A stretch of 64,000 nucleotides of DNA from NCBI GenBank assembly GCA_964346475.1, contig CAYFUM010000002.1:23094-87093 (forward strand), read 5' to 3'. Within the stretch, counting starts at the first letter, position 1, and every line of letters starts with the position of its first letter. Source of the stretch: an uncultured Peptostreptococcaceae bacterium. Its GTDB lineage: Bacteria; Bacillota; Clostridia; Peptostreptococcales; Acidaminobacteraceae. The notes under the pieces are model-generated. The model was not told where the DNA came from, ran no database searches, and worked only from the letters and a program-made list of their open reading frames with translations. Position numbers and translations under genes: made by a program. Below, in pieces: positions 1 to 64,000 of this stretch.

Positions 1-1498
1 GCCATCGGTAGCTCCTAGGTCTATAAAAGCACCATAGCTAGTAAATCTGCGGACAATACCCTCACGAATTTGACCAGCTTCTAAACCAGACCAGAATTCA
101 TCCAACTCTTCTTTGCGTTCTTTTTCTATTACGCCTTTTCTAGAAAGTACCACTTGATTTCTACGTCTATCAAAATCAAGGAATTCTACTTCACAATCTT
201 CACCAATAAACTGATTAAGATCACGTACGAAGTTAATATCAACATGGCTTGCTGGAATAAAAGCACGGATGTCGTTAAAGTGGGCAGATAGGCCACCCTT
301 AACAACCTCAGTAATTTTTACTGTAACAGTTTCCTTATTGTTGAACTTTTCTTCTAGTAATTCCCAGTCCTTGCGAGAACGTAGACGCTTACTGGAAAGC
401 AAGACATCTCCTTCCCCGTTATCTCTTTTTAAAACAAGAACGCTCAGTTCATCATCTACTTTAAAAAGTTCATCTAGGGGTAGACCATCAGGATTGGAGA
501 TTTCCTCTATAGGCAAAATTCCATCAGCCTTATAGCCGATGTTTACCACAACTCCGTCGTCCTTTACCATGACGACCTTTCCCGATACAACCTCATTTCT
601 TTTAGGGGCAGAAAAGGATGCCTGTTCCATCATTTCTTTCATTGACAAGTTTTCCATGCGATAGTTACTCCTTACAGTCTCATTTTGCATATACGCTATT
701 ATTTCATCTACTACCCATTGGGGTGTAGAAGCGCCTGCACTAACACCGATTATACCATACTTTTGCAAATCATGCAGCATAATTTCTTCGACGTTTTCGA
801 CATGCAGGCTATTTTTGTTAATATTTTTACAAATTTCCAAAAGTTTTTTAGTATTTGAGCTTTCCTTACCCCCGATGATAATCATTAGATCAACTTCAGA
901 GGCAAGTTTCGCCGCAGCTTCCTGTCTTAACTTGGTCGCAGAACAGATGGTATTTATTGCCTGAAGCTTGGTCTTTTTTTCAAGAATGCTAACTGCCCCA
1001 TCAAAGAAATCCTTATTCAAGGTCGTCTGAGCTAGAAGCACCAGCTCTTCTCCAGGGCTATATTCTTCTACAGCCTCTAAAGAGCCCAGAACCCTGATCT
1101 TACCATCACCCCAGCTCACAATGCCTATAATCTCTGGATGACTTATATCCCCTAAAACCACTATGTCCTTACCCTTGGCTAGAAAGCTTTTCACATGGTC
1201 GTGAATCCTTTTTACAAAGGGGCAGGTAGCATCGCTATACTTGATTCCATGAAGCTCCATAAATTCATAGACTTCTTTACTTACTCCGTGGGACCTTATA
1301 AGAAGGGGTAGTTCCATTCTCTCTTCTAGTTTATCTACCGTAATCACACCAAGTTTTTTCAACCTATTAATCTCATCTTCATTATGAATTAGAGGGCCAT
1401 AGCTGAGGATTTTACTATCCTTTGATAGTTCTTCTGCCATGGCAATAGCTCTTGAAACTCCAAAGCAAAAACCCATGGTCTCGCTAAATTTAATAATC
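1..1498 (-). CDS. ispH: 4-hydroxy-3-methylbut-2-enyl diphosphate reductase (IspH/LytB) fused in frame to ribosomal protein S1-type repeats; 3' end runs off the window
   Basis: Not in the ORF track because there is no stop inside the window. My reverse-complement translation from ATG 1498 gives MIIKFSETMGFCFGVSRAIAMAEE..LLIRSHGVSKEVYEF..DATCPFVKRIH..HPEIIGIVSW..LLAQTT..NTICSATKLRQ..IIGGKESSNTKKL..GVSAGASTP, all hallmark IspH blocks. The frame stays open past ~660 into S1 OB-fold sequence (VVSGKVVMVKDDGVVVNIGYKADGILPIEEIS). Confidence 0.9.
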
Positions 1499-2080
1499 AT
1501 CGCTTTCCTCTCTAAGTTTTTCGTAGATCTCAAGGAGTAGGCTGTTGACAATAGAGCGGTAAGCCTGGGAATTTAGTCTCTCAAAGCCAAACTCCCCCAC
1601 TGCTCTTACGGGCATAATAAAAACCTTAACGGGTCGAAATAATTTAAAATTTCCCACCACAGCCATAGGTAGAATATCAACCTTGGCTTGGGAGGCCATC
1701 ATAACTGCACCGCTCTTACCTTCCAGTGGTATCAACTGTCCATTTCTGGTTCCCTCGGGAAAAATAAGAAGGCTGCTATCCTTAAGTTTGGAAATAGAAA
1801 GTTTAATGGCAGCTAGATCTAACTGATCCCTGTCCACGGGAAAGGCATCTACATTATTTAATAGATGTTTTAGGATTGGTATCTTAAATAGTTCGGTTTT
1901 GGCTATCACATAGAAGTGCCTTTGGTAAGCCATATTTACCATAAAAGGATCCAGTATATGGCCATGGTTAGCCATAATAAGGACCCTTTCATCGGGAATA
2001 TTCTCCCTACCATGAATTTCTATCGGATAAATTACTTTTAAAATAAAATTTACTATAGCACTAGCTATTCTGCGAAACAT
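1490..2080 (-). CDS. plsC: 1-acyl-sn-glycerol-3-phosphate acyltransferase
   Basis: 196-aa ORF with the acyltransferase H-x4-D box (NHGHILDPF) and an FPEGTR block. Its stop overlaps the ispH start by 9 nt. Confidence 0.85.
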   Translation of the reverse strand: MFRRIASAIVNFILKVIYPIEIHGRENIPDERVLIMANHGHILDPFMVNMAYQRHFYVIAKTELFKIPILKHLLNNVDAFPVDRDQLDLAAIKLSISKLKDSSLLIFPEGTRNGQLIPLEGKSGAVMMASQAKVDILPMAVVGNFKLFRPVKVFIMPVRAVGEFGFERLNSQAYRSIVNSLLLEIYEKLREESDDY

Positions 2081-2702
2081 CTCTTATTATTGCCTCCACC
2101 CTTTCAAGAACCTCTTCAAGTTCCATATTTGTAGAATCAATCAGCAGAGCATCCTGGGCCATTACTAGGGGAGCCAAATCCCTGGTGGAATCGATGGTAT
2201 CCCTTCTTTTAATGTCTAAAAGTATATCATCATAGCTCATTTTATTGCTTCTTTGAAGGTATCTTCGTCGAGCTCTTTCCTCAGGACTAGCCGTTAGAAA
2301 GACCTTAACCTCAGCATGGGGAAAAACGGCAGTTCCAATGTCCCTGCCATCCATAACTGTACTAGACCTACCAGCCTCCTCCCTTTGCAGTTCAAGGAGT
2401 CTTTGTCTGACAGAGGCCATGGCAGAGTAATAGGACACTCTTTCATCTACCTCCTTACTCCTGAGCTCTTGGTAGAGTTTTCTACCATCTATTTCTAGCC
2501 CACCTTCTAGAGAGCTGATTTTTAAGCTGGGGAGCAGAGGTAAAAGATCCTCTTCCCTCTCCAAGCCTTTTTCCAGGGCCCAGTAGGTAAGACCACGAAA
2601 CATAGCACCTGTATCTATATAATTAAAGCCAAGCCTCTTTGCCAAGGCTTTGGCAACTGTAGATTTACCTGAAGCTGCCGGGCCATCAATTGCGACAATC
2701 AT
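2061..2702 (-). CDS. cmk: cytidylate (CMP) kinase
   Basis: 213 aa with N-terminal P-loop IVAIDGPAASGKSTVAK. Sits in the cmk-(plsC)-S1 neighbourhood typical of Firmicutes. Confidence 0.9.
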   Translation of the reverse strand: MIVAIDGPAASGKSTVAKALAKRLGFNYIDTGAMFRGLTYWALEKGLEREEDLLPLLPSLKISSLEGGLEIDGRKLYQELRSKEVDERVSYYSAMASVRQRLLELQREEAGRSSTVMDGRDIGTAVFPHAEVKVFLTASPEERARRRYLQRSNKMSYDDILLDIKRRDTIDSTRDLAPLVMAQDALLIDSTNMELEEVLERVEAIIRDVSQNS

Positions 2703-2712
2703 ATTTACCTCA

Positions 2713-3564
2713 CTAAAAGTATACCTCCTGCTCCTCCCAAAGCTGCTCTAATACCTTTAACTTCGCCTCAGTAAACTCTATATCATCATAGGCTAAGCAG
2801 GTTATAAGAGTGTTTAAAAGAGCAAGTGGTGCCACTAGAGAATCAATAAATGAGTCTCTGGAATAAGGAGCTAGAAGGGTATGGACAGAGTACTGGGCAA
2901 TAGGCGCATCAAGATTATCTGTTATAGCAACAATCTGTCCTCCCTGCTGTTTTATATACTTAGCCATTTCAATTGTACTTCTAGCATATCTAGGAAAACT
3001 AAACATAACAACCAGGTCATCTTTTTTTACATGCACCAGCTGTTCAAAAAGATCTAGTACATTACTTTCTAGAATCCTGACATTATCATGGAAGAAATTT
3101 AAATAATAGTAGAGATAGTCCACTAGTACACCCGAAGACCTCTTACCAAGTAAGAATACCCTAGTGGAGGAAGAAATTTTACTGGCAGCAAGTTTAACGG
3201 CAGGTAGGTTTATCATTTCGTAGATATTTGTCAGGTCATTTAAATCCCTTCTTAGTGATTGAACTAAGAGGGAATATTTATCCTGGGCTTCCAAGTTTTG
3301 CGTGAGTTTAAGCCTGGTGCTCCTCGCTGCATGACTACAGCTTCTAAGGTGCTCTTGGAAGGCGGGATAACCCTCATAGCCCAAACTTGTCGCAAAGCGA
3401 ACCACAGTGGATTCGCTTATGCCAAGGTTAGATGCAATTTTTCTAGCTGTCATATAAACTGCCCTATCAGAGTGTTGCAGAATATAATCTGCAACTCTCT
3501 GATGGGATTTACTTAAGGCTTCATAGTTTTCTGCAATTATCTTAAAGGTGTTATTCTTTTTCAT
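2713..3564 (-). CDS. RpiR/MurR-family transcriptional regulator (HTH + SIS domain)
   Basis: 283 aa with an N-terminal HTH segment (ARKIASNLGISESTVVRFATSLGYEGY) followed by a SIS-like sugar-phosphate-binding half. The start overlaps the upstream oxidoreductase gamma gene by 14 nt. Confidence 0.8.
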   Translation of the reverse strand: MKKNNTFKIIAENYEALSKSHQRVADYILQHSDRAVYMTARKIASNLGISESTVVRFATSLGYEGYPAFQEHLRSCSHAARSTRLKLTQNLEAQDKYSLLVQSLRRDLNDLTNIYEMINLPAVKLAASKISSSTRVFLLGKRSSGVLVDYLYYYLNFFHDNVRILESNVLDLFEQLVHVKKDDLVVMFSFPRYARSTIEMAKYIKQQGGQIVAITDNLDAPIAQYSVHTLLAPYSRDSFIDSLVAPLALLNTLITCLAYDDIEFTEAKLKVLEQLWEEQEVYF

Positions 3565-4096
3565 TCCACTTCTTTACAAGACCTATCCCCTCCTCAACGG
3601 CTCGGATATTAATGTCTTCAGTACCTCTCGGAACCCTAGCAAGTACTGTTTCTATTAGAGCTTCCTTAGAGAAAATCTTGGTTATCTCTAGGATTGAACC
3701 CAAGGAAACTATGTTTGCGGTAATCTCTTTACCTATGGTATTTCTAGCAGTCTCTACAATAGGAAGACGATAGATAATCTCAGTACCGGGATTATGATTT
3801 AGACTTATTTTGTCATCTATAATTAGCACAGTAGAGGGTTTTAAATCCTTGGCAAACTTGTCTGCAGCAGCCTGGGATAGACAGAGGACGTAGTTAGGAC
3901 TTTGGACCTTGGGAAAATATATTTCATCCTCAGCAATTATAACCTCACAGCGGCTAGCGCCACCCCTGGCTTCAGGACCATAGCACTGGCTCTGTAGGGC
4001 GTTCATACCTTGATTTATGGCAGTCTCAGCCATTATTACGCCGAGGAGGATGACACCCTGTCCACCTGCGCCTGAAAAACTAAATTCTTGTCTCAC
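3551..4096 (-). CDS. 2-oxoacid:ferredoxin oxidoreductase, gamma subunit
   Basis: 181 aa with the GAGGQGV loop at the N-terminus, as in OFOR gamma subunits. It is the fourth gene of a delta-alpha-beta-gamma set and overlaps beta by 17 nt. Confidence 0.85.
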   Translation of the reverse strand: MRQEFSFSGAGGQGVILLGVIMAETAINQGMNALQSQCYGPEARGGASRCEVIIAEDEIYFPKVQSPNYVLCLSQAAADKFAKDLKPSTVLIIDDKISLNHNPGTEIIYRLPIVETARNTIGKEITANIVSLGSILEITKIFSKEALIETVLARVPRGTEDINIRAVEEGIGLVKKWNEKE

Positions 4097-4919
4097 CGTT
4101 CTCCTCCACTCTTCTTTGCATTTGGGCTAGGGCCTCAGTGTATTCAATCTCTTCTTTATTGACAAACTCACCAAAGGGGAACTTACCAGCTCTTTTTTCT
4201 TCATCCAATCTCTCATAGGCTCTCTTCTCAACGAAGGTATCCTTCATCCACTGGATCATGGCAACTGCATCTCCAATGCGGTTTTTCCTACCATAATAGG
4301 TAGGACAACAAGAAATTGCTTCGACAATACTAAGCCCTTTATGAGTGATGGCTTTTTTAATATAGCCTGTAAGCTGAATAGCGTGATAGGCAGTTCCTCT
4401 AGCTACATAGGTAGCACCAGCCCCTTCTACTAATTTAACAAGATCAAAGGCTCTATCAACATTTCCAAAGGGAGCTGTTGTTCCCAGGGCCTCATGGGGT
4501 GTTGTTGGTGAATACTGGCCCCCTGTCATACCATAGATGTTGTTATTAAAGACAATCACTGTCAAATCAATATTTCTCCTACAGGCATGGATCAGGTGGT
4601 TACCACCGATTGCACTGGCATCTCCATCTCCTGTAATGACTATGACATCAAGCTTTGGATTGGCCAATTTAACCCCTGTAGCAAAGGCAATAGCCCTACC
4701 ATGAGTCGTGTGTAGGGTATTAAAATCCAGGTAACCTGCAGCCCTTGAAGAGCAGCCTATTCCAGAAACAATAACCACATTGTCTGGGTCCATCCCAAGC
4801 TCGTCAATAGCCTTGGTTATGGCCCGAGTTGTAATTCCATTACTACAACCTGGACACCAAATATGGGGAAGGTTTCCTACCCTAAAATATTTATCAACTA
4901 ATTTACTTCTCTCGGTCAT
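4080..4919 (-). CDS. 2-oxoacid:ferredoxin oxidoreductase, beta (TPP-binding) subunit
   Basis: Has HIWCPGCSNG near the N-terminus and the TPP motif GDGDASAIGGNH. The track ORF extends to 4973, but the ATG at 4919 (MTERSKL) has AGGAG 8 nt upstream and is the more likely start. Confidence 0.85.
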   Translation of the reverse strand: MTERSKLVDKYFRVGNLPHIWCPGCSNGITTRAITKAIDELGMDPDNVVIVSGIGCSSRAAGYLDFNTLHTTHGRAIAFATGVKLANPKLDVIVITGDGDASAIGGNHLIHACRRNIDLTVIVFNNNIYGMTGGQYSPTTPHEALGTTAPFGNVDRAFDLVKLVEGAGATYVARGTAYHAIQLTGYIKKAITHKGLSIVEAISCCPTYYGRKNRIGDAVAMIQWMKDTFVEKRAYERLDEEKRAGKFPFGEFVNKEEIEYTEALAQMQRRVEENGETRI

Positions 4920-6045
4920 TGAAGAACTCCTTTGCACGTTCAACGAACTCATCGGGGACCAGGATGTCGCCATTGGCTCTTCCCATATGGCTTACTTCAG
5001 TTCTTCCACAGGCAATCCTTTGGACTTCTAGGAAGTATTGTCCCATATTCATCTCAGCTACGCATATTCCCTTGACTCTTTTTGAAATATCCTCAATGGC
5101 CTTTTCAGGCGATGGCCATATAGTTATAGGCCTGAAGAGACCTACCTTATAGCCTTCTTTTCTAAGCTGGTGCACTGCGGGCACTGCAGATCTGGAAGTA
5201 GAGCCATAGGAAATAAAGACATACTCAGCATCATCCATATAAAGCTCTTCAAAATCTAGGATTTCCTCGTCCTTGAGTTTATTATGAATCCTCTCCAGCA
5301 TGATCTGAGCATTTTCCTGGGAGTTGCTGGGAAACCCTGTTTCACTGTGGAAAAGACCTGTTATGTTATAGCGATGTCCTGTACCAAAGGGTGCAAATCT
5401 GGGAACTAAATCCCCTTCTTCTACACCAAAGGGTCTATAGGGTCTGTCTTCAAGGGGAAGCAGTCTGTCAAAAATTTCAACCTCTCCCTGATCAGGTAGG
5501 ATAATTTTTTCTCTTGCATGGCCTATAACTTCGTCGGTTAGAAGGATAACAGGTGTCCTGTATTTTTCTGCGAGATTAAAGGCCCGGATAGTTAAGTAGA
5601 AGGTCTCAGTAACAGAATTAGGAGAAAGGGCAATGATGGCACTATCGCCATGAGTACCCCACTTGGCCTGCATAATATCTCCCTGGGCGGTTTGGGTTGG
5701 TAGACCTGTAGAGGGGCCTCCCCTTTGAACATCGATAATCACCAGGGGTATTTCTGACATTACAGCATAACCTAGATTCTCTTGTTTAAGTGTAAAGCCT
5801 GGTCCTGAGGTGGCTGTCATGGATTTCTTACCGGCTATAGATGCTCCTATTGCAGCAGCTATTCCACCAATCTCGTCCTCCATCTGAATAAAGGTGCCGC
5901 CAACTCTGGGTAGTAGCTCAGCAGATATTTCCGCAATTTCTGTCGAAGGAGTAATGGGATATCCAGAATAAAACTTCATTCCTGCATAGAGGGCTCCCCT
6001 GACGCAGGCCTCATTACCCTGCATAAGTAAAGGTTTTTTATTCAC
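4903..6045 (-). CDS. 2-oxoacid:ferredoxin oxidoreductase, alpha subunit
   Basis: 380 aa with the N-terminus MQGNEACVRGALYAGMKFYSGYPITPSTEI typical of KorA/VorA-type alpha subunits. The substrate (2-oxoglutarate or branched 2-oxoacids) cannot be told from sequence by eye. Confidence 0.85.
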   Translation of the reverse strand: MNKKPLLMQGNEACVRGALYAGMKFYSGYPITPSTEIAEISAELLPRVGGTFIQMEDEIGGIAAAIGASIAGKKSMTATSGPGFTLKQENLGYAVMSEIPLVIIDVQRGGPSTGLPTQTAQGDIMQAKWGTHGDSAIIALSPNSVTETFYLTIRAFNLAEKYRTPVILLTDEVIGHAREKIILPDQGEVEIFDRLLPLEDRPYRPFGVEEGDLVPRFAPFGTGHRYNITGLFHSETGFPSNSQENAQIMLERIHNKLKDEEILDFEELYMDDAEYVFISYGSTSRSAVPAVHQLRKEGYKVGLFRPITIWPSPEKAIEDISKRVKGICVAEMNMGQYFLEVQRIACGRTEVSHMGRANGDILVPDEFVERAKEFFNDREK

Positions 6046-6247
6046 TGTCTCCCTCCTCTAAGTAGATTGCAAAATCCGGGCAACGCAGTTCGCATTGGCC
6101 GCATTTAATGCACTTGTCAAGAGCGATAATTTTACATTTGTTGTCCTCGACGACCTTTAAAACATCGGTGGGACAAAAGGCTACACAAATTCCACATCCT
6201 TTGCAGGAGCTGCGGTTTAGGCGTAGCACAAGATTTTCTCTACTCAC
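6038..6247 (-). CDS. 2-oxoacid:ferredoxin oxidoreductase, delta subunit (2x[4Fe-4S] ferredoxin)
   Basis: 69 aa with two cluster motifs, CKGCGICVAFCP and CIKCGQCELRCP. It has a GTG start with GGAGG 7 nt upstream. Confidence 0.85.
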   Translation of the reverse strand: MSRENLVLRLNRSSCKGCGICVAFCPTDVLKVVEDNKCKIIALDKCIKCGQCELRCPDFAIYLEEGDSE

Positions 6248-6274
6248 AATATGCCTCCCTTTATTAATAATTAT

Positions 6275-6302
6275 ATTTTACCACTTCTTAGGAATATTGC
6301 AA
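6275..6302 (-). promoter_or_regulatory. sigma-A type promoter of the oxidoreductase operon
   Basis: On the minus strand: TTGCAA (6302-6297), a 16-nt spacer ending in TGg, then TAAAAT (6280-6275), about 25 nt upstream of the RBS. Confidence 0.5.
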
Positions 6303-6352
6303 TAAAAAATGCAAGGCTTTATTATTCATAGAAATTGAAAGTAGCATTGCAT

Positions 6353-6868
6353 TCATTTTTTTATAATTATCCAGGCTTCTGGTGGTCTATTGGTGCCATT
6401 ATGGTGGACTAGTCTGAAGACATCTGCGTAGCCTTGATCTATTTCAAGATCTTTAAGCATTTGAATTTCTTCCTGACCCTGACTATGGCCATAGGCGACT
6501 ATCAGCACTCTTCCTCCAGATACCAGGAGCTTTAGGCTTGCTAAAATAGCCTTTTTTGTGGTGGAAGCCTGGGTAGAAAACTCTTTATTACCTCCTGGTA
6601 GATAACCAAGATTAAAAATTACAAGGTCCACCCTCTCATCTACCAAGTCCCCCATCTCAGAATGGCAGCAGTTATAGAGTCTTGTATTATAGCCTTCTAG
6701 AAGCTTCCTACTCCTATCATAGGCCTCCTTTTGCAGCTCAAAACCTATAAGAAGCCGGGACCTCTTAGCTAGAATAAGAGCATCTTTCCCTCTGCCTAGA
6801 GTGGCATCTATACTTATATCAAGTTTGTCTGGAATTAATGAGTGAACAAAATCAAGGGCGGATTTCAT
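6353..6868 (-). CDS. mnmM: class I SAM-dependent methyltransferase, YtqB/MnmM-like (tRNA mnm5s2U34 methyltransferase candidate)
   Basis: 171 aa with IDATLGRGKDA and FNLGYLPGGNK blocks that match my recollection of B. subtilis YtqB (FNLGYLPGGDK). Confidence 0.65.
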   Translation of the reverse strand: MKSALDFVHSLIPDKLDISIDATLGRGKDALILAKRSRLLIGFELQKEAYDRSRKLLEGYNTRLYNCCHSEMGDLVDERVDLVIFNLGYLPGGNKEFSTQASTTKKAILASLKLLVSGGRVLIVAYGHSQGQEEIQMLKDLEIDQGYADVFRLVHHNGTNRPPEAWIIIKK

Positions 6869-7547
6869 TTTTCAGCCCTTCAACATCCTTTATCTTAAGG
6901 GGTCTAAATTCACCAGGAGCCAAATCATCTAGCTTAAAAGGTCCTACTCTAAGTCTAGTTAGGCTGACAACTCTTTTCCCCCTGGATTCCACCATCCTTC
7001 TTATCTGCCTATTTCTTCCTTCGACTAGGGTGAATAGATATCTATTTCTTCCAAGTTTTCTTATTTCTACAGGTCTAGTCCTATAGCCCTCTATTTCTAC
7101 TCCCTTGGTTAAAGCTCCTAAATCTTCCTGGCTTAGGTCTCCATTTAATATCACCAGATAATCCTTATCAATACCATAACGAGGATGGATAAAAAGCTGA
7201 GCAAAATCCCCATCATTGGTAAGAAGAATCAGGCCCTCGCTTTCGTAGTCAAGTCTTCCAACTGGGTAGATTCTCTTTTTTCCCAGGTAGTAGTCTAGGA
7301 TGGTCTTTCTCCCTCTATTGTCCTTTACTGTGGAGAGGACCCCCCTAGGTTTGTTAAAGGCAAAGTAGACAAAACTTTCTGAACCCAGCAGAGGCTCTCC
7401 ATCAAGTAGGATGTCATCCAGGGGCCCTACCCTTTCACCAAGAACCGCTAGCTTTCCATTGACTTGTACCCTGCCCTCAAGAATTATTTTTTCACACTTC
7501 CTTCTGGAATCCACACCAGCCCTGGCCATGTATTGTTGTAGTTTCAT
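6852..7547 (-). CDS. rluB: 23S rRNA pseudouridine synthase (RsuA/RluB family)
   Basis: Has an N-terminal S4 domain (KLQQYMARAGVDSRRKCEKII) and the catalytic block GRLDYESEGLILLTNDG. It follows scpB as in other Firmicutes. Confidence 0.85.
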   Translation of the reverse strand: MKLQQYMARAGVDSRRKCEKIILEGRVQVNGKLAVLGERVGPLDDILLDGEPLLGSESFVYFAFNKPRGVLSTVKDNRGRKTILDYYLGKKRIYPVGRLDYESEGLILLTNDGDFAQLFIHPRYGIDKDYLVILNGDLSQEDLGALTKGVEIEGYRTRPVEIRKLGRNRYLFTLVEGRNRQIRRMVESRGKRVVSLTRLRVGPFKLDDLAPGEFRPLKIKDVEGLKNEIRP

Positions 7548-7548
7548 A

Positions 7549-8049
7549 CTATTCTCCCAGACTTGGAAGTTCCTCCAAATCTTTCATTTTGAAATTCCTT
7601 AAGAATCTATCCGTTGTAGAATAGAGTCTTGGACTACCCAGGGTATCTAACACCCCAGACACCTTGATAAGATCCCTATCTAGAAGCAGTCTAAGGGAAT
7701 AATCTGAAGAAACACCCCTTAATTCATCTATTTGAGCTCTGGTTATGGGCTGTCTATAGGCTACTATGGATAGGACCTCTAAACTTGAGGGTCCCAGGCC
7801 CCTATGGGGGGATGATCCGATAAAGGCCTCCACCAGTTCCTGGTAGAGATCATTGGTGGCCAGCTGATAAAAGTTGCCAAAGGAGACAATAGTAAGAGCC
7901 TTGGCCTGATCCCAATACTCCTTTTTTAAACTTTCCACCAACTCTTCAACCCTGGAAGTTTTTATCTCCAAAAGGGAGGCAATTTTATCCCTGGATAGGG
8001 GCTCTCTTGCAATAAACAAAAGAAGTTCTAACTTTCTAATTTCTTCCAT
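7549..8049 (-). CDS. scpB: segregation and condensation protein B
   Basis: 166 aa with winged-helix repeats (EALLFIA-like LLFIAREPLS, ..AYRQPITRAQIDELRGV). It sits immediately after scpA. Confidence 0.9.
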   Translation of the reverse strand: MEEIRKLELLLFIAREPLSRDKIASLLEIKTSRVEELVESLKKEYWDQAKALTIVSFGNFYQLATNDLYQELVEAFIGSSPHRGLGPSSLEVLSIVAYRQPITRAQIDELRGVSSDYSLRLLLDRDLIKVSGVLDTLGSPRLYSTTDRFLRNFKMKDLEELPSLGE

Positions 8050-8764
8050 CTCGCCTCCTTTCTATTAAAATATCACTAAAGCTTTTTTCTTGATGTAGCA
8101 GGACTCTCTGGTCCTGGGCTAGTTTTAAAAGGGCCAAAAAACTAGCAACGGATTTACCCCTGGGAACATCCTCTATTAGAGATGAAAACTCTAGCCTATC
8201 CCTATAAGAAAGATAGGTGAGGATTTCCTTTTGCTCCACAAATACTGAAAAGCTTTCCCTCTTAAGCCTCTCCTGAAGGAGTTCCTGAGAGCCCTCATCC
8301 CAGCGGTTGAGGAGGTTTTCCATGGCTACTTTTAGCTCTAGAGCCTCAGAAGAAAAATCCAAATTAGCAGGTTTTGGTTTAGGTAGTTGAATTGGCAAAT
8401 CATCGCTATAGATTCTCAGAGGTAACTCCCTAGCTGTAAGAAATTCCCTAGCTTCCTTGACCCTCTGGTATTCAAGGAGCCTGGTTATTAGATAATATCT
8501 GGGATCCTTATCATCCTCTTTGACAGACTCCAGCATATGATCAGGTAGCAAAAGCCTGGATTTAATTTCTAAAAGATAGGCCGCCATGCTAATAAATTCC
8601 GCCACCTCTTCCGAGGGAATTGTCCTGGTCTTCATTTCAAGAAGGAAGCTACCCGTTATCCTGTGGATGGGAATGTTGTAGACATCCACCTTCTCTTTGC
8701 TTATAAGCTCTAAAAGGAGCTCTAAAGGGCCACTAAATTCTTCAAGACTGATATTTAATTCCAC
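8036..8764 (-). CDS. scpA: segregation and condensation protein A (kleisin)
   Basis: 242 aa. The N-terminus FSGPLELLLELISKEKVDVYNIPI is the typical ScpA signature. Confidence 0.9.
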   Translation of the reverse strand: MELNISLEEFSGPLELLLELISKEKVDVYNIPIHRITGSFLLEMKTRTIPSEEVAEFISMAAYLLEIKSRLLLPDHMLESVKEDDKDPRYYLITRLLEYQRVKEAREFLTARELPLRIYSDDLPIQLPKPKPANLDFSSEALELKVAMENLLNRWDEGSQELLQERLKRESFSVFVEQKEILTYLSYRDRLEFSSLIEDVPRGKSVASFLALLKLAQDQRVLLHQEKSFSDILIERRRDGRN

Positions 8765-10077
8765 GCTATATCCCTAATTTCTCCATCTTCCATATAAACA
8801 AGAGCCCTAATAAGCTGGTCCTTGTCGGCTTTTTTACTAGTAATTTTAAAGGCATCTAAGAAGACTTCCCGGCTTTGGGAAAAAACTTCCTCTCGACTAG
8901 TTTCTAAAGTAGCTAATAGCTGACCTTTTTCAATAAAATCACCTATTTTGTGGGGAAGATAAATACCCGCAGTAGGGTCTACTTTCTCCTCTAGTGTACT
9001 TCTTCCTGCCCCTAGTAAAGAGGCAGCCTGGCCTAGCTTTTGTGTATCAAAGCCTTCAATATATCCCTCCCAGGGGCTAAAGACCTCTTCTTTATACTTT
9101 GCTCTAGCCACTTCAAGGTCCTTTCCACCCTGGGCAAGGACCATTTTATCAAATTTATCCATGGCCTCATTATTTAAGAGTTTTTCTTCGGCCAGGCTGT
9201 AGGCAGCTTTATAATTCGAGCTAAGTCCAGTCATAACTAAGAGCTGGGCGGCCAGGGCCAGGGTAAGCTCCTTAAGATCCTCAGGCCCCTGGCCAGACAA
9301 AATTTCCATAGCTTCAACAACTTCGAGGCCATTACCTATGCTATAGCCCAGAGGCTGCTCCATAGAAGTAACAAGAGCCCTGGTTCTTATACCTGCCCTC
9401 TCCCCTATAGAAACCATAATCCTGGCTAGATGAAGGGCCTCCTCCATGGTTTTTAAAAAGGCTCCGCTTCCTAGCTTGACATCTAAAAGAATATAGTCAC
9501 TTCCGGCAGCTATTTTCTTGCTCATAATACTAGAGGCTATAAGGGCGGGATGGTCTACCGTGGCAGTAACATCTCTTAGGCTGTAGAGGAGTTTGTCCGC
9601 AGGCACCAGGTTTCTTGTCTGAGAAATAATTCCCAGGCCAATATCCTCCACCTGCTTTATAAAGCTCTCCTCGTCTAACTCGGTGCTAAAACCCTCTATC
9701 GCTTCCAATTTATCTATGGTTCCACCAGTGTGGCCTAGACCCCTACCACTCATCTTTGCCACTCTAAGGCCAAGACTTGCCAGGAGTGGTGCCAGGCAGA
9801 GGGTGGTTTTATCTCCTACCCCTCCAGTGGAATGCTTGTCGACCTTTATACCTTCTATTGATGAAAGATCCAGCCTGTCTCCCGACTCTAACATCTCCAT
9901 AGTTAAGTAATAGGTTTCCTCATCATCTAAACCTCGAAGAAAGGCAGCCATAAGCAAGGCTGAAGCCTGATAATCAGGAATTCTCTTCTCTACATAGCCC
10001 TGGATGAAAAACTTTATTTCCTCTCTTGTAAGCTTTCCACCATTTCGCTTTTTATATATAAGATCATAGATTCTCAT
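8755..10077 (-). CDS. pdp: pyrimidine-nucleoside (thymidine) phosphorylase
   Basis: Has the HSTGGVGDKTTL phosphate-binding motif. The probable start is MRIYDLIYKKRNG at 10077; the track ORF begins 7 codons earlier at 10098. Confidence 0.9.
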   Translation of the reverse strand: MRIYDLIYKKRNGGKLTREEIKFFIQGYVEKRIPDYQASALLMAAFLRGLDDEETYYLTMEMLESGDRLDLSSIEGIKVDKHSTGGVGDKTTLCLAPLLASLGLRVAKMSGRGLGHTGGTIDKLEAIEGFSTELDEESFIKQVEDIGLGIISQTRNLVPADKLLYSLRDVTATVDHPALIASSIMSKKIAAGSDYILLDVKLGSGAFLKTMEEALHLARIMVSIGERAGIRTRALVTSMEQPLGYSIGNGLEVVEAMEILSGQGPEDLKELTLALAAQLLVMTGLSSNYKAAYSLAEEKLLNNEAMDKFDKMVLAQGGKDLEVARAKYKEEVFSPWEGYIEGFDTQKLGQAASLLGAGRSTLEEKVDPTAGIYLPHKIGDFIEKGQLLATLETSREEVFSQSREVFLDAFKITSKKADKDQLIRALVYMEDGEIRDIAWN

Positions 10078-10078
10078 T

Positions 10079-11224
10079 TTATACCACACTTCTTCCACGA
10101 ACTGAGCCCTGAGCTCCTAGGTAGCTATAGACAGTAGCAGCAATATTATAAAAGCCTTGAAGGGTCCCTAGGTTTCTTGGACTTAATTTCCTTCCATAAA
10201 CTAAGAGGGGTGTCCTTTCTCTTGTATGGTCAGTTCCCCTAAAGCCAGGATCATTTCCATGGTCAGCGGTTATTATTAAAAGATCATCCTCTCTTAATTT
10301 ATCTAGAATCTCTGGCAGTCTTTTATCAAAGTCCTCCAGAGCTTGAGCATAACCCTGGGGATTTCTCCTGTGACCAAAGTTAGCATCAAAATCTACAAGG
10401 TTTGCAAAAAGAAGTCCTGAAAAATCCCTATCTAGATTCTCTAGGATTAGATCTACTCCATGCATGTTATTGTCACTGTGATAATCCTCTGTAATACCAC
10501 GGGCATTAAAAATATCGGAGATTTTACCAACCCCTATAACATCAAAGTTTTGCTCCTTTAGATGGTCTAAAAGGGTAGCTTCAAAGGGTGAAACAGAAAA
10601 ATCCCTGCGATTGGAAGTCCTGACAAAACTTCCCAGCTCTCCAACAAAGGGCCTGGCTATGACCCTAGCTAGGGCATGGGGACCCACCAAGATCTCTCTT
10701 GCTATCCTGCACATATGATAGAGCTCTTCCGGGGGAATTATATCCTCATGAGCCGCTATCTGGAAGACACTATCATTAGAAGTGTAGACTATAGGCTTGC
10801 CGGTGCTTAAGTGCTCACTACCATAGTCTTCTATTACCTGGGTTCCGCTGTAGGGCCTGTTGCAAAGAATCTTTCTACCGATTTTCTCTTCAAATTTATC
10901 AATTAAATCCTGGGGAAAGCCCTCAGGATAGGTTGGAAAGGCTCGACCAATTTCAAGGCCAGCCATCTCCCAGTGGCCTATAGTGGTGTCCTTGCCCATG
11001 GATTTTTCCACCAGGGCCCCAAAGCTTGCAAGGGGCTGATCCCAGTCCTCTATGTAGTCCACCTTATCAATATTGCCAAGACCCATTTCTATAAGATTAT
11101 TTATGCTAGGACCTGTTTTCATAATCGACTTTAAAGTATTAGAACCTTCATCACCAAAGTCCTTGGCATCTGGTGCATAGCCTATACCTAGGGAATCCAG
11201 TACAATAATTACTACTCTTTTCAC
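10079..11224 (-). CDS. deoB: phosphopentomutase
   Basis: 381 aa with IVLDSLGIG at the N-terminus and the TADHGNDPG metal-site block. Confidence 0.9.
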   Translation of the reverse strand: MKRVVIIVLDSLGIGYAPDAKDFGDEGSNTLKSIMKTGPSINNLIEMGLGNIDKVDYIEDWDQPLASFGALVEKSMGKDTTIGHWEMAGLEIGRAFPTYPEGFPQDLIDKFEEKIGRKILCNRPYSGTQVIEDYGSEHLSTGKPIVYTSNDSVFQIAAHEDIIPPEELYHMCRIAREILVGPHALARVIARPFVGELGSFVRTSNRRDFSVSPFEATLLDHLKEQNFDVIGVGKISDIFNARGITEDYHSDNNMHGVDLILENLDRDFSGLLFANLVDFDANFGHRRNPQGYAQALEDFDKRLPEILDKLREDDLLIITADHGNDPGFRGTDHTRERTPLLVYGRKLSPRNLGTLQGFYNIAATVYSYLGAQGSVRGRSVV

Positions 11225-12810
11225 TTAATTTCACCCCTTGCCCTTTCTATCATCTTGCCTGCTGTTTCAAAGCTAGATTCATTAAGTTGACCGCTCATCA
11301 TAATTGCAAGTTTTTCCTGATGGGCTCTACTATCAAGTTTTAAAGCCCTACTAGTCCCCTGGGACTTTTCCAGATGAAAGTGCTCATCACTAAAGGCTAG
11401 AACCTGGGGCAGATGGCTTATAGCAATAACCTGTCTGTTTTTTGAAAGGCCCTTAATCTGACTAGCTACTTGGTGGGCTACCTTGCCAGAAATTCCAGAA
11501 TCTATCTCATCGAAGATCATTATCTCTCTTCCCTTAGAGATGCTCTTTAGAGCCAGCATTAGTCTACTCATCTCTCCACCAGAAAGCACGCTAGCCATGG
11601 GTCTTAGAGGCCCCCTATTCATAGAAGTTAGAAAGCTCATTCTATAGTGGCCCTGGCTAAAGGGGTAGTCTTCACTCCTCTTTTCAACCTTGAGCTCAAA
11701 GGAAGAATCTGGAAGCTCAAGAAAGCTAAGCACGGCCCTCAGCTCTTCACTCATCTTCTTAAAAACCCTCTTTGATAGTTCCACTAGCTCATCAGAAACC
11801 TTTAAATATTTCTTAAAGGCTGCCTTCTGCTCCCTGATAAGCTCCTTTCTTAACTCATCCTGTCTCTTATCTCTATCTAGAATTTTTTCAATATGAGCCC
11901 TATACTCTAGGATTTCTTCTAAGTTTCTTTGATATTTTTTTCTTGCCTCACTAAGCTCAAGAAATCTATTCTCCTTTTCAATAAGCAGGCTCTCATCAAT
12001 ATCCAGGCTATAGAGGCTGTCCCTAATTTGGTCTCTTATATCCTCTAACTCGTAATTTATATTTTTTAGTCTATCTAGAAGCTCTTCCTGTTTACCATAG
12101 TGCTCAAGTGAGGAGATTCTATCCTCCAGCTGGTAGAGACTGGGTAGTGCTCCATCATCGATAAGGCCAAGGGAGGCTTCAAGGCCGAGGAGGATCTCCC
12201 TGCTGTGGAGGATCTCATCAAAACCTTCCTCCAAGCTCCTATCCTCCTCTAGTCTTATATCAAGCCTAGTTAGCTCCTTTAACTGGGCCTCTAAAGCCTC
12301 CTTCTCCAAGGCAGATAGGTCTCGAGTAATGGAAAGTTCCTGGCTAGCTGCCTCGTAGCTTCTCTTATACTCTGAAATCTCTTCTAGTAGCTTTGAAACC
12401 TCATCACCTGCATAGTCAAAGAGGAGCTTTTGCTGATTGGCCCCGTGTAATAGCAGGGAGTCATCCCTCTGACCATAAAAATCAACTAAGGGTCCAAAGG
12501 TTTCCCTAACAGTATTCAGATTAACCAGTTCTCCATTTATACGAGAAAGACTCCTGCCTGATGGAAAAATTTCTCTGCTTAGTGCTAGGATATCCTTGTC
12601 ATCTTCATAGACCAGCTCAAAGTAGGCTTTTTTTTCAGGGTCCCTTAGATCCTCTCTGGAGACACTCTGTCCCAGTAGTATTCTCAAACCCTCCAAAAGT
12701 ACACTTTTTCCTGAACCTGTCTCACCTGTGATTACATTAAAACCTGGAGAAAACTCCAGGTGGAGGTCCTCCAGTAGTAGATAATTTCTTAGACTAAGTT
12801 CTTTAAGCAT
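11221..12810 (-). CDS. recN: DNA repair protein RecN
   Basis: Has Walker A GETGSGKS, a long coiled-coil middle, and the SMC signature LSGGEMSRL with Walker B IMIFDEID. Confidence 0.9.
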   Translation of the reverse strand: MLKELSLRNYLLLEDLHLEFSPGFNVITGETGSGKSVLLEGLRILLGQSVSREDLRDPEKKAYFELVYEDDKDILALSREIFPSGRSLSRINGELVNLNTVRETFGPLVDFYGQRDDSLLLHGANQQKLLFDYAGDEVSKLLEEISEYKRSYEAASQELSITRDLSALEKEALEAQLKELTRLDIRLEEDRSLEEGFDEILHSREILLGLEASLGLIDDGALPSLYQLEDRISSLEHYGKQEELLDRLKNINYELEDIRDQIRDSLYSLDIDESLLIEKENRFLELSEARKKYQRNLEEILEYRAHIEKILDRDKRQDELRKELIREQKAAFKKYLKVSDELVELSKRVFKKMSEELRAVLSFLELPDSSFELKVEKRSEDYPFSQGHYRMSFLTSMNRGPLRPMASVLSGGEMSRLMLALKSISKGREIMIFDEIDSGISGKVAHQVASQIKGLSKNRQVIAISHLPQVLAFSDEHFHLEKSQGTSRALKLDSRAHQEKLAIMMSGQLNESSFETAGKMIERARGEIK

Positions 12811-12812
12811 AC

Positions 12813-14594
12813 TTATCCTTTTAATATTTCTTCTAGGGATTTACTATCTAGGCCCTGGGATTTTTTAAGTTCCTCTGGACTACCCTGCTCTAAAAAACCA
12901 TCCTCTAGAGTTAGAGCCACTATATCAAAACTTGCCCCTAACTGTTGGGCCAGGCTGCCTGTATATATGTTTTCCTCTATGACATAGACCTTTTCATAGT
13001 TTTTAAATAAGTCTTCTAACTTTTTATAGTCAATGGGAAGGACTACCCTATGATTGTAAAGGTCAAAGCCCAGTTTTTCCTGGAGTCCTAGGAGGCTTTC
13101 CATCATAGAACCATAGCTGACGACAAGTTTCTTTCCATCTCCTGGATAGAGGATGTTTTCTCTTACCCTACCTGGATCTTCCTTAAGGTCGGGACAAGCT
13201 CCTCTGGGATACTTAATAGCAAGTGGCCCCTGGACCTTTACGCTCTCTTCCAGCATGGCCTCCAGTTCATTTTTATCCATGGGTGCCCAAAGCTCCATAT
13301 TTGGAACTATACTTAAAAATGAGGTGTCATAGATACCCTGATGGGTTTCTCCATCGGCTCCTACAATACCACTCCTGTCAATACAGAGGACCACAGGTGC
13401 CCTATGAAGGGCCATATCATGTATCATCTGGTCAAAGCCCCTTTGCAAAAAGGTAGAATAAATAGCCAGATAGGGCTTGAGGCCAGCCAGAGCCATGGAG
13501 CTAGCCATGGTTATGGCAGATTCCTCGGCAATACCAACATCTATAAGCTGATCGGGAAGTTCCCTTTGAAAGCTATCCAAGCCAGTTCCCTGGACCATGG
13601 CTGCTGTTATTGCAAAAATTCTAGAATCCTCCCTGGCTATGGAAAGAAGTTTTCTTCCAAAAACTGCACTAAAATCATTTTTTTCCTTATCTACTAATTC
13701 CTGACTAGCATCAAAACTACCAACACCATGGTAGAGGCTGGGATTAGCCTCGGCATAACCATAGCCCTTACCTTTTTTGGTATGGACGTGAAGGACAGTG
13801 GGACCCTGGTAGTCTTTGATAAGCTCCATGGTTTCAATGAGCTCTTCCAGATTGTGGCCATCAACTGGACCATAGTATCTCAACCCCATCTCATCAAAGA
13901 GGGTCGATGTCATGACCATTTGCCTGAGGTTTCTCTTGAGTCTGGCAAGGCCCTTTTGAAGTCCTGGGCCTAACTGGGGTGCAAGCCTTGTCTTTGCTGC
14001 CAGATAAAGGGGGCTATTTCTTATATGATCAAGCTTTTTAGCTATGGCTCCTACATTGTGGCCTATACTCATCTCATTATCATTTAAGATAATCATGGCT
14101 TTTTCTCCTCGGGCACCCAGAATATTCATAGCCTCAAAGGCCATTCCACCCCCCAAAGCGCCATCACCAATAACTGCTATGTGATAGTTGTCCTTACCCT
14201 GAGCCCTGTCAGCCAGAATAAAACCCATAAGGGCTGAGAGGGAGGTTGTTGCATGGCCTGCGCCAAAGCAGTCATAGGGGCTCTCATGACATTTTAAAAA
14301 GCCACTAATACCACCAAACTGCCTTATGGTATCCATCCTGTCTCTTCTGCCAGTAATTATCTTGTGGGTATAGGTCTGGTGACCAACATCCCATACAATC
14401 CTATCCTCTGGTGCATTGAAGACTTTATGCAGGGCCAGGGTTAATTCCACAGAACCAAGATTCGATGAAAGATGGCCCCCTGTTCTCTCCAAGGTAGCTA
14501 TAATAAAGCTTCGTATCTGGGCTGCCAGGACTTCCATTTCAATAACAGATAACTTCTTTAGGTCCTCTGGGCTATTAATTTTAGAAAGTAGCAT
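12813..14594 (-). CDS. dxs: 1-deoxy-D-xylulose-5-phosphate synthase
   Basis: 593 aa with GHQTYTHKIITGR and the TPP motif GDGALGGGMAFEAMN. Confidence 0.95.
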   Translation of the reverse strand: MLLSKINSPEDLKKLSVIEMEVLAAQIRSFIIATLERTGGHLSSNLGSVELTLALHKVFNAPEDRIVWDVGHQTYTHKIITGRRDRMDTIRQFGGISGFLKCHESPYDCFGAGHATTSLSALMGFILADRAQGKDNYHIAVIGDGALGGGMAFEAMNILGARGEKAMIILNDNEMSIGHNVGAIAKKLDHIRNSPLYLAAKTRLAPQLGPGLQKGLARLKRNLRQMVMTSTLFDEMGLRYYGPVDGHNLEELIETMELIKDYQGPTVLHVHTKKGKGYGYAEANPSLYHGVGSFDASQELVDKEKNDFSAVFGRKLLSIAREDSRIFAITAAMVQGTGLDSFQRELPDQLIDVGIAEESAITMASSMALAGLKPYLAIYSTFLQRGFDQMIHDMALHRAPVVLCIDRSGIVGADGETHQGIYDTSFLSIVPNMELWAPMDKNELEAMLEESVKVQGPLAIKYPRGACPDLKEDPGRVRENILYPGDGKKLVVSYGSMMESLLGLQEKLGFDLYNHRVVLPIDYKKLEDLFKNYEKVYVIEENIYTGSLAQQLGASFDIVALTLEDGFLEQGSPEELKKSQGLDSKSLEEILKG

Positions 14595-15442
14595 CAGTAA
14601 CTCCTCTCTAGTAATCCTTTATAATAGTCAGTCAGTACTGGGTCTTGACTTAGGTGTTTTAGTCTATTTAGAATACTTGTTTTTAATAAATCATAGTCCT
14701 CCTGGGCCCTATCATAGCCTAGGAGCTGGACGTAGGAGTTCTTCATACTTTTTTCATCCTTACCTGGGGTCTTACCCAGGATTTCACTGGTGGAATCCAT
14801 ATCAAGAAGATCATCCTTTATTTGAAAAGCCAAGCCCAGTTCAAGGCCCAGTTCCTTCCAGGCCCCTACCCTAGCTTCATCTAGGCCCCCCTTTATGGCG
14901 GCAGCCTCTAAGGGATGTGCAAGTAGCTTGCCAGTCTTGTTAGAAAGCATTTGAAGAACCAGGTCCTTGTCCATGGATTTTCCCTCATAGCTAAGGTCCA
15001 GCATCTGGCCAAAGATCATGCCCTGATCACCTGCTGCCTTAGCCAGCTTTCTTGCAAGTTCAAGATAAACCTGATCTTTCTTAGCTAACTCAAAGGACCA
15101 CTCATAGGCAAGGTTTAAAAGGCCATCACCGGCCAAAATAGCCAGAGCTTCACCATAAACCATGTGGTTAGTGGGTTTTCCCCTTCTTAGGACGTCATCA
15201 TCCATGGCGGGAAGATCATCATGTATAAGAGAGTAGCAGTGGATCATTTCGATGATGGCGCTATAGTCATAATCAAGTTCACCCAGAGATCCAAAACTCT
15301 CCAGTTGCCTTAAATAAAGCTGACCTCTGACCCTCTTACCGCCGGAAAGAGCTGAATAGGCCATGGCTTCCTGAAGCCTTGAATCCTTAGCCCTAAAGAT
15401 AATTTTTTCAAGACTTGAGTCAATTTTATTTTTGTAGGGCAT
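14594..15442 (-). CDS. ispA: (2E,6E)-farnesyl/geranyl diphosphate synthase
   Basis: Has the two Asp-rich motifs HDDLPAMDDD and KDDLLD. The ATG at 15442 (MPYKNK) has GAGGA 8 nt upstream; the track ORF starts at TTG 15457. Confidence 0.9.
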   Translation of the reverse strand: MPYKNKIDSSLEKIIFRAKDSRLQEAMAYSALSGGKRVRGQLYLRQLESFGSLGELDYDYSAIIEMIHCYSLIHDDLPAMDDDVLRRGKPTNHMVYGEALAILAGDGLLNLAYEWSFELAKKDQVYLELARKLAKAAGDQGMIFGQMLDLSYEGKSMDKDLVLQMLSNKTGKLLAHPLEAAAIKGGLDEARVGAWKELGLELGLAFQIKDDLLDMDSTSEILGKTPGKDEKSMKNSYVQLLGYDRAQEDYDLLKTSILNRLKHLSQDPVLTDYYKGLLERSY

Positions 15443-15599
15443 TGAAATCGTCCTCAATATTCTTATAATAATCCTGAAGCTCCTTGTAGAGCACCATGGC
15501 CTCCTTATAAAGTTCTAGAGCCTGGTCTAACTCAGGAGTTTTACTTAGCTTTTCTTCTATTTCCTCTAAACGCAGGATTTTTTTACTATAGTCCTTCAT
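15426..15599 (-). CDS. xseB: exodeoxyribonuclease VII small subunit
   Basis: Missing from the ORF track (57 aa). My translation is MKDYSKKILRLEEIEEKLSKTPELDQALELYKEAMVLYKELQDYYKNIEDDFNALQK. The start overlaps the xseA stop (ATGA), and it occupies the canonical xseA-xseB-ispA position. Confidence 0.85.
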   Translation of the reverse strand: MKDYSKKILRLEEIEEKLSKTPELDQALELYKEAMVLYKELQDYYKNIEDDFNALQK

Positions 15600-16756
15600 G
15601 ATATCTCAACTTTCTCTATGCCATCATAGAAGTGTAATTCAGCCGGTCCTGGAACTAGCTGGCCTCTTCTTCTTACCCAGCCCTCCTGCTTAATAGCAAC
15701 ATAACCCCTTTTTAATATTTCTTCTGGATTATAAGCCTGGATTTTCTGAAAGAGCTCTTCTAGCCTCCTTTTATCATTATCAAGTCTTTTATTAAAGGAA
15801 AGGCTAACTTCCCTAAGAAGTTCTTCAATTCTCCTCTGGTCATTAACCATACGATGCTCAAAGTGGATATTCATCCTATCCATGAGACTAGCTATTCTCA
15901 ATCTTCTCTTGTCAAGCTCCAGGAGGAGGTTTCTGCCCGAATATTCGAGTCTAGACATAATTCCATCGGCTAGCCTTAAAACCTCTTCTGAGGCCATTTC
16001 AGCTGCCTGAGACGGAGTAGCTCCCCGGGCATCACAGACCAGTTCTGCCAGGGTAAAGTCTATTTCATGGCCTATGGCACAGAGGCTGGGGATCTCTAGA
16101 TTAGCCAGGGCAAGGCAGAGGCTCTCATCATTAAAAACCGACAGATCCTCATAACTTCCTCCACCTCTAGTTAAAACTAAAAGATCAGCTTCGATATTTT
16201 CCAGGCTATCCATTATTGATGAAACTGCCCCACTGCCCTGGACAGTTATAGGATAGAGTACTACCTCACAAAAGGGGTTTCTTTCACTAAATATTTTCAT
16301 AAAGTCTTCATAGGCTGCTCCCGTCGGTGAAGTTAGTAGAGCTATTTTTTCCGGTAGCCTGGGAAGGTTTTTTTTCCTTTCAGGGTCCAAAAGACCCAGC
16401 TGCGAAAATCTATCTCTAAGCTCTAGAAAGGCCTTTAGTAGCTCGCCCTCACCCAGGGGCTCCACCCTTTGTACATAAAATTGCAGCCTTCCTGTTTTTT
16501 CATAAAAGGAAACGCTGCCCCTTAGTAGTACCCTGTCTCCCTCCTGGAAGTCATAGGGGTTATTTGCCACACTAGAGCGATACATTACACAATCAATCGA
16601 AGAATAGTGGTCCTTTATATTGAAGTAATAATGGCCGCTGCCATGGCGAGTAAGCCTGCCAATTTCCGCCTCCACCTCTATCTTATTTAATCGGGGCGAC
16701 AGGGCCAGCTCTCTGGAAATAAGCATATTTAATTGGGATACACTAATCCTATCCAT
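15596..16756 (-). CDS. xseA: exodeoxyribonuclease VII large subunit
   Basis: 386 aa with an N-terminal OB fold (ISVSQLNMLISRELA..) and the catalytic region TRGGGSYEDL. Confidence 0.9.
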   Translation of the reverse strand: MDRISVSQLNMLISRELALSPRLNKIEVEAEIGRLTRHGSGHYYFNIKDHYSSIDCVMYRSSVANNPYDFQEGDRVLLRGSVSFYEKTGRLQFYVQRVEPLGEGELLKAFLELRDRFSQLGLLDPERKKNLPRLPEKIALLTSPTGAAYEDFMKIFSERNPFCEVVLYPITVQGSGAVSSIMDSLENIEADLLVLTRGGGSYEDLSVFNDESLCLALANLEIPSLCAIGHEIDFTLAELVCDARGATPSQAAEMASEEVLRLADGIMSRLEYSGRNLLLELDKRRLRIASLMDRMNIHFEHRMVNDQRRIEELLREVSLSFNKRLDNDKRRLEELFQKIQAYNPEEILKRGYVAIKQEGWVRRRGQLVPGPAELHFYDGIEKVEIS

Positions 16757-17150
16757 GACTTACCACACTACCTAATATACCATTAATAAAGGAAGCAGAA
16801 TCTGGGCTGGAATATACCTTGGATAGTTCCATGGCTTCATTAATGGAAACCTCCTTTGGTATATCATCCAAAAAAAGAATTTCCGCTGTAGCCAGTCTAA
16901 GCAGGGCTAGATCTACCTTGTTCATCCTATCCACAGGCCATTTGAGGGAAAATCCATTCAGCAGGTCATCAATTTTAGGAAGATTTTCAGCCAAGGATTT
17001 TAAAAGATCATGGGCATAATGTAACTCCCTCTCCTGCTTTATTTCATCAAAAATATAGTCAGTAAAAATACCCGGTAAATTGTCCTGGATCTCACAGGCA
17101 TAGATCCACTGCATTAACCTACGCCTGGTGGCCCTTCTAGTCATTAGCAA
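16749..17150 (-). CDS. nusB: transcription antitermination factor NusB
   Basis: 133 aa with TRRATRRRLMQWIYACE and EAMELSKVYSSPDSASFINGILG blocks. Confidence 0.9.
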   Translation of the reverse strand: MLMTRRATRRRLMQWIYACEIQDNLPGIFTDYIFDEIKQERELHYAHDLLKSLAENLPKIDDLLNGFSLKWPVDRMNKVDLALLRLATAEILFLDDIPKEVSINEAMELSKVYSSPDSASFINGILGSVVSHG

Positions 17151-17484
17151 TTCCTACAATTCGAATATTAACCTTGGCTATCTTAATTTCAAGCATACTT
17201 TCCAGGGCATTTTTTACCTTCTCCTGAATTTTAAAGCTAATATCAGAAACCTTAAAGCCCTTGAGAATCGTCACATTCAGCGTAATACCCAGAACCTCAT
17301 TTTCATCTTCAAAACTGATTCCTCTTTGAGGATTCTTCTTTAAGAAGTTTAAGATTTGACTGGGGGCATCAGGTTCTATTAATATAACCCCTTCTATTTC
17401 CTTGACAGCTAAGCTAACTAAATCCTTAATTGCATCCTGACCTATGCTTACTGTGCCGTACTTCATTGTCATAACTTTTTCCAT
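17137..17484 (-). CDS. Asp23/Gls24-family alkaline shock protein
   Basis: Asp23-like sequence (IGQDAIKDLVSLAVKEIEGV...VNIRIVGI). The ATG at 17484 (MEKVMTMKYG) lies 5 nt after GGAGG; the track ORF starts 4 codons earlier. Confidence 0.8.
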   Translation of the reverse strand: MEKVMTMKYGTVSIGQDAIKDLVSLAVKEIEGVILIEPDAPSQILNFLKKNPQRGISFEDENEVLGITLNVTILKGFKVSDISFKIQEKVKNALESMLEIKIAKVNIRIVGIAND

Positions 17485-17511
17485 AAATTCCTCCACTAAT
17501 CGAATTATACC

Positions 17512-17551
17512 AAAAAAAACAGACCTCTTCCACCTTAGGCGGAAAAGGTCT
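17512..17551 (-). terminator. intrinsic terminator after the efp/acidic-protein unit
   Basis: Minus-strand RNA is AGACCUUUUCC-(9 nt loop)-GGAAGAGGUCU followed by G+U8, starting 10 nt after the stop at 17561. Confidence 0.8.
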
Positions 17552-17560
17552 CCTTAAATC

Positions 17561-17887
17561 CTATTCTTCGTCATCTTCAAAAAAATCAAAGTCCTCATCA
17601 TCATAATCAGAGTAGAATAGCTCATCGTCATCATATTCATCATCGAATAGGAAATCGTCCTCTACCTCATAGAAGTCTACTTCTAAGTCAGTTAGATCTT
17701 CATCAATGGCATCTACAACTTCATCCAGTATTGCCACTTCTTCGTCCAGCTCATCCATGAGATAGGTCATCTCATCCAGAAGATCAATTATGCCAAGGAT
17801 TAATTTGGTTTCACTTTTATCTTCATCCAGATTAAGTCCTTCAGCATAGCCCTGCAGGTAATTTAGTTTTTCACGAATATAGCTCAT
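17561..17887 (-). CDS. small hyper-acidic protein of unknown function, conserved position downstream of efp
   Basis: 108 aa. The N-terminal ~40 aa are ordinary helical sequence (MSYIREKLNYLQGYAEGLNL). The rest is almost only D/E with interspersed F/Y/L (..DDEYDDDELFYSDYDDEDFDFFEDDEE). It has its own terminator. Confidence 0.6.
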   Translation of the reverse strand: MSYIREKLNYLQGYAEGLNLDEDKSETKLILGIIDLLDEMTYLMDELDEEVAILDEVVDAIDEDLTDLEVDFYEVEDDFLFDDEYDDDELFYSDYDDEDFDFFEDDEE

Positions 17888-17901
17888 AATATTCCTCCTG
17901 A

Positions 17902-18459
17902 TTACATTCTAGATAGGTATTCACCCGTTCTAGTGTCGACCTTGATAGTATCACCAACATTGATAAAGAGTGGGACATTGACCACCGCTCCAGTTTCTAG
18001 AGTGGCTTTTTTGGTTATATTTGAGGCGCTATCTCCTCTAACTCCAGGCTCTGCTTCGACAACCTCTAGAACAACAAAGTTTGGTGCCTCCACATCTATG
18101 ACCTTGCCAGAGTAAAAGCGTACATCAACTGAATCATTCTCTCTTACATACTTGATAACATCAGCAACCTGTTCTTCATTTAGCTCCAGCTGTTCATAAT
18201 TTTCATTGTCCATGAAAATATAGCTGCTGCCATCATTATATAAGTATTGCATATTCCTTCGCTCTATACGAGCTCTGTTAAAGCGGTCCGATGGATTAAA
18301 GGCTTCCTCTCTTGTTGCACCGGTAATTATGTTTCTATAGGTGGTCCTTACAAAGGCAGCACCCTTCCCAGGCTTAACATGTTGAAAGTCAATTACCACG
18401 TAGGGCTGACCATCTATTTCAAAGGTCACTCCCTTTTTAAAATCATTAGCTGAAATCAT
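17902..18459 (-). CDS. efp: translation elongation factor P
   Basis: 185 aa with the loop [12 protein letters not shown] containing the modified Lys. Confidence 0.95.
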
Positions 18460-18467
18460 AGGGCCTC

Positions 18468-19529
18468 CTAAAAATCTAATTCAATTAATTCTTTACTTGA
18501 TTTGGATAAGACTTCATGGGAATCTTCAGTTACATAGACCAAATCCTCAATTCTAACACCACCAAAATCTGTTATATAGATACCCGGTTCATCGGTCATT
18601 ACCATACCCGCCTCCAAAATTGTATCATCGATTTGGTTGAAACGGGGATTTTCATGAACCTCTAAACCGATTGAGTGGCCAAGACCGTGGCCGAAGTTTT
18701 CTCCATAGCCAGCATCACCTATAATATCCCTAGCAACCTTATCCACATCAGAACAGACAGCGCCGGGTTTTATTGCCTTTAGGGCTTCCTTTTGGGCTTT
18801 GAGCACAAGCTCGTAGATCTCCCTTTGCCTATCGCTGGCTTTGCCGATACAAATTGTCCTGGTCATATCAGAACAGTAGCCCTTATAGACACAGCCAAAA
18901 TCCAAGGTTAAGAAGTCGCCCTTTTCAATAATCTTGTCACTGGCTCTTCCATGGGGCAGGGCTCCTCTTTTACCTGAGGCTACTATTGCGGTAAAGGACT
19001 CCCCTGAGGCGCCTCTAGCTGTAAGCTGATTGACAAGTTCCAGATATACCTCTCTTTCACTCATACCAGGTTTTATATAGTCAAGCATATAGGTAAAGGT
19101 GTCATCGGCTATGGCCTGAGCCTTTCTCATTAAATCAATTTCATCATCCCTTTTTATCTGACGAATTTTTTCAATAAAGCGGCCCATGGGAAGAAGCTCC
19201 CCTTTGAAGTCTTTTTTTAGAATGTCTAAGGCCTCTACTGTCATGAAGTCCTCTTCAAAACCAAGCTTTTCCAGTCCCAGTTCTTCTAGTACCTGACCAA
19301 GAGACCTGGTAGTGGAGATCTCTATAATCTCATAGCCGGGACATTCTTCTTTTACCTGGGAAATATACCTAAAATCAGTTATGAAATAGGCCCCTTCCCT
19401 CAGTATAAGCGCATAGCCAGTTGAGCCAGTAAAACCACTCACATAGAAACGATTTTCAGGTTTGTAAAAAAACGCGCCTTCAATTGATAATTCATCAAAA
19501 TAACTTCGGATTTGATCTAATGTATTCAA
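18468..19529 (-). CDS. Xaa-Pro aminopeptidase/dipeptidase (M24B family)
   Basis: 353 aa with metal-ligand blocks [16 protein letters not shown] and [13 protein letters not shown]. It has a TTG start with AGGAG 6 nt upstream and pairs with efp as in many Firmicutes. Confidence 0.85.
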
Positions 19530-19602
19530 AATATTCTCCTTTTTACCAAGCTATGTATAGTTTACCATAGCTATCTAGGTAAACTCAAACAATGATTTAA
19601 AA

Positions 19603-20820
19603 TTAAATCTTCCGCATTAAATCTCTAAAGTTAAGCTTCTCTTCACAGGGAATATAGACAATCTGTTCTGGATGGGGAGCACTCTCTATTGGTTTTCTAT
19701 CCTCATCGAGAATCTCCTTTAATTCTACTTCTATACAAGAGAAATTAGGACCGATAAACTGGACTTTATCCCCCAATTTAAACTTGTTTCTTTGCTGGAT
19801 TTTGAGGTAGCCAGTCTCCTTATCATAGTCAAGTACCACCCCGAGAAAATCAGCCACCCGATTAAAGGTCCTTGCCTGGTAGAGTTGGTCTTCTTCAGTG
19901 GGTTTTCTTAAGAAAAAGCCCTGGGTAAAGTCCCTATGGGAAACCCTGGCTATTTCTTCAAAGAGCTCCTGGCTTTCTAGCTGCCTATTAGCTTGAATCC
20001 TGTCCAGGCCCTCTCTATAGGCTCTCACAATGGAGGCTACATAGTAGATAGACTTATTTCTGCCTTCAATTTTCAGACTGACAACCCCTGTATCTATGAT
20101 TTCCCTTAGTATATCGATGGTGCAAAGGTCCTTGCTATTGTAGAGGTAGGTGCCCTTCTCATCTTCAAAGACAGGATAATACTCTCCTGGACGTTTTTCC
20201 TCCATCAAATGATAGCTCCAGCGGCAGGGCTGGGCGCAATCGCCCTTGTTTGCATCTCTTCCCGTAAGGAAATTACTTATAAGACACCTGCCACTATAGG
20301 AAATACACATAGCGCCATGGATAAAGACCTCATATTCCAGATCCAGGTCCGAGGTTTTATCAACTATTTCCTTGATTTCCACCAGACTAAGTTCCCTGGC
20401 AAGGATTATCCTCTTTACTCCCTGGGAGTGCCAAAACCTGGCAGACATTGCATTGGTGGTATTGGCCTGGGTGGAAAGGTGAATTTCAACATCCCCTAGG
20501 ATCTCCCTGACCATCATAAGAGTTCCTGGATCAGAAAGGATATAGGCATCAAAACCTAGATCCTTAATTTGATTTAAATAAACCCTAAGCTCTTCTAAAT
20601 CTTCATTATGGGGGATGATGTTAAGGACGAGATAGATCCTCTTACCCAGGCTATGGACCTCCTCTACAGCTAATTTCATCTCCTCTAGGGTGAAGTTCTT
20701 TGACTGCTGTCTTAGGCCAAATACCTCTCCAGCCATATATACCGCATCAGCCCCATAGTGGAGGGCATACCTCATCTTTTCTAAATCACCAGCTGGTGCC
20801 AGTAGTTCAATTTTTCTCAT
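19603..20820 (-). CDS. U32-family protein (peptidase U32 / TrhP-RlhA-type RNA hydroxylation factor)
   Basis: 405 aa with the U32 signature EVFIHGAMCISYSGRC. It sits after mltG-trmR, like B. subtilis yrrL-yrrM-yrrN-yrrO. Confidence 0.8.
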   Translation of the reverse strand: MRKIELLAPAGDLEKMRYALHYGADAVYMAGEVFGLRQQSKNFTLEEMKLAVEEVHSLGKRIYLVLNIIPHNEDLEELRVYLNQIKDLGFDAYILSDPGTLMMVREILGDVEIHLSTQANTTNAMSARFWHSQGVKRIILARELSLVEIKEIVDKTSDLDLEYEVFIHGAMCISYSGRCLISNFLTGRDANKGDCAQPCRWSYHLMEEKRPGEYYPVFEDEKGTYLYNSKDLCTIDILREIIDTGVVSLKIEGRNKSIYYVASIVRAYREGLDRIQANRQLESQELFEEIARVSHRDFTQGFFLRKPTEEDQLYQARTFNRVADFLGVVLDYDKETGYLKIQQRNKFKLGDKVQFIGPNFSCIEVELKEILDEDRKPIESAPHPEQIVYIPCEEKLNFRDLMRKI

Positions 20821-21428
20821 AATTTTTCTCCGATTAAAAGACCGTCATCTATATCTATAATGGTGGCGTGAAACTCTCTAAAGACCAGGTCTAAAAACTC
20901 CTTCATGCGTTTTTGAAGGGTCCTGTGGCGTCTTTTATTTTCTAAATCATAGCTAAGTCCTCTGGCAAGGATATTATCAGCAATCAAGATACTCCCCCTA
21001 GGCATAAGAAGCAGTGCCCTTTCTAAGAAGTGTACGTAGTGGGGCTTGGAACCATCGAGAAAGAGCAGGTCAATACTTTCCTCCCGCTTGTCCAGATAAT
21101 CCTGGGCCTCCATGTTAAAAAAACTAACTTTGGGACTAACCAAAAAGCTTTTTGCCCTCTCATACCTTGGAAGGTATCTCTCTATGCTGATAATATTAGC
21201 CTGGGGCAAAAGAATGTGGAGAAATTTAGTAGAATAGCCAAATCCACTACCTATCTCCACAACTTCTCCAATAGATTTATTTTTTAGATAAAAGGAGATG
21301 AACTCCCCTATCTCATTGCTAATAACATTGACCCCTTCTTCTAGAGCGCTTGCCCTAAGCCCTTCATCTTTAAAGACAAGGTTAGTCTGATAGTTTTCTA
21401 GGAAGGCTTTTTTTTCACTAGTCTCCAT
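20817..21428 (-). CDS. trmR: SAM-dependent O-methyltransferase, YrrM/TrmR-like (tRNA 5-hydroxyuridine methyltransferase candidate)
   Basis: Class I methyltransferase glycine loop VVEIGSGFGYST and LLFLDGSKPHY, which are catechol-O-MT-like. The likely start is METSEKK at 21428; the track ORF's 24-codon N-extension lies inside mltG. Confidence 0.7.
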   Translation of the reverse strand: METSEKKAFLENYQTNLVFKDEGLRASALEEGVNVISNEIGEFISFYLKNKSIGEVVEIGSGFGYSTKFLHILLPQANIISIERYLPRYERAKSFLVSPKVSFFNMEAQDYLDKREESIDLLFLDGSKPHYVHFLERALLLMPRGSILIADNILARGLSYDLENKRRHRTLQKRMKEFLDLVFREFHATIIDIDDGLLIGEKL

Positions 21429-22431
21429 GATTTTCCCCTGAGCGCAGGATATTTTCTTCATGCTCTTCAAAGGTATTTGCAAAATAATGAGTAGTTGCAT
21501 CTTCGCTTTTTAGAACGAAGAAGAAATAGTCTGTATCCGCTGGATAGAGGGCTGCCTCAATACTGGCACTACCTGGATTAGCAATGGGCGCTGGAGGTAA
21601 ACCTGCATTAATATAGGTGTTATAGTCAGATTCGATAGCCATATCATCATAGCTGAGGATGGGCTTTCTTTCCTTGAGAATATACTGGACTGTGGCGCAG
21701 CTCTCAAGCATCATGCCATCCTCTATTCGGTTATGGAATACGCTGGAAATTATAGACCTTTCCTCGGAATCAGCTGCCTCCCTCTCTATAATACTCGCCA
21801 GAGTTATAAGACCATTTAGGTCTAGGGACAGCTCCTCCATACGGCTGTAGTAGTCGGCATTGAACCTATTTTCAAAGTTAACTAGCATTTTGTCTACAAT
21901 ATCCTCTTCACTACTGTCTATAAAGAATTCGTAGGTATCAGGGAAGAGGAAACCTTCGAGATGGTGGCTTCTATTAATGCCCTGAAGAAAGTCATAATTA
22001 AAGTCATGATTTTCCAGGACGTCATAGAATCTCTCCCTATCAATAAGGCCCAGGTCCTCAAGAAGATCTGCTATATGGCGGACCTCATAGCCTTCGGGTA
22101 TGGTTACAGTGATAGTTTCAGTGCTTTTAATTTCTATTAGATTATCAACTAATTCCTTCATGCTCATAGAAGGACTTAGTTCAAAAGTCCCTTCCTGAAG
22201 ATAGCTATCGTAACCCATTTCCTTTAAATATCCTGTAAAAGCTCTAGTATTTGAAACCAGATTATTATCACTCAGTAGCTGGCCAAGTTCCGATGGAGAC
22301 ATTCCTGCCGTTACTTGGATCTCAATAAGTGATTTATCCTCAAAATCGACGGGTTCATATAAAGATTCCTTTATAGCAGAACAGCCTCCGATGAGTAAGG
22401 TTATAAGGATAAGAATTATAATCTTTTTCAT
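21418..22431 (-). CDS. mltG: endolytic murein transglycosylase MltG (YceG-like)
   Basis: 337 aa with an N-terminal membrane anchor (KKIIILILITLLIGGC) and YceG blocks ASIIEREA and GLPPAPIANPG. Confidence 0.85.
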   Translation of the reverse strand: MKKIIILILITLLIGGCSAIKESLYEPVDFEDKSLIEIQVTAGMSPSELGQLLSDNNLVSNTRAFTGYLKEMGYDSYLQEGTFELSPSMSMKELVDNLIEIKSTETITVTIPEGYEVRHIADLLEDLGLIDRERFYDVLENHDFNYDFLQGINRSHHLEGFLFPDTYEFFIDSSEEDIVDKMLVNFENRFNADYYSRMEELSLDLNGLITLASIIEREAADSEERSIISSVFHNRIEDGMMLESCATVQYILKERKPILSYDDMAIESDYNTYINAGLPPAPIANPGSASIEAALYPADTDYFFFVLKSEDATTHYFANTFEEHEENILRSGENHGD

Positions 22432-22433
22432 TT

Positions 22434-22757
22434 TTACTCCATTATTTCAGCTAGGATTTCCGATACGTCCTGCATAAGCCTGGCATAGCCAAACTCTGCT
22501 TTTAAATATTCTCCGGCCTTATCGTTCATAGAAAGGATGGAATAGAGCTTTTGAATCTTGTCCATTTCCTCATCTTTGACTTCTTCGCCTAGCATTTCCT
22601 TCTTTTGTAACTCAAATTGTTTTTCCCTAAAATCATCCACCATGGCCTTGGCAGATTCATCAGCCTCAATTATCTTTTTAGCTTCTAAATACTTCTTAAA
22701 TTCCTGGCTATTTTCGATAGCTTTTTTTAGCTCTCTAGCCTTATCATATGGATTCAT
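22434..22757 (-). CDS. YlbF/YmcA (UPF0342) family protein
   Basis: 107-aa helical protein (ARELKKAIENSQEFKKYLEAKK...). This is a family-level resemblance only. The start codon abuts the rnj stop with 0 nt between them. Confidence 0.65.
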   Translation of the reverse strand: MNPYDKARELKKAIENSQEFKKYLEAKKIIEADESAKAMVDDFREKQFELQKKEMLGEEVKDEEMDKIQKLYSILSMNDKAGEYLKAEFGYARLMQDVSEILAEIME

Positions 22758-24455
22758 CTAAACCTCCAAAATAAACACAAGAATCATGGGCCTTCTCTTA
22801 GTTTTATTGTAGAAAAAGCGGCTTAAATTCTTTCTGGTGCTATTTTTTATCTGCGACCAGTCACTTCTAGTTGCACTACTCATGGAACCTATTTCACTAG
22901 TCACCACTGCCTTAGCTTCGTCTATTAGATCCGTTGACTCCTTCATATAGATGAAGCCCCTGGATATAATATCGGGTTCCCTGATTAGTTTTCCATTATC
23001 AGAGTCAATGGTTAAAAGGACCATTAATAAACCATCCTCTGAAAGTTGTTTTCTATCCCTTAGTACTGCAGTTCCAACATCACCGACAATTGCCCCATCG
23101 ATGAGAATCCTGCCTGCTGGAACCTTCTGTCCTGTTTTTAATCTACCGCCATTTAACTCTATTACATGGCCATTTTCTGCAAGTATTACATCCTTGGGAC
23201 TCATGCCCATGTTGATTGCTAGGTCAGCATGGTGTTTTAACATAGAGTACTCGCCGTGGACTGGCATAAAATACCTGGGCTTTGTTAGAGCCAGCATAAG
23301 TTTTAGTTCTTCTCTTCTAGCGTGGCCACTGACATGGACGTCATAGAGCTCTTGATAGATTACCTTTACCCCCATTTCAAAGAGTCTATTGATTACATTG
23401 CTTACACTTCTCTCATTACCTGGAATTGGTGAAGAAGAAAGTATAACCATGTCTCCCTTTTTAATTTGAATTTGGGAATGGGTATTATCAGCCATCCTGG
23501 TGAGGGCTGCCATAGGTTCACCCTGGCTACCCGTAGACATAATGGCTATCTCATTATCCGGATATTTATTTACATCTGCAATATCAATAATATCCTCCTT
23601 GGGGATATTAAGATAACCTAAATCCATGGCTATTTTTGTAATAGTGTGCATACTTCTTCCAGTGAAGGCGACCTTCCTGTTATTTAGTCTAGCCGCATTA
23701 CAGACCTGCTGGATCCTCTGGACATTGGATGCAAAGCTTGCAACAAAGATTCTAGAGTCAGCCCCTCTAAAGAGCTTATCAAAGTTGGAACCAACAGTTG
23801 ACTCACTCATGGTATAGCCCTCCCTCTCAACGTTGGTTGAGTCACTAAGAAGGAGGTCTATCCCTTCATTACCCAGAGCTCCAAAACGGGCAAGGTCAAT
23901 TGCAGGGCAGCCAACAGGTGTAAAATCCACCTTAAAGTCCCCAGTTATAAGGACCTTGGCTGCAGGTGTCTTTATAAGAAGGGACACTGAATCGGGAATA
24001 GAGTGATTGACATGGATCATCTCTACATTAAAGGGCCCAATGTCAAAGACATCTCCAGCCTTTTTTTCATGTAGGATAACATTGGGTTTACCGTGTTCTT
24101 TTATCTTGTGTTGTATTAGTCCCTTAGTAAAGGGAGTAACATAGAGGGGCAAGGATAATTTATCAAGTAGATAGGGCACAGCACCTATGTGGTCTTCATG
24201 GCCGTGGGTGAAGACTGCTCCTCTGATTTTTTTTGCATTATTTTCCAGATAACTTAAATCTGGAATTACAACATCCACTCCTAAAAGGTCCTCTTCAGGA
24301 AACATTATTCCGGCGTCTACAATGATTATGTCATCACCGTATTCAAAAACCGTCATATTTTTGCCTATTTCCTTAAGGCCTCCCAGGGGTATCACCTTCA
24401 GTGAATGATTAATTTTCTTTTTTTTATTCTGTCTTTTATTTTTTTGCTTACTCAT
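22758..24455 (-). CDS. rnj: ribonuclease J
   Basis: Metallo-beta-lactamase/beta-CASP RNase with THGHEDHIG and VSGHARREE blocks. The likely start is MSKQKNKRQ at 24455; the track ORF starts at 24494 inside the fur gene. Confidence 0.9.
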   Translation of the reverse strand: MSKQKNKRQNKKKKINHSLKVIPLGGLKEIGKNMTVFEYGDDIIIVDAGIMFPEEDLLGVDVVIPDLSYLENNAKKIRGAVFTHGHEDHIGAVPYLLDKLSLPLYVTPFTKGLIQHKIKEHGKPNVILHEKKAGDVFDIGPFNVEMIHVNHSIPDSVSLLIKTPAAKVLITGDFKVDFTPVGCPAIDLARFGALGNEGIDLLLSDSTNVEREGYTMSESTVGSNFDKLFRGADSRIFVASFASNVQRIQQVCNAARLNNRKVAFTGRSMHTITKIAMDLGYLNIPKEDIIDIADVNKYPDNEIAIMSTGSQGEPMAALTRMADNTHSQIQIKKGDMVILSSSPIPGNERSVSNVINRLFEMGVKVIYQELYDVHVSGHARREELKLMLALTKPRYFMPVHGEYSMLKHHADLAINMGMSPKDVILAENGHVIELNGGRLKTGQKVPAGRILIDGAIVGDVGTAVLRDRKQLSEDGLLMVLLTIDSDNGKLIREPDIISRGFIYMKESTDLIDEAKAVVTSEIGSMSSATRSDWSQIKNSTRKNLSRFFYNKTKRRPMILVFILEV

Positions 24456-24888
24456 TTTTCTCCATTCTTTTTTTACACTGGCGGCAAACTCCATAGAAAA
24501 TAAGGCTATGATCCTCTATCTTAAAATCATATTCTTGACTTAATTCTGCCTCCAGCTTATCTAAAAAATCCCCATGAACCTCTTCAACAGCTTTACAATA
24601 ATTACAAATCAAATGATGGTGATGGTGGAGCGTTTGTTTCAACTCGTAGCGATCTAGTCCATCACCTATGTCGATCTTTGTAAGCAAATTCAGTCCTTCC
24701 AGCAGCCTAACATTTCTATAAACCGTTGCTTGGCTGATTAAGAAACCTTCATTGTTAACCAGGTCATAGATTTCCTCAATAGTATGATGATCCTGGGTTT
24801 TCTCCAGTACCAAGGCTATTTTTTCTCTAGGCCTAGTTATCTTGTAACCCTGTTCTTTTAATTTCTTTAATATGGGGGATTTATTCAT
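24448..24888 (-). CDS. Fur-family metalloregulator (Fur/Zur/PerR type not resolved)
   Basis: 146 aa with a winged helix (ATVYRNVRLLEGLNLL), a His-rich regulatory site HHHHHLICNYC, and a second CxxC (CRQC). Confidence 0.85.
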   Translation of the reverse strand: MNKSPILKKLKEQGYKITRPREKIALVLEKTQDHHTIEEIYDLVNNEGFLISQATVYRNVRLLEGLNLLTKIDIGDGLDRYELKQTLHHHHHLICNYCKAVEEVHGDFLDKLEAELSQEYDFKIEDHSLIFYGVCRQCKKRMEKNE

Positions 24889-24889
24889 T

Positions 24890-25180
24890 TTATTCTAGTT
24901 CTTCGTAGAAGGCCTTGACTTCTTCAAACTCCTCTTCACTGGGTGTTATAAAGACATATTCGCCTTCTTCTTCGATGCTCTCAAATAGCAGACCCTCGTC
25001 ATCCTCATCCAGAAGGACAGCATAGAGTTTGCCCTTGTATTCAAACCACTCTTCTAGTCTAAATGTAACAACATTGCCTTCTTCGTCTATTAATTCTATT
25101 TCATCTATTTCATGAATATGATCGTGATCATGGTCATGGTCGTGGTCGTGGTCTATTTCTTCTAAATTAAAATCCTTCAT
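24890..25180 (-). CDS. DUF1292-like small acidic protein with an N-terminal (Asp-His)6 tract
   Basis: 96 aa. The core IELIDEEGNVVTFRLEEWFEYKGKLYAVLLDEDD resembles the YrzB/DUF1292 family that follows ruvX in Firmicutes. The DHDHDHDHDHDH tract is encoded at 25118-25153. Confidence 0.7.
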   Translation of the reverse strand: MKDFNLEEIDHDHDHDHDHDHIHEIDEIELIDEEGNVVTFRLEEWFEYKGKLYAVLLDEDDEGLLFESIEEEGEYVFITPSEEEFEEVKAFYEELE

Positions 25181-25184
25181 TTTA

Positions 25185-25622
25185 CTAGGCTCCTTTATTT
25201 TTTAAATAATCCTCTAATATAAGACTAGCTGCCAGTGAATCAATTATTTCCCTTCTTTTTTTTCTGGAAACATCCTGGCCAATTAAAATCTCACTGGCTT
25301 GACTTGTTGTATTTCTCTCATCCCATAGTATAACTGGAGGTCTATTTTCCAGTCTATTCGTATATCTAATTTTCTTTTCCAAAGCCTTTTTAAAGGACAG
25401 AACCTTCAACATAGAGTCCCCCAGACTATCATCCATATTGTAGGGGGCACCAAGTACAATAAGTTCTATATCCTCTTTTGGAATAAGGTCTATGATTTCA
25501 TCAATTATCTGTGAATTACTCCGCCTTCTTAAATAAGGCCGAGTAAAGGAGAATTTCTCCTCCCTATCAGATATTGCAACTCCTACCCTTTTTTCACCAT
25601 AATCCAGTGCTAAAATTATCAT
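25185..25622 (-). CDS. ruvX: Holliday-junction-resolvase-like pre-16S rRNA nuclease RuvX (YqgF)
   Basis: 145 aa with N-terminus [19 protein letters not shown] and WDERNTTSQA. Confidence 0.9.
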   Translation of the reverse strand: MIILALDYGEKRVGVAISDREEKFSFTRPYLRRRSNSQIIDEIIDLIPKEDIELIVLGAPYNMDDSLGDSMLKVLSFKKALEKKIRYTNRLENRPPVILWDERNTTSQASEILIGQDVSRKKRREIIDSLAASLILEDYLKNKGA

Positions 25623-26536
25623 TATATGACCTTGATATAAAAATCTTCACAGGTTTGAACACAGTAGCTGCATAGAACACAGCGAGTCTCATCCACCACA
25701 GCCCTTCCATCTATAAGACTGAGGGCGGCCTGCTGACACCTTGCAACACATTTCCCACATCCAATACAGTAGGGATCGATAATCAGCCTTCGGCTTTTTT
25801 CTACAGACCTGCTGCTGATCTTGCCTTCCATGACAGCAGCTAGATTGGCATCTACTTCCTCCCTGGACTGCATTCCTATGGCAAGAGCGTCAATGGAATC
25901 GAGACCAAGCACATATTCTAGGGCTTCACCGTAATTTTTTAAGAGGTGACCTCCACCAAGGGCCTTCATTGCAAATATGAACTTGCCCTTTTTCTTAGCA
26001 TAGACAAGTGCTTCTTCCATATCCTCTCTACTGCCACCTATTATTCCTAGGCCTGCCTTATTAATGATAGGATGAATCACCTCTATAAGGGGATGCTCAG
26101 CGCCAGCTAAAACGCCCTGCACATAGTGGGTACTCATGCCTAGATGGCGGATGAAACCCTTCTTTTTCATTTCTGAGAAATACTCCAGAGCCTCGCCATG
26201 GCCTCTAAGGGTATGCTCACTTTCCTGTTCATGGAGCATCAAAATATCAACATAGTCTATCCCCATTCCCTCTAAGGCCTTTTCCAAGGATTCTTGGGCA
26301 GTTTTTTTGTCATAGGCATAGCACTTTGTTGAAACATAGATTTCTTCCCTTGGAAGCTCCCTGTTAAAAAATTCTTTAAAGAGGTGATAGGATTCGTAGA
26401 TTTCAGCAGTATCAAAAAAGTTAATTCCCTTACTAAATGCATATTCCATAAGATCGGCAGCCCTTGCAGGAGAAAAATTCTGCTGCAAGGGACTTATTGT
26501 CAAGGCACCAAAGCAGAGCTTTGAGAGTCTATCCAT
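25622..26536 (-). CDS. aldo/keto reductase fused to a C-terminal 2x[4Fe-4S] ferredoxin domain
   Basis: 304 aa. The AKR barrel ([22 protein letters not shown]) is followed by [11 protein letters not shown] and [11 protein letters not shown]. Confidence 0.8.
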
Positions 26537-26780
26537 TATTCTCTAGGAAGTTCTTTAGGAGAATCTCTAGAATTTCATCTCGATCGACCTGCTTTATTAT
26601 TATCCGGGCATCATTATGGCTAGTAATATAGGTGGGGTCTCCAGAAATTAAATAGCCAACCAACTGATTTACTGGATTATAACCCTTGTCCACCAGTGCT
26701 TTATAGACTTTATTTAATACTTCCCTTGTCGCCTGGCTCTTTAAATCCTGGTTATTAAATCTTTGTGTATGGTTATTCAT
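26529..26780 (-). CDS. ireB: IreB-family regulatory phosphoprotein (UPF0297, YrzL-like)
   Basis: 83 aa with [39 protein letters not shown], the family signature. It lies directly downstream of alaS. Confidence 0.85.
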
Positions 26781-26788
26781 AAGGCCTC

Positions 26789-29419
26789 CTAGTCTCTAGT
26801 CTTATAAATTAATTCCTCTATCTCCTCTATAACATCCTTCAATTTATCTAAATCCTTGGCTCCTGCAGTAGCAAAGTGATCCCTTCCTCCACCGCCGCCA
26901 CCAAGCATTTTAGCTATCTTAGAAATAGTCTTCCCTGCTTTATACCCCTTATTCCTAGCTTTATCACCAGAAGCTGCAACCATGGTTATTTTGCCATCCA
27001 GAGTTGAAAAAAGAAGCACAAAGGCCGACTGATCCTGGGATAGAATCTGATCAGAAAGAGTCTTTAAACCATCCATAGCCTGGTCCTCAAAGACCTTGAC
27101 ATATAGGTGGATGCCATCTACTAGACGTCGGTCTGATACCATATCCTTTATTATATCACTTCCAACTCTATCCTTCAATTGTCGTATTTCTTTTTCTAAA
27201 GCTTTCTTATCCTCCTGCAGTTGGTGGATTCTCTTTGGTAGATCTTCCACGCTACTTTTAAAGAGATCCGCACTTTCTAAAAGTAATCTCTCCTGCTTTT
27301 TAACATAGTCTAAAGCTTTATTTCCAGTTAAGGCCTCTATCCTTCTTATACCCGAGGCTATTCCCCGTTCACCAAGTAAGACGAAGAGGCCAATCTGGGA
27401 GAGGTGGTCCACGTGGGTACCTCCACAGAGTTCAACTGAACTCCCCATGGTGACGACCCTGACATGCTCATCATATTTTTCACTAAAGAGAGCTTTTGCG
27501 CCCTTTTTCTTAGCCTCTTCAAGCTCAGAGAAGCTCACATCGACACTGTGATCCCTGAGGATATTGCTATTAACTATGCTCTCTATCTTCTCTAGTTGCT
27601 CCTGGGTAAGGGGTTCAAAATAGTTAAAATCAAAGCGCAGCCTGTTTTCATCCACTAGAGAGCCAGCCTGCTGGACACCCTCTCCTAGGACGCTTATAAG
27701 GGCTTCGTGGAGTAGGTGGGTAGCACTGTGATTTCTAGCAGTAGAATCCCTTTGATCCCTATCTACTATCACCTCTATTAGGTCTCCCCTGCGTAGTTCC
27801 CCCCTTAGAGCATGAACCTGGTGTAGATAGAGTCCTTCATTTTTTTCCACGGTTTTTACATTTAGGAGGTTATGCTCACTTTCCATATACCCCCAGTCTC
27901 CTACCTGGCCTCCACCTGTGGCATAGAAGGTGGTCTTGTCCAGAATTACAAGACCTGATTCACCTGCATCCATGCTAGTCCTAAGTTCATTATCAACAAT
28001 AATCTCCAGGACCTGGGCATCTGTTTTAAGCTGACTATAACCTAAAAACTCAGTACTAGTTACCTTTGAAAGATATTTTTGGATATCATCTCGCCAGCCT
28101 ATGCCATCCTTATCCAGCTGGGCCCGAGAGGTTTCCCTCTGTCTTGCCATGTGTTCATCAAAGCCTAGGACGTCCACATCATAGCCCTCTTCTTCCAAAA
28201 TTTCCTGGGTTAAACTTAGAGGAAAGCCATAGGTGTCATATAATCTAAAAGCCCTCGCCCCATCCAGCTTTTTCTCACCCTCTTTTATCATTTCCTTGCT
28301 AATATCCTCTAAATAGAGCATACCCCTTCTCAGGGTCTGGTGAAACTTTTCCTCTTCAAGATCTATCATATGAAGGATTGTATCCTCTCTATTTTCAAGC
28401 TCTGGATATCCTTCCTTATAAACTTCTATGCTTTTTTTAGTCAGTCTATGAAGCTGCCTATCCTCTTGACCTAACAGATAGAGTTGCAGGCTAGCCCTCC
28501 TGATGAGTTTTCTAAGTACATAGCCCCTGCCCTCATTGCTGGGAACAACCCCATCGCTGACAAGAAACATCATACTCCTTACGTGGTCAGCAATTACTCG
28601 CATTCTCTGATTGGTCTGCTCATCGCTGGGATAGATCTTACCAGCTATTTCTCCAATTAGAAGAAGAAGCTCCTGCATAAGATCAATCTCATAGACAGAA
28701 TTCTTACCCTGCAAAACCATTGCTAGTCTTTCAAGACCCATGCCAGTATCGATGTTCTTGGTCTCCAGGAGGGCGTAGCTGCCATCTTCCTGTTTATCAA
28801 ATTGAGTAAAGACATGGTTCCAAACCTCAATATACTGATCACAATCACAGCCTGGCTTGTGGTCAGGGTCTCCACAACCATACTCCTCTCCCCTATCATA
28901 ATAGATCTCAGAACAGGGGCCACAGGGACCTAGGCCTATTTCCCAGAAGTTATGTTCCTTACCCAGTTTAACTATCCGCTCTTCAGGAAAATTAAGATGA
29001 TCTTTCCAAATGTAATAGGCCTCATCATCCTCTTCATAGACACTGGCCCAAAGTTTTTCCCTAGGTATATTCATTTTCTCTGTGAGAAATTCTAGCCCCC
29101 AGCTCAAACTCTCCTTTTTAAAATAATCACCAAAGGAGAAATTTCCTAGCATCTCAAAGAAGGTCAGGTGGCGAGCAGTTTTTCCAACCTCATCAATATC
29201 ACCTACTCGGACACACTTCTGACAGGTGGCCATTCTCTTATTGGGAGGTTCCGCTTGACCAGTAAAATACTTTTTTAAAGGCGCCATTCCAGCACCTACT
29301 AGCAAAATACTGGGGTCATCCTCTGGAATTAAACTATAGCTGTTTACAACCGTGTGATCCTTTGATTTGAAAAAATCAAGAAATTCCTTTCTAATCTCTG
29401 TGCTGGATTTTGCTTTCAT
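26789..29419 (-). CDS. alaS: alanine--tRNA ligase
   Basis: 876 aa with class II core FTNAGM-like [27 protein letters not shown], the editing-domain HSATHLLH and a C-terminal GGGGG. Confidence 0.97.
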
Positions 29420-29435
29420 CTTTTAATTTCCTCCT

Positions 29436-29614
29436 AAAAAAAAGAAGCCACTCAAAGGTAGGGACGCCTCGGCGCGGTACCACCCTACTTATCCCAAAAG
29501 GGATCACTCTGAGATGACTTTTTACTTGTTTTATTTCCTTTGATGAGAATTGGCGTGAATCTGCAGATTTCCACCCTGCTCTGCTCTCTATAAGACTCTA
29601 AATTCTCAGAAATT
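29436..29614 (-). promoter_or_regulatory. T-box leader (tRNA-Ala sensing) of alaS
   Basis: The minus strand contains stem-I elements (AGAGAG.., GGUGGAAA) and a candidate specifier GCC followed by A (29554-29552). It also has the canonical T-box sequence AAGUAGGGUGGUACCGCG (29490-29473) and a U8 run (29443-29436) just before the AGGAGG RBS. Confidence 0.85.
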
Positions 29615-29621
29615 TAGCCAT

Positions 29622-29650
29622 ATTATAACACGGAATCTCTTATTGTGCTA
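29622..29650 (-). promoter_or_regulatory. candidate promoter for the alaS T-box leader
   Basis: Extended -10 TGtTATAAT (29630-22), overlapping the mnmA stop. The -35 is weak (TAGCAC) at 17-nt spacing. Confidence 0.45.
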
Positions 29651-30684
29651 GTTTTTTTAATAATTCCCCCACCATAAATGTAATCCCCCTTATATAGGAC
29701 CAGGGACTGACCTGGGGTTGGTGCTCTTAGGGGTTCATCAAACTTTGCGTAAAGTAGATCTTCCTTGAGACGCTTTACCCTACAGCTATAAGCCTTTTGA
29801 GAATACCTAATCTTTCCCTTGAGTTCTACTTCTCCACCCTCCTTAAGATCTTCGTAGATAAAGTTTATATTATCTGCATAGACCTCATCAGTGAAAAGCT
29901 CGTCCTCGCTGCTTAATTGAACGGTTTTTGTACTAGCATCTATATCCTTTACATAGAGGGGGTGAGAGTAGCTAATTCCCAGGCCCCTTCTTTGACCAAT
30001 GGTGTAGGCCTCTATACCTTTATGGTCTCCTAAATCCCTATCCTGGTGTTTAAATCGTCCCACGCTAAGGTTTGTTTTAGTCTTTAAAAAATCCAGATGA
30101 TCTCCACTGGGAATAAAACATATATCCTGGCTATCCTTCTTCTCATAATTAGGAAGGTCTATTTCTTCACCAATCCTTCTTACCTCTTCCTTTGTCAGAT
30201 TAGCCAGAGGAAATAGAAGCCGTGATAGCTGGTCTTGTCTCAGCCTATAGAGCATATAGCTCTGGTCCTTGCTAGAATCCAGACCCTGCCTGAGAAGAAA
30301 CCTATCCCCTACTTCCAGCCTGCTGTAATGGCCAGTGGAGACATACTGGGCTCCCAGCCTATCGGCCTCATCTATTAGAAGTTTGAACTTTACAGTCTCA
30401 TTGCAGTTAACACAGGGATTTGGAGTCTCACCCCTTTTATAGGCCTCAATAAAGGGCCCTATAACCTTCTTTTCAAAATAATCCCTGGCCTCCAGGACTT
30501 TAAAGGGAATACCAAGATGTTGGCAGACCCTTCTGGCATCTTCTATACCCTCGACTGCATGTTCTTGTAAATAGAGATAGACCCCAAAAACCTCATAACC
30601 CTTGTCCAAAAGAAGATGAGCAGATACTGCCGAATCGACACCTCCGCTCACTCCTAAAACCACCCTAGTGTTCATGTTCTTCAT
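29623..30684 (-). CDS. mnmA: tRNA-specific 2-thiouridylase
   Basis: Has the PP-loop GVSGGVDSAV and conserved Cys blocks (NPCVNCNETVKF, DQSYML). The likely start is M at 30684 or 30675; the track ORF N-extension lies inside nifU. Confidence 0.9.
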   Translation of the reverse strand: MKNMNTRVVLGVSGGVDSAVSAHLLLDKGYEVFGVYLYLQEHAVEGIEDARRVCQHLGIPFKVLEARDYFEKKVIGPFIEAYKRGETPNPCVNCNETVKFKLLIDEADRLGAQYVSTGHYSRLEVGDRFLLRQGLDSSKDQSYMLYRLRQDQLSRLLFPLANLTKEEVRRIGEEIDLPNYEKKDSQDICFIPSGDHLDFLKTKTNLSVGRFKHQDRDLGDHKGIEAYTIGQRRGLGISYSHPLYVKDIDASTKTVQLSSEDELFTDEVYADNINFIYEDLKEGGEVELKGKIRYSQKAYSCRVKRLKEDLLYAKFDEPLRAPTPGQSLVLYKGDYIYGGGIIKKTSTIRDSVL

Positions 30685-31093
30685 CGGGGTCAAAACCATC
30701 CAGTTCTGGAAAATGCTTGTTATTTCTATTGGCATAGTCCAGTATAGCCGCCTTTAAGGCCTGCTCTGCCAGTACTGAACAGTGGACCTTAATTGTGGGT
30801 AGACCACCCAGTTCAGTTAAAACATCTTTATTGGTAATCTTTAGAGCATCCTTAATAGACTTACCCTTTATAAGTTCGGTTGCTATGGAAGAGGAAGCCA
30901 CAGCACTGCCACAGCCAAAGGTTTTAAACTTTATATCCTCTATTATTTCATCTTCATTTATTTTAAGGCTCATCCTCATGATGTCACCACAACGAATATT
31001 GCCAACCTCTCCAACTCCATCGGGGTTTTCAATTTCGCCTACATTGCGGGGGTTCATAAAATGATCCATCACCTTGTCATTGTACATAGCCAT
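30665..31093 (-). CDS. nifU: Fe-S cluster assembly scaffold protein (NifU/IscU type)
   Basis: 142 aa with the three scaffold cysteines in NIRCGD, FGCGSAVASSS and HCSVLA. Confidence 0.9.
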   Translation of the reverse strand: MAMYNDKVMDHFMNPRNVGEIENPDGVGEVGNIRCGDIMRMSLKINEDEIIEDIKFKTFGCGSAVASSSIATELIKGKSIKDALKITNKDVLTELGGLPTIKVHCSVLAEQALKAAILDYANRNNKHFPELDGFDPDEEHEH

Positions 31094-31094
31094 C

Positions 31095-32261
31095 TTATTT
31101 CCTCATTTCTTCTTCATAAAGTGGAGACATGTCCCTGAGCTTTTGGATAATAGGAGGAAGTTTTTCTATAACTATATCTATATCTTCCTCACTAGTACCA
31201 TCGCCAAGACTCATCCTAAGTGAACCATGGGCAATCTCATGGCTGAGGCCAATACCCATAAGTACGTGGGAGGGATCTAGACTGCCACTGGTACAGGCCG
31301 AACCAGAGCTAGCTGCTATACCAGCCATATCAAGCATAAGAAGAATACTCTCCCCCTCAATAAACTTAAAGGAAATATTGACATTGCCTGGCAGCCTCTT
31401 AGTTGGATGGCCGTTCAGCTTACTATGGGGGATTTTTTCCATAAGACCATTAATTAGTTTGTCTCTTAAAGTGCTTAACCTTTCTATATGGTTTTTCATA
31501 TCCTTTTGTGCAAGTTCACAGGCCTTGGCAAAGGCTATGATAGAAGGCAGGTTATCAGTTCCACCTCTATAGCCCTTCTCTTGGGCGCCGCCGTGAATAA
31601 AAGCGTAGGGCCGAATATTTTTCCTTATAAAAAGGCCCCCAACACCCTTGGGTCCGTATAACTTATGGGCAGAAAAACTCATCATGTCAATATTTGAATT
31701 AGAAAGATCTATTGGTACATTGCCCAGGGCCTGGACAGCATCAGTGTGAAAAAGAACCCCGTGTTTCCTAGCTACAGCACCGATTTCCTCTATGGGCATG
31801 ATTGTGCCAATCTCGTTGTTACCATAGAAAATAGAAATTAAAATTGTATCCTCTCTGATGGCTGCTTCCACCTGCTCTGGACTTACTAGTCCGTATTCAT
31901 CCACTGGTAAAAAGGTTACATCATAGCCTTCTTTTACAGCCTCTTCCATGGTGTGGAGGATCGCATGATGCTCTATAGCAGTTGTAATCATATGCCTACC
32001 CTTTCGGGTCTTTTTAGCAATATGTACAGCCCAGTTATCAGACTCGGTTCCCCCAGAGGTAAAGTATATCTCCCTAGGTTCTGCCCCTAGAAAGCCAGCT
32101 ATACTCGCCCTGGACCTGGCTAGATCTTCCTTCCCAGCCTGGCCATAGCTATGGGCGCTGGCAGCATTAGAATTATGGTTCTTTAAAGCATCAACTAGAA
32201 CTTCAAAGACCTCGGGTTTTAAGTAGGTAGTTGCAGAATTATCCAAATAGATTTTTTTCAT
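31095..32261 (-). CDS. nifS: cysteine desulfurase (NifS/IscS type)
   Basis: 388 aa with the PLP-lysine block SFSAHKLYGPKG and active-site loop SSGSACTSG. Confidence 0.9.
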   Translation of the reverse strand: MKKIYLDNSATTYLKPEVFEVLVDALKNHNSNAASAHSYGQAGKEDLARSRASIAGFLGAEPREIYFTSGGTESDNWAVHIAKKTRKGRHMITTAIEHHAILHTMEEAVKEGYDVTFLPVDEYGLVSPEQVEAAIREDTILISIFYGNNEIGTIMPIEEIGAVARKHGVLFHTDAVQALGNVPIDLSNSNIDMMSFSAHKLYGPKGVGGLFIRKNIRPYAFIHGGAQEKGYRGGTDNLPSIIAFAKACELAQKDMKNHIERLSTLRDKLINGLMEKIPHSKLNGHPTKRLPGNVNISFKFIEGESILLMLDMAGIAASSGSACTSGSLDPSHVLMGIGLSHEIAHGSLRMSLGDGTSEEDIDIVIEKLPPIIQKLRDMSPLYEEEMRK

Positions 32262-32677
32262 ATTCCTAAGTCCTTATCCACAAGATCCTTCAGATTTGTG
32301 TTATTTATTAATTCCGTTACATCATTCTCTATCCTATTCCATAGGGGCCGGGTGAGGCAGTTCTCAGGATCCTCACAGACATCAGAACATTTTTTTCCTT
32401 GACAACCAGTTGAAACAATCTGACCCTCCAAAACAGCTAGGATTTCTCCTGCTGTTATAGAAGAAGCCTCTCGGGATAAAAAATATCCACCCTTAGCACC
32501 TCTGGTGCTTTCTACGAGTCCACTGGATTTTAAGTCCCTAAAAATTTGTTCTAAATAGCGCTGGGAGAGTTTTAGATTTTTTGCAATTTGTGATAGGGCC
32601 ATTGGCTCTTTATCCTCTTTTGCTGCTAACTCACACATAGCCGCAAGTCCGTAGCGCCCCTTGGTAGTAAGATTCAT
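32258..32677 (-). CDS. Rrf2-family transcriptional regulator (IscR/CymR-like)
   Basis: 139 aa with an N-terminal wHTH (TKGRYGLAAMCELA..LSQIAKNLKLSQRYLEQIF) and a C-rich segment (CQGKKCSDVCEDPENC). It is the first gene of the nifS-nifU-mnmA unit. Confidence 0.85.
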   Translation of the reverse strand: MNLTTKGRYGLAAMCELAAKEDKEPMALSQIAKNLKLSQRYLEQIFRDLKSSGLVESTRGAKGGYFLSREASSITAGEILAVLEGQIVSTGCQGKKCSDVCEDPENCLTRPLWNRIENDVTELINNTNLKDLVDKDLGI

Positions 32678-32707
32678 TTTGATCTCCTAGTAATTTAGTG
32701 TAGTTAA

Positions 32708-32736
32708 AGTATAATCTTGCCCAAGGGTCAAGTCAA
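32708..32736 (-). promoter_or_regulatory. promoter of the Rrf2-nifS-nifU-mnmA operon with operator-like near-palindrome in the spacer
   Basis: On the minus strand: TTGACT (32736-31), a 17-nt spacer, then TATACT (32713-08). The spacer contains the near-palindrome CTTGACCCTTGGGCAAG (32716-32732). Confidence 0.55.
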
Positions 32737-32793
32737 GCCTATTAAATTATTGTTTAACAAAGTATAAAAATCCAAAATAATTTTCTAGATAGT

Positions 32794-32822
32794 TTTATAC
32801 GTCTATTAAAAGATGTTATAAT
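32794..32822 (+). promoter_or_regulatory. candidate ilvE promoter
   Basis: TTTATA (32794-99), a 17-nt spacer ending in TGt, then TATAAT (32817-22), 22 nt before the ATG. A weak CodY-box-like AATTTTCTAGATAGT lies at 32779-32793, matching 10 of 15 positions of my remembered consensus. Confidence 0.45.
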
Positions 32823-32844
32823 TGCCAAAAGAAAGGATAAAATT

Positions 32845-33858
32845 ATGAAAAATCTAGATTGGAATAACCTGGGCTTTTCCTTTAGGGAAACCAATGCCAT
32901 GTTTGTCGCACACTATAGGGATGGAAGCTGGGATGAGGGTAAACTCGTAAATGATAATCACTTAAATATAAGTGCAGCCTCAGCAGCCCTCCACTATGGC
33001 CAGCAGTGCTTTGAAGGAATGAAGGCCTATAGGGCCAAGGATGGTAGAATCCTACTTTTTAGACCGGAAGAAAATGCAAAAAGAATGCAGGAGTCAGCAA
33101 AGAGACTGCTTATGGCTGAGGTGCCCCTGGACCTCTTTGTTAAGGCGGTTAACGATACTGTCCTAGCCAACGAGGAGTACATACCACCCTATGGAAGTGG
33201 TGGAACCCTGTATATAAGACCCTTTTTAATTGGCGTAGGCCACAATATAGGAATCGGACCTGCTCCTGAATACATCTTTTGTATCTTTGTCACCCCTGTT
33301 GGAGCCTATTTCAAGGGGGGACTCAAACCCGTTGACTTTGTCACCACCAGCTATGATAGAGCAGCCCCTCAAGGAACTGGAAGGGCCAAGGTGGGTGGAA
33401 ACTATGCTGCCAGTCTCCTTCCAAACAAACTGGCCAAGGAGGGCGGATATGCAGATGCAATATATCTAGACCCTGCTACCCACACAAAAATTGAAGAGGT
33501 TGGAGCGGCCAATTTCTATGGTATTACAGCTAAGGGTGAATTTATAACCCCTGTATCACCCTCAATTCTTGGAAGTATAACCAAATACTCCCTGCTGCAA
33601 ATAGCTAGGGATTTGGGACTAGAGGCCAAGGAGGAAGATGTTTACATTGACCAGTTAGATAAATTTACCGAGGCTGGTGCCTGTGGCACAGCAGCAGTAA
33701 TCTCTCCCATTGGTTCAATCACCCATCAGGGTGAAAAGCATGTTTTCTACAGCGAAGGTGAAGTTGGCCCTATTACAAAAAAACTCTATGATAGACTTAC
33801 AGGGATTCAGTTCGGTGATCTTGAGGATGAGCACAACTGGGTCTACCAGGTAAAATAA
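32845..33858 (+). CDS. ilvE: branched-chain amino acid aminotransferase
   Basis: 337 aa, fold-type IV aminotransferase (QQCFEGMKAYR, GTLYIRPF, GGNYAASL, ACGTAAV). It is the only plus-strand gene. Confidence 0.9.
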   Translation: MKNLDWNNLGFSFRETNAMFVAHYRDGSWDEGKLVNDNHLNISAASAALHYGQQCFEGMKAYRAKDGRILLFRPEENAKRMQESAKRLLMAEVPLDLFVKAVNDTVLANEEYIPPYGSGGTLYIRPFLIGVGHNIGIGPAPEYIFCIFVTPVGAYFKGGLKPVDFVTTSYDRAAPQGTGRAKVGGNYAASLLPNKLAKEGGYADAIYLDPATHTKIEEVGAANFYGITAKGEFITPVSPSILGSITKYSLLQIARDLGLEAKEEDVYIDQLDKFTEAGACGTAAVISPIGSITHQGEKHVFYSEGEVGPITKKLYDRLTGIQFGDLEDEHNWVYQVK

Positions 33859-33895
33859 AAAAAGGATTAGGAGCCCAGCTCCTAATCTTTTTTAT
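33856..33895. terminator. bidirectional intrinsic terminator shared by ilvE and the convergent cob operon
   Basis: A7-AGGATTAGGAGC-cca-GCTCCTAATCT-T6 forms a perfect 11-12 bp stem flanked by A and T runs, so it reads as a terminator on both strands. It overlaps the last codons of the minus-strand gene. Confidence 0.9.
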
Positions 33896-34610
33896 ATAGC
33901 CTTCCTACTATATTTACAGGAAGACCCAGCTCAGAAAGTTCTTCCCTATATCGGGCCCTTGCACTGCAAAGTACTACAGTACTAGGTCCTGCAGATTTTG
34001 TAAGTAGATCACCTTCAATCAGAAATTCAATATCTAAGCCATGGCTTCTAGCCATATCTAAAGCTTCCTGGCCAATTCCCCTGCTACCTACAGGAAGGAT
34101 ATCACCAACAAAGGGGAGCTCTCTAAGAAGCTTTAGGTGGTAAAGGGTCATAATCTCCCCCCTATCCTCCAGGACTTCTCTTCCAACCTTAGGCAGGCCA
34201 AGGGCGAAGACATAATCATTTTCCAGGGCCCTGGGAAAGCTAAAGCTCCCATCAACTAGAGCCAGGACTGTAATCCCAGCCCCAGTTTCCAGGGTTGGGA
34301 TGTTTTCTTCTGTGCTGCCATTTATAGCTAGAGGATCAAGACCTGCTTTTGCCATTATCTCTTTGACTCCCTGGATAATTTCCTCCCCTGTTGTTTCCAT
34401 CTCATTGGCTATGGGAAGAAAAACATAACTTGGTTTTGCACCTATTGCTAGGATCTCAAAAAAGGGCACCTGGGCAAGAAACCTTCCCAGGCTCTCGTTG
34501 TCGATTTTTATTGTATCACCTTTTTTGGACCCAATACCACCACTGCTATCACAGGCAAAAATCAGCTTTTTCTCGCCAATGTCAAGTATGGTAAGATCAC
34601 GATATCTCAT
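33882..34610 (-). CDS. cblS: PurM/AIR-synthase-related small kinase-like protein; candidate alpha-ribazole kinase (CblS-like)
   Basis: 242 aa with FACDSSGGIGSKKGD and AINGSTEEN segments reminiscent of the PurM/ThiL/HypE superfamily. It is the last gene of a cobU-cobS-cobC-transporter operon. The call rests mainly on context. Confidence 0.5.
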   Translation of the reverse strand: MRYRDLTILDIGEKKLIFACDSSGGIGSKKGDTIKIDNESLGRFLAQVPFFEILAIGAKPSYVFLPIANEMETTGEEIIQGVKEIMAKAGLDPLAINGSTEENIPTLETGAGITVLALVDGSFSFPRALENDYVFALGLPKVGREVLEDRGEIMTLYHLKLLRELPFVGDILPVGSRGIGQEALDMARSHGLDIEFLIEGDLLTKSAGPSTVVLCSARARYREELSELGLPVNIVGRLYKKD

Positions 34611-35085
34611 TTAAGACTCCTCCTAGACTCTTGAAAAGTATCAGCGCAGGGAATAAATTAAAGGCTGTACCAAGAAATAGAGGAAAAATCATTAGAGGCA
34701 GAAGAAAAAGGGCACTAGGTACAAGACCCATTGCATAACTTAAAAGTGAGCTTAAAAATAGTGCCAGCAGCCAGTTTACTAAGAAGGCCAATGCAATGGC
34801 AAGAAAAGGTCTTTTTTGATAGTAGTAGCCCAATAGGTAGCAAGCAAGAAACATCATTGCCATAAGTAGAAGATGGGTCGGTAAACCCAGGGGAAAACCA
34901 TGGACAAGGGCTGTTAAAAAATGCCCTACACCACCAACAAGGCCTCCTGCAAGGGCTCCAAGAGCCAGGGCTGCAAAAAATCCAGGCAGGGAATCCAAGG
35001 CTATACTCATAAAAATAGTTATGTAGCTTCCCACCGCACTGAGTGCAATTAAAAGAGCTATTATTGTCATTTTTTTTGTCTTCAT
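34597..35085 (-). CDS. cblT: small polytopic membrane protein, ECF S-component-like; candidate alpha-ribazole transporter (CblT-like)
   Basis: About 162 aa from MKTKKMTIIALLIA (ATG 35085), with five to six hydrophobic helices and no soluble domain. It lies between cobC and the CblS-like gene. Confidence 0.45.
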   Translation of the reverse strand: MKTKKMTIIALLIALSAVGSYITIFMSIALDSLPGFFAALALGALAGGLVGGVGHFLTALVHGFPLGLPTHLLLMAMMFLACYLLGYYYQKRPFLAIALAFLVNWLLALFLSSLLSYAMGLVPSALFLLPLMIFPLFLGTAFNLFPALILFKSLGGVLNEIS

Positions 35086-35089
35086 AATC

Positions 35090-35650
35090 CTATAAATTCT
35101 CCAAAGAAAGAAGCCTCCATGGCTCACTTCTTAAATGTATTCTGGCGCCACTACCTAAGTAGAAGCGACTTAAATCTCTATAGCTATAGTTTAAAATTTC
35201 AGCCATGAGGCTAAACATCAAGGCTTGGTGGCTTATAATAAGTGATGATTCACTTATACTCTGGTAAAAACTCCTAGCTCTACTTCTCACCTCTAAAAAA
35301 TCTTCACCTCCAGGATATTTAAAGGACCAGGCATCTTCCATCCACTTGGCAACCTCATTGGGAAAAAGCTCTTCTATTTCTTTAAAGGTTCTTCCTTGAA
35401 ATTCGCCGAAATCGATTTCCCTTAACCTTTCATCTACTTCCAAAGGAAGTCCCAGGCGGGATGACAAGGAATGTGCCAGAATAAGACTTCGTGGATAGGG
35501 TGAGCTGTAAATTTTCTTAACGGGATATTTTTTTTCAAGCAAATACTCCATCTGCTCTAGTCCCTTTTTACTAAGGGGGGTATCGGGTCTTGAAAAAACA
35601 CCCTTCCTATTGTCTCTACTAAGAGTATGTCTAAGTAATACTATATCCAT
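35090..35650 (-). CDS. cobC: histidine-phosphatase family protein, alpha-ribazole-5'-phosphate phosphatase
   Basis: 186 aa with the N-terminal catalytic motif IVLLRHTLS (RH[G/T]) and a cob-operon context. Confidence 0.7.
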   Translation of the reverse strand: MDIVLLRHTLSRDNRKGVFSRPDTPLSKKGLEQMEYLLEKKYPVKKIYSSPYPRSLILAHSLSSRLGLPLEVDERLREIDFGEFQGRTFKEIEELFPNEVAKWMEDAWSFKYPGGEDFLEVRSRARSFYQSISESSLIISHQALMFSLMAEILNYSYRDLSRFYLGSGARIHLRSEPWRLLSLENL

Positions 35651-36357
35651 GCTTCCACCATTAAATAAAAAATAATAAAAACCAGTTGACTGCTTTCTAT
35701 TACAAAACCCACAGTATCTCCCGTCATACCTCCAAGATAACTTTTAAATCTTTGGCCCACTAGAAAGCTGTATAGCATACTTACAAGACTTGATATGAGA
35801 CCCCTAAGCCCAAGTAAATAAATGGATAAAAATAAAAGTACAACTAGCCAGCCATAAATATGACAGGATCTGATACTCTCAACAAAGAGTTTTCCCATCC
35901 CCTCTTTCCTAGCATACTTGTTCTTATAGGCAGATAAGAGGCCGCCAAAGCGGCCGAGGGCTGGTAGTATTATAAGGGCCTGGGTAAGGTAGGGAAAGAA
36001 GCTAAAGTAGCCTAAAAGGAGTATAAAAAGCCCCAGGATTCCAAAACTACCCAGTAGAGGGTCCGTCATTATCTCAAGGGCTCTACTAGGACCTCTCCTA
36101 GCAAGAATTCCATCCAAGCTATCGGCGTAGCCGTCCATATGAAGGCCACCCGTAAGTAGTATATATAAAAGTAAAAGTATAAAAGCCCTAATTTTAACTG
36201 GAATAAAAAGAAAGGCCAGATAGAGAAGACTACCTAGGATAAGGCCTATAAAGGGTATAAAGACTATTCCTTTCCTGTAAATCTTTTCCTCCCAGATATG
36301 ATTTTTACTATAGAAGGTGGTAAAAAGTCCAAGTTGAGTTAAAAAAGCTCTGATCAT
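35641..36357 (-). CDS. cobS: adenosylcobinamide-GDP ribazoletransferase (cobalamin 5'-phosphate synthase)
   Basis: 238-aa polytopic membrane protein with the MDGYADSLDG motif typical of CobS. Confidence 0.85.
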   Translation of the reverse strand: MIRAFLTQLGLFTTFYSKNHIWEEKIYRKGIVFIPFIGLILGSLLYLAFLFIPVKIRAFILLLLYILLTGGLHMDGYADSLDGILARRGPSRALEIMTDPLLGSFGILGLFILLLGYFSFFPYLTQALIILPALGRFGGLLSAYKNKYARKEGMGKLFVESIRSCHIYGWLVVLLFLSIYLLGLRGLISSLVSMLYSFLVGQRFKSYLGGMTGDTVGFVIESSQLVFIIFYLMVEAWI

Positions 36358-36881
36358 TTAATCACTACCGGTATACCAGCCACAACCAGGGTAACCCTAT
36401 CCGCTCTTTTTGCAAGAAGCTGATGGAATCTGCCCATCATGTCTCTAAAAATCCTGGACAATCTATCCTCTGGCACCAAGCCCATTCCCAGTTCATTGGA
36501 AACAAGAAGTACGTCCCTATCCTGGCTTAAATCCAAAAAGCCTTCTATTTCTTGCCAGATTTTTTCTTCAAGCCTTTGAAAATCTTCATCACTATAATCT
36601 TCAAAATTCTCATCAAAGAGTAAGCCTGTTACCATCATGGTCAGACAATCCAGGAGAATAGCTGGTTCATTGCCAAGGTCCTGCCTGGTAAAGCCCCTAT
36701 ATTTCTCCAAGGTCCTCCAGGAGTCTTTTCTCCTTTTTTTATGTAGTTCTACCCTATGGGCCATCTCCTCATCTTCTATCTTTGCAGTGGCCAGATAGAC
36801 TACCTCAGGATAGCTCCCAGCTCTTTTTTCTGCGTAGCTGCTCTTGCCACTGCGTGCACCACCTAAAATTAACTCTAACAT
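36354..36881 (-). CDS. cobU: bifunctional adenosylcobinamide kinase / adenosylcobinamide-phosphate guanylyltransferase
   Basis: 175 aa with the P-loop ILGGARSGKSSYAE and CobU-like length. Confidence 0.85.
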   Translation of the reverse strand: MLELILGGARSGKSSYAEKRAGSYPEVVYLATAKIEDEEMAHRVELHKKRRKDSWRTLEKYRGFTRQDLGNEPAILLDCLTMMVTGLLFDENFEDYSDEDFQRLEEKIWQEIEGFLDLSQDRDVLLVSNELGMGLVPEDRLSRIFRDMMGRFHQLLAKRADRVTLVVAGIPVVIK

Positions 36882-36899
36882 TCATCTCCTCTATGGCTA

Positions 36900-37730
36900 T
36901 TAGCTATTTTTTTTCTGGTAATTATAAAAGACCTGATCTCCCCTCTTCTCATAGGACAAAAAGAGATAGTTATTCTTATGGACAAGTTTTTGTCTCTCCA
37001 CATCACCCTCAGGAATCCTAATGGTAATCGTGCCTTCATGGTTTGAAAAATACCAGCTTTCAAATTCTCTGATAAGATCCATCCCGTGCTGGACCACATC
37101 TGCAATTTGATGGAAGTGTATTTCACTGACCTCTATGCCACCCTGATCCTTTTCAATGAATTTGATCCAATTAAGTACATATTGGCCAAACCTTTCAATA
37201 AAGAGTTTTTCATCTTCTTTAAAGCTGTAGATATTCCTCTCTCTAAGAGCATCCATATCATGGTTACTAGCCAGGGAAAAAGAGGTGTCTCTCTTGTAAT
37301 TTTTGATATCACACCATTTAAGGTCCAGTTCCTGAATAAAAACATCTAGAAGGGAGGATAATTCTTTTACAAGATCCTTATGGACATTGGTGGCCATAAT
37401 AGATTGAATTTCATCAGAAGCACCCTTAACCTCTTCAAAGATTTGCCGACCCTTTTTCGATAAAAAGACATTGACCCTCCTCTTGTCTCTCTGGTCGGTC
37501 TTCCTAAGGATATAGCCAGTCTCTTCAAGTTTCTTCAAAGCCTTGGCTACAGTAGTCTTATCTATAAAGAGATCCCTTGATATATCATATTGGTTGGCTC
37601 CTTCATTCTCATTCAAGTAGAGAATGTAAGCGTATTGACCCCTGTTAAGAGAGCTCTCTGCCAGCTTGTCTTCAAAGATGGTCTCAATCATCCTAGCAAG
37701 CTGCTCAATGCCCGTAGCAATGTTGTTCAT
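36900..37730 (-). CDS. MarR-family transcriptional regulator fused to a ~135-aa C-terminal degenerate GNAT-like domain
   Basis: Residues 1-140 form a MarR wHTH (QYAYILYLNENEGANQYDISRDLFIDKTTVAKALKKLEETGYILR..DKRRVNVFLS). The C-terminal half has GNAT-like strand/helix spacing, but I cannot find the Q/R-x-x-G-x-G/A acetyl-CoA loop. It is 18 nt upstream of cobU. Confidence 0.7.
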   Translation of the reverse strand: MNNIATGIEQLARMIETIFEDKLAESSLNRGQYAYILYLNENEGANQYDISRDLFIDKTTVAKALKKLEETGYILRKTDQRDKRRVNVFLSKKGRQIFEEVKGASDEIQSIMATNVHKDLVKELSSLLDVFIQELDLKWCDIKNYKRDTSFSLASNHDMDALRERNIYSFKEDEKLFIERFGQYVLNWIKFIEKDQGGIEVSEIHFHQIADVVQHGMDLIREFESWYFSNHEGTITIRIPEGDVERQKLVHKNNYLFLSYEKRGDQVFYNYQKKNS

Positions 37731-37778
37731 AGTTTACCTTCCTATTGAAAATTAAAGTGAACTTTCTTCTATAATTTT

Positions 37779-37807
37779 ATTTTAGCTTAATTTCTCGCTG
37801 AATTCAA
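37779..37807 (-). promoter_or_regulatory. candidate promoter of the MarR-cob operon
   Basis: On the minus strand: TTGAAT (37807-02), a 17-nt spacer, then TAAAAT (37784-79), about 45 nt before the ATG at 37730. Confidence 0.5.
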
Positions 37808-37981
37808 GCATTAATGTTAAATCCAAGTTTCTAGAATATAAAATATACTTTTGGTAACAATAAAATATATGGAATATAGCCCAGGGCCTTAAGTCTAGAA
37901 AATAAGGTGGAATTAGGATTAAATTTATACTAATAAGACCTCTGAAGCTTAAGAGCATTAACTAGGAACTTAGCAAAGAAA

Positions 37982-38003
37982 AAAGGAGCCATAGCTCCCT
38001 TTT
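37982..38003 (-). terminator. intrinsic terminator after rny
   Basis: Minus-strand RNA is AAAAGGGAGC-UAUG-GCUCCUUUUU, a short GC stem with an A/U extension and U run, 5 nt after the rny stop. Confidence 0.5.
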
Positions 38004-38008
38004 CCTTC

Positions 38009-39559
38009 TTATTTGGCATAGGATACTGCCCGGGATTCTCTTATTATGTTGACCTTTACCTGTCCGGGATAATCCATCTCATCCTCAATGCGCTTGGCTA
38101 CATTTCTAGATAGAAGTACCATTTCATCATCGCTAATTTCATCGGGAACCACCATAATTCTGATTTCCCTACCTGCCTGGACGGCGTAGGCATGGTCTAC
38201 TCCTTCATAGGAATTTGCAATGGTTTCCAAGTTCTCTAGCCTTTTAATGTAGCTATCCAGGGCTTCTCTTCTAGCCCCAGGTCTAGCTGCACTTATGGCG
38301 TCTGCCGCCGTAACTATAACAGCTTCAACAGTTGTAGGCTCATAATCTCCATGGTGGGTACTCATGGCGTGGATTACTTCATCGGATTCACCATATTTTT
38401 TTAGAAGCTGCATACCAAGCTCTATATGGGTTCCTTCAACCTCAGTATCAATTGCCTTTCCTATATCGTGGAACAAACCAGCTCTTTTAGCAATTCTGAC
38501 ATTGGCACCCAATTCCTTGGCCAGCATTCCTGCAACCTTGGCAACCTCGATACTATGGACCAGGACATTCTGTCCGTAGCTAGTTCTAAATTGCAACCTA
38601 CCAATAAGTTTCACTAGTTCAGGATGTACTCTACCAAGCTCTAGTTCAAAGACTGCGTTTTTACCCTCTTCCTTCATCTTTTCTTCGATTTCGTTACGGG
38701 ATTTATTAACCATGTCCTCGATTCGAGTGGGATGAATTCTTCCATCGGCTATCAACTTTTCCAGGGCCATACGGGTAATTTCTCGTCTAACAGGATCAAA
38801 GCAGGAAATAATTACTGCCTCTGGAGTATCATCTATTATCAAGTCGACTCCTGTGGCCTTTTCCAAGGCCCTAATATTACGGCCTTCTCTTCCTATAATC
38901 CTGCCCTTCATTTCATCGTTGGGTAGTGTTACAGCACTGACGGTGTTTTCAGAGACATAGTCTGAAGATATCCTATGAAGGGTATTGGCAAGTATCTTCT
39001 GAGCTAACTTATTAGAATCCTCCTTGATTTCCTCTTCAATAGAACGGATACGAATTACCTTCTCCCTAGATAGTTGCTTATCCACCTCGTCTAAAAGGAT
39101 GGATTTGGCTTCTTCTCGAGACAGGGCAGCTATTTTCTCCAGTGCCTTATCCTGTTCGTTTTTTTGATTTTCAAGTTGCTTTTTTAAAACTGTCACTTTT
39201 TTCTCAAGATTTGACAGTTCTCTCTCTCGTTTTTCCTGATCTTTTTGCTTTAATTCTAGGCTTTCTTCTTTTTGCAAATTTCGGCGCTCTACTCTTTGTA
39301 TCTCGGAGCGTCGTTCTCTTGTTTCTTTTTCCAGATTAGATCGTAGATTGTGGATTTCCTCTTTGGCTTCGAAAAGGGCTTCTTTTTTAACTATTTCAGC
39401 ATTCTTTTTTGCTTCTAGGACAATATCGTTGGCCCTATCCTCTGCAGATCCAGTTTTTCTTTCACCAACTCTTTTTCTAAGTAGATATCCAAAAACAATA
39501 CCGAGTATTGCTAATACGATATAAATAAGGAATGTTTCCATGTTTGGAATAATAATCAC
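38009..39559 (-). CDS. rny: ribonuclease Y
   Basis: About 510 aa with an N-terminal TM helix, a coiled coil, a KH domain (GRIIGREGRNIRALE) and an HD domain (LFHDIGKAID). The start is ambiguous: GTG at 39559 abuts the SD, while ATG at 39541 (METFLIY) is 17 nt from it. Confidence 0.92.
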   Translation of the reverse strand: MIIIPNMETFLIYIVLAILGIVFGYLLRKRVGERKTGSAEDRANDIVLEAKKNAEIVKKEALFEAKEEIHNLRSNLEKETRERRSEIQRVERRNLQKEESLELKQKDQEKRERELSNLEKKVTVLKKQLENQKNEQDKALEKIAALSREEAKSILLDEVDKQLSREKVIRIRSIEEEIKEDSNKLAQKILANTLHRISSDYVSENTVSAVTLPNDEMKGRIIGREGRNIRALEKATGVDLIIDDTPEAVIISCFDPVRREITRMALEKLIADGRIHPTRIEDMVNKSRNEIEEKMKEEGKNAVFELELGRVHPELVKLIGRLQFRTSYGQNVLVHSIEVAKVAGMLAKELGANVRIAKRAGLFHDIGKAIDTEVEGTHIELGMQLLKKYGESDEVIHAMSTHHGDYEPTTVEAVIVTAADAISAARPGARREALDSYIKRLENLETIANSYEGVDHAYAVQAGREIRIMVVPDEISDDEMVLLSRNVAKRIEDEMDYPGQVKVNIIRESRAVSYAK

Positions 39560-39616
39560 CTCCTATATTTATCTAGCTTATTTATTATAGCATATATTCC
39601 ATTTTCTTGTCTGCCT

Positions 39617-39651
39617 ATAAAAATAATGAGATGGTTTTATGCCATCTCATT
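39617..39651 (-). terminator. intrinsic terminator of recA, built partly from its last codons
   Basis: Minus-strand RNA is AAUGAGAUGG-cauaaaa-CCAUCUCAUU followed by AUUUUUAU. The first arm encodes the C-terminal ..NEMA and the stop codon lies in the loop. Confidence 0.8.
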
Positions 39652-40647
39652 ATCAATTGTAGATATCTGATAAAATTCCCTTACTAATCTATCAATTTCC
39701 TCCAGGAGTTCGGGATCATCCAGAAGGAATTTCTTTACATTCTCACGTCCCTGACCCAACCTATCTTCACCATAGGAATACCAAGAACCAGATTTTTTTA
39801 CAATCTCAGCATCAACTGCAGCATCTAAAATACAGCCTTCACTGGATATTCCCTTGCCATACATTATATCAAATTCTGCGGTTTTAAAGGGTGGAGCCAC
39901 TTTATTTTTTACAACCCTAACCCTTGTCCTACTGCCTATCATTTCATCTCTTTCCTTGATAGTCTCAATCCTGCGCACATCAAGTCTTACAGAGGAATAA
40001 AACTTAAGGGCATTACCACCAGTTGTTGTCTCTGGATTACCAAATGTAATACCAATTTTCATTCTAAGCTGGTTGATAAAAATAATACTGGTACTACTCT
40101 TACTAACTATACTAGTTAGTTTTCTAAGTGCCTGGCTCATGAGTCTGGCTTGTAGACCCATATGGCTATCACCCATTTCACCTGTCATTTCAGCCTTGGG
40201 GACTAGAGCTGCTACGGAGTCAACAACAATAACATCTATTGCGTTACTTCGCACCAGAGCGTCGACTATTTCAAGGGCCTGTTCACCCGTATCGGGCTGG
40301 GACAATATCAGACCATCGGTATCTACACCAATATTTTTAGCGTAAACAGGGTCTAAAGCATGCTCTGCATCTATAAAAGCTGCTACACCGCCTAATTTTT
40401 GTGCCTCAGCAATCATATGGAGAGCTACAGTGGTTTTACCACTGGATTCTGGTCCATAAATCTCGATTATTCGTCCCCTTGGAATTCCACCTATACCTAG
40501 GGCTATATCCAGGGACAATGCACCCGTAGGAATTACTTTAATATCTCTAGCTGTGGGCTCATCCCCTAAGCGCATGATGGAGCCCTTACCAAACTGCCTT
40601 TCTATTTGAGAAAGGACATGATCTAAAGCCTTATCTTTTTCTGACAT
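39637..40647 (-). CDS. recA: recombinase RecA
   Basis: 336 aa with Walker [10 protein letters not shown] and the canonical RecA core. Confidence 0.98.
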
Positions 40648-40656
40648 ATTACCTCC

Positions 40657-40670
40657 CGAACATTAGTTCT
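40657..40670 (-). promoter_or_regulatory. LexA (DinR) SOS box upstream of recA
   Basis: The minus strand reads AGAACTAATGTTCG, which fits the Gram-positive Cheo box CGAAC-N4-GTTCG. It lies immediately upstream of the GGAGG RBS of recA. Confidence 0.7.
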
Positions 40671-40681
40671 GTAATTACATT

Positions 40682-41788
40682 CTATTCCATTACAGGCATT
40701 TTGGCAAGCACATTCCAAAGAGACGCCAAAGCAAAGATTATCATAGCCTGTCTTGCAGAATTTCTATTGCGACTTGGCACTTTTCTGTAGAAGGACTCCT
40801 CCCCCCAAGGTGATACTATATGGACATAGCATTTGCCTCTAAGAGCCTCGTCTTCATGTTCTGCATAGCCAGTGAGGCTTACTACTAGGTCAGTGCCGGT
40901 ATTAATCCGACAGGACCTAGCGAGTACCCTGCTGGTATGTTGGCTTACTGAGCTATAGGTATCTAAAAGTTCCCTGTTAATACCAAGAAGCCCAATCTTT
41001 GCCTCTTCCTGGTAGACTACATAGCCTCCAAAAACCACATCACTAGAACCCGACACACTGGTAAGAGCTTTTAATATGCCACCGCTGGTGGCTGATTCAG
41101 CGCAGGAGATGGTAAGTCTATTATCCTTGAGCTTGGTAAGGATGCTCTCTTCAAGATCCATCTTGCCTCTATAAAAGATATAATCCCTATAGAGGTTCTC
41201 AACCTTTTCGATTAAAGCTTCCAGCTGTCTTTCATCCCTTGAGAAGACCCTGAGGCTGACATAGCCAATAGATACGTAGGTCAGAAGATTAGAAGCTTCT
41301 TCACCGAAATTTTCTTTAAAACTTCGTTCCAGATCATATTCGCCTATTCCCATAAGGTGAAATATTCCTTCATAGAGCTGCTCTTTTTCTAAAATCTCAT
41401 CTATAACATTAAACATAGGGACATTTTCATTGGGTGGACCTGGTACTAGGATAAGGTATTTACCGTTTTTTTTCAATAAATAACCCTGGGCCGCACCATT
41501 ATGGTTGGGAATAATTTCCTCCTCAAAATCAGGAAACTGCCCTTTGGTCACACTATAGGTCATATCATCCTTTGTCTGGCCAAGTCCCCCGGTTATTACA
41601 AGGAGGTCCACCTCATCCATCATGTAGTTTAGAGCCCTCTGAAGAGCTTGGGGCTCATCGGGAGGATTGATTGAAAGGGCAACTTCAATTCCTCGGTGGA
41701 GGAAAAACTGTCCCAAGTTAGCTTTATTTTTATCTAGAATCCGACCCTGGAGAACTTCATCTCCAATTGTCATCACCCCTACTCTCAT
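40682..41788 (-). CDS. cinA: CinA-family competence/damage-inducible protein (MoCF-binding + PncC-like NMN deamidase domains)
   Basis: 368 aa with the N-terminus VGVMTIGDEVLQGRILDKN and ITGGLGQTKDD, and a C-terminal CAESATSGG block. The cinA-recA arrangement is classical. Confidence 0.85.
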   Translation of the reverse strand: MRVGVMTIGDEVLQGRILDKNKANLGQFFLHRGIEVALSINPPDEPQALQRALNYMMDEVDLLVITGGLGQTKDDMTYSVTKGQFPDFEEEIIPNHNGAAQGYLLKKNGKYLILVPGPPNENVPMFNVIDEILEKEQLYEGIFHLMGIGEYDLERSFKENFGEEASNLLTYVSIGYVSLRVFSRDERQLEALIEKVENLYRDYIFYRGKMDLEESILTKLKDNRLTISCAESATSGGILKALTSVSGSSDVVFGGYVVYQEEAKIGLLGINRELLDTYSSVSQHTSRVLARSCRINTGTDLVVSLTGYAEHEDEALRGKCYVHIVSPWGEESFYRKVPSRNRNSARQAMIIFALASLWNVLAKMPVME

Positions 41789-42312
41789 TCTCCTATCACC
41801 TCTTTATTTTTCCATATATAATCAACTGCTGATATAAGACTAATCAGAGCCATAAGGCCCACTAGCAAATCCACGGGTAGGTTCCTTTCTATCTTGAAAA
41901 CATACATTATATGAATAACAATTATGGTTGACATTTGTAACAAGGTTTTTAACTTGCCATAGATACTTGCAGCTATAACAAGATCCTTGGATGCGGCAAC
42001 CGCCCTAAATACAGATATAAGGATTTCACGAAGTGTGATTATAAGAAGTATCCCTGGAGAAATTGAGCCCTTATACATAAATACTGTAAAGGCAGTGATA
42101 GTTAAAAACTTATCTGCCAGCGGGTCCATTAACTTACCTAAAGAAGTAATCATAGAGTATTTCCTGGCTACATAGCCATCAAGAAAATCTGTAAAAGCTG
42201 CAAGGGAAAACAAAACCAGGGCTAAAGTATCATAGCCCGTGTATAGCGCAATATAATAGTATGCTGGAACACATAACATACGAAACATCGTAAGTTTATT
42301 TGCTAGATTCAT
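41785..42312 (-). CDS. pgsA: CDP-diacylglycerol--glycerol-3-phosphate 3-phosphatidyltransferase
   Basis: 175 aa with the CDP-alcohol phosphotransferase motif DFLDGYVARKYSMITSLGKLMDPLADK. Confidence 0.9.
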   Translation of the reverse strand: MNLANKLTMFRMLCVPAYYYIALYTGYDTLALVLFSLAAFTDFLDGYVARKYSMITSLGKLMDPLADKFLTITAFTVFMYKGSISPGILLIITLREILISVFRAVAASKDLVIAASIYGKLKTLLQMSTIIVIHIMYVFKIERNLPVDLLVGLMALISLISAVDYIWKNKEVIGE

Positions 42313-43594
42313 CTATCTCCCCTACCAAATCGTAATCTGAGTTGGAGATAATCCTAACCCTTATCATTTCTCCAAGCTCCACTCCACCTCCAGCCACATA
42401 GACTATACCATCGACCTCGGGAGAGTCAGCCTTTGTCCTGCCTATCCAAGAATCATTATACACCTCATCCACCAAGACTTCTAGGCTTCTTCCAACATAT
42501 TCAGACATTTTCTCCAGGGAGACAATTCTTTGGACTTCCATTATTTCATCATACCTCTGTCTTTTGACTTCTTCGGGTATTTTATCAGCCAGCCTAAAAC
42601 TAGCTATTTCATCTTCATCGGAGTAAACAAAGGCACCTAATTTATCAAAGCCTTGTTCTTGAACAAAATCCTTTAAAACCTGAAAATCTTCCTGGCTTTC
42701 TCCAGGAAAACCCACCATTACCGTACTTCTTAATACAATGTTGGGGATTATCTTTCTAGCTGTTTTTATGACACGCCTAAGGTCAGCCTGGCTGGTGTGT
42801 CTGTTCATCATTTTTAAAATCCTATCACTAGCATGCTGGATTGGCATATCTAAATAGGGCAATACCTTATTAAGCTCAGCAATCCTGAGAAAAAACTCCT
42901 CATCTAGGAGGTCTGGATAGACATATTGAAGCCTAATCCATTGAATTTTTTCAATGTCATTTAAAGCCTCAAGGAGTTCTAGTATTTCTATTTGTCCCCT
43001 ATCCTGGCCAAATCTACTTAAATCCTGGGCAATTAAGATAAGTTCTTTAACACCCCCATCAGCCAGCTCCTCAGCCTCTTTAACTAGATCTTCTATGGTC
43101 TTGCTCCTCATAGGACCTCTAAGCTTTGGTATTATGCAGTAACTACAATGGTTATCACAACCCTCAGAGATTTTCAGGTATTCATAGGGCTTACTTACCT
43201 CTTTATGGCTAAAGGAAGCCAGGGGAAAGTCTATCCTATCAAAGTAGGAACCCTTTTCACCAATGTACTTGTCAATTCTATGGCTATAGGAGGTTCCTAG
43301 GAAAAGATCAACTTCAGGCAGTTCCTTAATAAGGGATGCCTGGTATCTCTGGCTGAGGCAACCAGAAACTATGAGACTTTTACAAGAGGTCTTTTTATAG
43401 TCAGCTAGTTCCAAGATCGCCTCAATACCTTCTGAAACTGCTGCTTCTATAAATCCACAGGTATGAACAATTATATAGTCAGCTCCATGTGGACCAGATA
43501 AAGGTAGATATCCCTGATCTATAAGTAAGCTCTTCATGTTATTTACATCATCTGTGTTTTTTGCACATCCTAGTTCATGTATATAAAATTTCAT
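42296..43594 (-). CDS. rimO: ribosomal protein S12 methylthiotransferase
   Basis: 432 aa with the UPF0004 N-domain (LGCAKN), the radical-SAM motif CDNHCSYCIIP and a C-terminal TRAM domain. Confidence 0.9.
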   Translation of the reverse strand: MKFYIHELGCAKNTDDVNNMKSLLIDQGYLPLSGPHGADYIIVHTCGFIEAAVSEGIEAILELADYKKTSCKSLIVSGCLSQRYQASLIKELPEVDLFLGTSYSHRIDKYIGEKGSYFDRIDFPLASFSHKEVSKPYEYLKISEGCDNHCSYCIIPKLRGPMRSKTIEDLVKEAEELADGGVKELILIAQDLSRFGQDRGQIEILELLEALNDIEKIQWIRLQYVYPDLLDEEFFLRIAELNKVLPYLDMPIQHASDRILKMMNRHTSQADLRRVIKTARKIIPNIVLRSTVMVGFPGESQEDFQVLKDFVQEQGFDKLGAFVYSDEDEIASFRLADKIPEEVKRQRYDEIMEVQRIVSLEKMSEYVGRSLEVLVDEVYNDSWIGRTKADSPEVDGIVYVAGGGVELGEMIRVRIISNSDYDLVGEIDESSK

Positions 43595-44600
43595 TTATTC
43601 TTCTTCCTATTTCTTCAATACTCTCTATCTCATCAATGTTGAAATCTTCCACCACCCTATCCTGGCCTCTTTTAATACTATGACTATAAAGAGGGTCATA
43701 GTAATATAGAAGAAGAATCTCTATTGCCTTGGCCATGGATCCTTGTAGCAGGAGGCCTTCAAGCTCCTGGCATGTTTTTTTACCCAGCTGCTTTTTTAGC
43801 CTCCAAATATCCCTAATAAGCTCCTGGCGATTTTCTAACAGCTTAACAGAATATTCCTCTTCCAAGAGTTTAACCCGGCTGGACAAGCTAGCTTCTAATA
43901 AAACTACCGGGGAGTTTTGCATCTTTTTTTTAAGTTCCGTAGGTAGAAAGAGATTTCCAATTCTAGATGACTCAGCCTCCACCAGAATAGAATCCTTAGC
44001 ACTATAAATCCAGTTAAAAAGGTTGTTTTCAAATTGCTTTTGTGTAGGCTGCTTATCAAGACCAAGGCCTCCAAAAACCGACCCTCTATGAGAAGCCATC
44101 TCCTCTAAATCTAGGACTTCAAATTCACCTTTTAATTCATTTAAAATCCTGGTTTTACCTACTCCCGTCAAGCCCTGAAAGACTAGAAGCTTCCTTTTTT
44201 CGATTTCTATAGGTAGGTTTTCCAGAAGGAAATTTCTATAGCTCTTATATCCACCAATAAGTTTATGTAGACCGGAGTGGCTGGGAGCAAGAAGTCTATA
44301 TAGGGTATCTGACCTCATTCCTCCTCTAGAGCAATAGATAACAAGCTCACCAAGCTCTAATAAAGCTTCAATTTCTTGAACCAAACTACTAAGCTTGGGG
44401 AGAACATGGTCATAGCCAAGTTTTACAGCCTTATCTCTACCCTGATTCTTATAGGTATAGCCAATTAATTCTCTGGCTGTATCATCTAAGATTGGTAGAG
44501 AAGTGGCAAAAGGAATATGGGATAAGCCATATTCCTTTTCACTCCTTAAATCTACAAAAATATACTTGCCCTTTAGAGCTTCTTCTATTCCTAATTCCAT
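43575..44600 (-). CDS. mnmH: tRNA 2-selenouridine synthase
   Basis: 341 aa with an N-terminal rhodanese domain whose active-site loop is YCSRGGMRS, followed by the P-loop GLTGVGKT. This is the SelU/YbbB architecture. It overlaps rimO by 20 nt and ftsK by 10 nt. Confidence 0.8.
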   Translation of the reverse strand: MELGIEEALKGKYIFVDLRSEKEYGLSHIPFATSLPILDDTARELIGYTYKNQGRDKAVKLGYDHVLPKLSSLVQEIEALLELGELVIYCSRGGMRSDTLYRLLAPSHSGLHKLIGGYKSYRNFLLENLPIEIEKRKLLVFQGLTGVGKTRILNELKGEFEVLDLEEMASHRGSVFGGLGLDKQPTQKQFENNLFNWIYSAKDSILVEAESSRIGNLFLPTELKKKMQNSPVVLLEASLSSRVKLLEEEYSVKLLENRQELIRDIWRLKKQLGKKTCQELEGLLLQGSMAKAIEILLLYYYDPLYSHSIKRGQDRVVEDFNIDEIESIEEIGRRINEILYT

Positions 44601-46861
44601 GGTTCAACTTCCTCAAAATCGCTAACCAGCACATCCCTGGGCTTACTAGCCTGTGGTGGACCTACAATACCAAGGGAATCCATCATATCTATTAGCCTTC
44701 CAGCTCTATTGTAGCCTATTCTAAAGCGTCTTTGTAGCATACTTGCCGAAGCACTCTTGGCGTCTATTACAAGCCTTATAGCGTCTTCTAGATACTCATC
44801 ATCATATAGGGAATCCTGGCTCTGTTGGGGCTTCTCAATGATCTCCTCATTATAATGGGTCTCGATATCTTGGCCCTTTATAAAGTCAACAAGTTTTGCA
44901 ATTTCATCATCGGAGACGAAGCAGCCCTGGACCCTTTTGGGCCTATTGCTGCCAAAGGGTGAGAAGAGCATATCTCCTTTACCTAGTAATTTTTCAGCTC
45001 CAGACATATCCAGTATAATCCTCGAGTCTATTGCAGAACTAACCGCAAAGGAAATTCTTGAGGGTATATTGGTCTTTATCTGGCCAGTAATAACCTCAGT
45101 TGATGGTCTTTGAGTAGCCACTATCAGATGTATTCCTGCAGCCCTTGCCATTTGGGAAAGCCTTGCAATAGAGTCTTCGACCTGGGCCGATGCCACCATC
45201 ATAAGGTCTGCCAGCTCATCAATAACAACTACTATCCTAGGTAGTTTATCTTCTATTTTACTATTAAATCCTGCAATATCCTTTACCCTAGCCTCAGCGA
45301 AGACTTCATAGCGTCTGGTCATTTCGTTGACAGCCCAACCCAGAGCCATAGCTGCCTTTTTGGGATCTGTGACAACAGGCAAAATAAGATGGGGTATCCC
45401 ATTATAGTTGCTCAGTTCCACAACCTTGGGGTCAATAAGAAGCAGCTTTACCTCATCGGGGGAAGCATTTATTAAAAGGCTTGCAATTATTGTATTAATG
45501 CAAACACTTTTTCCAGATCCTGTGCTTCCAGCAATTAAAAGGTGGGGCATGGCTGCTAGATCTGCCACCACAGGCCTACCCGAGATATCCTTACCAAGGG
45601 CTACAGCCAGGTGGGAGGAAATTGACTTATATTCTCTACTTGAAAGTATTTCTCTAAGTGCCACAGAGTCCTTTTCATTGTTAGGAATTTCTATGCCCAC
45701 AGTGCTTCTACCAGGTATAGGGGCTACCCTAACCTGGGGTACAGCCATATTTAGCGCAATGTCGTCAGCTAGGCCTGTTAGTTTAGAAATCTTTGTCCCT
45801 GGCTCCAACTGTAATTCAAAGCGATTTACAATAGGCCCCTTTACTACTTCTCGAATACTTGCCTTAACAGAAAAATTCAGGAGAATTTCCTCAAGTTTTC
45901 GAGCCAACTCTCTAGCCTGTTGTTTTTCTAGGCTACCGTCTTTAGACACTTTATTAGCATTTGCTAAAAGTTTTAGAGAAGGCTTTCTGTATTTTGACCC
46001 AGATTTTACAGGCCTAGGCAGATCTATCTCCAGACTCTCTAGAACCTGCTTTTCCATAGTAGCCCTAGGTTGTTCTTCCACCTCAGTCTTGGGGTCATCT
46101 AAAATCTCCTCTTTATTTTCAATATTTTCATCCAGAAGTTTTATATGTACATGATCATAATCATCACTAAAATTAAACTCCCGAGTTTGAACTTCTTCTT
46201 CTAGCTCTAGAGACTCTGGCCTCTTATTAGATCCAAAAAGAAATGATTCTTCCCTGACAGGTCTGACAGCCTTTTCCCTTTTAGGGGCTTTTATTTTCTC
46301 TTTCTTCTCCCTAGGTTTTGAATGGTTTTTCTGAAAATCTGCAACAGAAAGCCTGGTAAAAAAGTAGAAGGAAAGTAGACCTAGAGCCAGGGCAAGTATT
46401 ATAAGTCCATAGTTCCCTGTAGCCTTATAGGTTAAAACCACCAGGAGGTTACCAAAAGTCCCCGCGCTCTCACCCTTTATTCCTGTCTCAAAGGACCTCC
46501 TAAAGGTAGAAATGTTGTCAGAAAAAATTTGTAAAATAGGATTTAAAAGTAGATAACCCTGGATAAAGGTAGTCATTATAAAAAATGTCACTATTCCCGC
46601 ACTAAACCTGGCCCTATTATCCTGCATAGAAGGCATAATCCTTAAGCTAAACAGGATGAAAAAGGCAAGGGGTAAAAAATAACCTGAGAAACCAAAGGTA
46701 CCCAAGGTAAATTTTCGGACCAACTCTCCTATGGCACCTGTTTTGTTGGAAAATATAGCTACCAAGTAAAATATCAAAGCAGCCAAAAGAAGGGTAAATT
46801 TCACATGAACCATGGTGGATTTATCCTTCTTCTTTGTACTTTTTTTTCTATTTTTAGCCAT
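44591..46861 (-). CDS. ftsK: DNA translocase FtsK/SpoIIIE
   Basis: 756 aa with N-terminal TM helices, a charged linker, a motor domain with Walker A GSTGSGKS, and a gamma winged-helix C-terminus (LQRRFRIGYNRAGRLID). Confidence 0.93.
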   Translation of the reverse strand: MAKNRKKSTKKKDKSTMVHVKFTLLLAALIFYLVAIFSNKTGAIGELVRKFTLGTFGFSGYFLPLAFFILFSLRIMPSMQDNRARFSAGIVTFFIMTTFIQGYLLLNPILQIFSDNISTFRRSFETGIKGESAGTFGNLLVVLTYKATGNYGLIILALALGLLSFYFFTRLSVADFQKNHSKPREKKEKIKAPKREKAVRPVREESFLFGSNKRPESLELEEEVQTREFNFSDDYDHVHIKLLDENIENKEEILDDPKTEVEEQPRATMEKQVLESLEIDLPRPVKSGSKYRKPSLKLLANANKVSKDGSLEKQQARELARKLEEILLNFSVKASIREVVKGPIVNRFELQLEPGTKISKLTGLADDIALNMAVPQVRVAPIPGRSTVGIEIPNNEKDSVALREILSSREYKSISSHLAVALGKDISGRPVVADLAAMPHLLIAGSTGSGKSVCINTIIASLLINASPDEVKLLLIDPKVVELSNYNGIPHLILPVVTDPKKAAMALGWAVNEMTRRYEVFAEARVKDIAGFNSKIEDKLPRIVVVIDELADLMMVASAQVEDSIARLSQMARAAGIHLIVATQRPSTEVITGQIKTNIPSRISFAVSSAIDSRIILDMSGAEKLLGKGDMLFSPFGSNRPKRVQGCFVSDDEIAKLVDFIKGQDIETHYNEEIIEKPQQSQDSLYDDEYLEDAIRLVIDAKSASASMLQRRFRIGYNRAGRLIDMMDSLGIVGPPQASKPRDVLVSDFEEVEPWN

Positions 46862-46869
46862 ATTACCTC

Positions 46870-47304
46870 CTATAAGCTACCCGTTGAGCCAAACCCTCCA
46901 CTTCCCCTGCTAGTCTCTCCGATCACCTCAACTTCTTCAAGATTGGCTTGTATTACAGCGGAGAAAACAAGCTGGGCAATGCGCTCACCATCTTCTACAA
47001 TATAGGATTCTTTAGATAGGTTGACAAGGGGGATCATAAGCTCCCCCCTATAGTCACTATCTATTGTGCCGATAGCATTTATAAGGCTAAGGCCATGTTT
47101 AATACTCATGCCGCTTCTTGGCCTAATTTGGGCTTCATAACCCTGGGGGAGCTCTATAAAGAGCCCTGTAGGTATAAGCCTTCTTTCCAAGGAATCAAGC
47201 TTAATGGGTTCTTCTAGAAAAGCTCTCAAATCCATACCCGCTGAGCCTGGCGTCTTATATTCAGGCAGTGGATGGTGGGATTTGTTAATTACTCTAACCT
47301 TCAC
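46870..47304 (-). CDS. dut: dUTP diphosphatase
   Basis: 144 aa with trimeric dUTPase motifs [22 protein letters not shown] and [10 protein letters not shown]. Confidence 0.92.
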
Positions 47305-49663
47305 TGATTGCCTCTTCCAATAAAGCCTTCCTAGAAACTCCTATTTTTTCTCCATCGATACTTATAACCTTGACTACTATCTCATCACCAACTTTAAATT
47401 CATCCTCAACCCTTCTTAGGTGTTTTAAAGTAAGTTCCGAGATGTGACACAGGGCATCCACACCCTTAGTCAGCTCAACAAAAGCGCCAAATTTGGCAAT
47501 CCTAAGAATCTTAGAAGTATAGACATCACCAATGGAAATGTTCTTAATTTTTTCTGCGAGTTCCTTATTTTCCTCCTGCTTTAGAAGAGCTTTTCTCGAG
47601 GCGGCAATTTTACCATCACCGTCAATGCCGATTACCTTAACCTCTATTATTTCACCCTCTTTAAATTTATCCTCTACATTTTCTAGGCGTTCTATGGTCA
47701 GTTCTGACACATGCACCAGGGCTTCATGATAGGGAGTAAGGGCAACAAAGGCACCAAACTTGGCAATTCGAACTATTTTAGCATCATAAATCTCGCCAAC
47801 TTCAACTTCTTTGGTTATCTCTTCAATGGCTTTTTTGGCGCCCTCACCACCGGGGCCATCCTCTGCTGTAATTATAATCCTGCCATCATCATCTATATCT
47901 ATTTTACACTTATAATCAGCAGTAATTTGATTGATAGTTTTACCACCAGAGCCAATGACATCCCGTATCTTGTCAGGATGAATCCAGAGGATAAATACTC
48001 TTGGTGCATAGGGCGATAACTCTGCCGGGCTTTCAATAGCACTGTTCATCGCCTCAAGAATATGCATACGGCCTTCCTTGGCCTGGGCCAGAGCCCTTTC
48101 TAAAATCTCTCTATCAATACCAGCTATTTTCATATCCATTTGCATAGCTGTGATACCTTCTTTGGTCCCGGCAACTTTAAAGTCCATATCACCCAGGAAG
48201 TCTTCAACGCCCTGGATATCGCTTAAAATAGCCACATCCTCCCCTTCCTTTATAAGGCCCATGGCAATGCCTGCCACCTGGTCCTTGATAGGAACACCAG
48301 CATCTAAAAGAGCCATACTGGCAGCACAGATACTGGCCTGAGAACTTGAGCCATTGGAGGAGAGGACCTCTGAAACTACCCTAATACTATAGGGGAAATC
48401 ATCCTCATCGGGTATGACAGCTAGAAGAGCCTTTTCACCCAGTGCCCCATGGCCTATTGCTCTTCTATTGGGACCACGGATAGGACCGGTTTCTCCAACA
48501 GAATAATTAGGGAAATTATAATGGTGCATAAATCGCTTGGATTCATCTAGCTCTATGCCATCCAGTCTCTGAGCATCCCCCAGAGCTCCTAGGGTTGTTA
48601 TACTTAGAGCGCTGGTCTGGCCTCTTACAAAGTAACCAGAGCCATGGGTCCTTCTAAGTAGACCTGTCTCGGTAAAGAGTTTTCTTATCTCGTGGCTTTT
48701 CCTACCATCGGGTCTATGATTTTCCTTGATAATCATCTCTCTCATGGTCTGTTTTTCTATTTCTTTAAGATTTGCCAGCAGGCTATCCCTAGCTTCTTCT
48801 AAATCTTCATTATTCTCACTATACTTGTCTAGAAGCTGGTTGCTAAGCTCCTCCATGGCCTCCTGACGGGCTTCTTTTTCCAGGGACTGGGCAAAGATAT
48901 CACGGATTTTGTTAGCTGCAAAGTCTTTTACAAAGTCTATCTTCTCTAAATCCTGACTTTCAGCCTCATAGGGTGTCTTTATAACACCGGTTTCTTCAAC
49001 GATTTCATCTATAAAGTCAGTTATCTTCTTTATTTCCTCATGTGCTAGAAGGATGGCCTCTAGGATCTTCTCCTCAGATACTATATTAGCCTGGGCTTCA
49101 ACCATGAGAACGGCTTCCTTGGTTCCTGCAACAATTAGGCTTAACTTGGACTGGGCAAGCTCCTCTTCCGAAGGATTCAGTATAAATACATCGTCAATTA
49201 GACCAATCTGCATAGCTCCTATAGGGCCTAAAAAGGGAATATCCTTGGCTAGGCTCAGTGCAATACTAGCTCCGATCATGGCTACCACTTCGGGGCCAGA
49301 TTCATGGTCAATACTCATGACCTCTGCAATTATCTGCAGATCATTTTTGTATCCCTCGGGGAAGAGTGGCCTAATGGGCCTATCCATTAACCTTGAAGCC
49401 AGGGTAGCCTTCTCAGAAGGTCTGGCTTCTCTTTTTAAATAGGAACCGGGTATTCTACCAACAGCATAAAGTTTTTCCTGAAACTCACAACTCAGCGGGA
49501 AAAAATCAATTCCCTCCCTAGGAGCTGCACTGGTCACGTGTACCATGACCTGGGTATCTTGATAACTGACAAAGACGGTGGCGTCGCTTAAAGGTGCAAA
49601 TTTTCCGACGACAACTTCAAGTTCACGTCCTGCCAGCATCATGCGAAAGATTCTTTCTTCCAT
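47294..49663 (-). CDS. pnp: polyribonucleotide nucleotidyltransferase (PNPase) with a duplicated C-terminal S1 domain
   Basis: 789 aa with two RNase PH domains, a KH domain ([13 protein letters not shown]) and then two consecutive S1 domains (residues ~621-694 and ~710-782). Confidence 0.95.
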
Positions 49664-49696
49664 TTTTCCTCCTTGTTTACCTTCTATAATATGAAG

Positions 49697-49718
49697 AAAA
49701 GGTGGGTACGCCCCACCT
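49697..49718 (-). terminator. hairpin/terminator between rpsO and pnp
   Basis: Minus-strand RNA is AGGUGGGG-CGUA-CCCACCU followed by UUUCUUC, 2 nt after the rpsO stop. It may act as a partial terminator or processing site, as at rpsO-pnp junctions elsewhere. Confidence 0.7.
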
Positions 49719-49719
49719 C

Positions 49720-49983
49720 TTATTTACGCAGTCCTAGACGTTCGATTAGATTTCTATAACGCTGGATATCTTGTTTTCTTACATAATCCAAGAGATTTCT
49801 TCTCTTACCTACCAATTTTAAAAGACCTCTTCTTGAATGGTGATCTTTAGGATGAACCTTTAAGTGCTCATTCAATTCATTAATTCTAAAAGTGTGGATA
49901 GCAACCTGAACTTCTGCAGATCCCACATCATTGTCATGGAGTCTATACTCCTCGATAATTGTTTGTTTTTGTTCTTTTGTCAT
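49720..49983 (-). CDS. rpsO: 30S ribosomal protein S15
   Basis: 87 aa with GSAEVQVA and [21 protein letters not shown] blocks. Confidence 0.97.
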
Positions 49984-50094
49984 TTCTTTCTCCTAAATTA
50001 TTATTCACTTAGGCCCTGTAATAGTTGGAGTATCTAGAACAAGGCCAAAGTACCATCACTAATGTTATCACAGTAAATTTACTTTGTAAAGAAT

Positions 50095-50346
50095 CTATTT
50101 TTTTCTCAGTGAATCTATATTTTCTTCTAACCACTGCATAATTGCCCTGGATTCATATAGGGCTTTTCCCCTAATATCCAAACAGGGTATCTGTCTTTTA
50201 CCACCTAGCTCAACTAGTTCCTTTATATAGTTTTTATCTTCAGCAATATCAAGGATTTCAATGTCTAAATTCTCTTCTCTTATGAGACGCTCCGCGTCCT
50301 TGCAATAGGGTCAGTAGTTTCCAGTAAATAATCTAATCATTGCCAT
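50095..50346 (-). CDS. glutaredoxin-like thioredoxin-fold protein with in-frame TGA at the redox cysteine (probable selenocysteine, U-P-Y-C)
   Basis: Not in the ORF track. My translation is MAMIRLFTGNY[TGA 50313-50311]PYCKDAERLIREENLDIEILDIAEDKNYIKELVELGGKRQIPCLDIRGKALYESRAIMQWLEENIDSLRKK, ending at a stop at 50097-50095. The frame checks out: 252 nt from ATG 50346, or 246 nt from ATG 50340. AAGGAG lies 4 and 10 nt upstream of the two ATGs, and ATG 50346 overlaps the ribF stop (TAATG). Confidence 0.75.
50285..50299 (-). promoter_or_regulatory. candidate bacterial SECIS hairpin
   Basis: RNA is GGACGC-GGA-GCGUCU, 5 GC-rich pairs plus a G-U pair. It begins 11 nt after the UGA, and the apical loop starts with GG about 17 nt after the UGA. 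Confidence 0.55.
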
Positions 50347-51251
50347 TATTCTCCTTTTAAACTCTTTTCTTCGAAATAGGATATTGTATCCTCTACATCC
50401 CTTTTTATCTGAGCCTTCAAATCCTCCAGGTTGTCATACTTGATTTCCTCCCTTAGATAGTGAAGAAAATCAATCTTAACCTCCTGGCCATAGATATTTT
50501 TATCAAATTCCAAAATATGGGTCTCTACAGAAAAGGGCCTGCCATCAAAGGTGGGTATTTTACCAATATTAGTAACACTCATATAAACCTGGTCAACCAG
50601 GTAGGTCTTAGTGATATAGACACCAGTTCTCAGTGCGTAAACACTGTCATTTATAGTCACATTGGTGGTTGGGTAACCAAGGGATTTGCCTATTTTTTTA
50701 CCATGGATAACCTGGCCACTATGCCTATAGGGTCTCCCCAGATATTGGGCTAGTTTTTCCATCTCACCTCTAGTCATAAATTCCCTTATACTAGTAGAGC
50801 TGACTATTTTTCCATCAATATAGTAGGGATCAACAAGGATTTTTTCTAGGCTATCCCCGCTGTAGTCCCTGGCATCATAACCAAACTTAAAATCATGACC
50901 CACAATTATTTTCTTTATGGGTAAGCCTAAGTAGTCTAGGAATTCCCCCTGAGACATCTTTCTTATGCTTTGATTGAATTCAAGCGCTAAAACCACATCA
51001 ATGCCCAGTCCATCTATTATATCTAACTTTTCATCAGCGGAAATTATTGGTATAACCTTCTTGCCAGCAATTAATTCCTTGGGGTGGTTGGTAAAGGTAA
51101 CCACCAGGCTCTTTAGACCACTTTTTTTCGCTTCAGCATTAAGTGCATTGAGAATTTTTCTGTGGCCAAGATGGACCCCATCAAAGTTTCCCATGGTAAT
51201 GGCAAATTCTCCATCAACATGCCTTAAGTCCTCAACTCTTTTAACTACCAT
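50346..51251 (-). CDS. ribF: bifunctional riboflavin kinase / FMN adenylyltransferase
   Basis: Has the GNFDGVHLGH motif and a C-terminal riboflavin kinase domain (GYPTTN..). The likely start is MVVKRVED at 51251; the track ORF begins at 51296 inside truB. Confidence 0.9.
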   Translation of the reverse strand: MVVKRVEDLRHVDGEFAITMGNFDGVHLGHRKILNALNAEAKKSGLKSLVVTFTNHPKELIAGKKVIPIISADEKLDIIDGLGIDVVLALEFNQSIRKMSQGEFLDYLGLPIKKIIVGHDFKFGYDARDYSGDSLEKILVDPYYIDGKIVSSTSIREFMTRGEMEKLAQYLGRPYRHSGQVIHGKKIGKSLGYPTTNVTINDSVYALRTGVYITKTYLVDQVYMSVTNIGKIPTFDGRPFSVETHILEFDKNIYGQEVKIDFLHYLREEIKYDNLEDLKAQIKRDVEDTISYFEEKSLKGE

Positions 51252-52116
51252 AATCCACCTGAACCACTCTTTCTCTTTGTAAAAACCCATCTTCACACAG
51301 ACCAGTGCCTACAAATTTTTCCCTAGAATAAAGCAAATACCTGCCGGCTTGGCAGGAGGCTTCAATTGATTTAATCCTGCCCTGGGCCAGGAGTTTGTAC
51401 TCACTATCCCCTAGGTCAAACCTTGGTAAAACCACATTATTATCAACAGAAAGTAGAAAGGTGTGATCTTTCTTCCTAAACATTTCTTCTATTTCTTCTA
51501 ATTTAAAGCAGTCTTCAAGCCGGGCCCAATCGTTATGTTGACGTATAAGACCAGACATAATGGCTCCCGTAGCCAACTTCTCACCAATATCACTTATAAG
51601 GGTCCTTATATAGGTTCCCCTGCTACATTTAATTTCAAGGCTACCCCTGGTACCATCAAAGTCTAAAAGATTAATTTTACTAATAAAAATCTCTCTTTTC
51701 TTTCTGGGAATATCCTGACCAGCCCTAGCATAGTGATAAAGGGGTCGACCCTGATACTTTATAGCCGAGTACATGGGAGGTAGCTGGTAGCTCTCACCTA
51801 GAAATCCAGTAATTACTTGCTCCACTTGAGCCCTACTAGGCTGGAAAAAGTCAAGCTGCTCCACCCTACCCCAAATATCAAGAGTATCTGAGGTCTGACC
51901 AAGGACAAAATCTGCTCTATAGACCTTTTCCTCTTCAGCTAAAAGGTCAATAAAGCGAGTAGCTCTTCCCACATAGCAGTTCAAAACACCCTGAGCCATG
52001 GGGTCTAGGGTGCCGGAATGACCAATTTTTTTTATGCCCAGGATCCTTCTTAGCCTGCTGACAGCCTGTTGGGAAGTCATATCCTGGGGCTTGTAGAGAT
52101 TTATCTTACCCCACAT
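51241..52116 (-). CDS. truB: tRNA pseudouridine(55) synthase
   Basis: 291 aa with GKINLYKPQDMTS and the catalytic-Asp block GHSGTLDPMAQGVL. Confidence 0.92.
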   Translation of the reverse strand: MWGKINLYKPQDMTSQQAVSRLRRILGIKKIGHSGTLDPMAQGVLNCYVGRATRFIDLLAEEEKVYRADFVLGQTSDTLDIWGRVEQLDFFQPSRAQVEQVITGFLGESYQLPPMYSAIKYQGRPLYHYARAGQDIPRKKREIFISKINLLDFDGTRGSLEIKCSRGTYIRTLISDIGEKLATGAIMSGLIRQHNDWARLEDCFKLEEIEEMFRKKDHTFLLSVDNNVVLPRFDLGDSEYKLLAQGRIKSIEASCQAGRYLLYSREKFVGTGLCEDGFLQRERVVQVDYGS

Positions 52117-53041
52117 GGCTAAGAGCCTCTAGTTTTTTTATTAATATTTCCAGCTGGTCCAGATTGATATCCGCCCCAGCCGCCTTTTTATGGCCACCTC
52201 CCCCAAAAAAGCTAGCAAGTTCATCTACATTCTGGTGGCCTTTACTCCTCAAAGAGAGCTTATGCTTATCCTGATAGTCATAGACCAGGGCAGCGACATC
52301 AACTCCCTGAATATCCCTTAGAAGGGTAATAACATCATCAGTTTCATAAAAACCAGCCCTTTTGAAATCTTCCTTGGTCAACCTACAGAAGACTATGTTC
52401 TTTCCAATAAACTCAGATTTCTCCAGAGCCAGATAGGATAGCTTTAAAACTTCCAAGGGCTTTTCTCCGAATATATTTCTATGAATTTTTTCAAAATCTG
52501 CCCCAGCCTCCTGGAGTCTAGCTGCAAGCCTCAGTGTGTTAGCAGTAGAAGAGGTATATAGAAACCTATTGGTATCTGTAACTATAGCAATATAAAGGGC
52601 CTGAGCAATTTCTTCATCCAATTCAACTTCCAACTCATCAAGGACCTCTGCCATAAGTTCTCCGGTACTAGAGAGTCCACCATAAACAAGGTTAATATCA
52701 CCATAAAGGCTATTTGTTCCATGATGGTCAATATTTAGCAGGGGTAAATCCCTATACCTATCGTATATATCAGGCAGCCTGGTCTCATCGGCAGTATCCA
52801 CACTGACAAGGGCTTCAAAGCCGCTGCCAGGCTCCTGACTAGAAAACTCATCCTTAAAAAAGGAAGAAAGGTTATAGGGAATTTCATCCTGGTTAAAAAC
52901 CTGAGCCTTTTTGCCCAAATTTTCCAGGGCCAACTTTAAAGCGATGGCGCTGCCCAGGGCATCCCCATCTGCCTTAATATGGGGAAGAATAAGGAAGTTA
53001 TTGTAAGCCCTAAGAAAATCCCTACTCTTCTTCAGAGTCAT
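52106..53041 (-). CDS. nrnA: DHH/DHHA1 phosphoesterase (NrnA-type oligoribonuclease / pAp phosphatase)
   Basis: Has DHH motifs HIKADGDALGS and NIDHHGTN plus the DHHA1 motif GGGHKKAAG. The likely start is MTLKKSRDF at 53041. Confidence 0.8.
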   Translation of the reverse strand: MTLKKSRDFLRAYNNFLILPHIKADGDALGSAIALKLALENLGKKAQVFNQDEIPYNLSSFFKDEFSSQEPGSGFEALVSVDTADETRLPDIYDRYRDLPLLNIDHHGTNSLYGDINLVYGGLSSTGELMAEVLDELEVELDEEIAQALYIAIVTDTNRFLYTSSTANTLRLAARLQEAGADFEKIHRNIFGEKPLEVLKLSYLALEKSEFIGKNIVFCRLTKEDFKRAGFYETDDVITLLRDIQGVDVAALVYDYQDKHKLSLRSKGHQNVDELASFFGGGGHKKAAGADINLDQLEILIKKLEALSHVG

Positions 53042-53384
53042 CACTATAGGTGATTCCACGTAGGATTTCCTCCATCTCCATTCCCCTTTCAATTGAATCA
53101 TCATAGAAAAATATAGGTTCTGGAGTGTTGTAGGTTTTCAGCTCATTGCCCAGTTCTTTTCTAAAGAAGCCTGAGGCCTTGTTCAATACCTTTAGGACCT
53201 CTTCCCTATCCTCTTCACCCACCCAGGAAACAAAAACCTTGGCTTGCTTCATATCCCTGGTAGTATCCACTTCCAGGACATTTATCATAGAAGGAAGCCG
53301 GGGATCCTTCATACCATATAGAAGCGAAGAGCTAATTATCTTTCTAATTTCTTCATTAATCTTTCTAATTCTTTGTTTATTCAT
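53022..53384 (-). CDS. rbfA: ribosome-binding factor A
   Basis: 120 aa with RIRKINEEIRKIISSSL and VEVDTTRDMKQAKVFVS. It is in the canonical position after infB. Confidence 0.9.
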   Translation of the reverse strand: MNKQRIRKINEEIRKIISSSLLYGMKDPRLPSMINVLEVDTTRDMKQAKVFVSWVGEEDREEVLKVLNKASGFFRKELGNELKTYNTPEPIFFYDDSIERGMEMEEILRGITYSDDSEEE

Positions 53385-55552
53385 CAGTCAAGGCTCCTTT
53401 GAATTTCTTTTATAATAAAGGTTTCTATAATGTCGCCCTCTTTAATATCATTATAGTTCTTAATGCCAATTCCGCATTCGTAACCAGTCTGGACCTGTCT
53501 AACATCATCCTTAAACCTCTTAAGAGATGAGACTTCTCCTTCGTGGATTACAATGCCGTCCCTTATAAGTCTAACCATCGAGGAACGGGAAATCTTTCCT
53601 CTCATTACATATCCCCCGGCAATGGTACCAACCCCGGGTACCTTAAAGGTCTCTCTGACCTCAATATTACCTTCAACAACTTCCTTTTGATCAGGGTCTA
53701 ACATGCCACTGAGAGCATCCCTAACGTCATTAATAATATCGTAGATAACCCTATAGGTCCTTATCTCTACGTTTTCCCTCTCAGCAACATTTTGTATGTT
53801 GTTGTCGGGTCTGACGTTAAAACCAAGAATTACCGCCTCACTGGCAGTAGCAAGGAGGATATCAGCTTCAGTTATAGCTCCTACCTGGGCCTTGATTATA
53901 TTTACCATGACCTCTTCGGTATTTATCTTTTCCAGGGATTGGCGTATAGCTTCAACTGAACCATGGACATCGGCCCTTAGAATTAAATTAAGGACCTTAG
54001 CTTCACCTTCACCCTCAGTCAATCCATCAAGGCTAGCTACAAATTTAGGCTGGCTAATTCTTTCAATTCTCTCCCTATCAGCATTTTTCTCTGCATAGAG
54101 TCTTGCTGTTTGGTCATCCTTGGTAACATAGATTTTTTCACCTGCCATGGGAATTTCGTTAAGGCCGGTTATTTCAAAGGCTGAAGAAGGACCGGCAGAT
54201 TTTAGTCTCTTACCCCTATCATCTATCATGGTCCTGATCCTACCATAGCTAGAACCTGCAAAGACATTGTCGCCTATACTCATACTTCCCTTTTCTAGCA
54301 GGACAGTAGCTGTGCTTCCCATGCGTCTGTCGACGTTGGCTTCAATTATTGTCCCTACTCCAGGTCGATGGGCGTTAGCCTTTAGTTCCAGGATTTCTGC
54401 AACAAGTAGCACCATCTCTAAAAGTCCTTCAACCCCCTCACCAGTTTTTGCCGAAACCTCCACAGCAATAACATCTCCACCCCAGTCTTCAACTAGTAAG
54501 CCGTGCTCAGTAAGTTCCTGCTTGACCCTTTCTGGGTTGGCAGTGGGTTTATCTATCTTATTAATAGCAACAATTATTGGCACTCCTGCAGCCTTAGCAT
54601 GGTGGATTGCCTCAACGGTCTGTGGTTTTACACCATCATCTGCTGCAACAACAAGAATTGCTATATCGGTTATCTGGGCTCCTCTAGCTCTTAGGGTTGT
54701 AAAGGCCTCATGGCCCGGGGTATCAAGGAAAACAATTTTCTTACCACTGACTATGATTTCACTAGCTCCGATGTGCTGGGTAATTCCCCCAGCCTCTTTC
54801 TTTGTAACCCTGGTATTGCGTATAGAGTCCAGCAGAGAAGTTTTACCATGGTCTACGTGGCCCATGACTGTAACCACAGGTGCCCGCTCCTCTAAATCTT
54901 TCTCATCATCATCAAAATCAAAGCGTTCTTCTTCAATTTCAGCAAGGCTCTGGGCCCTAACAAGATTTACTTCATATTCCATAGCAAGTAATTGAGCCTC
55001 ATCAAAGCTCAAATTAGAATTGATGTTGTACATCTCCCCCATGGCCATGAACTTAACAATAAGCTCAGAAGCTGGCTTGTTGAGCTTTTCAGCCAGTTCT
55101 CCCAGGGTTATGTGCTCCTCAATTTCAATTTCACTACCTGTCAAATCAACCGGCTTATCTTCCCTATCTTTTCTATAATCCGCCCTGGTCCCTCTTTTTC
55201 GCTTCTGCCAGTTTCTTTTAGGAGCTTCACTGTCTGCCTCAAGGCTTTGGACAGGTTTTTTTGCTTTACTAGAGGCTGGTTTTGCTGATTTCTTATCCTG
55301 TGGCTTGATCTTTTTTTCCTTAACTTTAGTTTTCTTACTATCTGGAGCCTTAGTTTGCTTCTTTTTCTCCTCGCTAGTCTCCTGGGAATCCAGCTCACCC
55401 TTTACAAAATCAATAAACTTCTGATGTTCTTCTTCATTTAAGGTACTCATGTGGTTAGCTACACTTATCCCAATAGCCTCTAATTTTACAATTAGATTCT
55501 TACTGGTCATCTTATATTCTTTTGCTAATTCATATACGCGTATTTTTCTCAA
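53384..55552 (-). CDS. infB: translation initiation factor IF-2
   Basis: 722 aa with N-terminus MRKIRVYELAKEY, a Lys-rich linker and a G domain GHVDHGKTSLLD / DTPGHEAF / NKID. Confidence 0.97.
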   Translation of the reverse strand: MRKIRVYELAKEYKMTSKNLIVKLEAIGISVANHMSTLNEEEHQKFIDFVKGELDSQETSEEKKKQTKAPDSKKTKVKEKKIKPQDKKSAKPASSKAKKPVQSLEADSEAPKRNWQKRKRGTRADYRKDREDKPVDLTGSEIEIEEHITLGELAEKLNKPASELIVKFMAMGEMYNINSNLSFDEAQLLAMEYEVNLVRAQSLAEIEEERFDFDDDEKDLEERAPVVTVMGHVDHGKTSLLDSIRNTRVTKKEAGGITQHIGASEIIVSGKKIVFLDTPGHEAFTTLRARGAQITDIAILVVAADDGVKPQTVEAIHHAKAAGVPIIVAINKIDKPTANPERVKQELTEHGLLVEDWGGDVIAVEVSAKTGEGVEGLLEMVLLVAEILELKANAHRPGVGTIIEANVDRRMGSTATVLLEKGSMSIGDNVFAGSSYGRIRTMIDDRGKRLKSAGPSSAFEITGLNEIPMAGEKIYVTKDDQTARLYAEKNADRERIERISQPKFVASLDGLTEGEGEAKVLNLILRADVHGSVEAIRQSLEKINTEEVMVNIIKAQVGAITEADILLATASEAVILGFNVRPDNNIQNVAERENVEIRTYRVIYDIINDVRDALSGMLDPDQKEVVEGNIEVRETFKVPGVGTIAGGYVMRGKISRSSMVRLIRDGIVIHEGEVSSLKRFKDDVRQVQTGYECGIGIKNYNDIKEGDIIETFIIKEIQRSLD

Positions 55553-55556
55553 AGAA

Positions 55557-55871
55557 TCACCTCCTAGATATCTCCTTGATCATCGCTTCAGCCAATTTCC
55601 CCTTCTTGACTCCAAAAACATGTCTGTCGCTGACACCTATGGTCTTCGACATCTTTTCTGATGGTCCAAGCACCAGACCCTCAACATTTCCTGGAAATAG
55701 AAAATCAGCAATTGTTTTCTTACTACATTCTTCAGAAAAAAGAAGAAGTTCTAAACTGCCTTCTCCCAGGGCTTTTTTAGTTGCAAAACTTCCCGATACA
55801 ATCTTACCTGATTTTGCTGCAAAGCCCATAAAGGAGTAGATCTTAGTTTTCCATAATTCTTCGGAGTTCAT
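55557..55871 (-). CDS. ylxQ: L7Ae-family RNA-binding protein (YlxQ-like)
   Basis: About 100 aa with GFAAKSGKIVSG, typical of the L7Ae/L30e-like protein between ylxR and infB. The start may be 55871 or the internal ATG at 55829. Confidence 0.75.
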   Translation of the reverse strand: MNSEELWKTKIYSFMGFAAKSGKIVSGSFATKKALGEGSLELLLFSEECSKKTIADFLFPGNVEGLVLGPSEKMSKTIGVSDRHVFGVKKGKLAEAMIKEISRR

Positions 55872-56106
55872 CTATAACCTCCTGATTCAGCTGGGTTTTT
55901 AAACCTCTGTGTAAACTCTTTTCCTTAAGAGCTCTATCAAGACAAGTAGTGTCTTTACAAAGGTAGGCCCCCCTGCCGTTTTGTTTCCCCGTGGGATCAA
56001 CAAAAACATCTCCCTCTTTATTTCTTACAATCCTTATAAGATCCCTCTTTTCCCGGTGCTCACCACAGGCAACACACCTTCTCAGGGGACTCTTACGCTT
56101 CTTCAT
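55843..56106 (-). CDS. ylxR: YlxR/RnpM (DUF448) RNA-binding protein
   Basis: 87 aa with PLRRCVACGEHREKRDLIRIV and GRGAYLC blocks. It lies immediately after nusA. Confidence 0.88.
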   Translation of the reverse strand: MKKRKSPLRRCVACGEHREKRDLIRIVRNKEGDVFVDPTGKQNGRGAYLCKDTTCLDRALKEKSLHRGLKTQLNQEVIDELRRIMEN

Positions 56107-57193
56107 TATCTAATCTCTCCTGATCTTGAGTCTCACTTAAAATATCTATTCTGCGATCAGTTAACTTAGCAGCCAGTCTGGCGTTTTGACCTTCCTTACC
56201 TATGGCTAGGGACAACTGGTAGTCAGGTACTATTACCTCGGCATTTCTATCACTGAGTATTCTTACCTTGGTGACCTTGGCAGGACTTAGGGCATTTTCA
56301 ATAAACTTTTCCAAATCCTCGGTATATTCAACAATATCAATTTTTTCTCCACCCAGTTCATCGACTATGTGGGCCACCCTACTACCCTTGGGACCGACAC
56401 AGGCTCCCACTGGATCTAGTCCTTCCCTGCCTGCTTGAACTGCGATTTTTGTCCTGCTGCCGGCTTCTCTTGCTATAGATTTAATTAGGACGTCACCTTC
56501 CATAATCTCAGGGACCTCCAGCTCAAAGAGTCGTCTAACCAGGCCTGGATGAGTTCTTGAAAGAATAATCTCTAGGCCTTTTTTTCCCTTGACATCCCTG
56601 GGGGTTTTCCCCTGCTCAAGACCCATGCGTTTTTCGTCCTTGACCTCAACTATATAGCTTCTAAACCTATCACCAACTCTATAGCGCTCCCCAGGAATCT
56701 GCTCCTTGGGAGGCATCATGGCTTCGGCCTTGCCAAGGTTAAAGTAAACAACACCATTGTTTATCCTTTGGACTTGTGAATATATTAGCTCCTGCTCTCT
56801 ACTCTTGTACTCATCGTAGACACTGGAGCGCTCTGCTTCTCTAATCCTCTGGACTACCACCTGCTTTGCAGCAAGGGCCGCTACTCTTCCAAAATCCTTG
56901 GGGGTTTCTTCTTTTTCAACTATGTCATCAATTTCATAGATAGGGCTTATTTTTTGAGCTTCTTCAAGGCTAATCTCTATATCAGAGTCTTCTACTTCTT
57001 CAACCACATTATATTGTGAGTAAACTAGAATTTCTCCACTTTCTCTATTTATACCTACCCTAGCCTGACGGTTTTTACCAAAGTTTTTCCTATAGGCTGT
57101 AAGAAGCGCAGCCTCGATAGACTCAAACAAAGTCTCTATGGCTATTTCCTTTTCCTTAGCTATAGTCTTTACAGCATCAATAATATTATCCAT
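56093..57193 (-). CDS. nusA: transcription termination/antitermination factor NusA
   Basis: 366 aa with an N-terminal domain, an S1 domain and two KH domains (GACVGPKGSRV, AIGKEGQNARLA). Confidence 0.95.
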   Translation of the reverse strand: MDNIIDAVKTIAKEKEIAIETLFESIEAALLTAYRKNFGKNRQARVGINRESGEILVYSQYNVVEEVEDSDIEISLEEAQKISPIYEIDDIVEKEETPKDFGRVAALAAKQVVVQRIREAERSSVYDEYKSREQELIYSQVQRINNGVVYFNLGKAEAMMPPKEQIPGERYRVGDRFRSYIVEVKDEKRMGLEQGKTPRDVKGKKGLEIILSRTHPGLVRRLFELEVPEIMEGDVLIKSIAREAGSRTKIAVQAGREGLDPVGACVGPKGSRVAHIVDELGGEKIDIVEYTEDLEKFIENALSPAKVTKVRILSDRNAEVIVPDYQLSLAIGKEGQNARLAAKLTDRRIDILSETQDQERLDNEEA

Positions 57194-57200
57194 TTTTACC

Positions 57201-57662
57201 TCAAAATTCTACAACATTCCTTGCCCTGGAAATAAGAGCCAGGGGAATATCAATTTCCTTTTTACTACAATCATCCAAGATTTTTAGAAACTCATCTCCC
57301 TTAGTGAGGAGCTTACCCTTGATTTGTTTTTGCCCCTCTAAAGTGGTAAAAAGATTGACCTGTATCTTACTGCCCACATATTTCTGAAAATGTCTGTCTG
57401 TCTTTAAGATACGTTCAATCCCAGGTGAACTTACCTCCAGGAAATACTGTTCCTTTATTGGATCTTTTTTATCCAAGGCCTCGCTTAGAAACTTACTTAC
57501 AAGCTCACATTGCTCCAGGCTAACTCCACTATCAGAATCTATAAAAACTCTCAAATATCTATGGGGGCCTTCTTTAACAAAGGACAAATCATAAAGTTCT
57601 AAATCCTTAGAAGTTAAAAAGGGCTTAAGTATATCTTCTACAGTAGCACTAACACTTTTCAT
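57201..57662 (-). CDS. rimP: ribosome maturation factor RimP
   Basis: About 153 aa from MKSVSATVEDILKP (ATG 57662) with LEVSSPGIER. The track ORF has a 23-codon N-extension. Confidence 0.88.
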   Translation of the reverse strand: MKSVSATVEDILKPFLTSKDLELYDLSFVKEGPHRYLRVFIDSDSGVSLEQCELVSKFLSEALDKKDPIKEQYFLEVSSPGIERILKTDRHFQKYVGSKIQVNLFTTLEGQKQIKGKLLTKGDEFLKILDDCSKKEIDIPLALISRARNVVEF

Positions 57663-57769
57663 AATAACCTCCTTTATCCATATTAATAACGAAAGAGTGG
57701 GGTCCCCACTCTTCCGCAACATTTCATCCATACAATCATAACATAATAAAGCTTAAATTTCAAGGGAAT

Positions 57770-60700
57770 TTACAGGAAGTCAAAAAGGCTAATCTGGTTA
57801 CTTTCCTGCATATCTTCAAGACATCCCAGGTTCTTAAGGCCTTCAATAGCGGTTTTGTTTAGTTTGGCCCTGGTCTGAAGGTCTTCAATGCTAATAAAGA
57901 CCTGGGAGCGCTCCCTAACAATAGACATAGCCGCATTTAGGCCCAGACCGCTGACGCTTCTTAGAGGTGGTAAAATCCTATTGTCCTCTATCAGAAACTT
58001 CCAGGCATGGGATTTATATATATCCACCGGTGCAAAGTCCAGCCCTCTGGCATACATCTCATAAACAACCTCCATAAGGCCGAAATAATCCTGGTCCTTT
58101 TTTGTCATGTCATTATTAAAGTCTACTGTATTTAAATAGTTTAATACGCCTTCTATTCCTCTGGTCATGCTTTGAGCATCAAAATCCTCTACCTTGGTTG
58201 AGAAATATGATGCGTAAAAAGCCAGGGGATGGAAAAGCTTATAGTAGGCTATCCTAAAACTCATCAAAACATAGGCTACAGCGTGGGCCTTAGGGAACAT
58301 ATAGGAGATGCGATTACAGGAATTTAAATACCACTGGGGGACCTTGACCTTTTGCATAATATCCAGATCCTCTTCACTGAGCCCCCTGCCCTTTCGAACC
58401 CTTTCCATGATGTTAAAAGCCTGGTCTCTGGGTATACCCATTTGTATACCGTAGACCATTATCTGCTCTCTGGTGGCTATTACATCTTTGATTGTGATAG
58501 TGCCTTCTCTAACCAAATCCTGGGCATTATTTATCCACACATTGGTTCCATGGCTTAGGCCCGATATTCTAACTAGATCCGATAGGTTCTCTGGTTTAGT
58601 ATCCTCCAGCATACTTCTTACAAAGCTGGTACCAAATTCAGGTATACCTAGAGTACCCTTTTTTAAATCATATCGCCTATCCTTTAGACCAAGGCCTTCA
58701 GTTGAGTTAAAGATGCTCAGTATTTCCTTATCATCAAACCTGACCTGGGAGCTATCAACCCCAGTCATCTTTTCTAAATCATGAATAAGACTGGGCACAT
58801 CATGGCCTAGGATATCTAACTTAAGAAGTTTTCCTTGGAGGGCATCATAGTCAAAGTGGGTAGTTATAACTCCACTACTAGGATCATTGGCAGGATACTG
58901 TATTGGAGTAAAGTTATAGATACTCTGGTCCTGGGGAAGAACTATAATTCCCCCAGGGTGTTGACCAGTGCTTCTTCTTACTCCCGTTATTTTTTTTACA
59001 ATCCTATTAATCTCCCGGGATGAGATATCCTCTTCATTTTTTTCATAGAAGTTCATAATATAGCCATAGGCAGTCTTCTGTGCGATTTTACTTACAGTAC
59101 CTGCTTTAAATACATGGCCAGCTCCGAAGAGCTCCTCGGTATATTTATGGATATCACCTTGAATATTTGGTGCAAAGTTCAGGTCAATATCAGGTTCCTT
59201 ATTACCTTCAAATCCCATAAAGGACTCAAAGGGTATATTAAAACCGTCCTTTTTAAGCTGGACTCCACAGGCGGGACATAGCTTGTCTGGCATGTCGTAA
59301 CCATTATCATAAAGAGGCTGGTCAGAGAACTCGCTATACTGACATTTTTCACAGTAGTAGTGGGGTGGCAGAGGGTTTACCTCAGTTATACCCGCCATGG
59401 TGGCAGCAAAGGAGGAACCTACTGAACCCCTACTACCCACTAGATAGCCCGACTCCAGGGATCTTTTAACGAGTTTTTCAGCAATTATATAAAGGACTGA
59501 AAAACCATTATTTATAATAGAATCTAGCTCATAGTCCAGTCTGGTCTTCACCAGCTCTGGTAGTGGTTTACCATACTTATTCTCTGCCCTATGGTAACAT
59601 TTATCTCTTAATTCACTGTCGCTACCCTCAATCTTTGGGGGAAAGGTCCCCTTAGGAAGAGGTTCAATTATAGAAACCATATCAGCGATTTTGTTGCTAT
59701 TGTCAATCACAACTTCCTCGGCTCTATCCCCAAGATGGCTAAATTCAGCCAGCATTTCTTCTGTAGTTCTAAAGAAATGATTAGCCTTATCCTCCAGAGA
59801 AAGATTTTTGTTTTGCCCTGACCTTACAATATTTCTATAAAGGTAACCATCCTCATCAAGATATCGTACATCCCCGGTAGCAACAACATCTATAGAACTT
59901 ATCTCCCCCAATTCTAAAATTCTCTCGTGGATCTCCTTGGCATCCTCCAAGTTTTTTATACTCTGGTTTTTTAAATATCTACTGTATTGACCCAAAGGCT
60001 GGATTTCTAAATAATCATAAATTTTTATAAATTCTAATATTTCATCCTGGGGCGTACACATAATTATATTGTCCACCAGCCAGCCATCACTGCCACTGCT
60101 ACCTAGAATAAAATTATCTCTAAACTGGTCAAGAAGACTTCTAGGAACCAAGGGCTGGTTGTATTCTAGATAGTTTAAGCTTGAAATACTAGCCATTTCA
60201 TAGAGCTTTTTAAGGGACTGGGTGTCCCTGGCCAACACACTCATGGTATACTTTCTGGAAGCAGATATATAGTAGTCATTATCAACAAGACTGTTAATCT
60301 CATCAAAGCTTTCAATGCCCTGGTTTTCTAGTCTTCTGAGAAATTCAAGGAAAATTTTACCACAGACCAGGGCGTCATCCAGTGCCCTGTGATGCTCTTC
60401 CTGGCTTATTTTAAGTTTTCTTGCTACCTGGTTTAATCGGTGTCTTTTAATATCCCTCAGTAATAGCCTGCTCAGGGCCAGAGTATCTACTCCCCTGGGA
60501 GTAAATTCATAGCCCAAAGAATCTGCAGCTCTTTTTATAAAGCCACTATCAAAGTTAAGATTATGGCCAACAATAGGGCTGTCTCCAATAAAGTTCATAA
60601 AGTCTCCAAAGACTTCTTCAAGTCTTGGAGCACTGGCCACCATATCATTACCTATCCCTGTAATCTCAGTTATATGATAGGGAATTCTCTGCCTGGGCTT

Positions 60701-61936
60701 TACAAGTGTCTGATAGCTATCAACTATTTGGAAGTTCTGTATCTTAACAGCTCCAATTTCAATTATCTCATCCCTATCGTTTCTTAGGCCTGTTGTCTCT
60801 AGGTCTAGAGCTACAAAGCTATCGTGAAATCCATGACCCTCTAAATCCACCACCTTTTTCTTGTCATCATAGTAGAGGATTTCCATGCCATAGAGGATTT
60901 TCAAATCTTCCTTTTGAGCCCATTCCAAGGCTTTGGGATAGCTATGCAGGGTTGCAAGATCGGTAATTGCCAGAGCTTTATGACCCCAGGCTTTGGCTCT
61001 TTTTATATACTCCTCTATTTCAGTAATACCATCAATCTCACTCATAGAAGTATGTAGGTGTAACTCAACCCTCTTATTTAAAGAGCTATCCATTCTAACT
61101 TCAGGACTGGGAGCCCTATTAATCCTTGTAGGAAAAATAACCATCTCCCTACTGTAGGAGTCAAAATTCAAATTACCCTGAAGGGTATAGTGGTTTCCCT
61201 CGCTTAATAGCTGATCTAAAACTTCCTCATCCTTGCCATCACAAAAAAACTTGCACCCCAGGGAATCGCTTCCGTCGTAAATGGACAGATCAATTAGCTT
61301 CTTACCACTTCTAAGTTCTCTTTTTTCAATTTCAAATAGTTCTCCCTGGATGGCTACCCTAGTTCCCTGCTCATCCTTTAAAATATCTGAAATTTTGATA
61401 ATGGGCCCCTTAATCTTCTGGAGGTATTTATGAGGTTTTTTAGTAGGTTTATCAGTCTTTTTTACAGGAGCTTGAGAGGATTCCTTGACTAACTTTCTAA
61501 GTTCCTCATCAAGGGAGAGATCAAATTCCTCTCTATCATCCTTAGGTGTAATTTCCAAGCTATACCCCTCAAACCATAGCATCAAGTGCTCCTCAAGAAA
61601 AGAAAACTGATTTTCTAAAAATGATTTGTCACTGCTAGAAAGGATCAGATGTCTGTCATCAAAATCATAGGAGAGGTCCTGTGGCAGCTTCATAATCTTC
61701 TCATCCAGAAAGCCCTTAACATCTAAAAAAAGCTCCTCTAAAGGGGCCATTTTAAATATAACCAGATCAACTTCAAGGCCTAGGCTTGAGGACAGTTCCT
61801 CCACTGCCCTGTCCCTGGCCTCTACTTTTTCGACTAGGGCATAGAGGGTAAGTCTACTTTTTTCCTCTTCAAGGACAGCCCTTTTAAGGGAATAATCCCC
61901 AAAATAGGTTTTTAGCTTGTCTTCTAAACTAATCAT
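57770..61936 (-). CDS. polC: DNA polymerase III alpha subunit, PolC type
   Basis: 1388 aa with a PHP start (VELHLHTSMS), an inserted DEDD 3'-5' exonuclease (FVALDLETTGL..HRALDDA), a Zn finger (CEKC..CPAC) and the polymerase core. Confidence 0.97.
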   Translation of the reverse strand: MISLEDKLKTYFGDYSLKRAVLEEEKSRLTLYALVEKVEARDRAVEELSSSLGLEVDLVIFKMAPLEELFLDVKGFLDEKIMKLPQDLSYDFDDRHLILSSSDKSFLENQFSFLEEHLMLWFEGYSLEITPKDDREEFDLSLDEELRKLVKESSQAPVKKTDKPTKKPHKYLQKIKGPIIKISDILKDEQGTRVAIQGELFEIEKRELRSGKKLIDLSIYDGSDSLGCKFFCDGKDEEVLDQLLSEGNHYTLQGNLNFDSYSREMVIFPTRINRAPSPEVRMDSSLNKRVELHLHTSMSEIDGITEIEEYIKRAKAWGHKALAITDLATLHSYPKALEWAQKEDLKILYGMEILYYDDKKKVVDLEGHGFHDSFVALDLETTGLRNDRDEIIEIGAVKIQNFQIVDSYQTLVKPRQRIPYHITEITGIGNDMVASAPRLEEVFGDFMNFIGDSPIVGHNLNFDSGFIKRAADSLGYEFTPRGVDTLALSRLLLRDIKRHRLNQVARKLKISQEEHHRALDDALVCGKIFLEFLRRLENQGIESFDEINSLVDNDYYISASRKYTMSVLARDTQSLKKLYEMASISSLNYLEYNQPLVPRSLLDQFRDNFILGSSGSDGWLVDNIIMCTPQDEILEFIKIYDYLEIQPLGQYSRYLKNQSIKNLEDAKEIHERILELGEISSIDVVATGDVRYLDEDGYLYRNIVRSGQNKNLSLEDKANHFFRTTEEMLAEFSHLGDRAEEVVIDNSNKIADMVSIIEPLPKGTFPPKIEGSDSELRDKCYHRAENKYGKPLPELVKTRLDYELDSIINNGFSVLYIIAEKLVKRSLESGYLVGSRGSVGSSFAATMAGITEVNPLPPHYYCEKCQYSEFSDQPLYDNGYDMPDKLCPACGVQLKKDGFNIPFESFMGFEGNKEPDIDLNFAPNIQGDIHKYTEELFGAGHVFKAGTVSKIAQKTAYGYIMNFYEKNEEDISSREINRIVKKITGVRRSTGQHPGGIIVLPQDQSIYNFTPIQYPANDPSSGVITTHFDYDALQGKLLKLDILGHDVPSLIHDLEKMTGVDSSQVRFDDKEILSIFNSTEGLGLKDRRYDLKKGTLGIPEFGTSFVRSMLEDTKPENLSDLVRISGLSHGTNVWINNAQDLVREGTITIKDVIATREQIMVYGIQMGIPRDQAFNIMERVRKGRGLSEEDLDIMQKVKVPQWYLNSCNRISYMFPKAHAVAYVLMSFRIAYYKLFHPLAFYASYFSTKVEDFDAQSMTRGIEGVLNYLNTVDFNNDMTKKDQDYFGLMEVVYEMYARGLDFAPVDIYKSHAWKFLIEDNRILPPLRSVSGLGLNAAMSIVRERSQVFISIEDLQTRAKLNKTAIEGLKNLGCLEDMQESNQISLFDFL

Positions 61937-62981
61937 CCTTGATCATCCCTTCTACTTCCATCATAAGTCTATCATAGAGGTCTTCTTCCCTGACCTTCTC
62001 TATGATATTGCCCTTTTTAAAGAGCAGGCCTGAATTTTTCCCACCGGCTATGCCTAAATCTGCCTCTCTGGCTTCTCCGGGACCATTAACCCCACAACCC
62101 ATAATAGCTATAGTTAGGTCCTTATCTATACCCTTTAGATCTCTACTTACCCTGGAAGCCAGCTCAGCCAGGTCCATTTCACATCTACCACAGGTGGGAC
62201 AACTGATAACATTTACACCACTGCGAAGGCCAAGTACCTTTAGGATTTCCTTGGCAACAGGTATCTCCTGCATAGGGTCACCAGTTATGGAAACCCTGAG
62301 GGTATCTCCAAAGCCCTTTAAAAGCAAGCTACCTATTCCTATTGAGGACTTTATTACTGCACTTTCATAAACCCCAGCCTCTGTAACACCCAAGTGTAGG
62401 GGATAGTCAAAGTTTTTGGCAAGTTCTTCATTAACCTCTACATTGAGTCTAACATCACTGGCCTTAGCCGAAAGTACTATTTTTTCAAAGCCTCTGGATT
62501 CAAAGTGGGAGACGTATTTTTTCATACTCTCCAACATGGCCTTTGTGCTTACTCCATACTTATCAAGAAATTCCTTTTCTAGACTTCCGGAGTTTATCCC
62601 TATCCTAATAGCTGCGTCCTTGGCCTTGGCAAGCTCAATAATCTCATCCAGGGCCTTCAAGGGCATATTACCTGGATTGATCCTGATCTTATCTGCACCG
62701 GCCTCCAGGGCATAAATCGCCATTTTAGGATCAAAATGAATATCTGCTACTAAGGGTATATTTATCTGCTCTTTAATCTGACCAATAGCCTGGGCTGCCA
62801 ACTTATTATTAGCTGTAACCCTGATGATCTCACAACCTAGCCCCTCAAGCTCCAAGATTTGAGCCACTGTGTTCTTTACATCTTCAGTCTTAGTGGTTGT
62901 CATCGACTGTATAGCAAGGGGAAAGCCCCCTCCAATAATTACATTTCCAATTTTAACCGCTCTTGTCATAGCATAATCCAT
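61929..62981 (-). CDS. ispG: 4-hydroxy-3-methylbut-2-en-1-yl diphosphate synthase (flavodoxin/ferredoxin)
   Basis: 350 aa with IGGGFPLAIQSMT and the cluster cysteines in SCPTCGRC and GCGVNGPGE. The start is ATG 62981 or 62969. Confidence 0.93.
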   Translation of the reverse strand: MDYAMTRAVKIGNVIIGGGFPLAIQSMTTTKTEDVKNTVAQILELEGLGCEIIRVTANNKLAAQAIGQIKEQINIPLVADIHFDPKMAIYALEAGADKIRINPGNMPLKALDEIIELAKAKDAAIRIGINSGSLEKEFLDKYGVSTKAMLESMKKYVSHFESRGFEKIVLSAKASDVRLNVEVNEELAKNFDYPLHLGVTEAGVYESAVIKSSIGIGSLLLKGFGDTLRVSITGDPMQEIPVAKEILKVLGLRSGVNVISCPTCGRCEMDLAELASRVSRDLKGIDKDLTIAIMGCGVNGPGEAREADLGIAGGKNSGLLFKKGNIIEKVREEDLYDRLMMEVEGMIKDD

Positions 62982-63964
62982 TTCTGTATATCTAAATAGG
63001 TAACAAATACCATGAGTAACATCAAAAATATAAAGCCCACCAAATGTATCAGTCCCTCCTTGTCAGGATCCAGTGGTTTTTTCCTAATTATTTCAAGGAT
63101 AATAAAAATCAGCCTCCCTCCATCTAAAGCTGGAACAGGAAGTAGGTTCATAACACCAAGGTTCATGCTGAAAAAGGCTGTGAAAAATATTACAGTGTAA
63201 AAGCCTGCTTTAGTAACCTCATCTACTAACTTGACAAGTCCCAGAGGGCCTGCAACATCCTCTGCACTCACCTGACCTCTGAAAAGCTGGGAAAAGAAGG
63301 TAAAGAAACTCTTAAAAATCATTATTATCTGAGCTAGGGAGTATTTTACTGCCCCTAGGAAGCTTTTTTCAGTTCCCTGCATAACCCCTATTATCTTTCG
63401 TCCTTCACTAAGCTCAGGGGTTAGACTATAAACCTCTTTATTACCCTGGTGTTTTAGCACTTGAAGGGTAATCTCTCCTTGGCTCGCACCAATTTTCGCC
63501 ACCATATCTTCCCAGTTTTTTACCCTGGAACCATTTATTTCAACTATCCTATCCCCAGCTTCAATACCAGCCGCTTGAGCTGGTCCCTCCATAACTTGAG
63601 AAATATTAAGGCTAGGAACACCGGTCATGGTATTTAGGGTCAAAAAGAGGATAAGTGCCAGGATGAAATTCATAATAGGGCCTGCGATAATTATACTAAA
63701 ACGCTGCCAAGGGCTCTTATTGCTAAAGGAGCCTGAATTATCACTGGATTCATCCTCTCCTTCCATTTTGCAAAATCCGCCCAGGGGAAGAATCCTGAGG
63801 GAATACTGGGTATCTCCCCTAGTCCTAGAAAATAGAACCGGCCCCATGCCCAGGGCAAATTCATTTACCCTTACTCCATGCCTTCTAGCCATAATAAAAT
63901 GTCCCATTTCATGAAAGAAGACAATTAGATTAAATATTATAATAAAATTAATAAAGGTTTGCAT
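62966..63964 (-). CDS. rseP: RIP metalloprotease RseP/RasP (M50 site-2 protease)
   Basis: 332 aa with the HEMGHF zinc motif in TM1, a PDZ domain (AGIEAGDRIVEING) and the NLLPVPALDGG motif. Confidence 0.9.
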   Translation of the reverse strand: MQTFINFIIIFNLIVFFHEMGHFIMARRHGVRVNEFALGMGPVLFSRTRGDTQYSLRILPLGGFCKMEGEDESSDNSGSFSNKSPWQRFSIIIAGPIMNFILALILFLTLNTMTGVPSLNISQVMEGPAQAAGIEAGDRIVEINGSRVKNWEDMVAKIGASQGEITLQVLKHQGNKEVYSLTPELSEGRKIIGVMQGTEKSFLGAVKYSLAQIIMIFKSFFTFFSQLFRGQVSAEDVAGPLGLVKLVDEVTKAGFYTVIFFTAFFSMNLGVMNLLPVPALDGGRLIFIILEIIRKKPLDPDKEGLIHLVGFIFLMLLMVFVTYLDIQKWIML

Positions 63965-63966
63965 TT

Positions 63967-64000
63967 TTACTCCACTTCACTGCGAATTCTGGCCTCTTCT
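63967..64000 (-). CDS. 3' end (last ~10 codons, ..EEARIRSEVE-stop) of an upstream gene; dxr expected by Firmicute synteny but not verifiable here
   Basis: The open minus-strand frame ends in TAA at 63969-63967, 2 nt before the rseP start. Identity is inferred only from the usual dxr-rseP-ispG-polC order. Confidence 0.35.
   Translation of the reverse strand, partial: EEARIRSEVE

What the first reader, a model, noticed from the sequence alone, without database searches (positions are those of the whole stretch)
50095..50346. Hidden glutaredoxin-like selenoprotein (TGA in place of the first Cys of CPYC) as the last cistron of the nusA-infB-ribF operon
The 360-nt stretch between ribF and rpsO looks non-coding in the ORF track. 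Reading the minus strand through a single TGA (50313-50311) gives a complete ~82-aa glutaredoxin/NrdH-type fold: MAMIRLFTGNY-U-PYCKDAERL...GGKRQIPCLDIRGKALYES... The TGA falls exactly where the N-terminal catalytic Cys of C-P-Y-C belongs. The resolving Cys, the cis-Pro (IP) and the G-K..L-Y region are all intact. There is no other stop or frameshift. Eleven nt after the UGA a GC-rich hairpin begins (GGACGC-GGA-GCGUCU, 50299-50285), with GG at the start of the apical loop. This matches my recollection of bacterial SECIS geometry. The start codon overlaps the ribF stop (TAATG) and has an AAGGAG upstream, so it should be translated. The same window encodes selenouridine synthase (mnmH), so selenophosphate metabolism is expected in this organism. 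Sec-containing Grx-like proteins are known from Clostridia-type anaerobes, so the class is not new. However, this gene would be missed or called a pseudogene by standard callers. Its placement in a translation-factor operon is unusual.
Basis: partly seen in the sequence, partly recalled or inferred. Interest (0 to 1): 0.8.

Follow-up and report, generated by a model that had tools for sequence, protein, structure and literature searches.

The report
Unannotated selenocysteine glutaredoxin after ribF
The apparently empty gap between ribF and rpsO holds a small glutaredoxin-like gene whose catalytic cysteine codon is a conserved UGA, almost certainly read as selenocysteine; this is a known kind of protein that gene callers miss or truncate.

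Summary
Window 50346-50095 (minus strand) is an 83-codon frame with one in-frame TGA (50313-50311) at the first Cys of CxxC in a glutaredoxin / GST-N fold (Pfam PF00462 E=4e-13; AlphaFold pLDDT 91.5).

It is not a pseudogene:
- Seven species with the same ribF-[grx]-rpsO arrangement, plus Irregularibacter muris at another locus, carry TGA at exactly this codon. None has TAA or TAG.
- Synonymous sites are saturated (pS 0.6-0.9), yet dN/dS after the TGA is 0.05-0.26.
- A syntenic orthologue and most family members have Cys there.

A 5-7 bp hairpin starts 11 nt after the UGA in the syntenic species. Its loop (GGA or GUA) fits the published bacterial SECIS consensus, apart from a marginal energy (-7.3 against <= -7.5 kcal/mol). 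Codon choice in its arms is restricted. Formal covariation is not significant.

Gene callers skip the gene, truncate it to 64-65 aa (including RefSeq WP_257533166.1), or read TGA as Trp.

Not shown: selA, selB and tRNA-Sec in this genome, which I could not search.

Sec-glutaredoxins with UxxC are already known, so this is a new, unannotated member of a known kind. Its conserved place as last cistron of the nusA-infB-ribF operon is a modest curiosity.

The parts
50095..50346 (-). Coding sequence of the glutaredoxin-like selenoprotein: 83 codons plus a TAG stop. An alternative start at ATG 50340 gives 81 aa and matches the orthologues' MIRLF... start.
   Evidence: Translation. Pfam Glutaredoxin and GST_N_3. 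AlphaFold model with pLDDT 91.5 and a beta-alpha-beta-alpha-beta-beta-alpha fold. Best PDB fold matches are C. oremlandii cGrx2 (4TR0) and E. coli Grx3. Orthologues.
50311..50313 (-). In-frame UGA, the proposed selenocysteine codon (residue 12, first position of U-P-Y-C).
   Evidence: TGA is kept at this codon in L006, L014, L017, L022, L024, L025 and L009/L021. The syntenic L007 has TGT, and the family column is Cys in at least 90% of sequences. Residue 12 sits between strand 4-8 and helix 13-24 in the model.
50285..50299 (-). SECIS-like hairpin: 5' arm 50299-50294 (GGACGC), loop 50293-50291 (GGA), 3' arm 50290-50285 (GCGUCU). The 11-nt spacer after the UGA is 50310-50300.
   Evidence: Fold energy -7.3 kcal/mol. 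Same register and same G[G/U]A loop in seven syntenic species; 85.7% of cells paired against 37-69% in slid controls. Fixed GGC, GTG, CGY and CTY codons in the arms.
50351..50356 (-). Shine-Dalgarno AAGGAG, 4 nt before the first ATG and 10 nt before the second.
   Evidence: Read directly from the sequence.
50346..51250 (-). ribF (FAD synthetase / riboflavin kinase). Its TAA stop overlaps the ATG of the selenoprotein gene. The low coordinate follows the ORF list; the high one is computed from the 301-aa gene call on L001, while the longest ORF extends to 51296.
   Evidence: ORF list. Pfam FAD_syn and Flavokinase on the identical gene in L001. The same overlap (TGATG) in L006.
50062..50090 (-). 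rpsO promoter-like site: TTTACA, 17 nt, TAACAT with TG upstream. It starts 5 nt after the selenoprotein stop codon.
   Evidence: Promoter scan. The CTTTACA box and a -10-like hexamer are conserved in eight species.
49720..49983 (-). rpsO (ribosomal protein S15), the next gene downstream.
   Evidence: PF00312.
43575..44600 (-). selU / mnmH (tRNA 2-selenouridine synthase). It implies selenophosphate supply in this organism and keeps the same position in the L006 and L017 relatives.
   Evidence: PF26341 AAA_SelU on the identical gene in L001/L002, and on L006 and L017. Rhodanese domain.

Best explanation
Window 50346-50095 (minus strand) encodes a small dithiol-type (U-P-Y-C) oxidoreductase with a glutaredoxin / GST-N-terminal fold. 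Residue 12 is selenocysteine.

Proposed mechanism:
- The gene is the last cistron of the nusA-infB-rbfA-nrnA-truB-ribF transcription unit. It is translationally coupled to ribF because the stop and start codons overlap.
- When the ribosome reaches UGA12, the hairpin that begins 11 nt downstream (6 bp, loop GGA) recruits SelB-GTP-Sec-tRNASec. Sec is inserted instead of termination (inferred).
- In the folded protein, Sec12 lies at the N-terminus of helix 1 and acts as the attacking nucleophile. Cys15 resolves the intermediate to a selenenylsulfide.
- The invariant cis-Pro54 and the GST-like 'YES...I..WL' motif form the site for the thiol substrate or co-substrate.

Shown: the frame, the fold, the Cys/UGA correspondence, conservation of the UGA and the hairpin, purifying selection on both sides of the UGA, and the operon position.
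Inferred: that the inserted residue is Sec, since the Sec machinery was not seen; the catalytic cycle; and the reductant.
For: 1. The UGA aligns with the catalytic Cys. The family column is Cys in at least 90% of 68 sequences. The syntenic orthologue L007/L008 has TGT, giving CPHC.

2. All eight truncated 64-65 aa gene calls whose DNA I fetched have TGA at this codon. Six of them are further species with ribF-[grx]-rpsO synteny (the window is the seventh): L006, L014, L017 (same species as L015), L022, L024 and L025. The other two (L009 and L021, carrying the same gene sequence) are Irregularibacter muris, where the gene follows ileS. The stop is never TAA or TAG, although TGA makes up only 14 of 59 stops in the window.

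3. Purifying selection continues after the UGA. pS is 0.57-0.91 and pN 0.10-0.27 among the syntenic species, and dN/dS is 0.05-0.26 where it can be computed. The nine codons before the UGA are also conserved (MIRLFT.NY). Two SNPs among six assemblies of the window's own species are both synonymous.

4. The window has no in-frame start codon after the UGA until a TTG at residue 56.

5. The hairpin has the same register in all seven syntenic species. The loop is GGA in six and GUA-centred in L022, and GGAU in I. muris. It meets the published bSECIS constraints on loop size, stem length, G in the first two loop positions, and UGA-to-loop spacing (17 nt) (PMC13188914). Arm codons are fixed: Gly15 always GGC, Val16 always GTG, Arg18 only CGY, Leu19 CTY. 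The same amino acids elsewhere in the gene use many codons; the same-codon fraction is 0.67 in the arms against 0.48 elsewhere. The pairs A-U to G-C and C-G to U-A differ compensatorily between the window and its orthologues.

6. Three of four Cys-type homologues lack a comparable hairpin at that place.

7. The fold is confident (pLDDT 91.5). Its closest solved structure is the Cys paralogue of a proven Sec-glutaredoxin, C. oremlandii cGrx2, PDB 4TR0.

8. selU lies in the window and in relatives. NCBI labels the MAGs carrying orthologues as Tissierellia. selA, selB, selD and selenoproteins are documented in Tissierellaceae (PMC5924567; bioRxiv 10.1101/2022.07.06.499078).
Against: - No selA, selB, selC or selD was seen. 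There is no tRNA in the window or in nine related loci. None of the 20 window ORFs I scanned is a sel gene. The rest of the genome could not be reached.
- The hairpin is small. At -7.3 kcal/mol it narrowly misses the consensus threshold of <= -7.5, and it is unremarkable against shuffles (z = 0.32).
- Formal covariation is not significant: 124 of 500 shuffles reach the observed score. Both compensatory pairs come from one sequence, the window itself.
- One Cys-type homologue (L012) also has a -7.5 kcal/mol hairpin with a GGUU loop after its Cys codon. Hairpin presence is therefore not perfectly specific to UGA forms.
- No Rfam family matches the region.
Confidence: 0.88

Rival explanations
1. 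UGA read-through without selenocysteine. The codon is suppressed by a near-cognate tRNA (Trp or Cys) or by Cys-tRNASec, giving a W/C-P-Y-C protein. The hairpin merely slows termination.
For: The Sec machinery was not observed in any sequence available. The hairpin is weak and its covariation is not significant.
Against: The position is the catalytic Cys in at least 90% of homologues. Trp there would inactivate the protein. The hairpin's place and its G[G/U]A loop match the SelB-dependent bSECIS consensus. Exclusive use of TGA across eight species is the signature of Sec recoding. selU in the window implies selenophosphate is available.
Confidence: 0.06
2. Split or truncated gene. UGA terminates an 11-residue peptide, and a 64-aa protein starts at the GTG inside the hairpin, as gene callers annotate it ('MERLI...').
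For: Prodigal and PGAP-65 aa products in six of the relatives. Six of seven syntenic species have GTG at codon 16.
Against: The window has GCG at that codon and no in-frame start until residue 56, yet it keeps the whole frame. A product lacking strand 1 and the CxxC motif would lose both the fold core and the active site. The codons upstream of the UGA are conserved in frame.
Confidence: 0.03
3. Pseudogene: a recent nonsense mutation (TGC or TGT to TGA) in a decaying glutaredoxin gene.
For: A single base change would give TGA. Annotation pipelines leave the region uncalled.
Against: TGA is at the same codon in eight species with saturated synonymous divergence. There are no further stops or frameshifts, and dN/dS is 0.05-0.26.
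Confidence: 0.01
4. Alternative genetic code (TGA read as Trp or Gly), or a sequencing error.
For: One ENA gene call (P0001) translated the gene with TGA as W.
Against: TGA ends 14 of 59 window genes, and long housekeeping ORFs are intact under code 11. Six independent assemblies of the same species all show TGA.
Confidence: 0.01

Closest known systems
Selenoprotein glutaredoxin Grx1 of Clostridium (Alkaliphilus) oremlandii OhILAs (U13-x-x-C16; Kim et al. 2011, as cited in PMC4479559 and PMC13188914) and its Cys paralogue cGrx2 (PDB 4TR0/4TR1)
   Same: Small stand-alone glutaredoxin fold with Sec as the first residue of UxxC. The active-site context is nearly identical: cGrx2 has TKNYCPYCKK and the window has TGNYUPYCKD. 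It comes from an anaerobic member of the Bacillota. 4TR0 is the best sequence match and the best fold match in the PDB.
   Different: Only about 23% identity over the fold, and the sequence match stops at residue 54. The C-terminal half (GGKRQIPCLDI.GKALYES.AIM.WLEEN) is GST-N / SspA-like rather than classical Grx3-like. It is therefore a different subfamily. Grx1 itself was not available for comparison. The genomic context (last cistron after ribF) is not described for Grx1.
Bacterial SECIS elements (consensus of Zhang & Gladyshev, as summarised in PMC13188914 Fig. 2)
   Same: A hairpin inside the coding region immediately 3' of the UGA, with a 3-nt loop, a 6-bp stem, loop pattern N1-G-[G/U]-N-N2 (C-GGA-G here, GUA in L022), and 17 nt between the UGA and the loop.
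   Different: It is at the small, weak end of the range: -7.3 kcal/mol against the <= -7.5 threshold. No lower stem is evident. No Rfam model matches.
GST-like (PF13409) and UXX-star glutaredoxin-like selenoproteins listed in reviews and in NCBIfam (NF041212, NF041114)
   Same: Thioredoxin-fold proteins that contain Sec. The window protein also scores on GST_N_2 and GST_N_3.
   Different: UXX-star proteins carry a Sec three residues from the C-terminus; the window protein ends ...SLRKK and scores 29.5 bits against a cut-off of 66. The review gives no Sec motif for the GST-like entry, so identity with that family could not be judged.

Membership tests
Bacterial selenoprotein gene (SelB/SECIS-dependent UGA recoding) | In-frame UGA aligned with Cys in homologues (Cys/Sec pair) | tested here: met
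   TGT in the syntenic L007; the family column is Cys in at least 90% of 68 sequences.
Bacterial selenoprotein gene (SelB/SECIS-dependent UGA recoding) | UGA conserved in orthologues, with an intact frame under purifying selection on both sides | tested here: met
   Eight species carry TGA with no other stop codon at that position. dN/dS is 0.05-0.26 and pS 0.6-0.9.
Bacterial selenoprotein gene (SelB/SECIS-dependent UGA recoding) | bSECIS geometry: loop of 3-9 nt, stem of 4-16 bp, G in the first two loop positions, 16-37 nt from UGA to loop | tested here: met
   Loop GGA (3 nt), stem 6 bp, spacing 17 nt. The same holds in the orthologues. Criteria are from PMC13188914.
Bacterial selenoprotein gene (SelB/SECIS-dependent UGA recoding) | bSECIS minimum free energy <= -7.5 kcal/mol | tested here: inconclusive
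   -7.3 kcal/mol in the window. Across all eight UGA-bearing species the 28-nt segment gives -4.0 to -7.6 kcal/mol (-6.2 to -7.6 for the syntenic orthologues), and a 48-nt context gives -4.8 to -15.3. The result depends on the segment folded.
Bacterial selenoprotein gene (SelB/SECIS-dependent UGA recoding) | Covariation supporting the hairpin | tested here: inconclusive
   85.7% of cells are paired against 37-69% when slid. There are two compensatory pairs, but 124 of 500 shuffles reach the score. Synonymous-codon restriction in the arms is supportive.
Bacterial selenoprotein gene (SelB/SECIS-dependent UGA recoding) | selA, selB, selC (tRNA-Sec) and selD present in the genome | not testable with these tools
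   Only 64 kb of the genome is held. It has no tRNA and no sel gene apart from selU. The genome-collection scans found nothing.
Bacterial selenoprotein gene (SelB/SECIS-dependent UGA recoding) | Selenium actually incorporated (75Se labelling or mass spectrometry) | not testable with these tools
   Needs an experiment.
Glutaredoxin (Pfam PF00462) | Profile match above the curated cut-off | tested here: met
   49.7 bits against 22.9, E=4.4e-13, with U replaced by C.
Glutaredoxin (Pfam PF00462) | Thioredoxin/glutaredoxin fold with the active-site dyad at the N-terminus of helix 1 and a cis-Pro before strand 3 | tested here: met
   AlphaFold pLDDT 91.5, with strand 4-8 and helix 13-24. Pro54 is invariant. 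Foldseek best hits are 4TR0 and 3GRX with probability 1.00.
Glutaredoxin (Pfam PF00462) | Glutathione-dependent disulfide reductase activity | not testable with these tools
   Only the GST-like 'YES..I..WL' motif and the GST_N profile hits hint at binding of a gamma-glutamyl thiol.
NrdH-redoxin (TIGR02194) | Profile match at the curated cut-off | tested here: not met
   26.9 bits against 85.75.
UXX-star glutaredoxin-like selenoproteins (NF041212) | Sec three residues from the C-terminus, and a profile match at the cut-off | tested here: not met
   The C-terminus is ...SLRKK, then TAG. The score is 29.5 bits against 66.

The most novel reading that the evidence does not exclude
The gene's fixed position may be functional rather than accidental. 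It is translationally coupled to ribF at the end of the nusA-infB operon, 5 nt before the rpsO promoter, and four genes upstream of selU. The efficiency of SelB-dependent UGA decoding would then report selenium status to this translation and RNA-modification cluster. Alternatively, the Sec-redoxin could be a dedicated redox partner of a neighbouring enzyme such as RibF, SelU or the MiaB-like radical-SAM enzyme. Neither role has been described for a glutaredoxin.
Probability: 0.06. Interest if true: 0.65.

Novelty: new member of a known kind. Interest (0 to 1): 0.35.

Why it matters
- It adds a conserved selenoprotein subfamily with a glutaredoxin / GST-N fold, found in uncultured Tissierellia-like Bacillota and in the cultured Irregularibacter muris. 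Current pipelines miss it, truncate it, or translate it as Trp, including RefSeq entry WP_257533166.1.
- Correcting it improves selenoproteome counts for anaerobic-digester and gut Bacillota.
- It offers a compact natural UGA plus 15-nt SECIS module that could be tested in a cultivable host.
- It does not change what is known about how Sec is decoded or what Sec-glutaredoxins do.

Tried and rejected
- The genome-collection scan with a full-length protein alignment found nothing. One of its two patterns required a Cys codon at the Sec position.
- A DNA pattern from the rpsO leader also found nothing in the genome collection. Later data showed most relatives have GGTACTTTAGC where I had specified GGTACTTTGGC, so the pattern was too strict.
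- The first word-indexed protein search with the single sequence returned only the gene itself, called with TGA as W.
- Rfam gave no match at gathering thresholds. A permissive scan of 49940-50400 gave only chance hits with E > 1.
- ARAGORN found no tRNA in the window or in nine loci.
- A read-through scan of all window gaps found no second selenoprotein candidate.
- Covariation statistics on the hairpin were not significant.
- The Kim et al. 2011 paper (PMC3062254) is not held, so the Grx1 sequence and its SECIS could not be compared directly.
- Rejected explanations: pseudogene, alternative code, assembly error, and a separately initiated 64-aa product (see the rival explanations).

Full report
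**1. What is in the sequence**

On the minus strand, window 50346-50095 reads MAMIRLFTGNY*PYCKDAERLIREENLDIEILDIAEDKNYIKELVELGGKRQIPCLDIRGKALYESRAIMQWLEENIDSLRKK*. There is a single internal TGA at 50313-50311.
- The first ATG overlaps the ribF TAA (TAATG) and follows AAGGAG (50356-50351) by 4 nt.
- A second ATG (50340) corresponds to the MIRLF start used by the orthologues.
- The ORF list shows nothing longer than 41 aa in the 362-nt ribF-rpsO gap.
- Gene callers left the gap empty on five other assemblies of the same species, L001-L005.

With Cys in place of the stop, the protein matches Pfam Glutaredoxin (E=4.4e-13, 49.7 bits against a cut-off of 22.9) and the GST N-terminal families. No NCBIfam model reaches its cut-off. 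NrdH scores 26.9 against 85.75, and UXX-star scores 29.5 against 66.

An AlphaFold model built on 68 family members is confident: pLDDT 91.5, pTM 0.81.
- It has the glutaredoxin topology.
- Residue 12 lies between strand 4-8 and helix 13-24, the canonical place of the nucleophilic Cys.
- Its best fold and sequence matches in the PDB are C. oremlandii cGrx2 (4TR0/4TR1) and E. coli Grx3, followed by SspA and GST N-domains.

**2. Trivial explanations excluded**

- TGA is an ordinary stop in 14 of 59 window genes, so the organism does not use code 4 or 25.
- Six independent assemblies of the species all have TGA. The only two SNPs in the frame are synonymous.
- One ENA gene call (P0001) is the same gene translated with TGA as Trp. 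This is an annotation artefact.

**3. Comparative evidence**

An exhaustive HMMER search and a profile search found hundreds of Cys-containing relatives. They also found about ten clusters of 64-65 aa proteins that begin just after the CxxC region.

I fetched DNA for eight of these truncated calls. Every one has an in-frame TGA exactly at the first Cys of CxxC.
- L006, L014, L017 (same species as L015), L022, L024 and L025 all lie between ribF and rpsO. Where the contigs are long enough, they sit in the same polC-rimP-nusA-ylxR-infB-rbfA-nrnA-truB-ribF-[grx]-rpsO-pnp-dut-ftsK-selU array as the window.
- L009 and L021 (same gene sequence) are Irregularibacter muris, where the gene follows ileS.
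- A further syntenic orthologue (L007/L008) has TGT, giving CPHC.
- NCBI labels the MAGs carrying two of these orthologues as Tissierellia bacterium. The I. muris copy is RefSeq WP_257533166.1, a 65-aa 'glutathione S-transferase N-terminal domain-containing protein'.

Amino-acid identity among the syntenic UGA forms is 56-81%.
- Synonymous sites are saturated (pS 0.57-0.91).
- pN downstream of the UGA is only 0.10-0.27, and dN/dS is 0.05-0.26 where it can be computed.
- No species has a second stop or a frameshift.
- The stop is never TAA or TAG. If it were drawn from the window's own stop usage, eight TGAs would have a probability of about (14/59)^8, roughly 1e-5. This is a rough figure because the lineages are not fully independent.
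- The window has GCG where the relatives have the GTG that callers use as a start. It has no in-frame start until residue 56. A separately initiated truncated protein therefore cannot explain conservation of the window's frame.

**4. The hairpin**

In all seven syntenic species a hairpin begins 11-13 nt after the UGA (11 nt in the window) in the same register. It has 5-7 bp.
- The loop is GGA in six species. In L022, GAA has become TAT and the loop is centred on GUA.
- I. muris has a 7-bp A/U-rich stem with loop GGAU.

The published bacterial SECIS consensus asks for four things (PMC13188914):
- a loop of 3-9 nt and a stem of 4-16 bp;
- a G in the first two loop positions, usually G[G/U]N;
- 16-37 nt between the UGA and the loop;
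- a minimum free energy of -7.5 kcal/mol or lower.

The window meets the first three (its spacing is 17 nt) and narrowly misses the fourth at -7.3 kcal/mol.

Evidence for RNA-level constraint:
- Gly15 is always GGC, Val16 always GTG, Arg18 only CGY and Leu19 only CTY. The same amino acids elsewhere in the gene use many codons. The same-codon fraction is 0.67 in the arms against 0.48 elsewhere.
- The peptide 'GVERL' encoded by the hairpin is specific to the UGA forms.
- Pairing is 85.7% of cells, against 37-69% when the 3' partners are slid.
- Two pairs differ compensatorily (A-U to G-C, and C-G to U-A).

Caveats:
- Both compensatory pairs are contributed by the window sequence alone. 124 of 500 shuffles reach the covariation score, so covariation is not statistically significant.
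- Of four Cys-type homologues, two have no hairpin there and one has a weak one. L012 has a -7.5 kcal/mol hairpin with loop GGUU.
- In the window, a 6-bp hairpin with at least 3 G-C pairs and a GG-initiated triloop occurs at 2 of 127,960 positions.

**5. What could not be shown**

The Sec machinery could not be checked.
- The window and nine loci contain no tRNA.
- Twenty window ORFs that I scanned are housekeeping genes.
- Both genome-collection scans returned nothing.
- The only selenium gene seen is selU (43575-44600). It implies selenophosphate synthesis but not Sec decoding (PMC9312934).
- At the level of the class the trait is documented. Clostridium ultunense (Tissierellaceae) has selA, selB and selD. 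Tissierella creatinophila has GrdB (PMC5924567; bioRxiv 10.1101/2022.07.06.499078).

**6. Mechanism and comparison with known systems**

The best-supported reading is a SelB/SECIS-decoded U-P-Y-C redoxin.
- Sec12 attacks the substrate.
- Cys15 resolves the intermediate.
- cis-Pro54 and a GST-like 'YES..I..WL' motif shape the thiol-binding site.

Sec-glutaredoxins with UxxC are already known and one has been characterised: C. oremlandii Grx1 with U13/C16 (PMC4479559; PMC13188914).
- The window protein shares the active-site context with that system's Cys paralogue cGrx2 (TKNYCPYCKK against TGNYUPYCKD).
- It shares only about 23% identity over the fold, and its C-terminal half is GST-N-like.
- It is therefore a separate subfamily.
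- No NCBIfam model covers it. This fits its truncated annotation in RefSeq and in MAGs.

**7. Verdict**

This is a new, unannotated member of a known kind. Its conserved position as last cistron after ribF, immediately before the rpsO promoter, is real, but its significance is unknown.

- Confidence that the UGA is decoded and the protein is made: about 0.95.
- Confidence that the residue is Sec: about 0.88.

Noticed in passing
window 50090-49984 (minus strand); L006 6196-6334; L017 10196-10308; L022 4196-4308: The grx-rpsO spacer is conserved at the DNA level across eight species. It holds a promoter (CTTTACA, 17 nt, TAACAT/TAATAT with TG) followed by a leader of about 75 nt. The leader has a conserved stem-loop (CUUU[G/A]GC...GCU[A/G]AAG, 14 predicted pairs, 3 of them with compensatory changes) just before the rpsO Shine-Dalgarno. 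It may be an S15 autoregulatory leader. No Rfam family matches.
   Followed up: partly
L007 3022-3411 and L008 3045-3434: The only syntenic Cys-type orthologue (CPHC) lacks the usual stop because of a 1-nt shift. It is called as a 129-aa protein that reads through the rpsO promoter and leader and overlaps the rpsO start. The same is seen in two samples. It could be a real C-terminal extension or early decay of the Cys form.
   Followed up: no
L012 about 367-410: A Cys-containing (TGC) distant homologue has a -7.5 kcal/mol hairpin with a GGUU loop (GUCGCAA-GGUU-UUGCGAU) 7 nt after its Cys codon. It could be a fossil SECIS left by a Sec-to-Cys conversion, or chance.
   Followed up: no
P0001 (ENA contig, 620 bp), identical to window 50346-50095: A public gene call translated this gene with TGA as Trp, evidently by applying code 4 to a short contig. 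This produced a full-length 'W-P-Y-C' protein in the databases. Such entries can mask Sec genes in homology searches.
   Followed up: yes
window 43575-44600 (selU), and the same relative position in L001, L002, L006, L017, L018 and L019: selU (tRNA 2-selenouridine synthase) is conserved four genes downstream of the Sec-glutaredoxin (rpsO, pnp, dut and ftsK, then selU overlapping the end of ftsK). A MiaB-like radical-SAM gene follows. Two selenium-dependent functions therefore sit within about 7 kb throughout this lineage.
   Followed up: partly
L018 (ERR3345697) and L002 (ERR3345697): The same sequencing run holds two related species, the window's and the L017 type, with about 61% identity in this protein. 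Both have the UGA form, so the trait is present in co-existing populations of one community.
   Followed up: no
window 57726-57694 (minus strand): A strong G+C-rich hairpin (GAGUGGGG-ACC-CCACUC) lies at the polC-rimP junction, 12 nt after an out-of-frame TGA. It surfaced in the hairpin control scan. It is probably a transcript-level signal at the start of the rimP-nusA operon and is not a Sec site.
   Followed up: no
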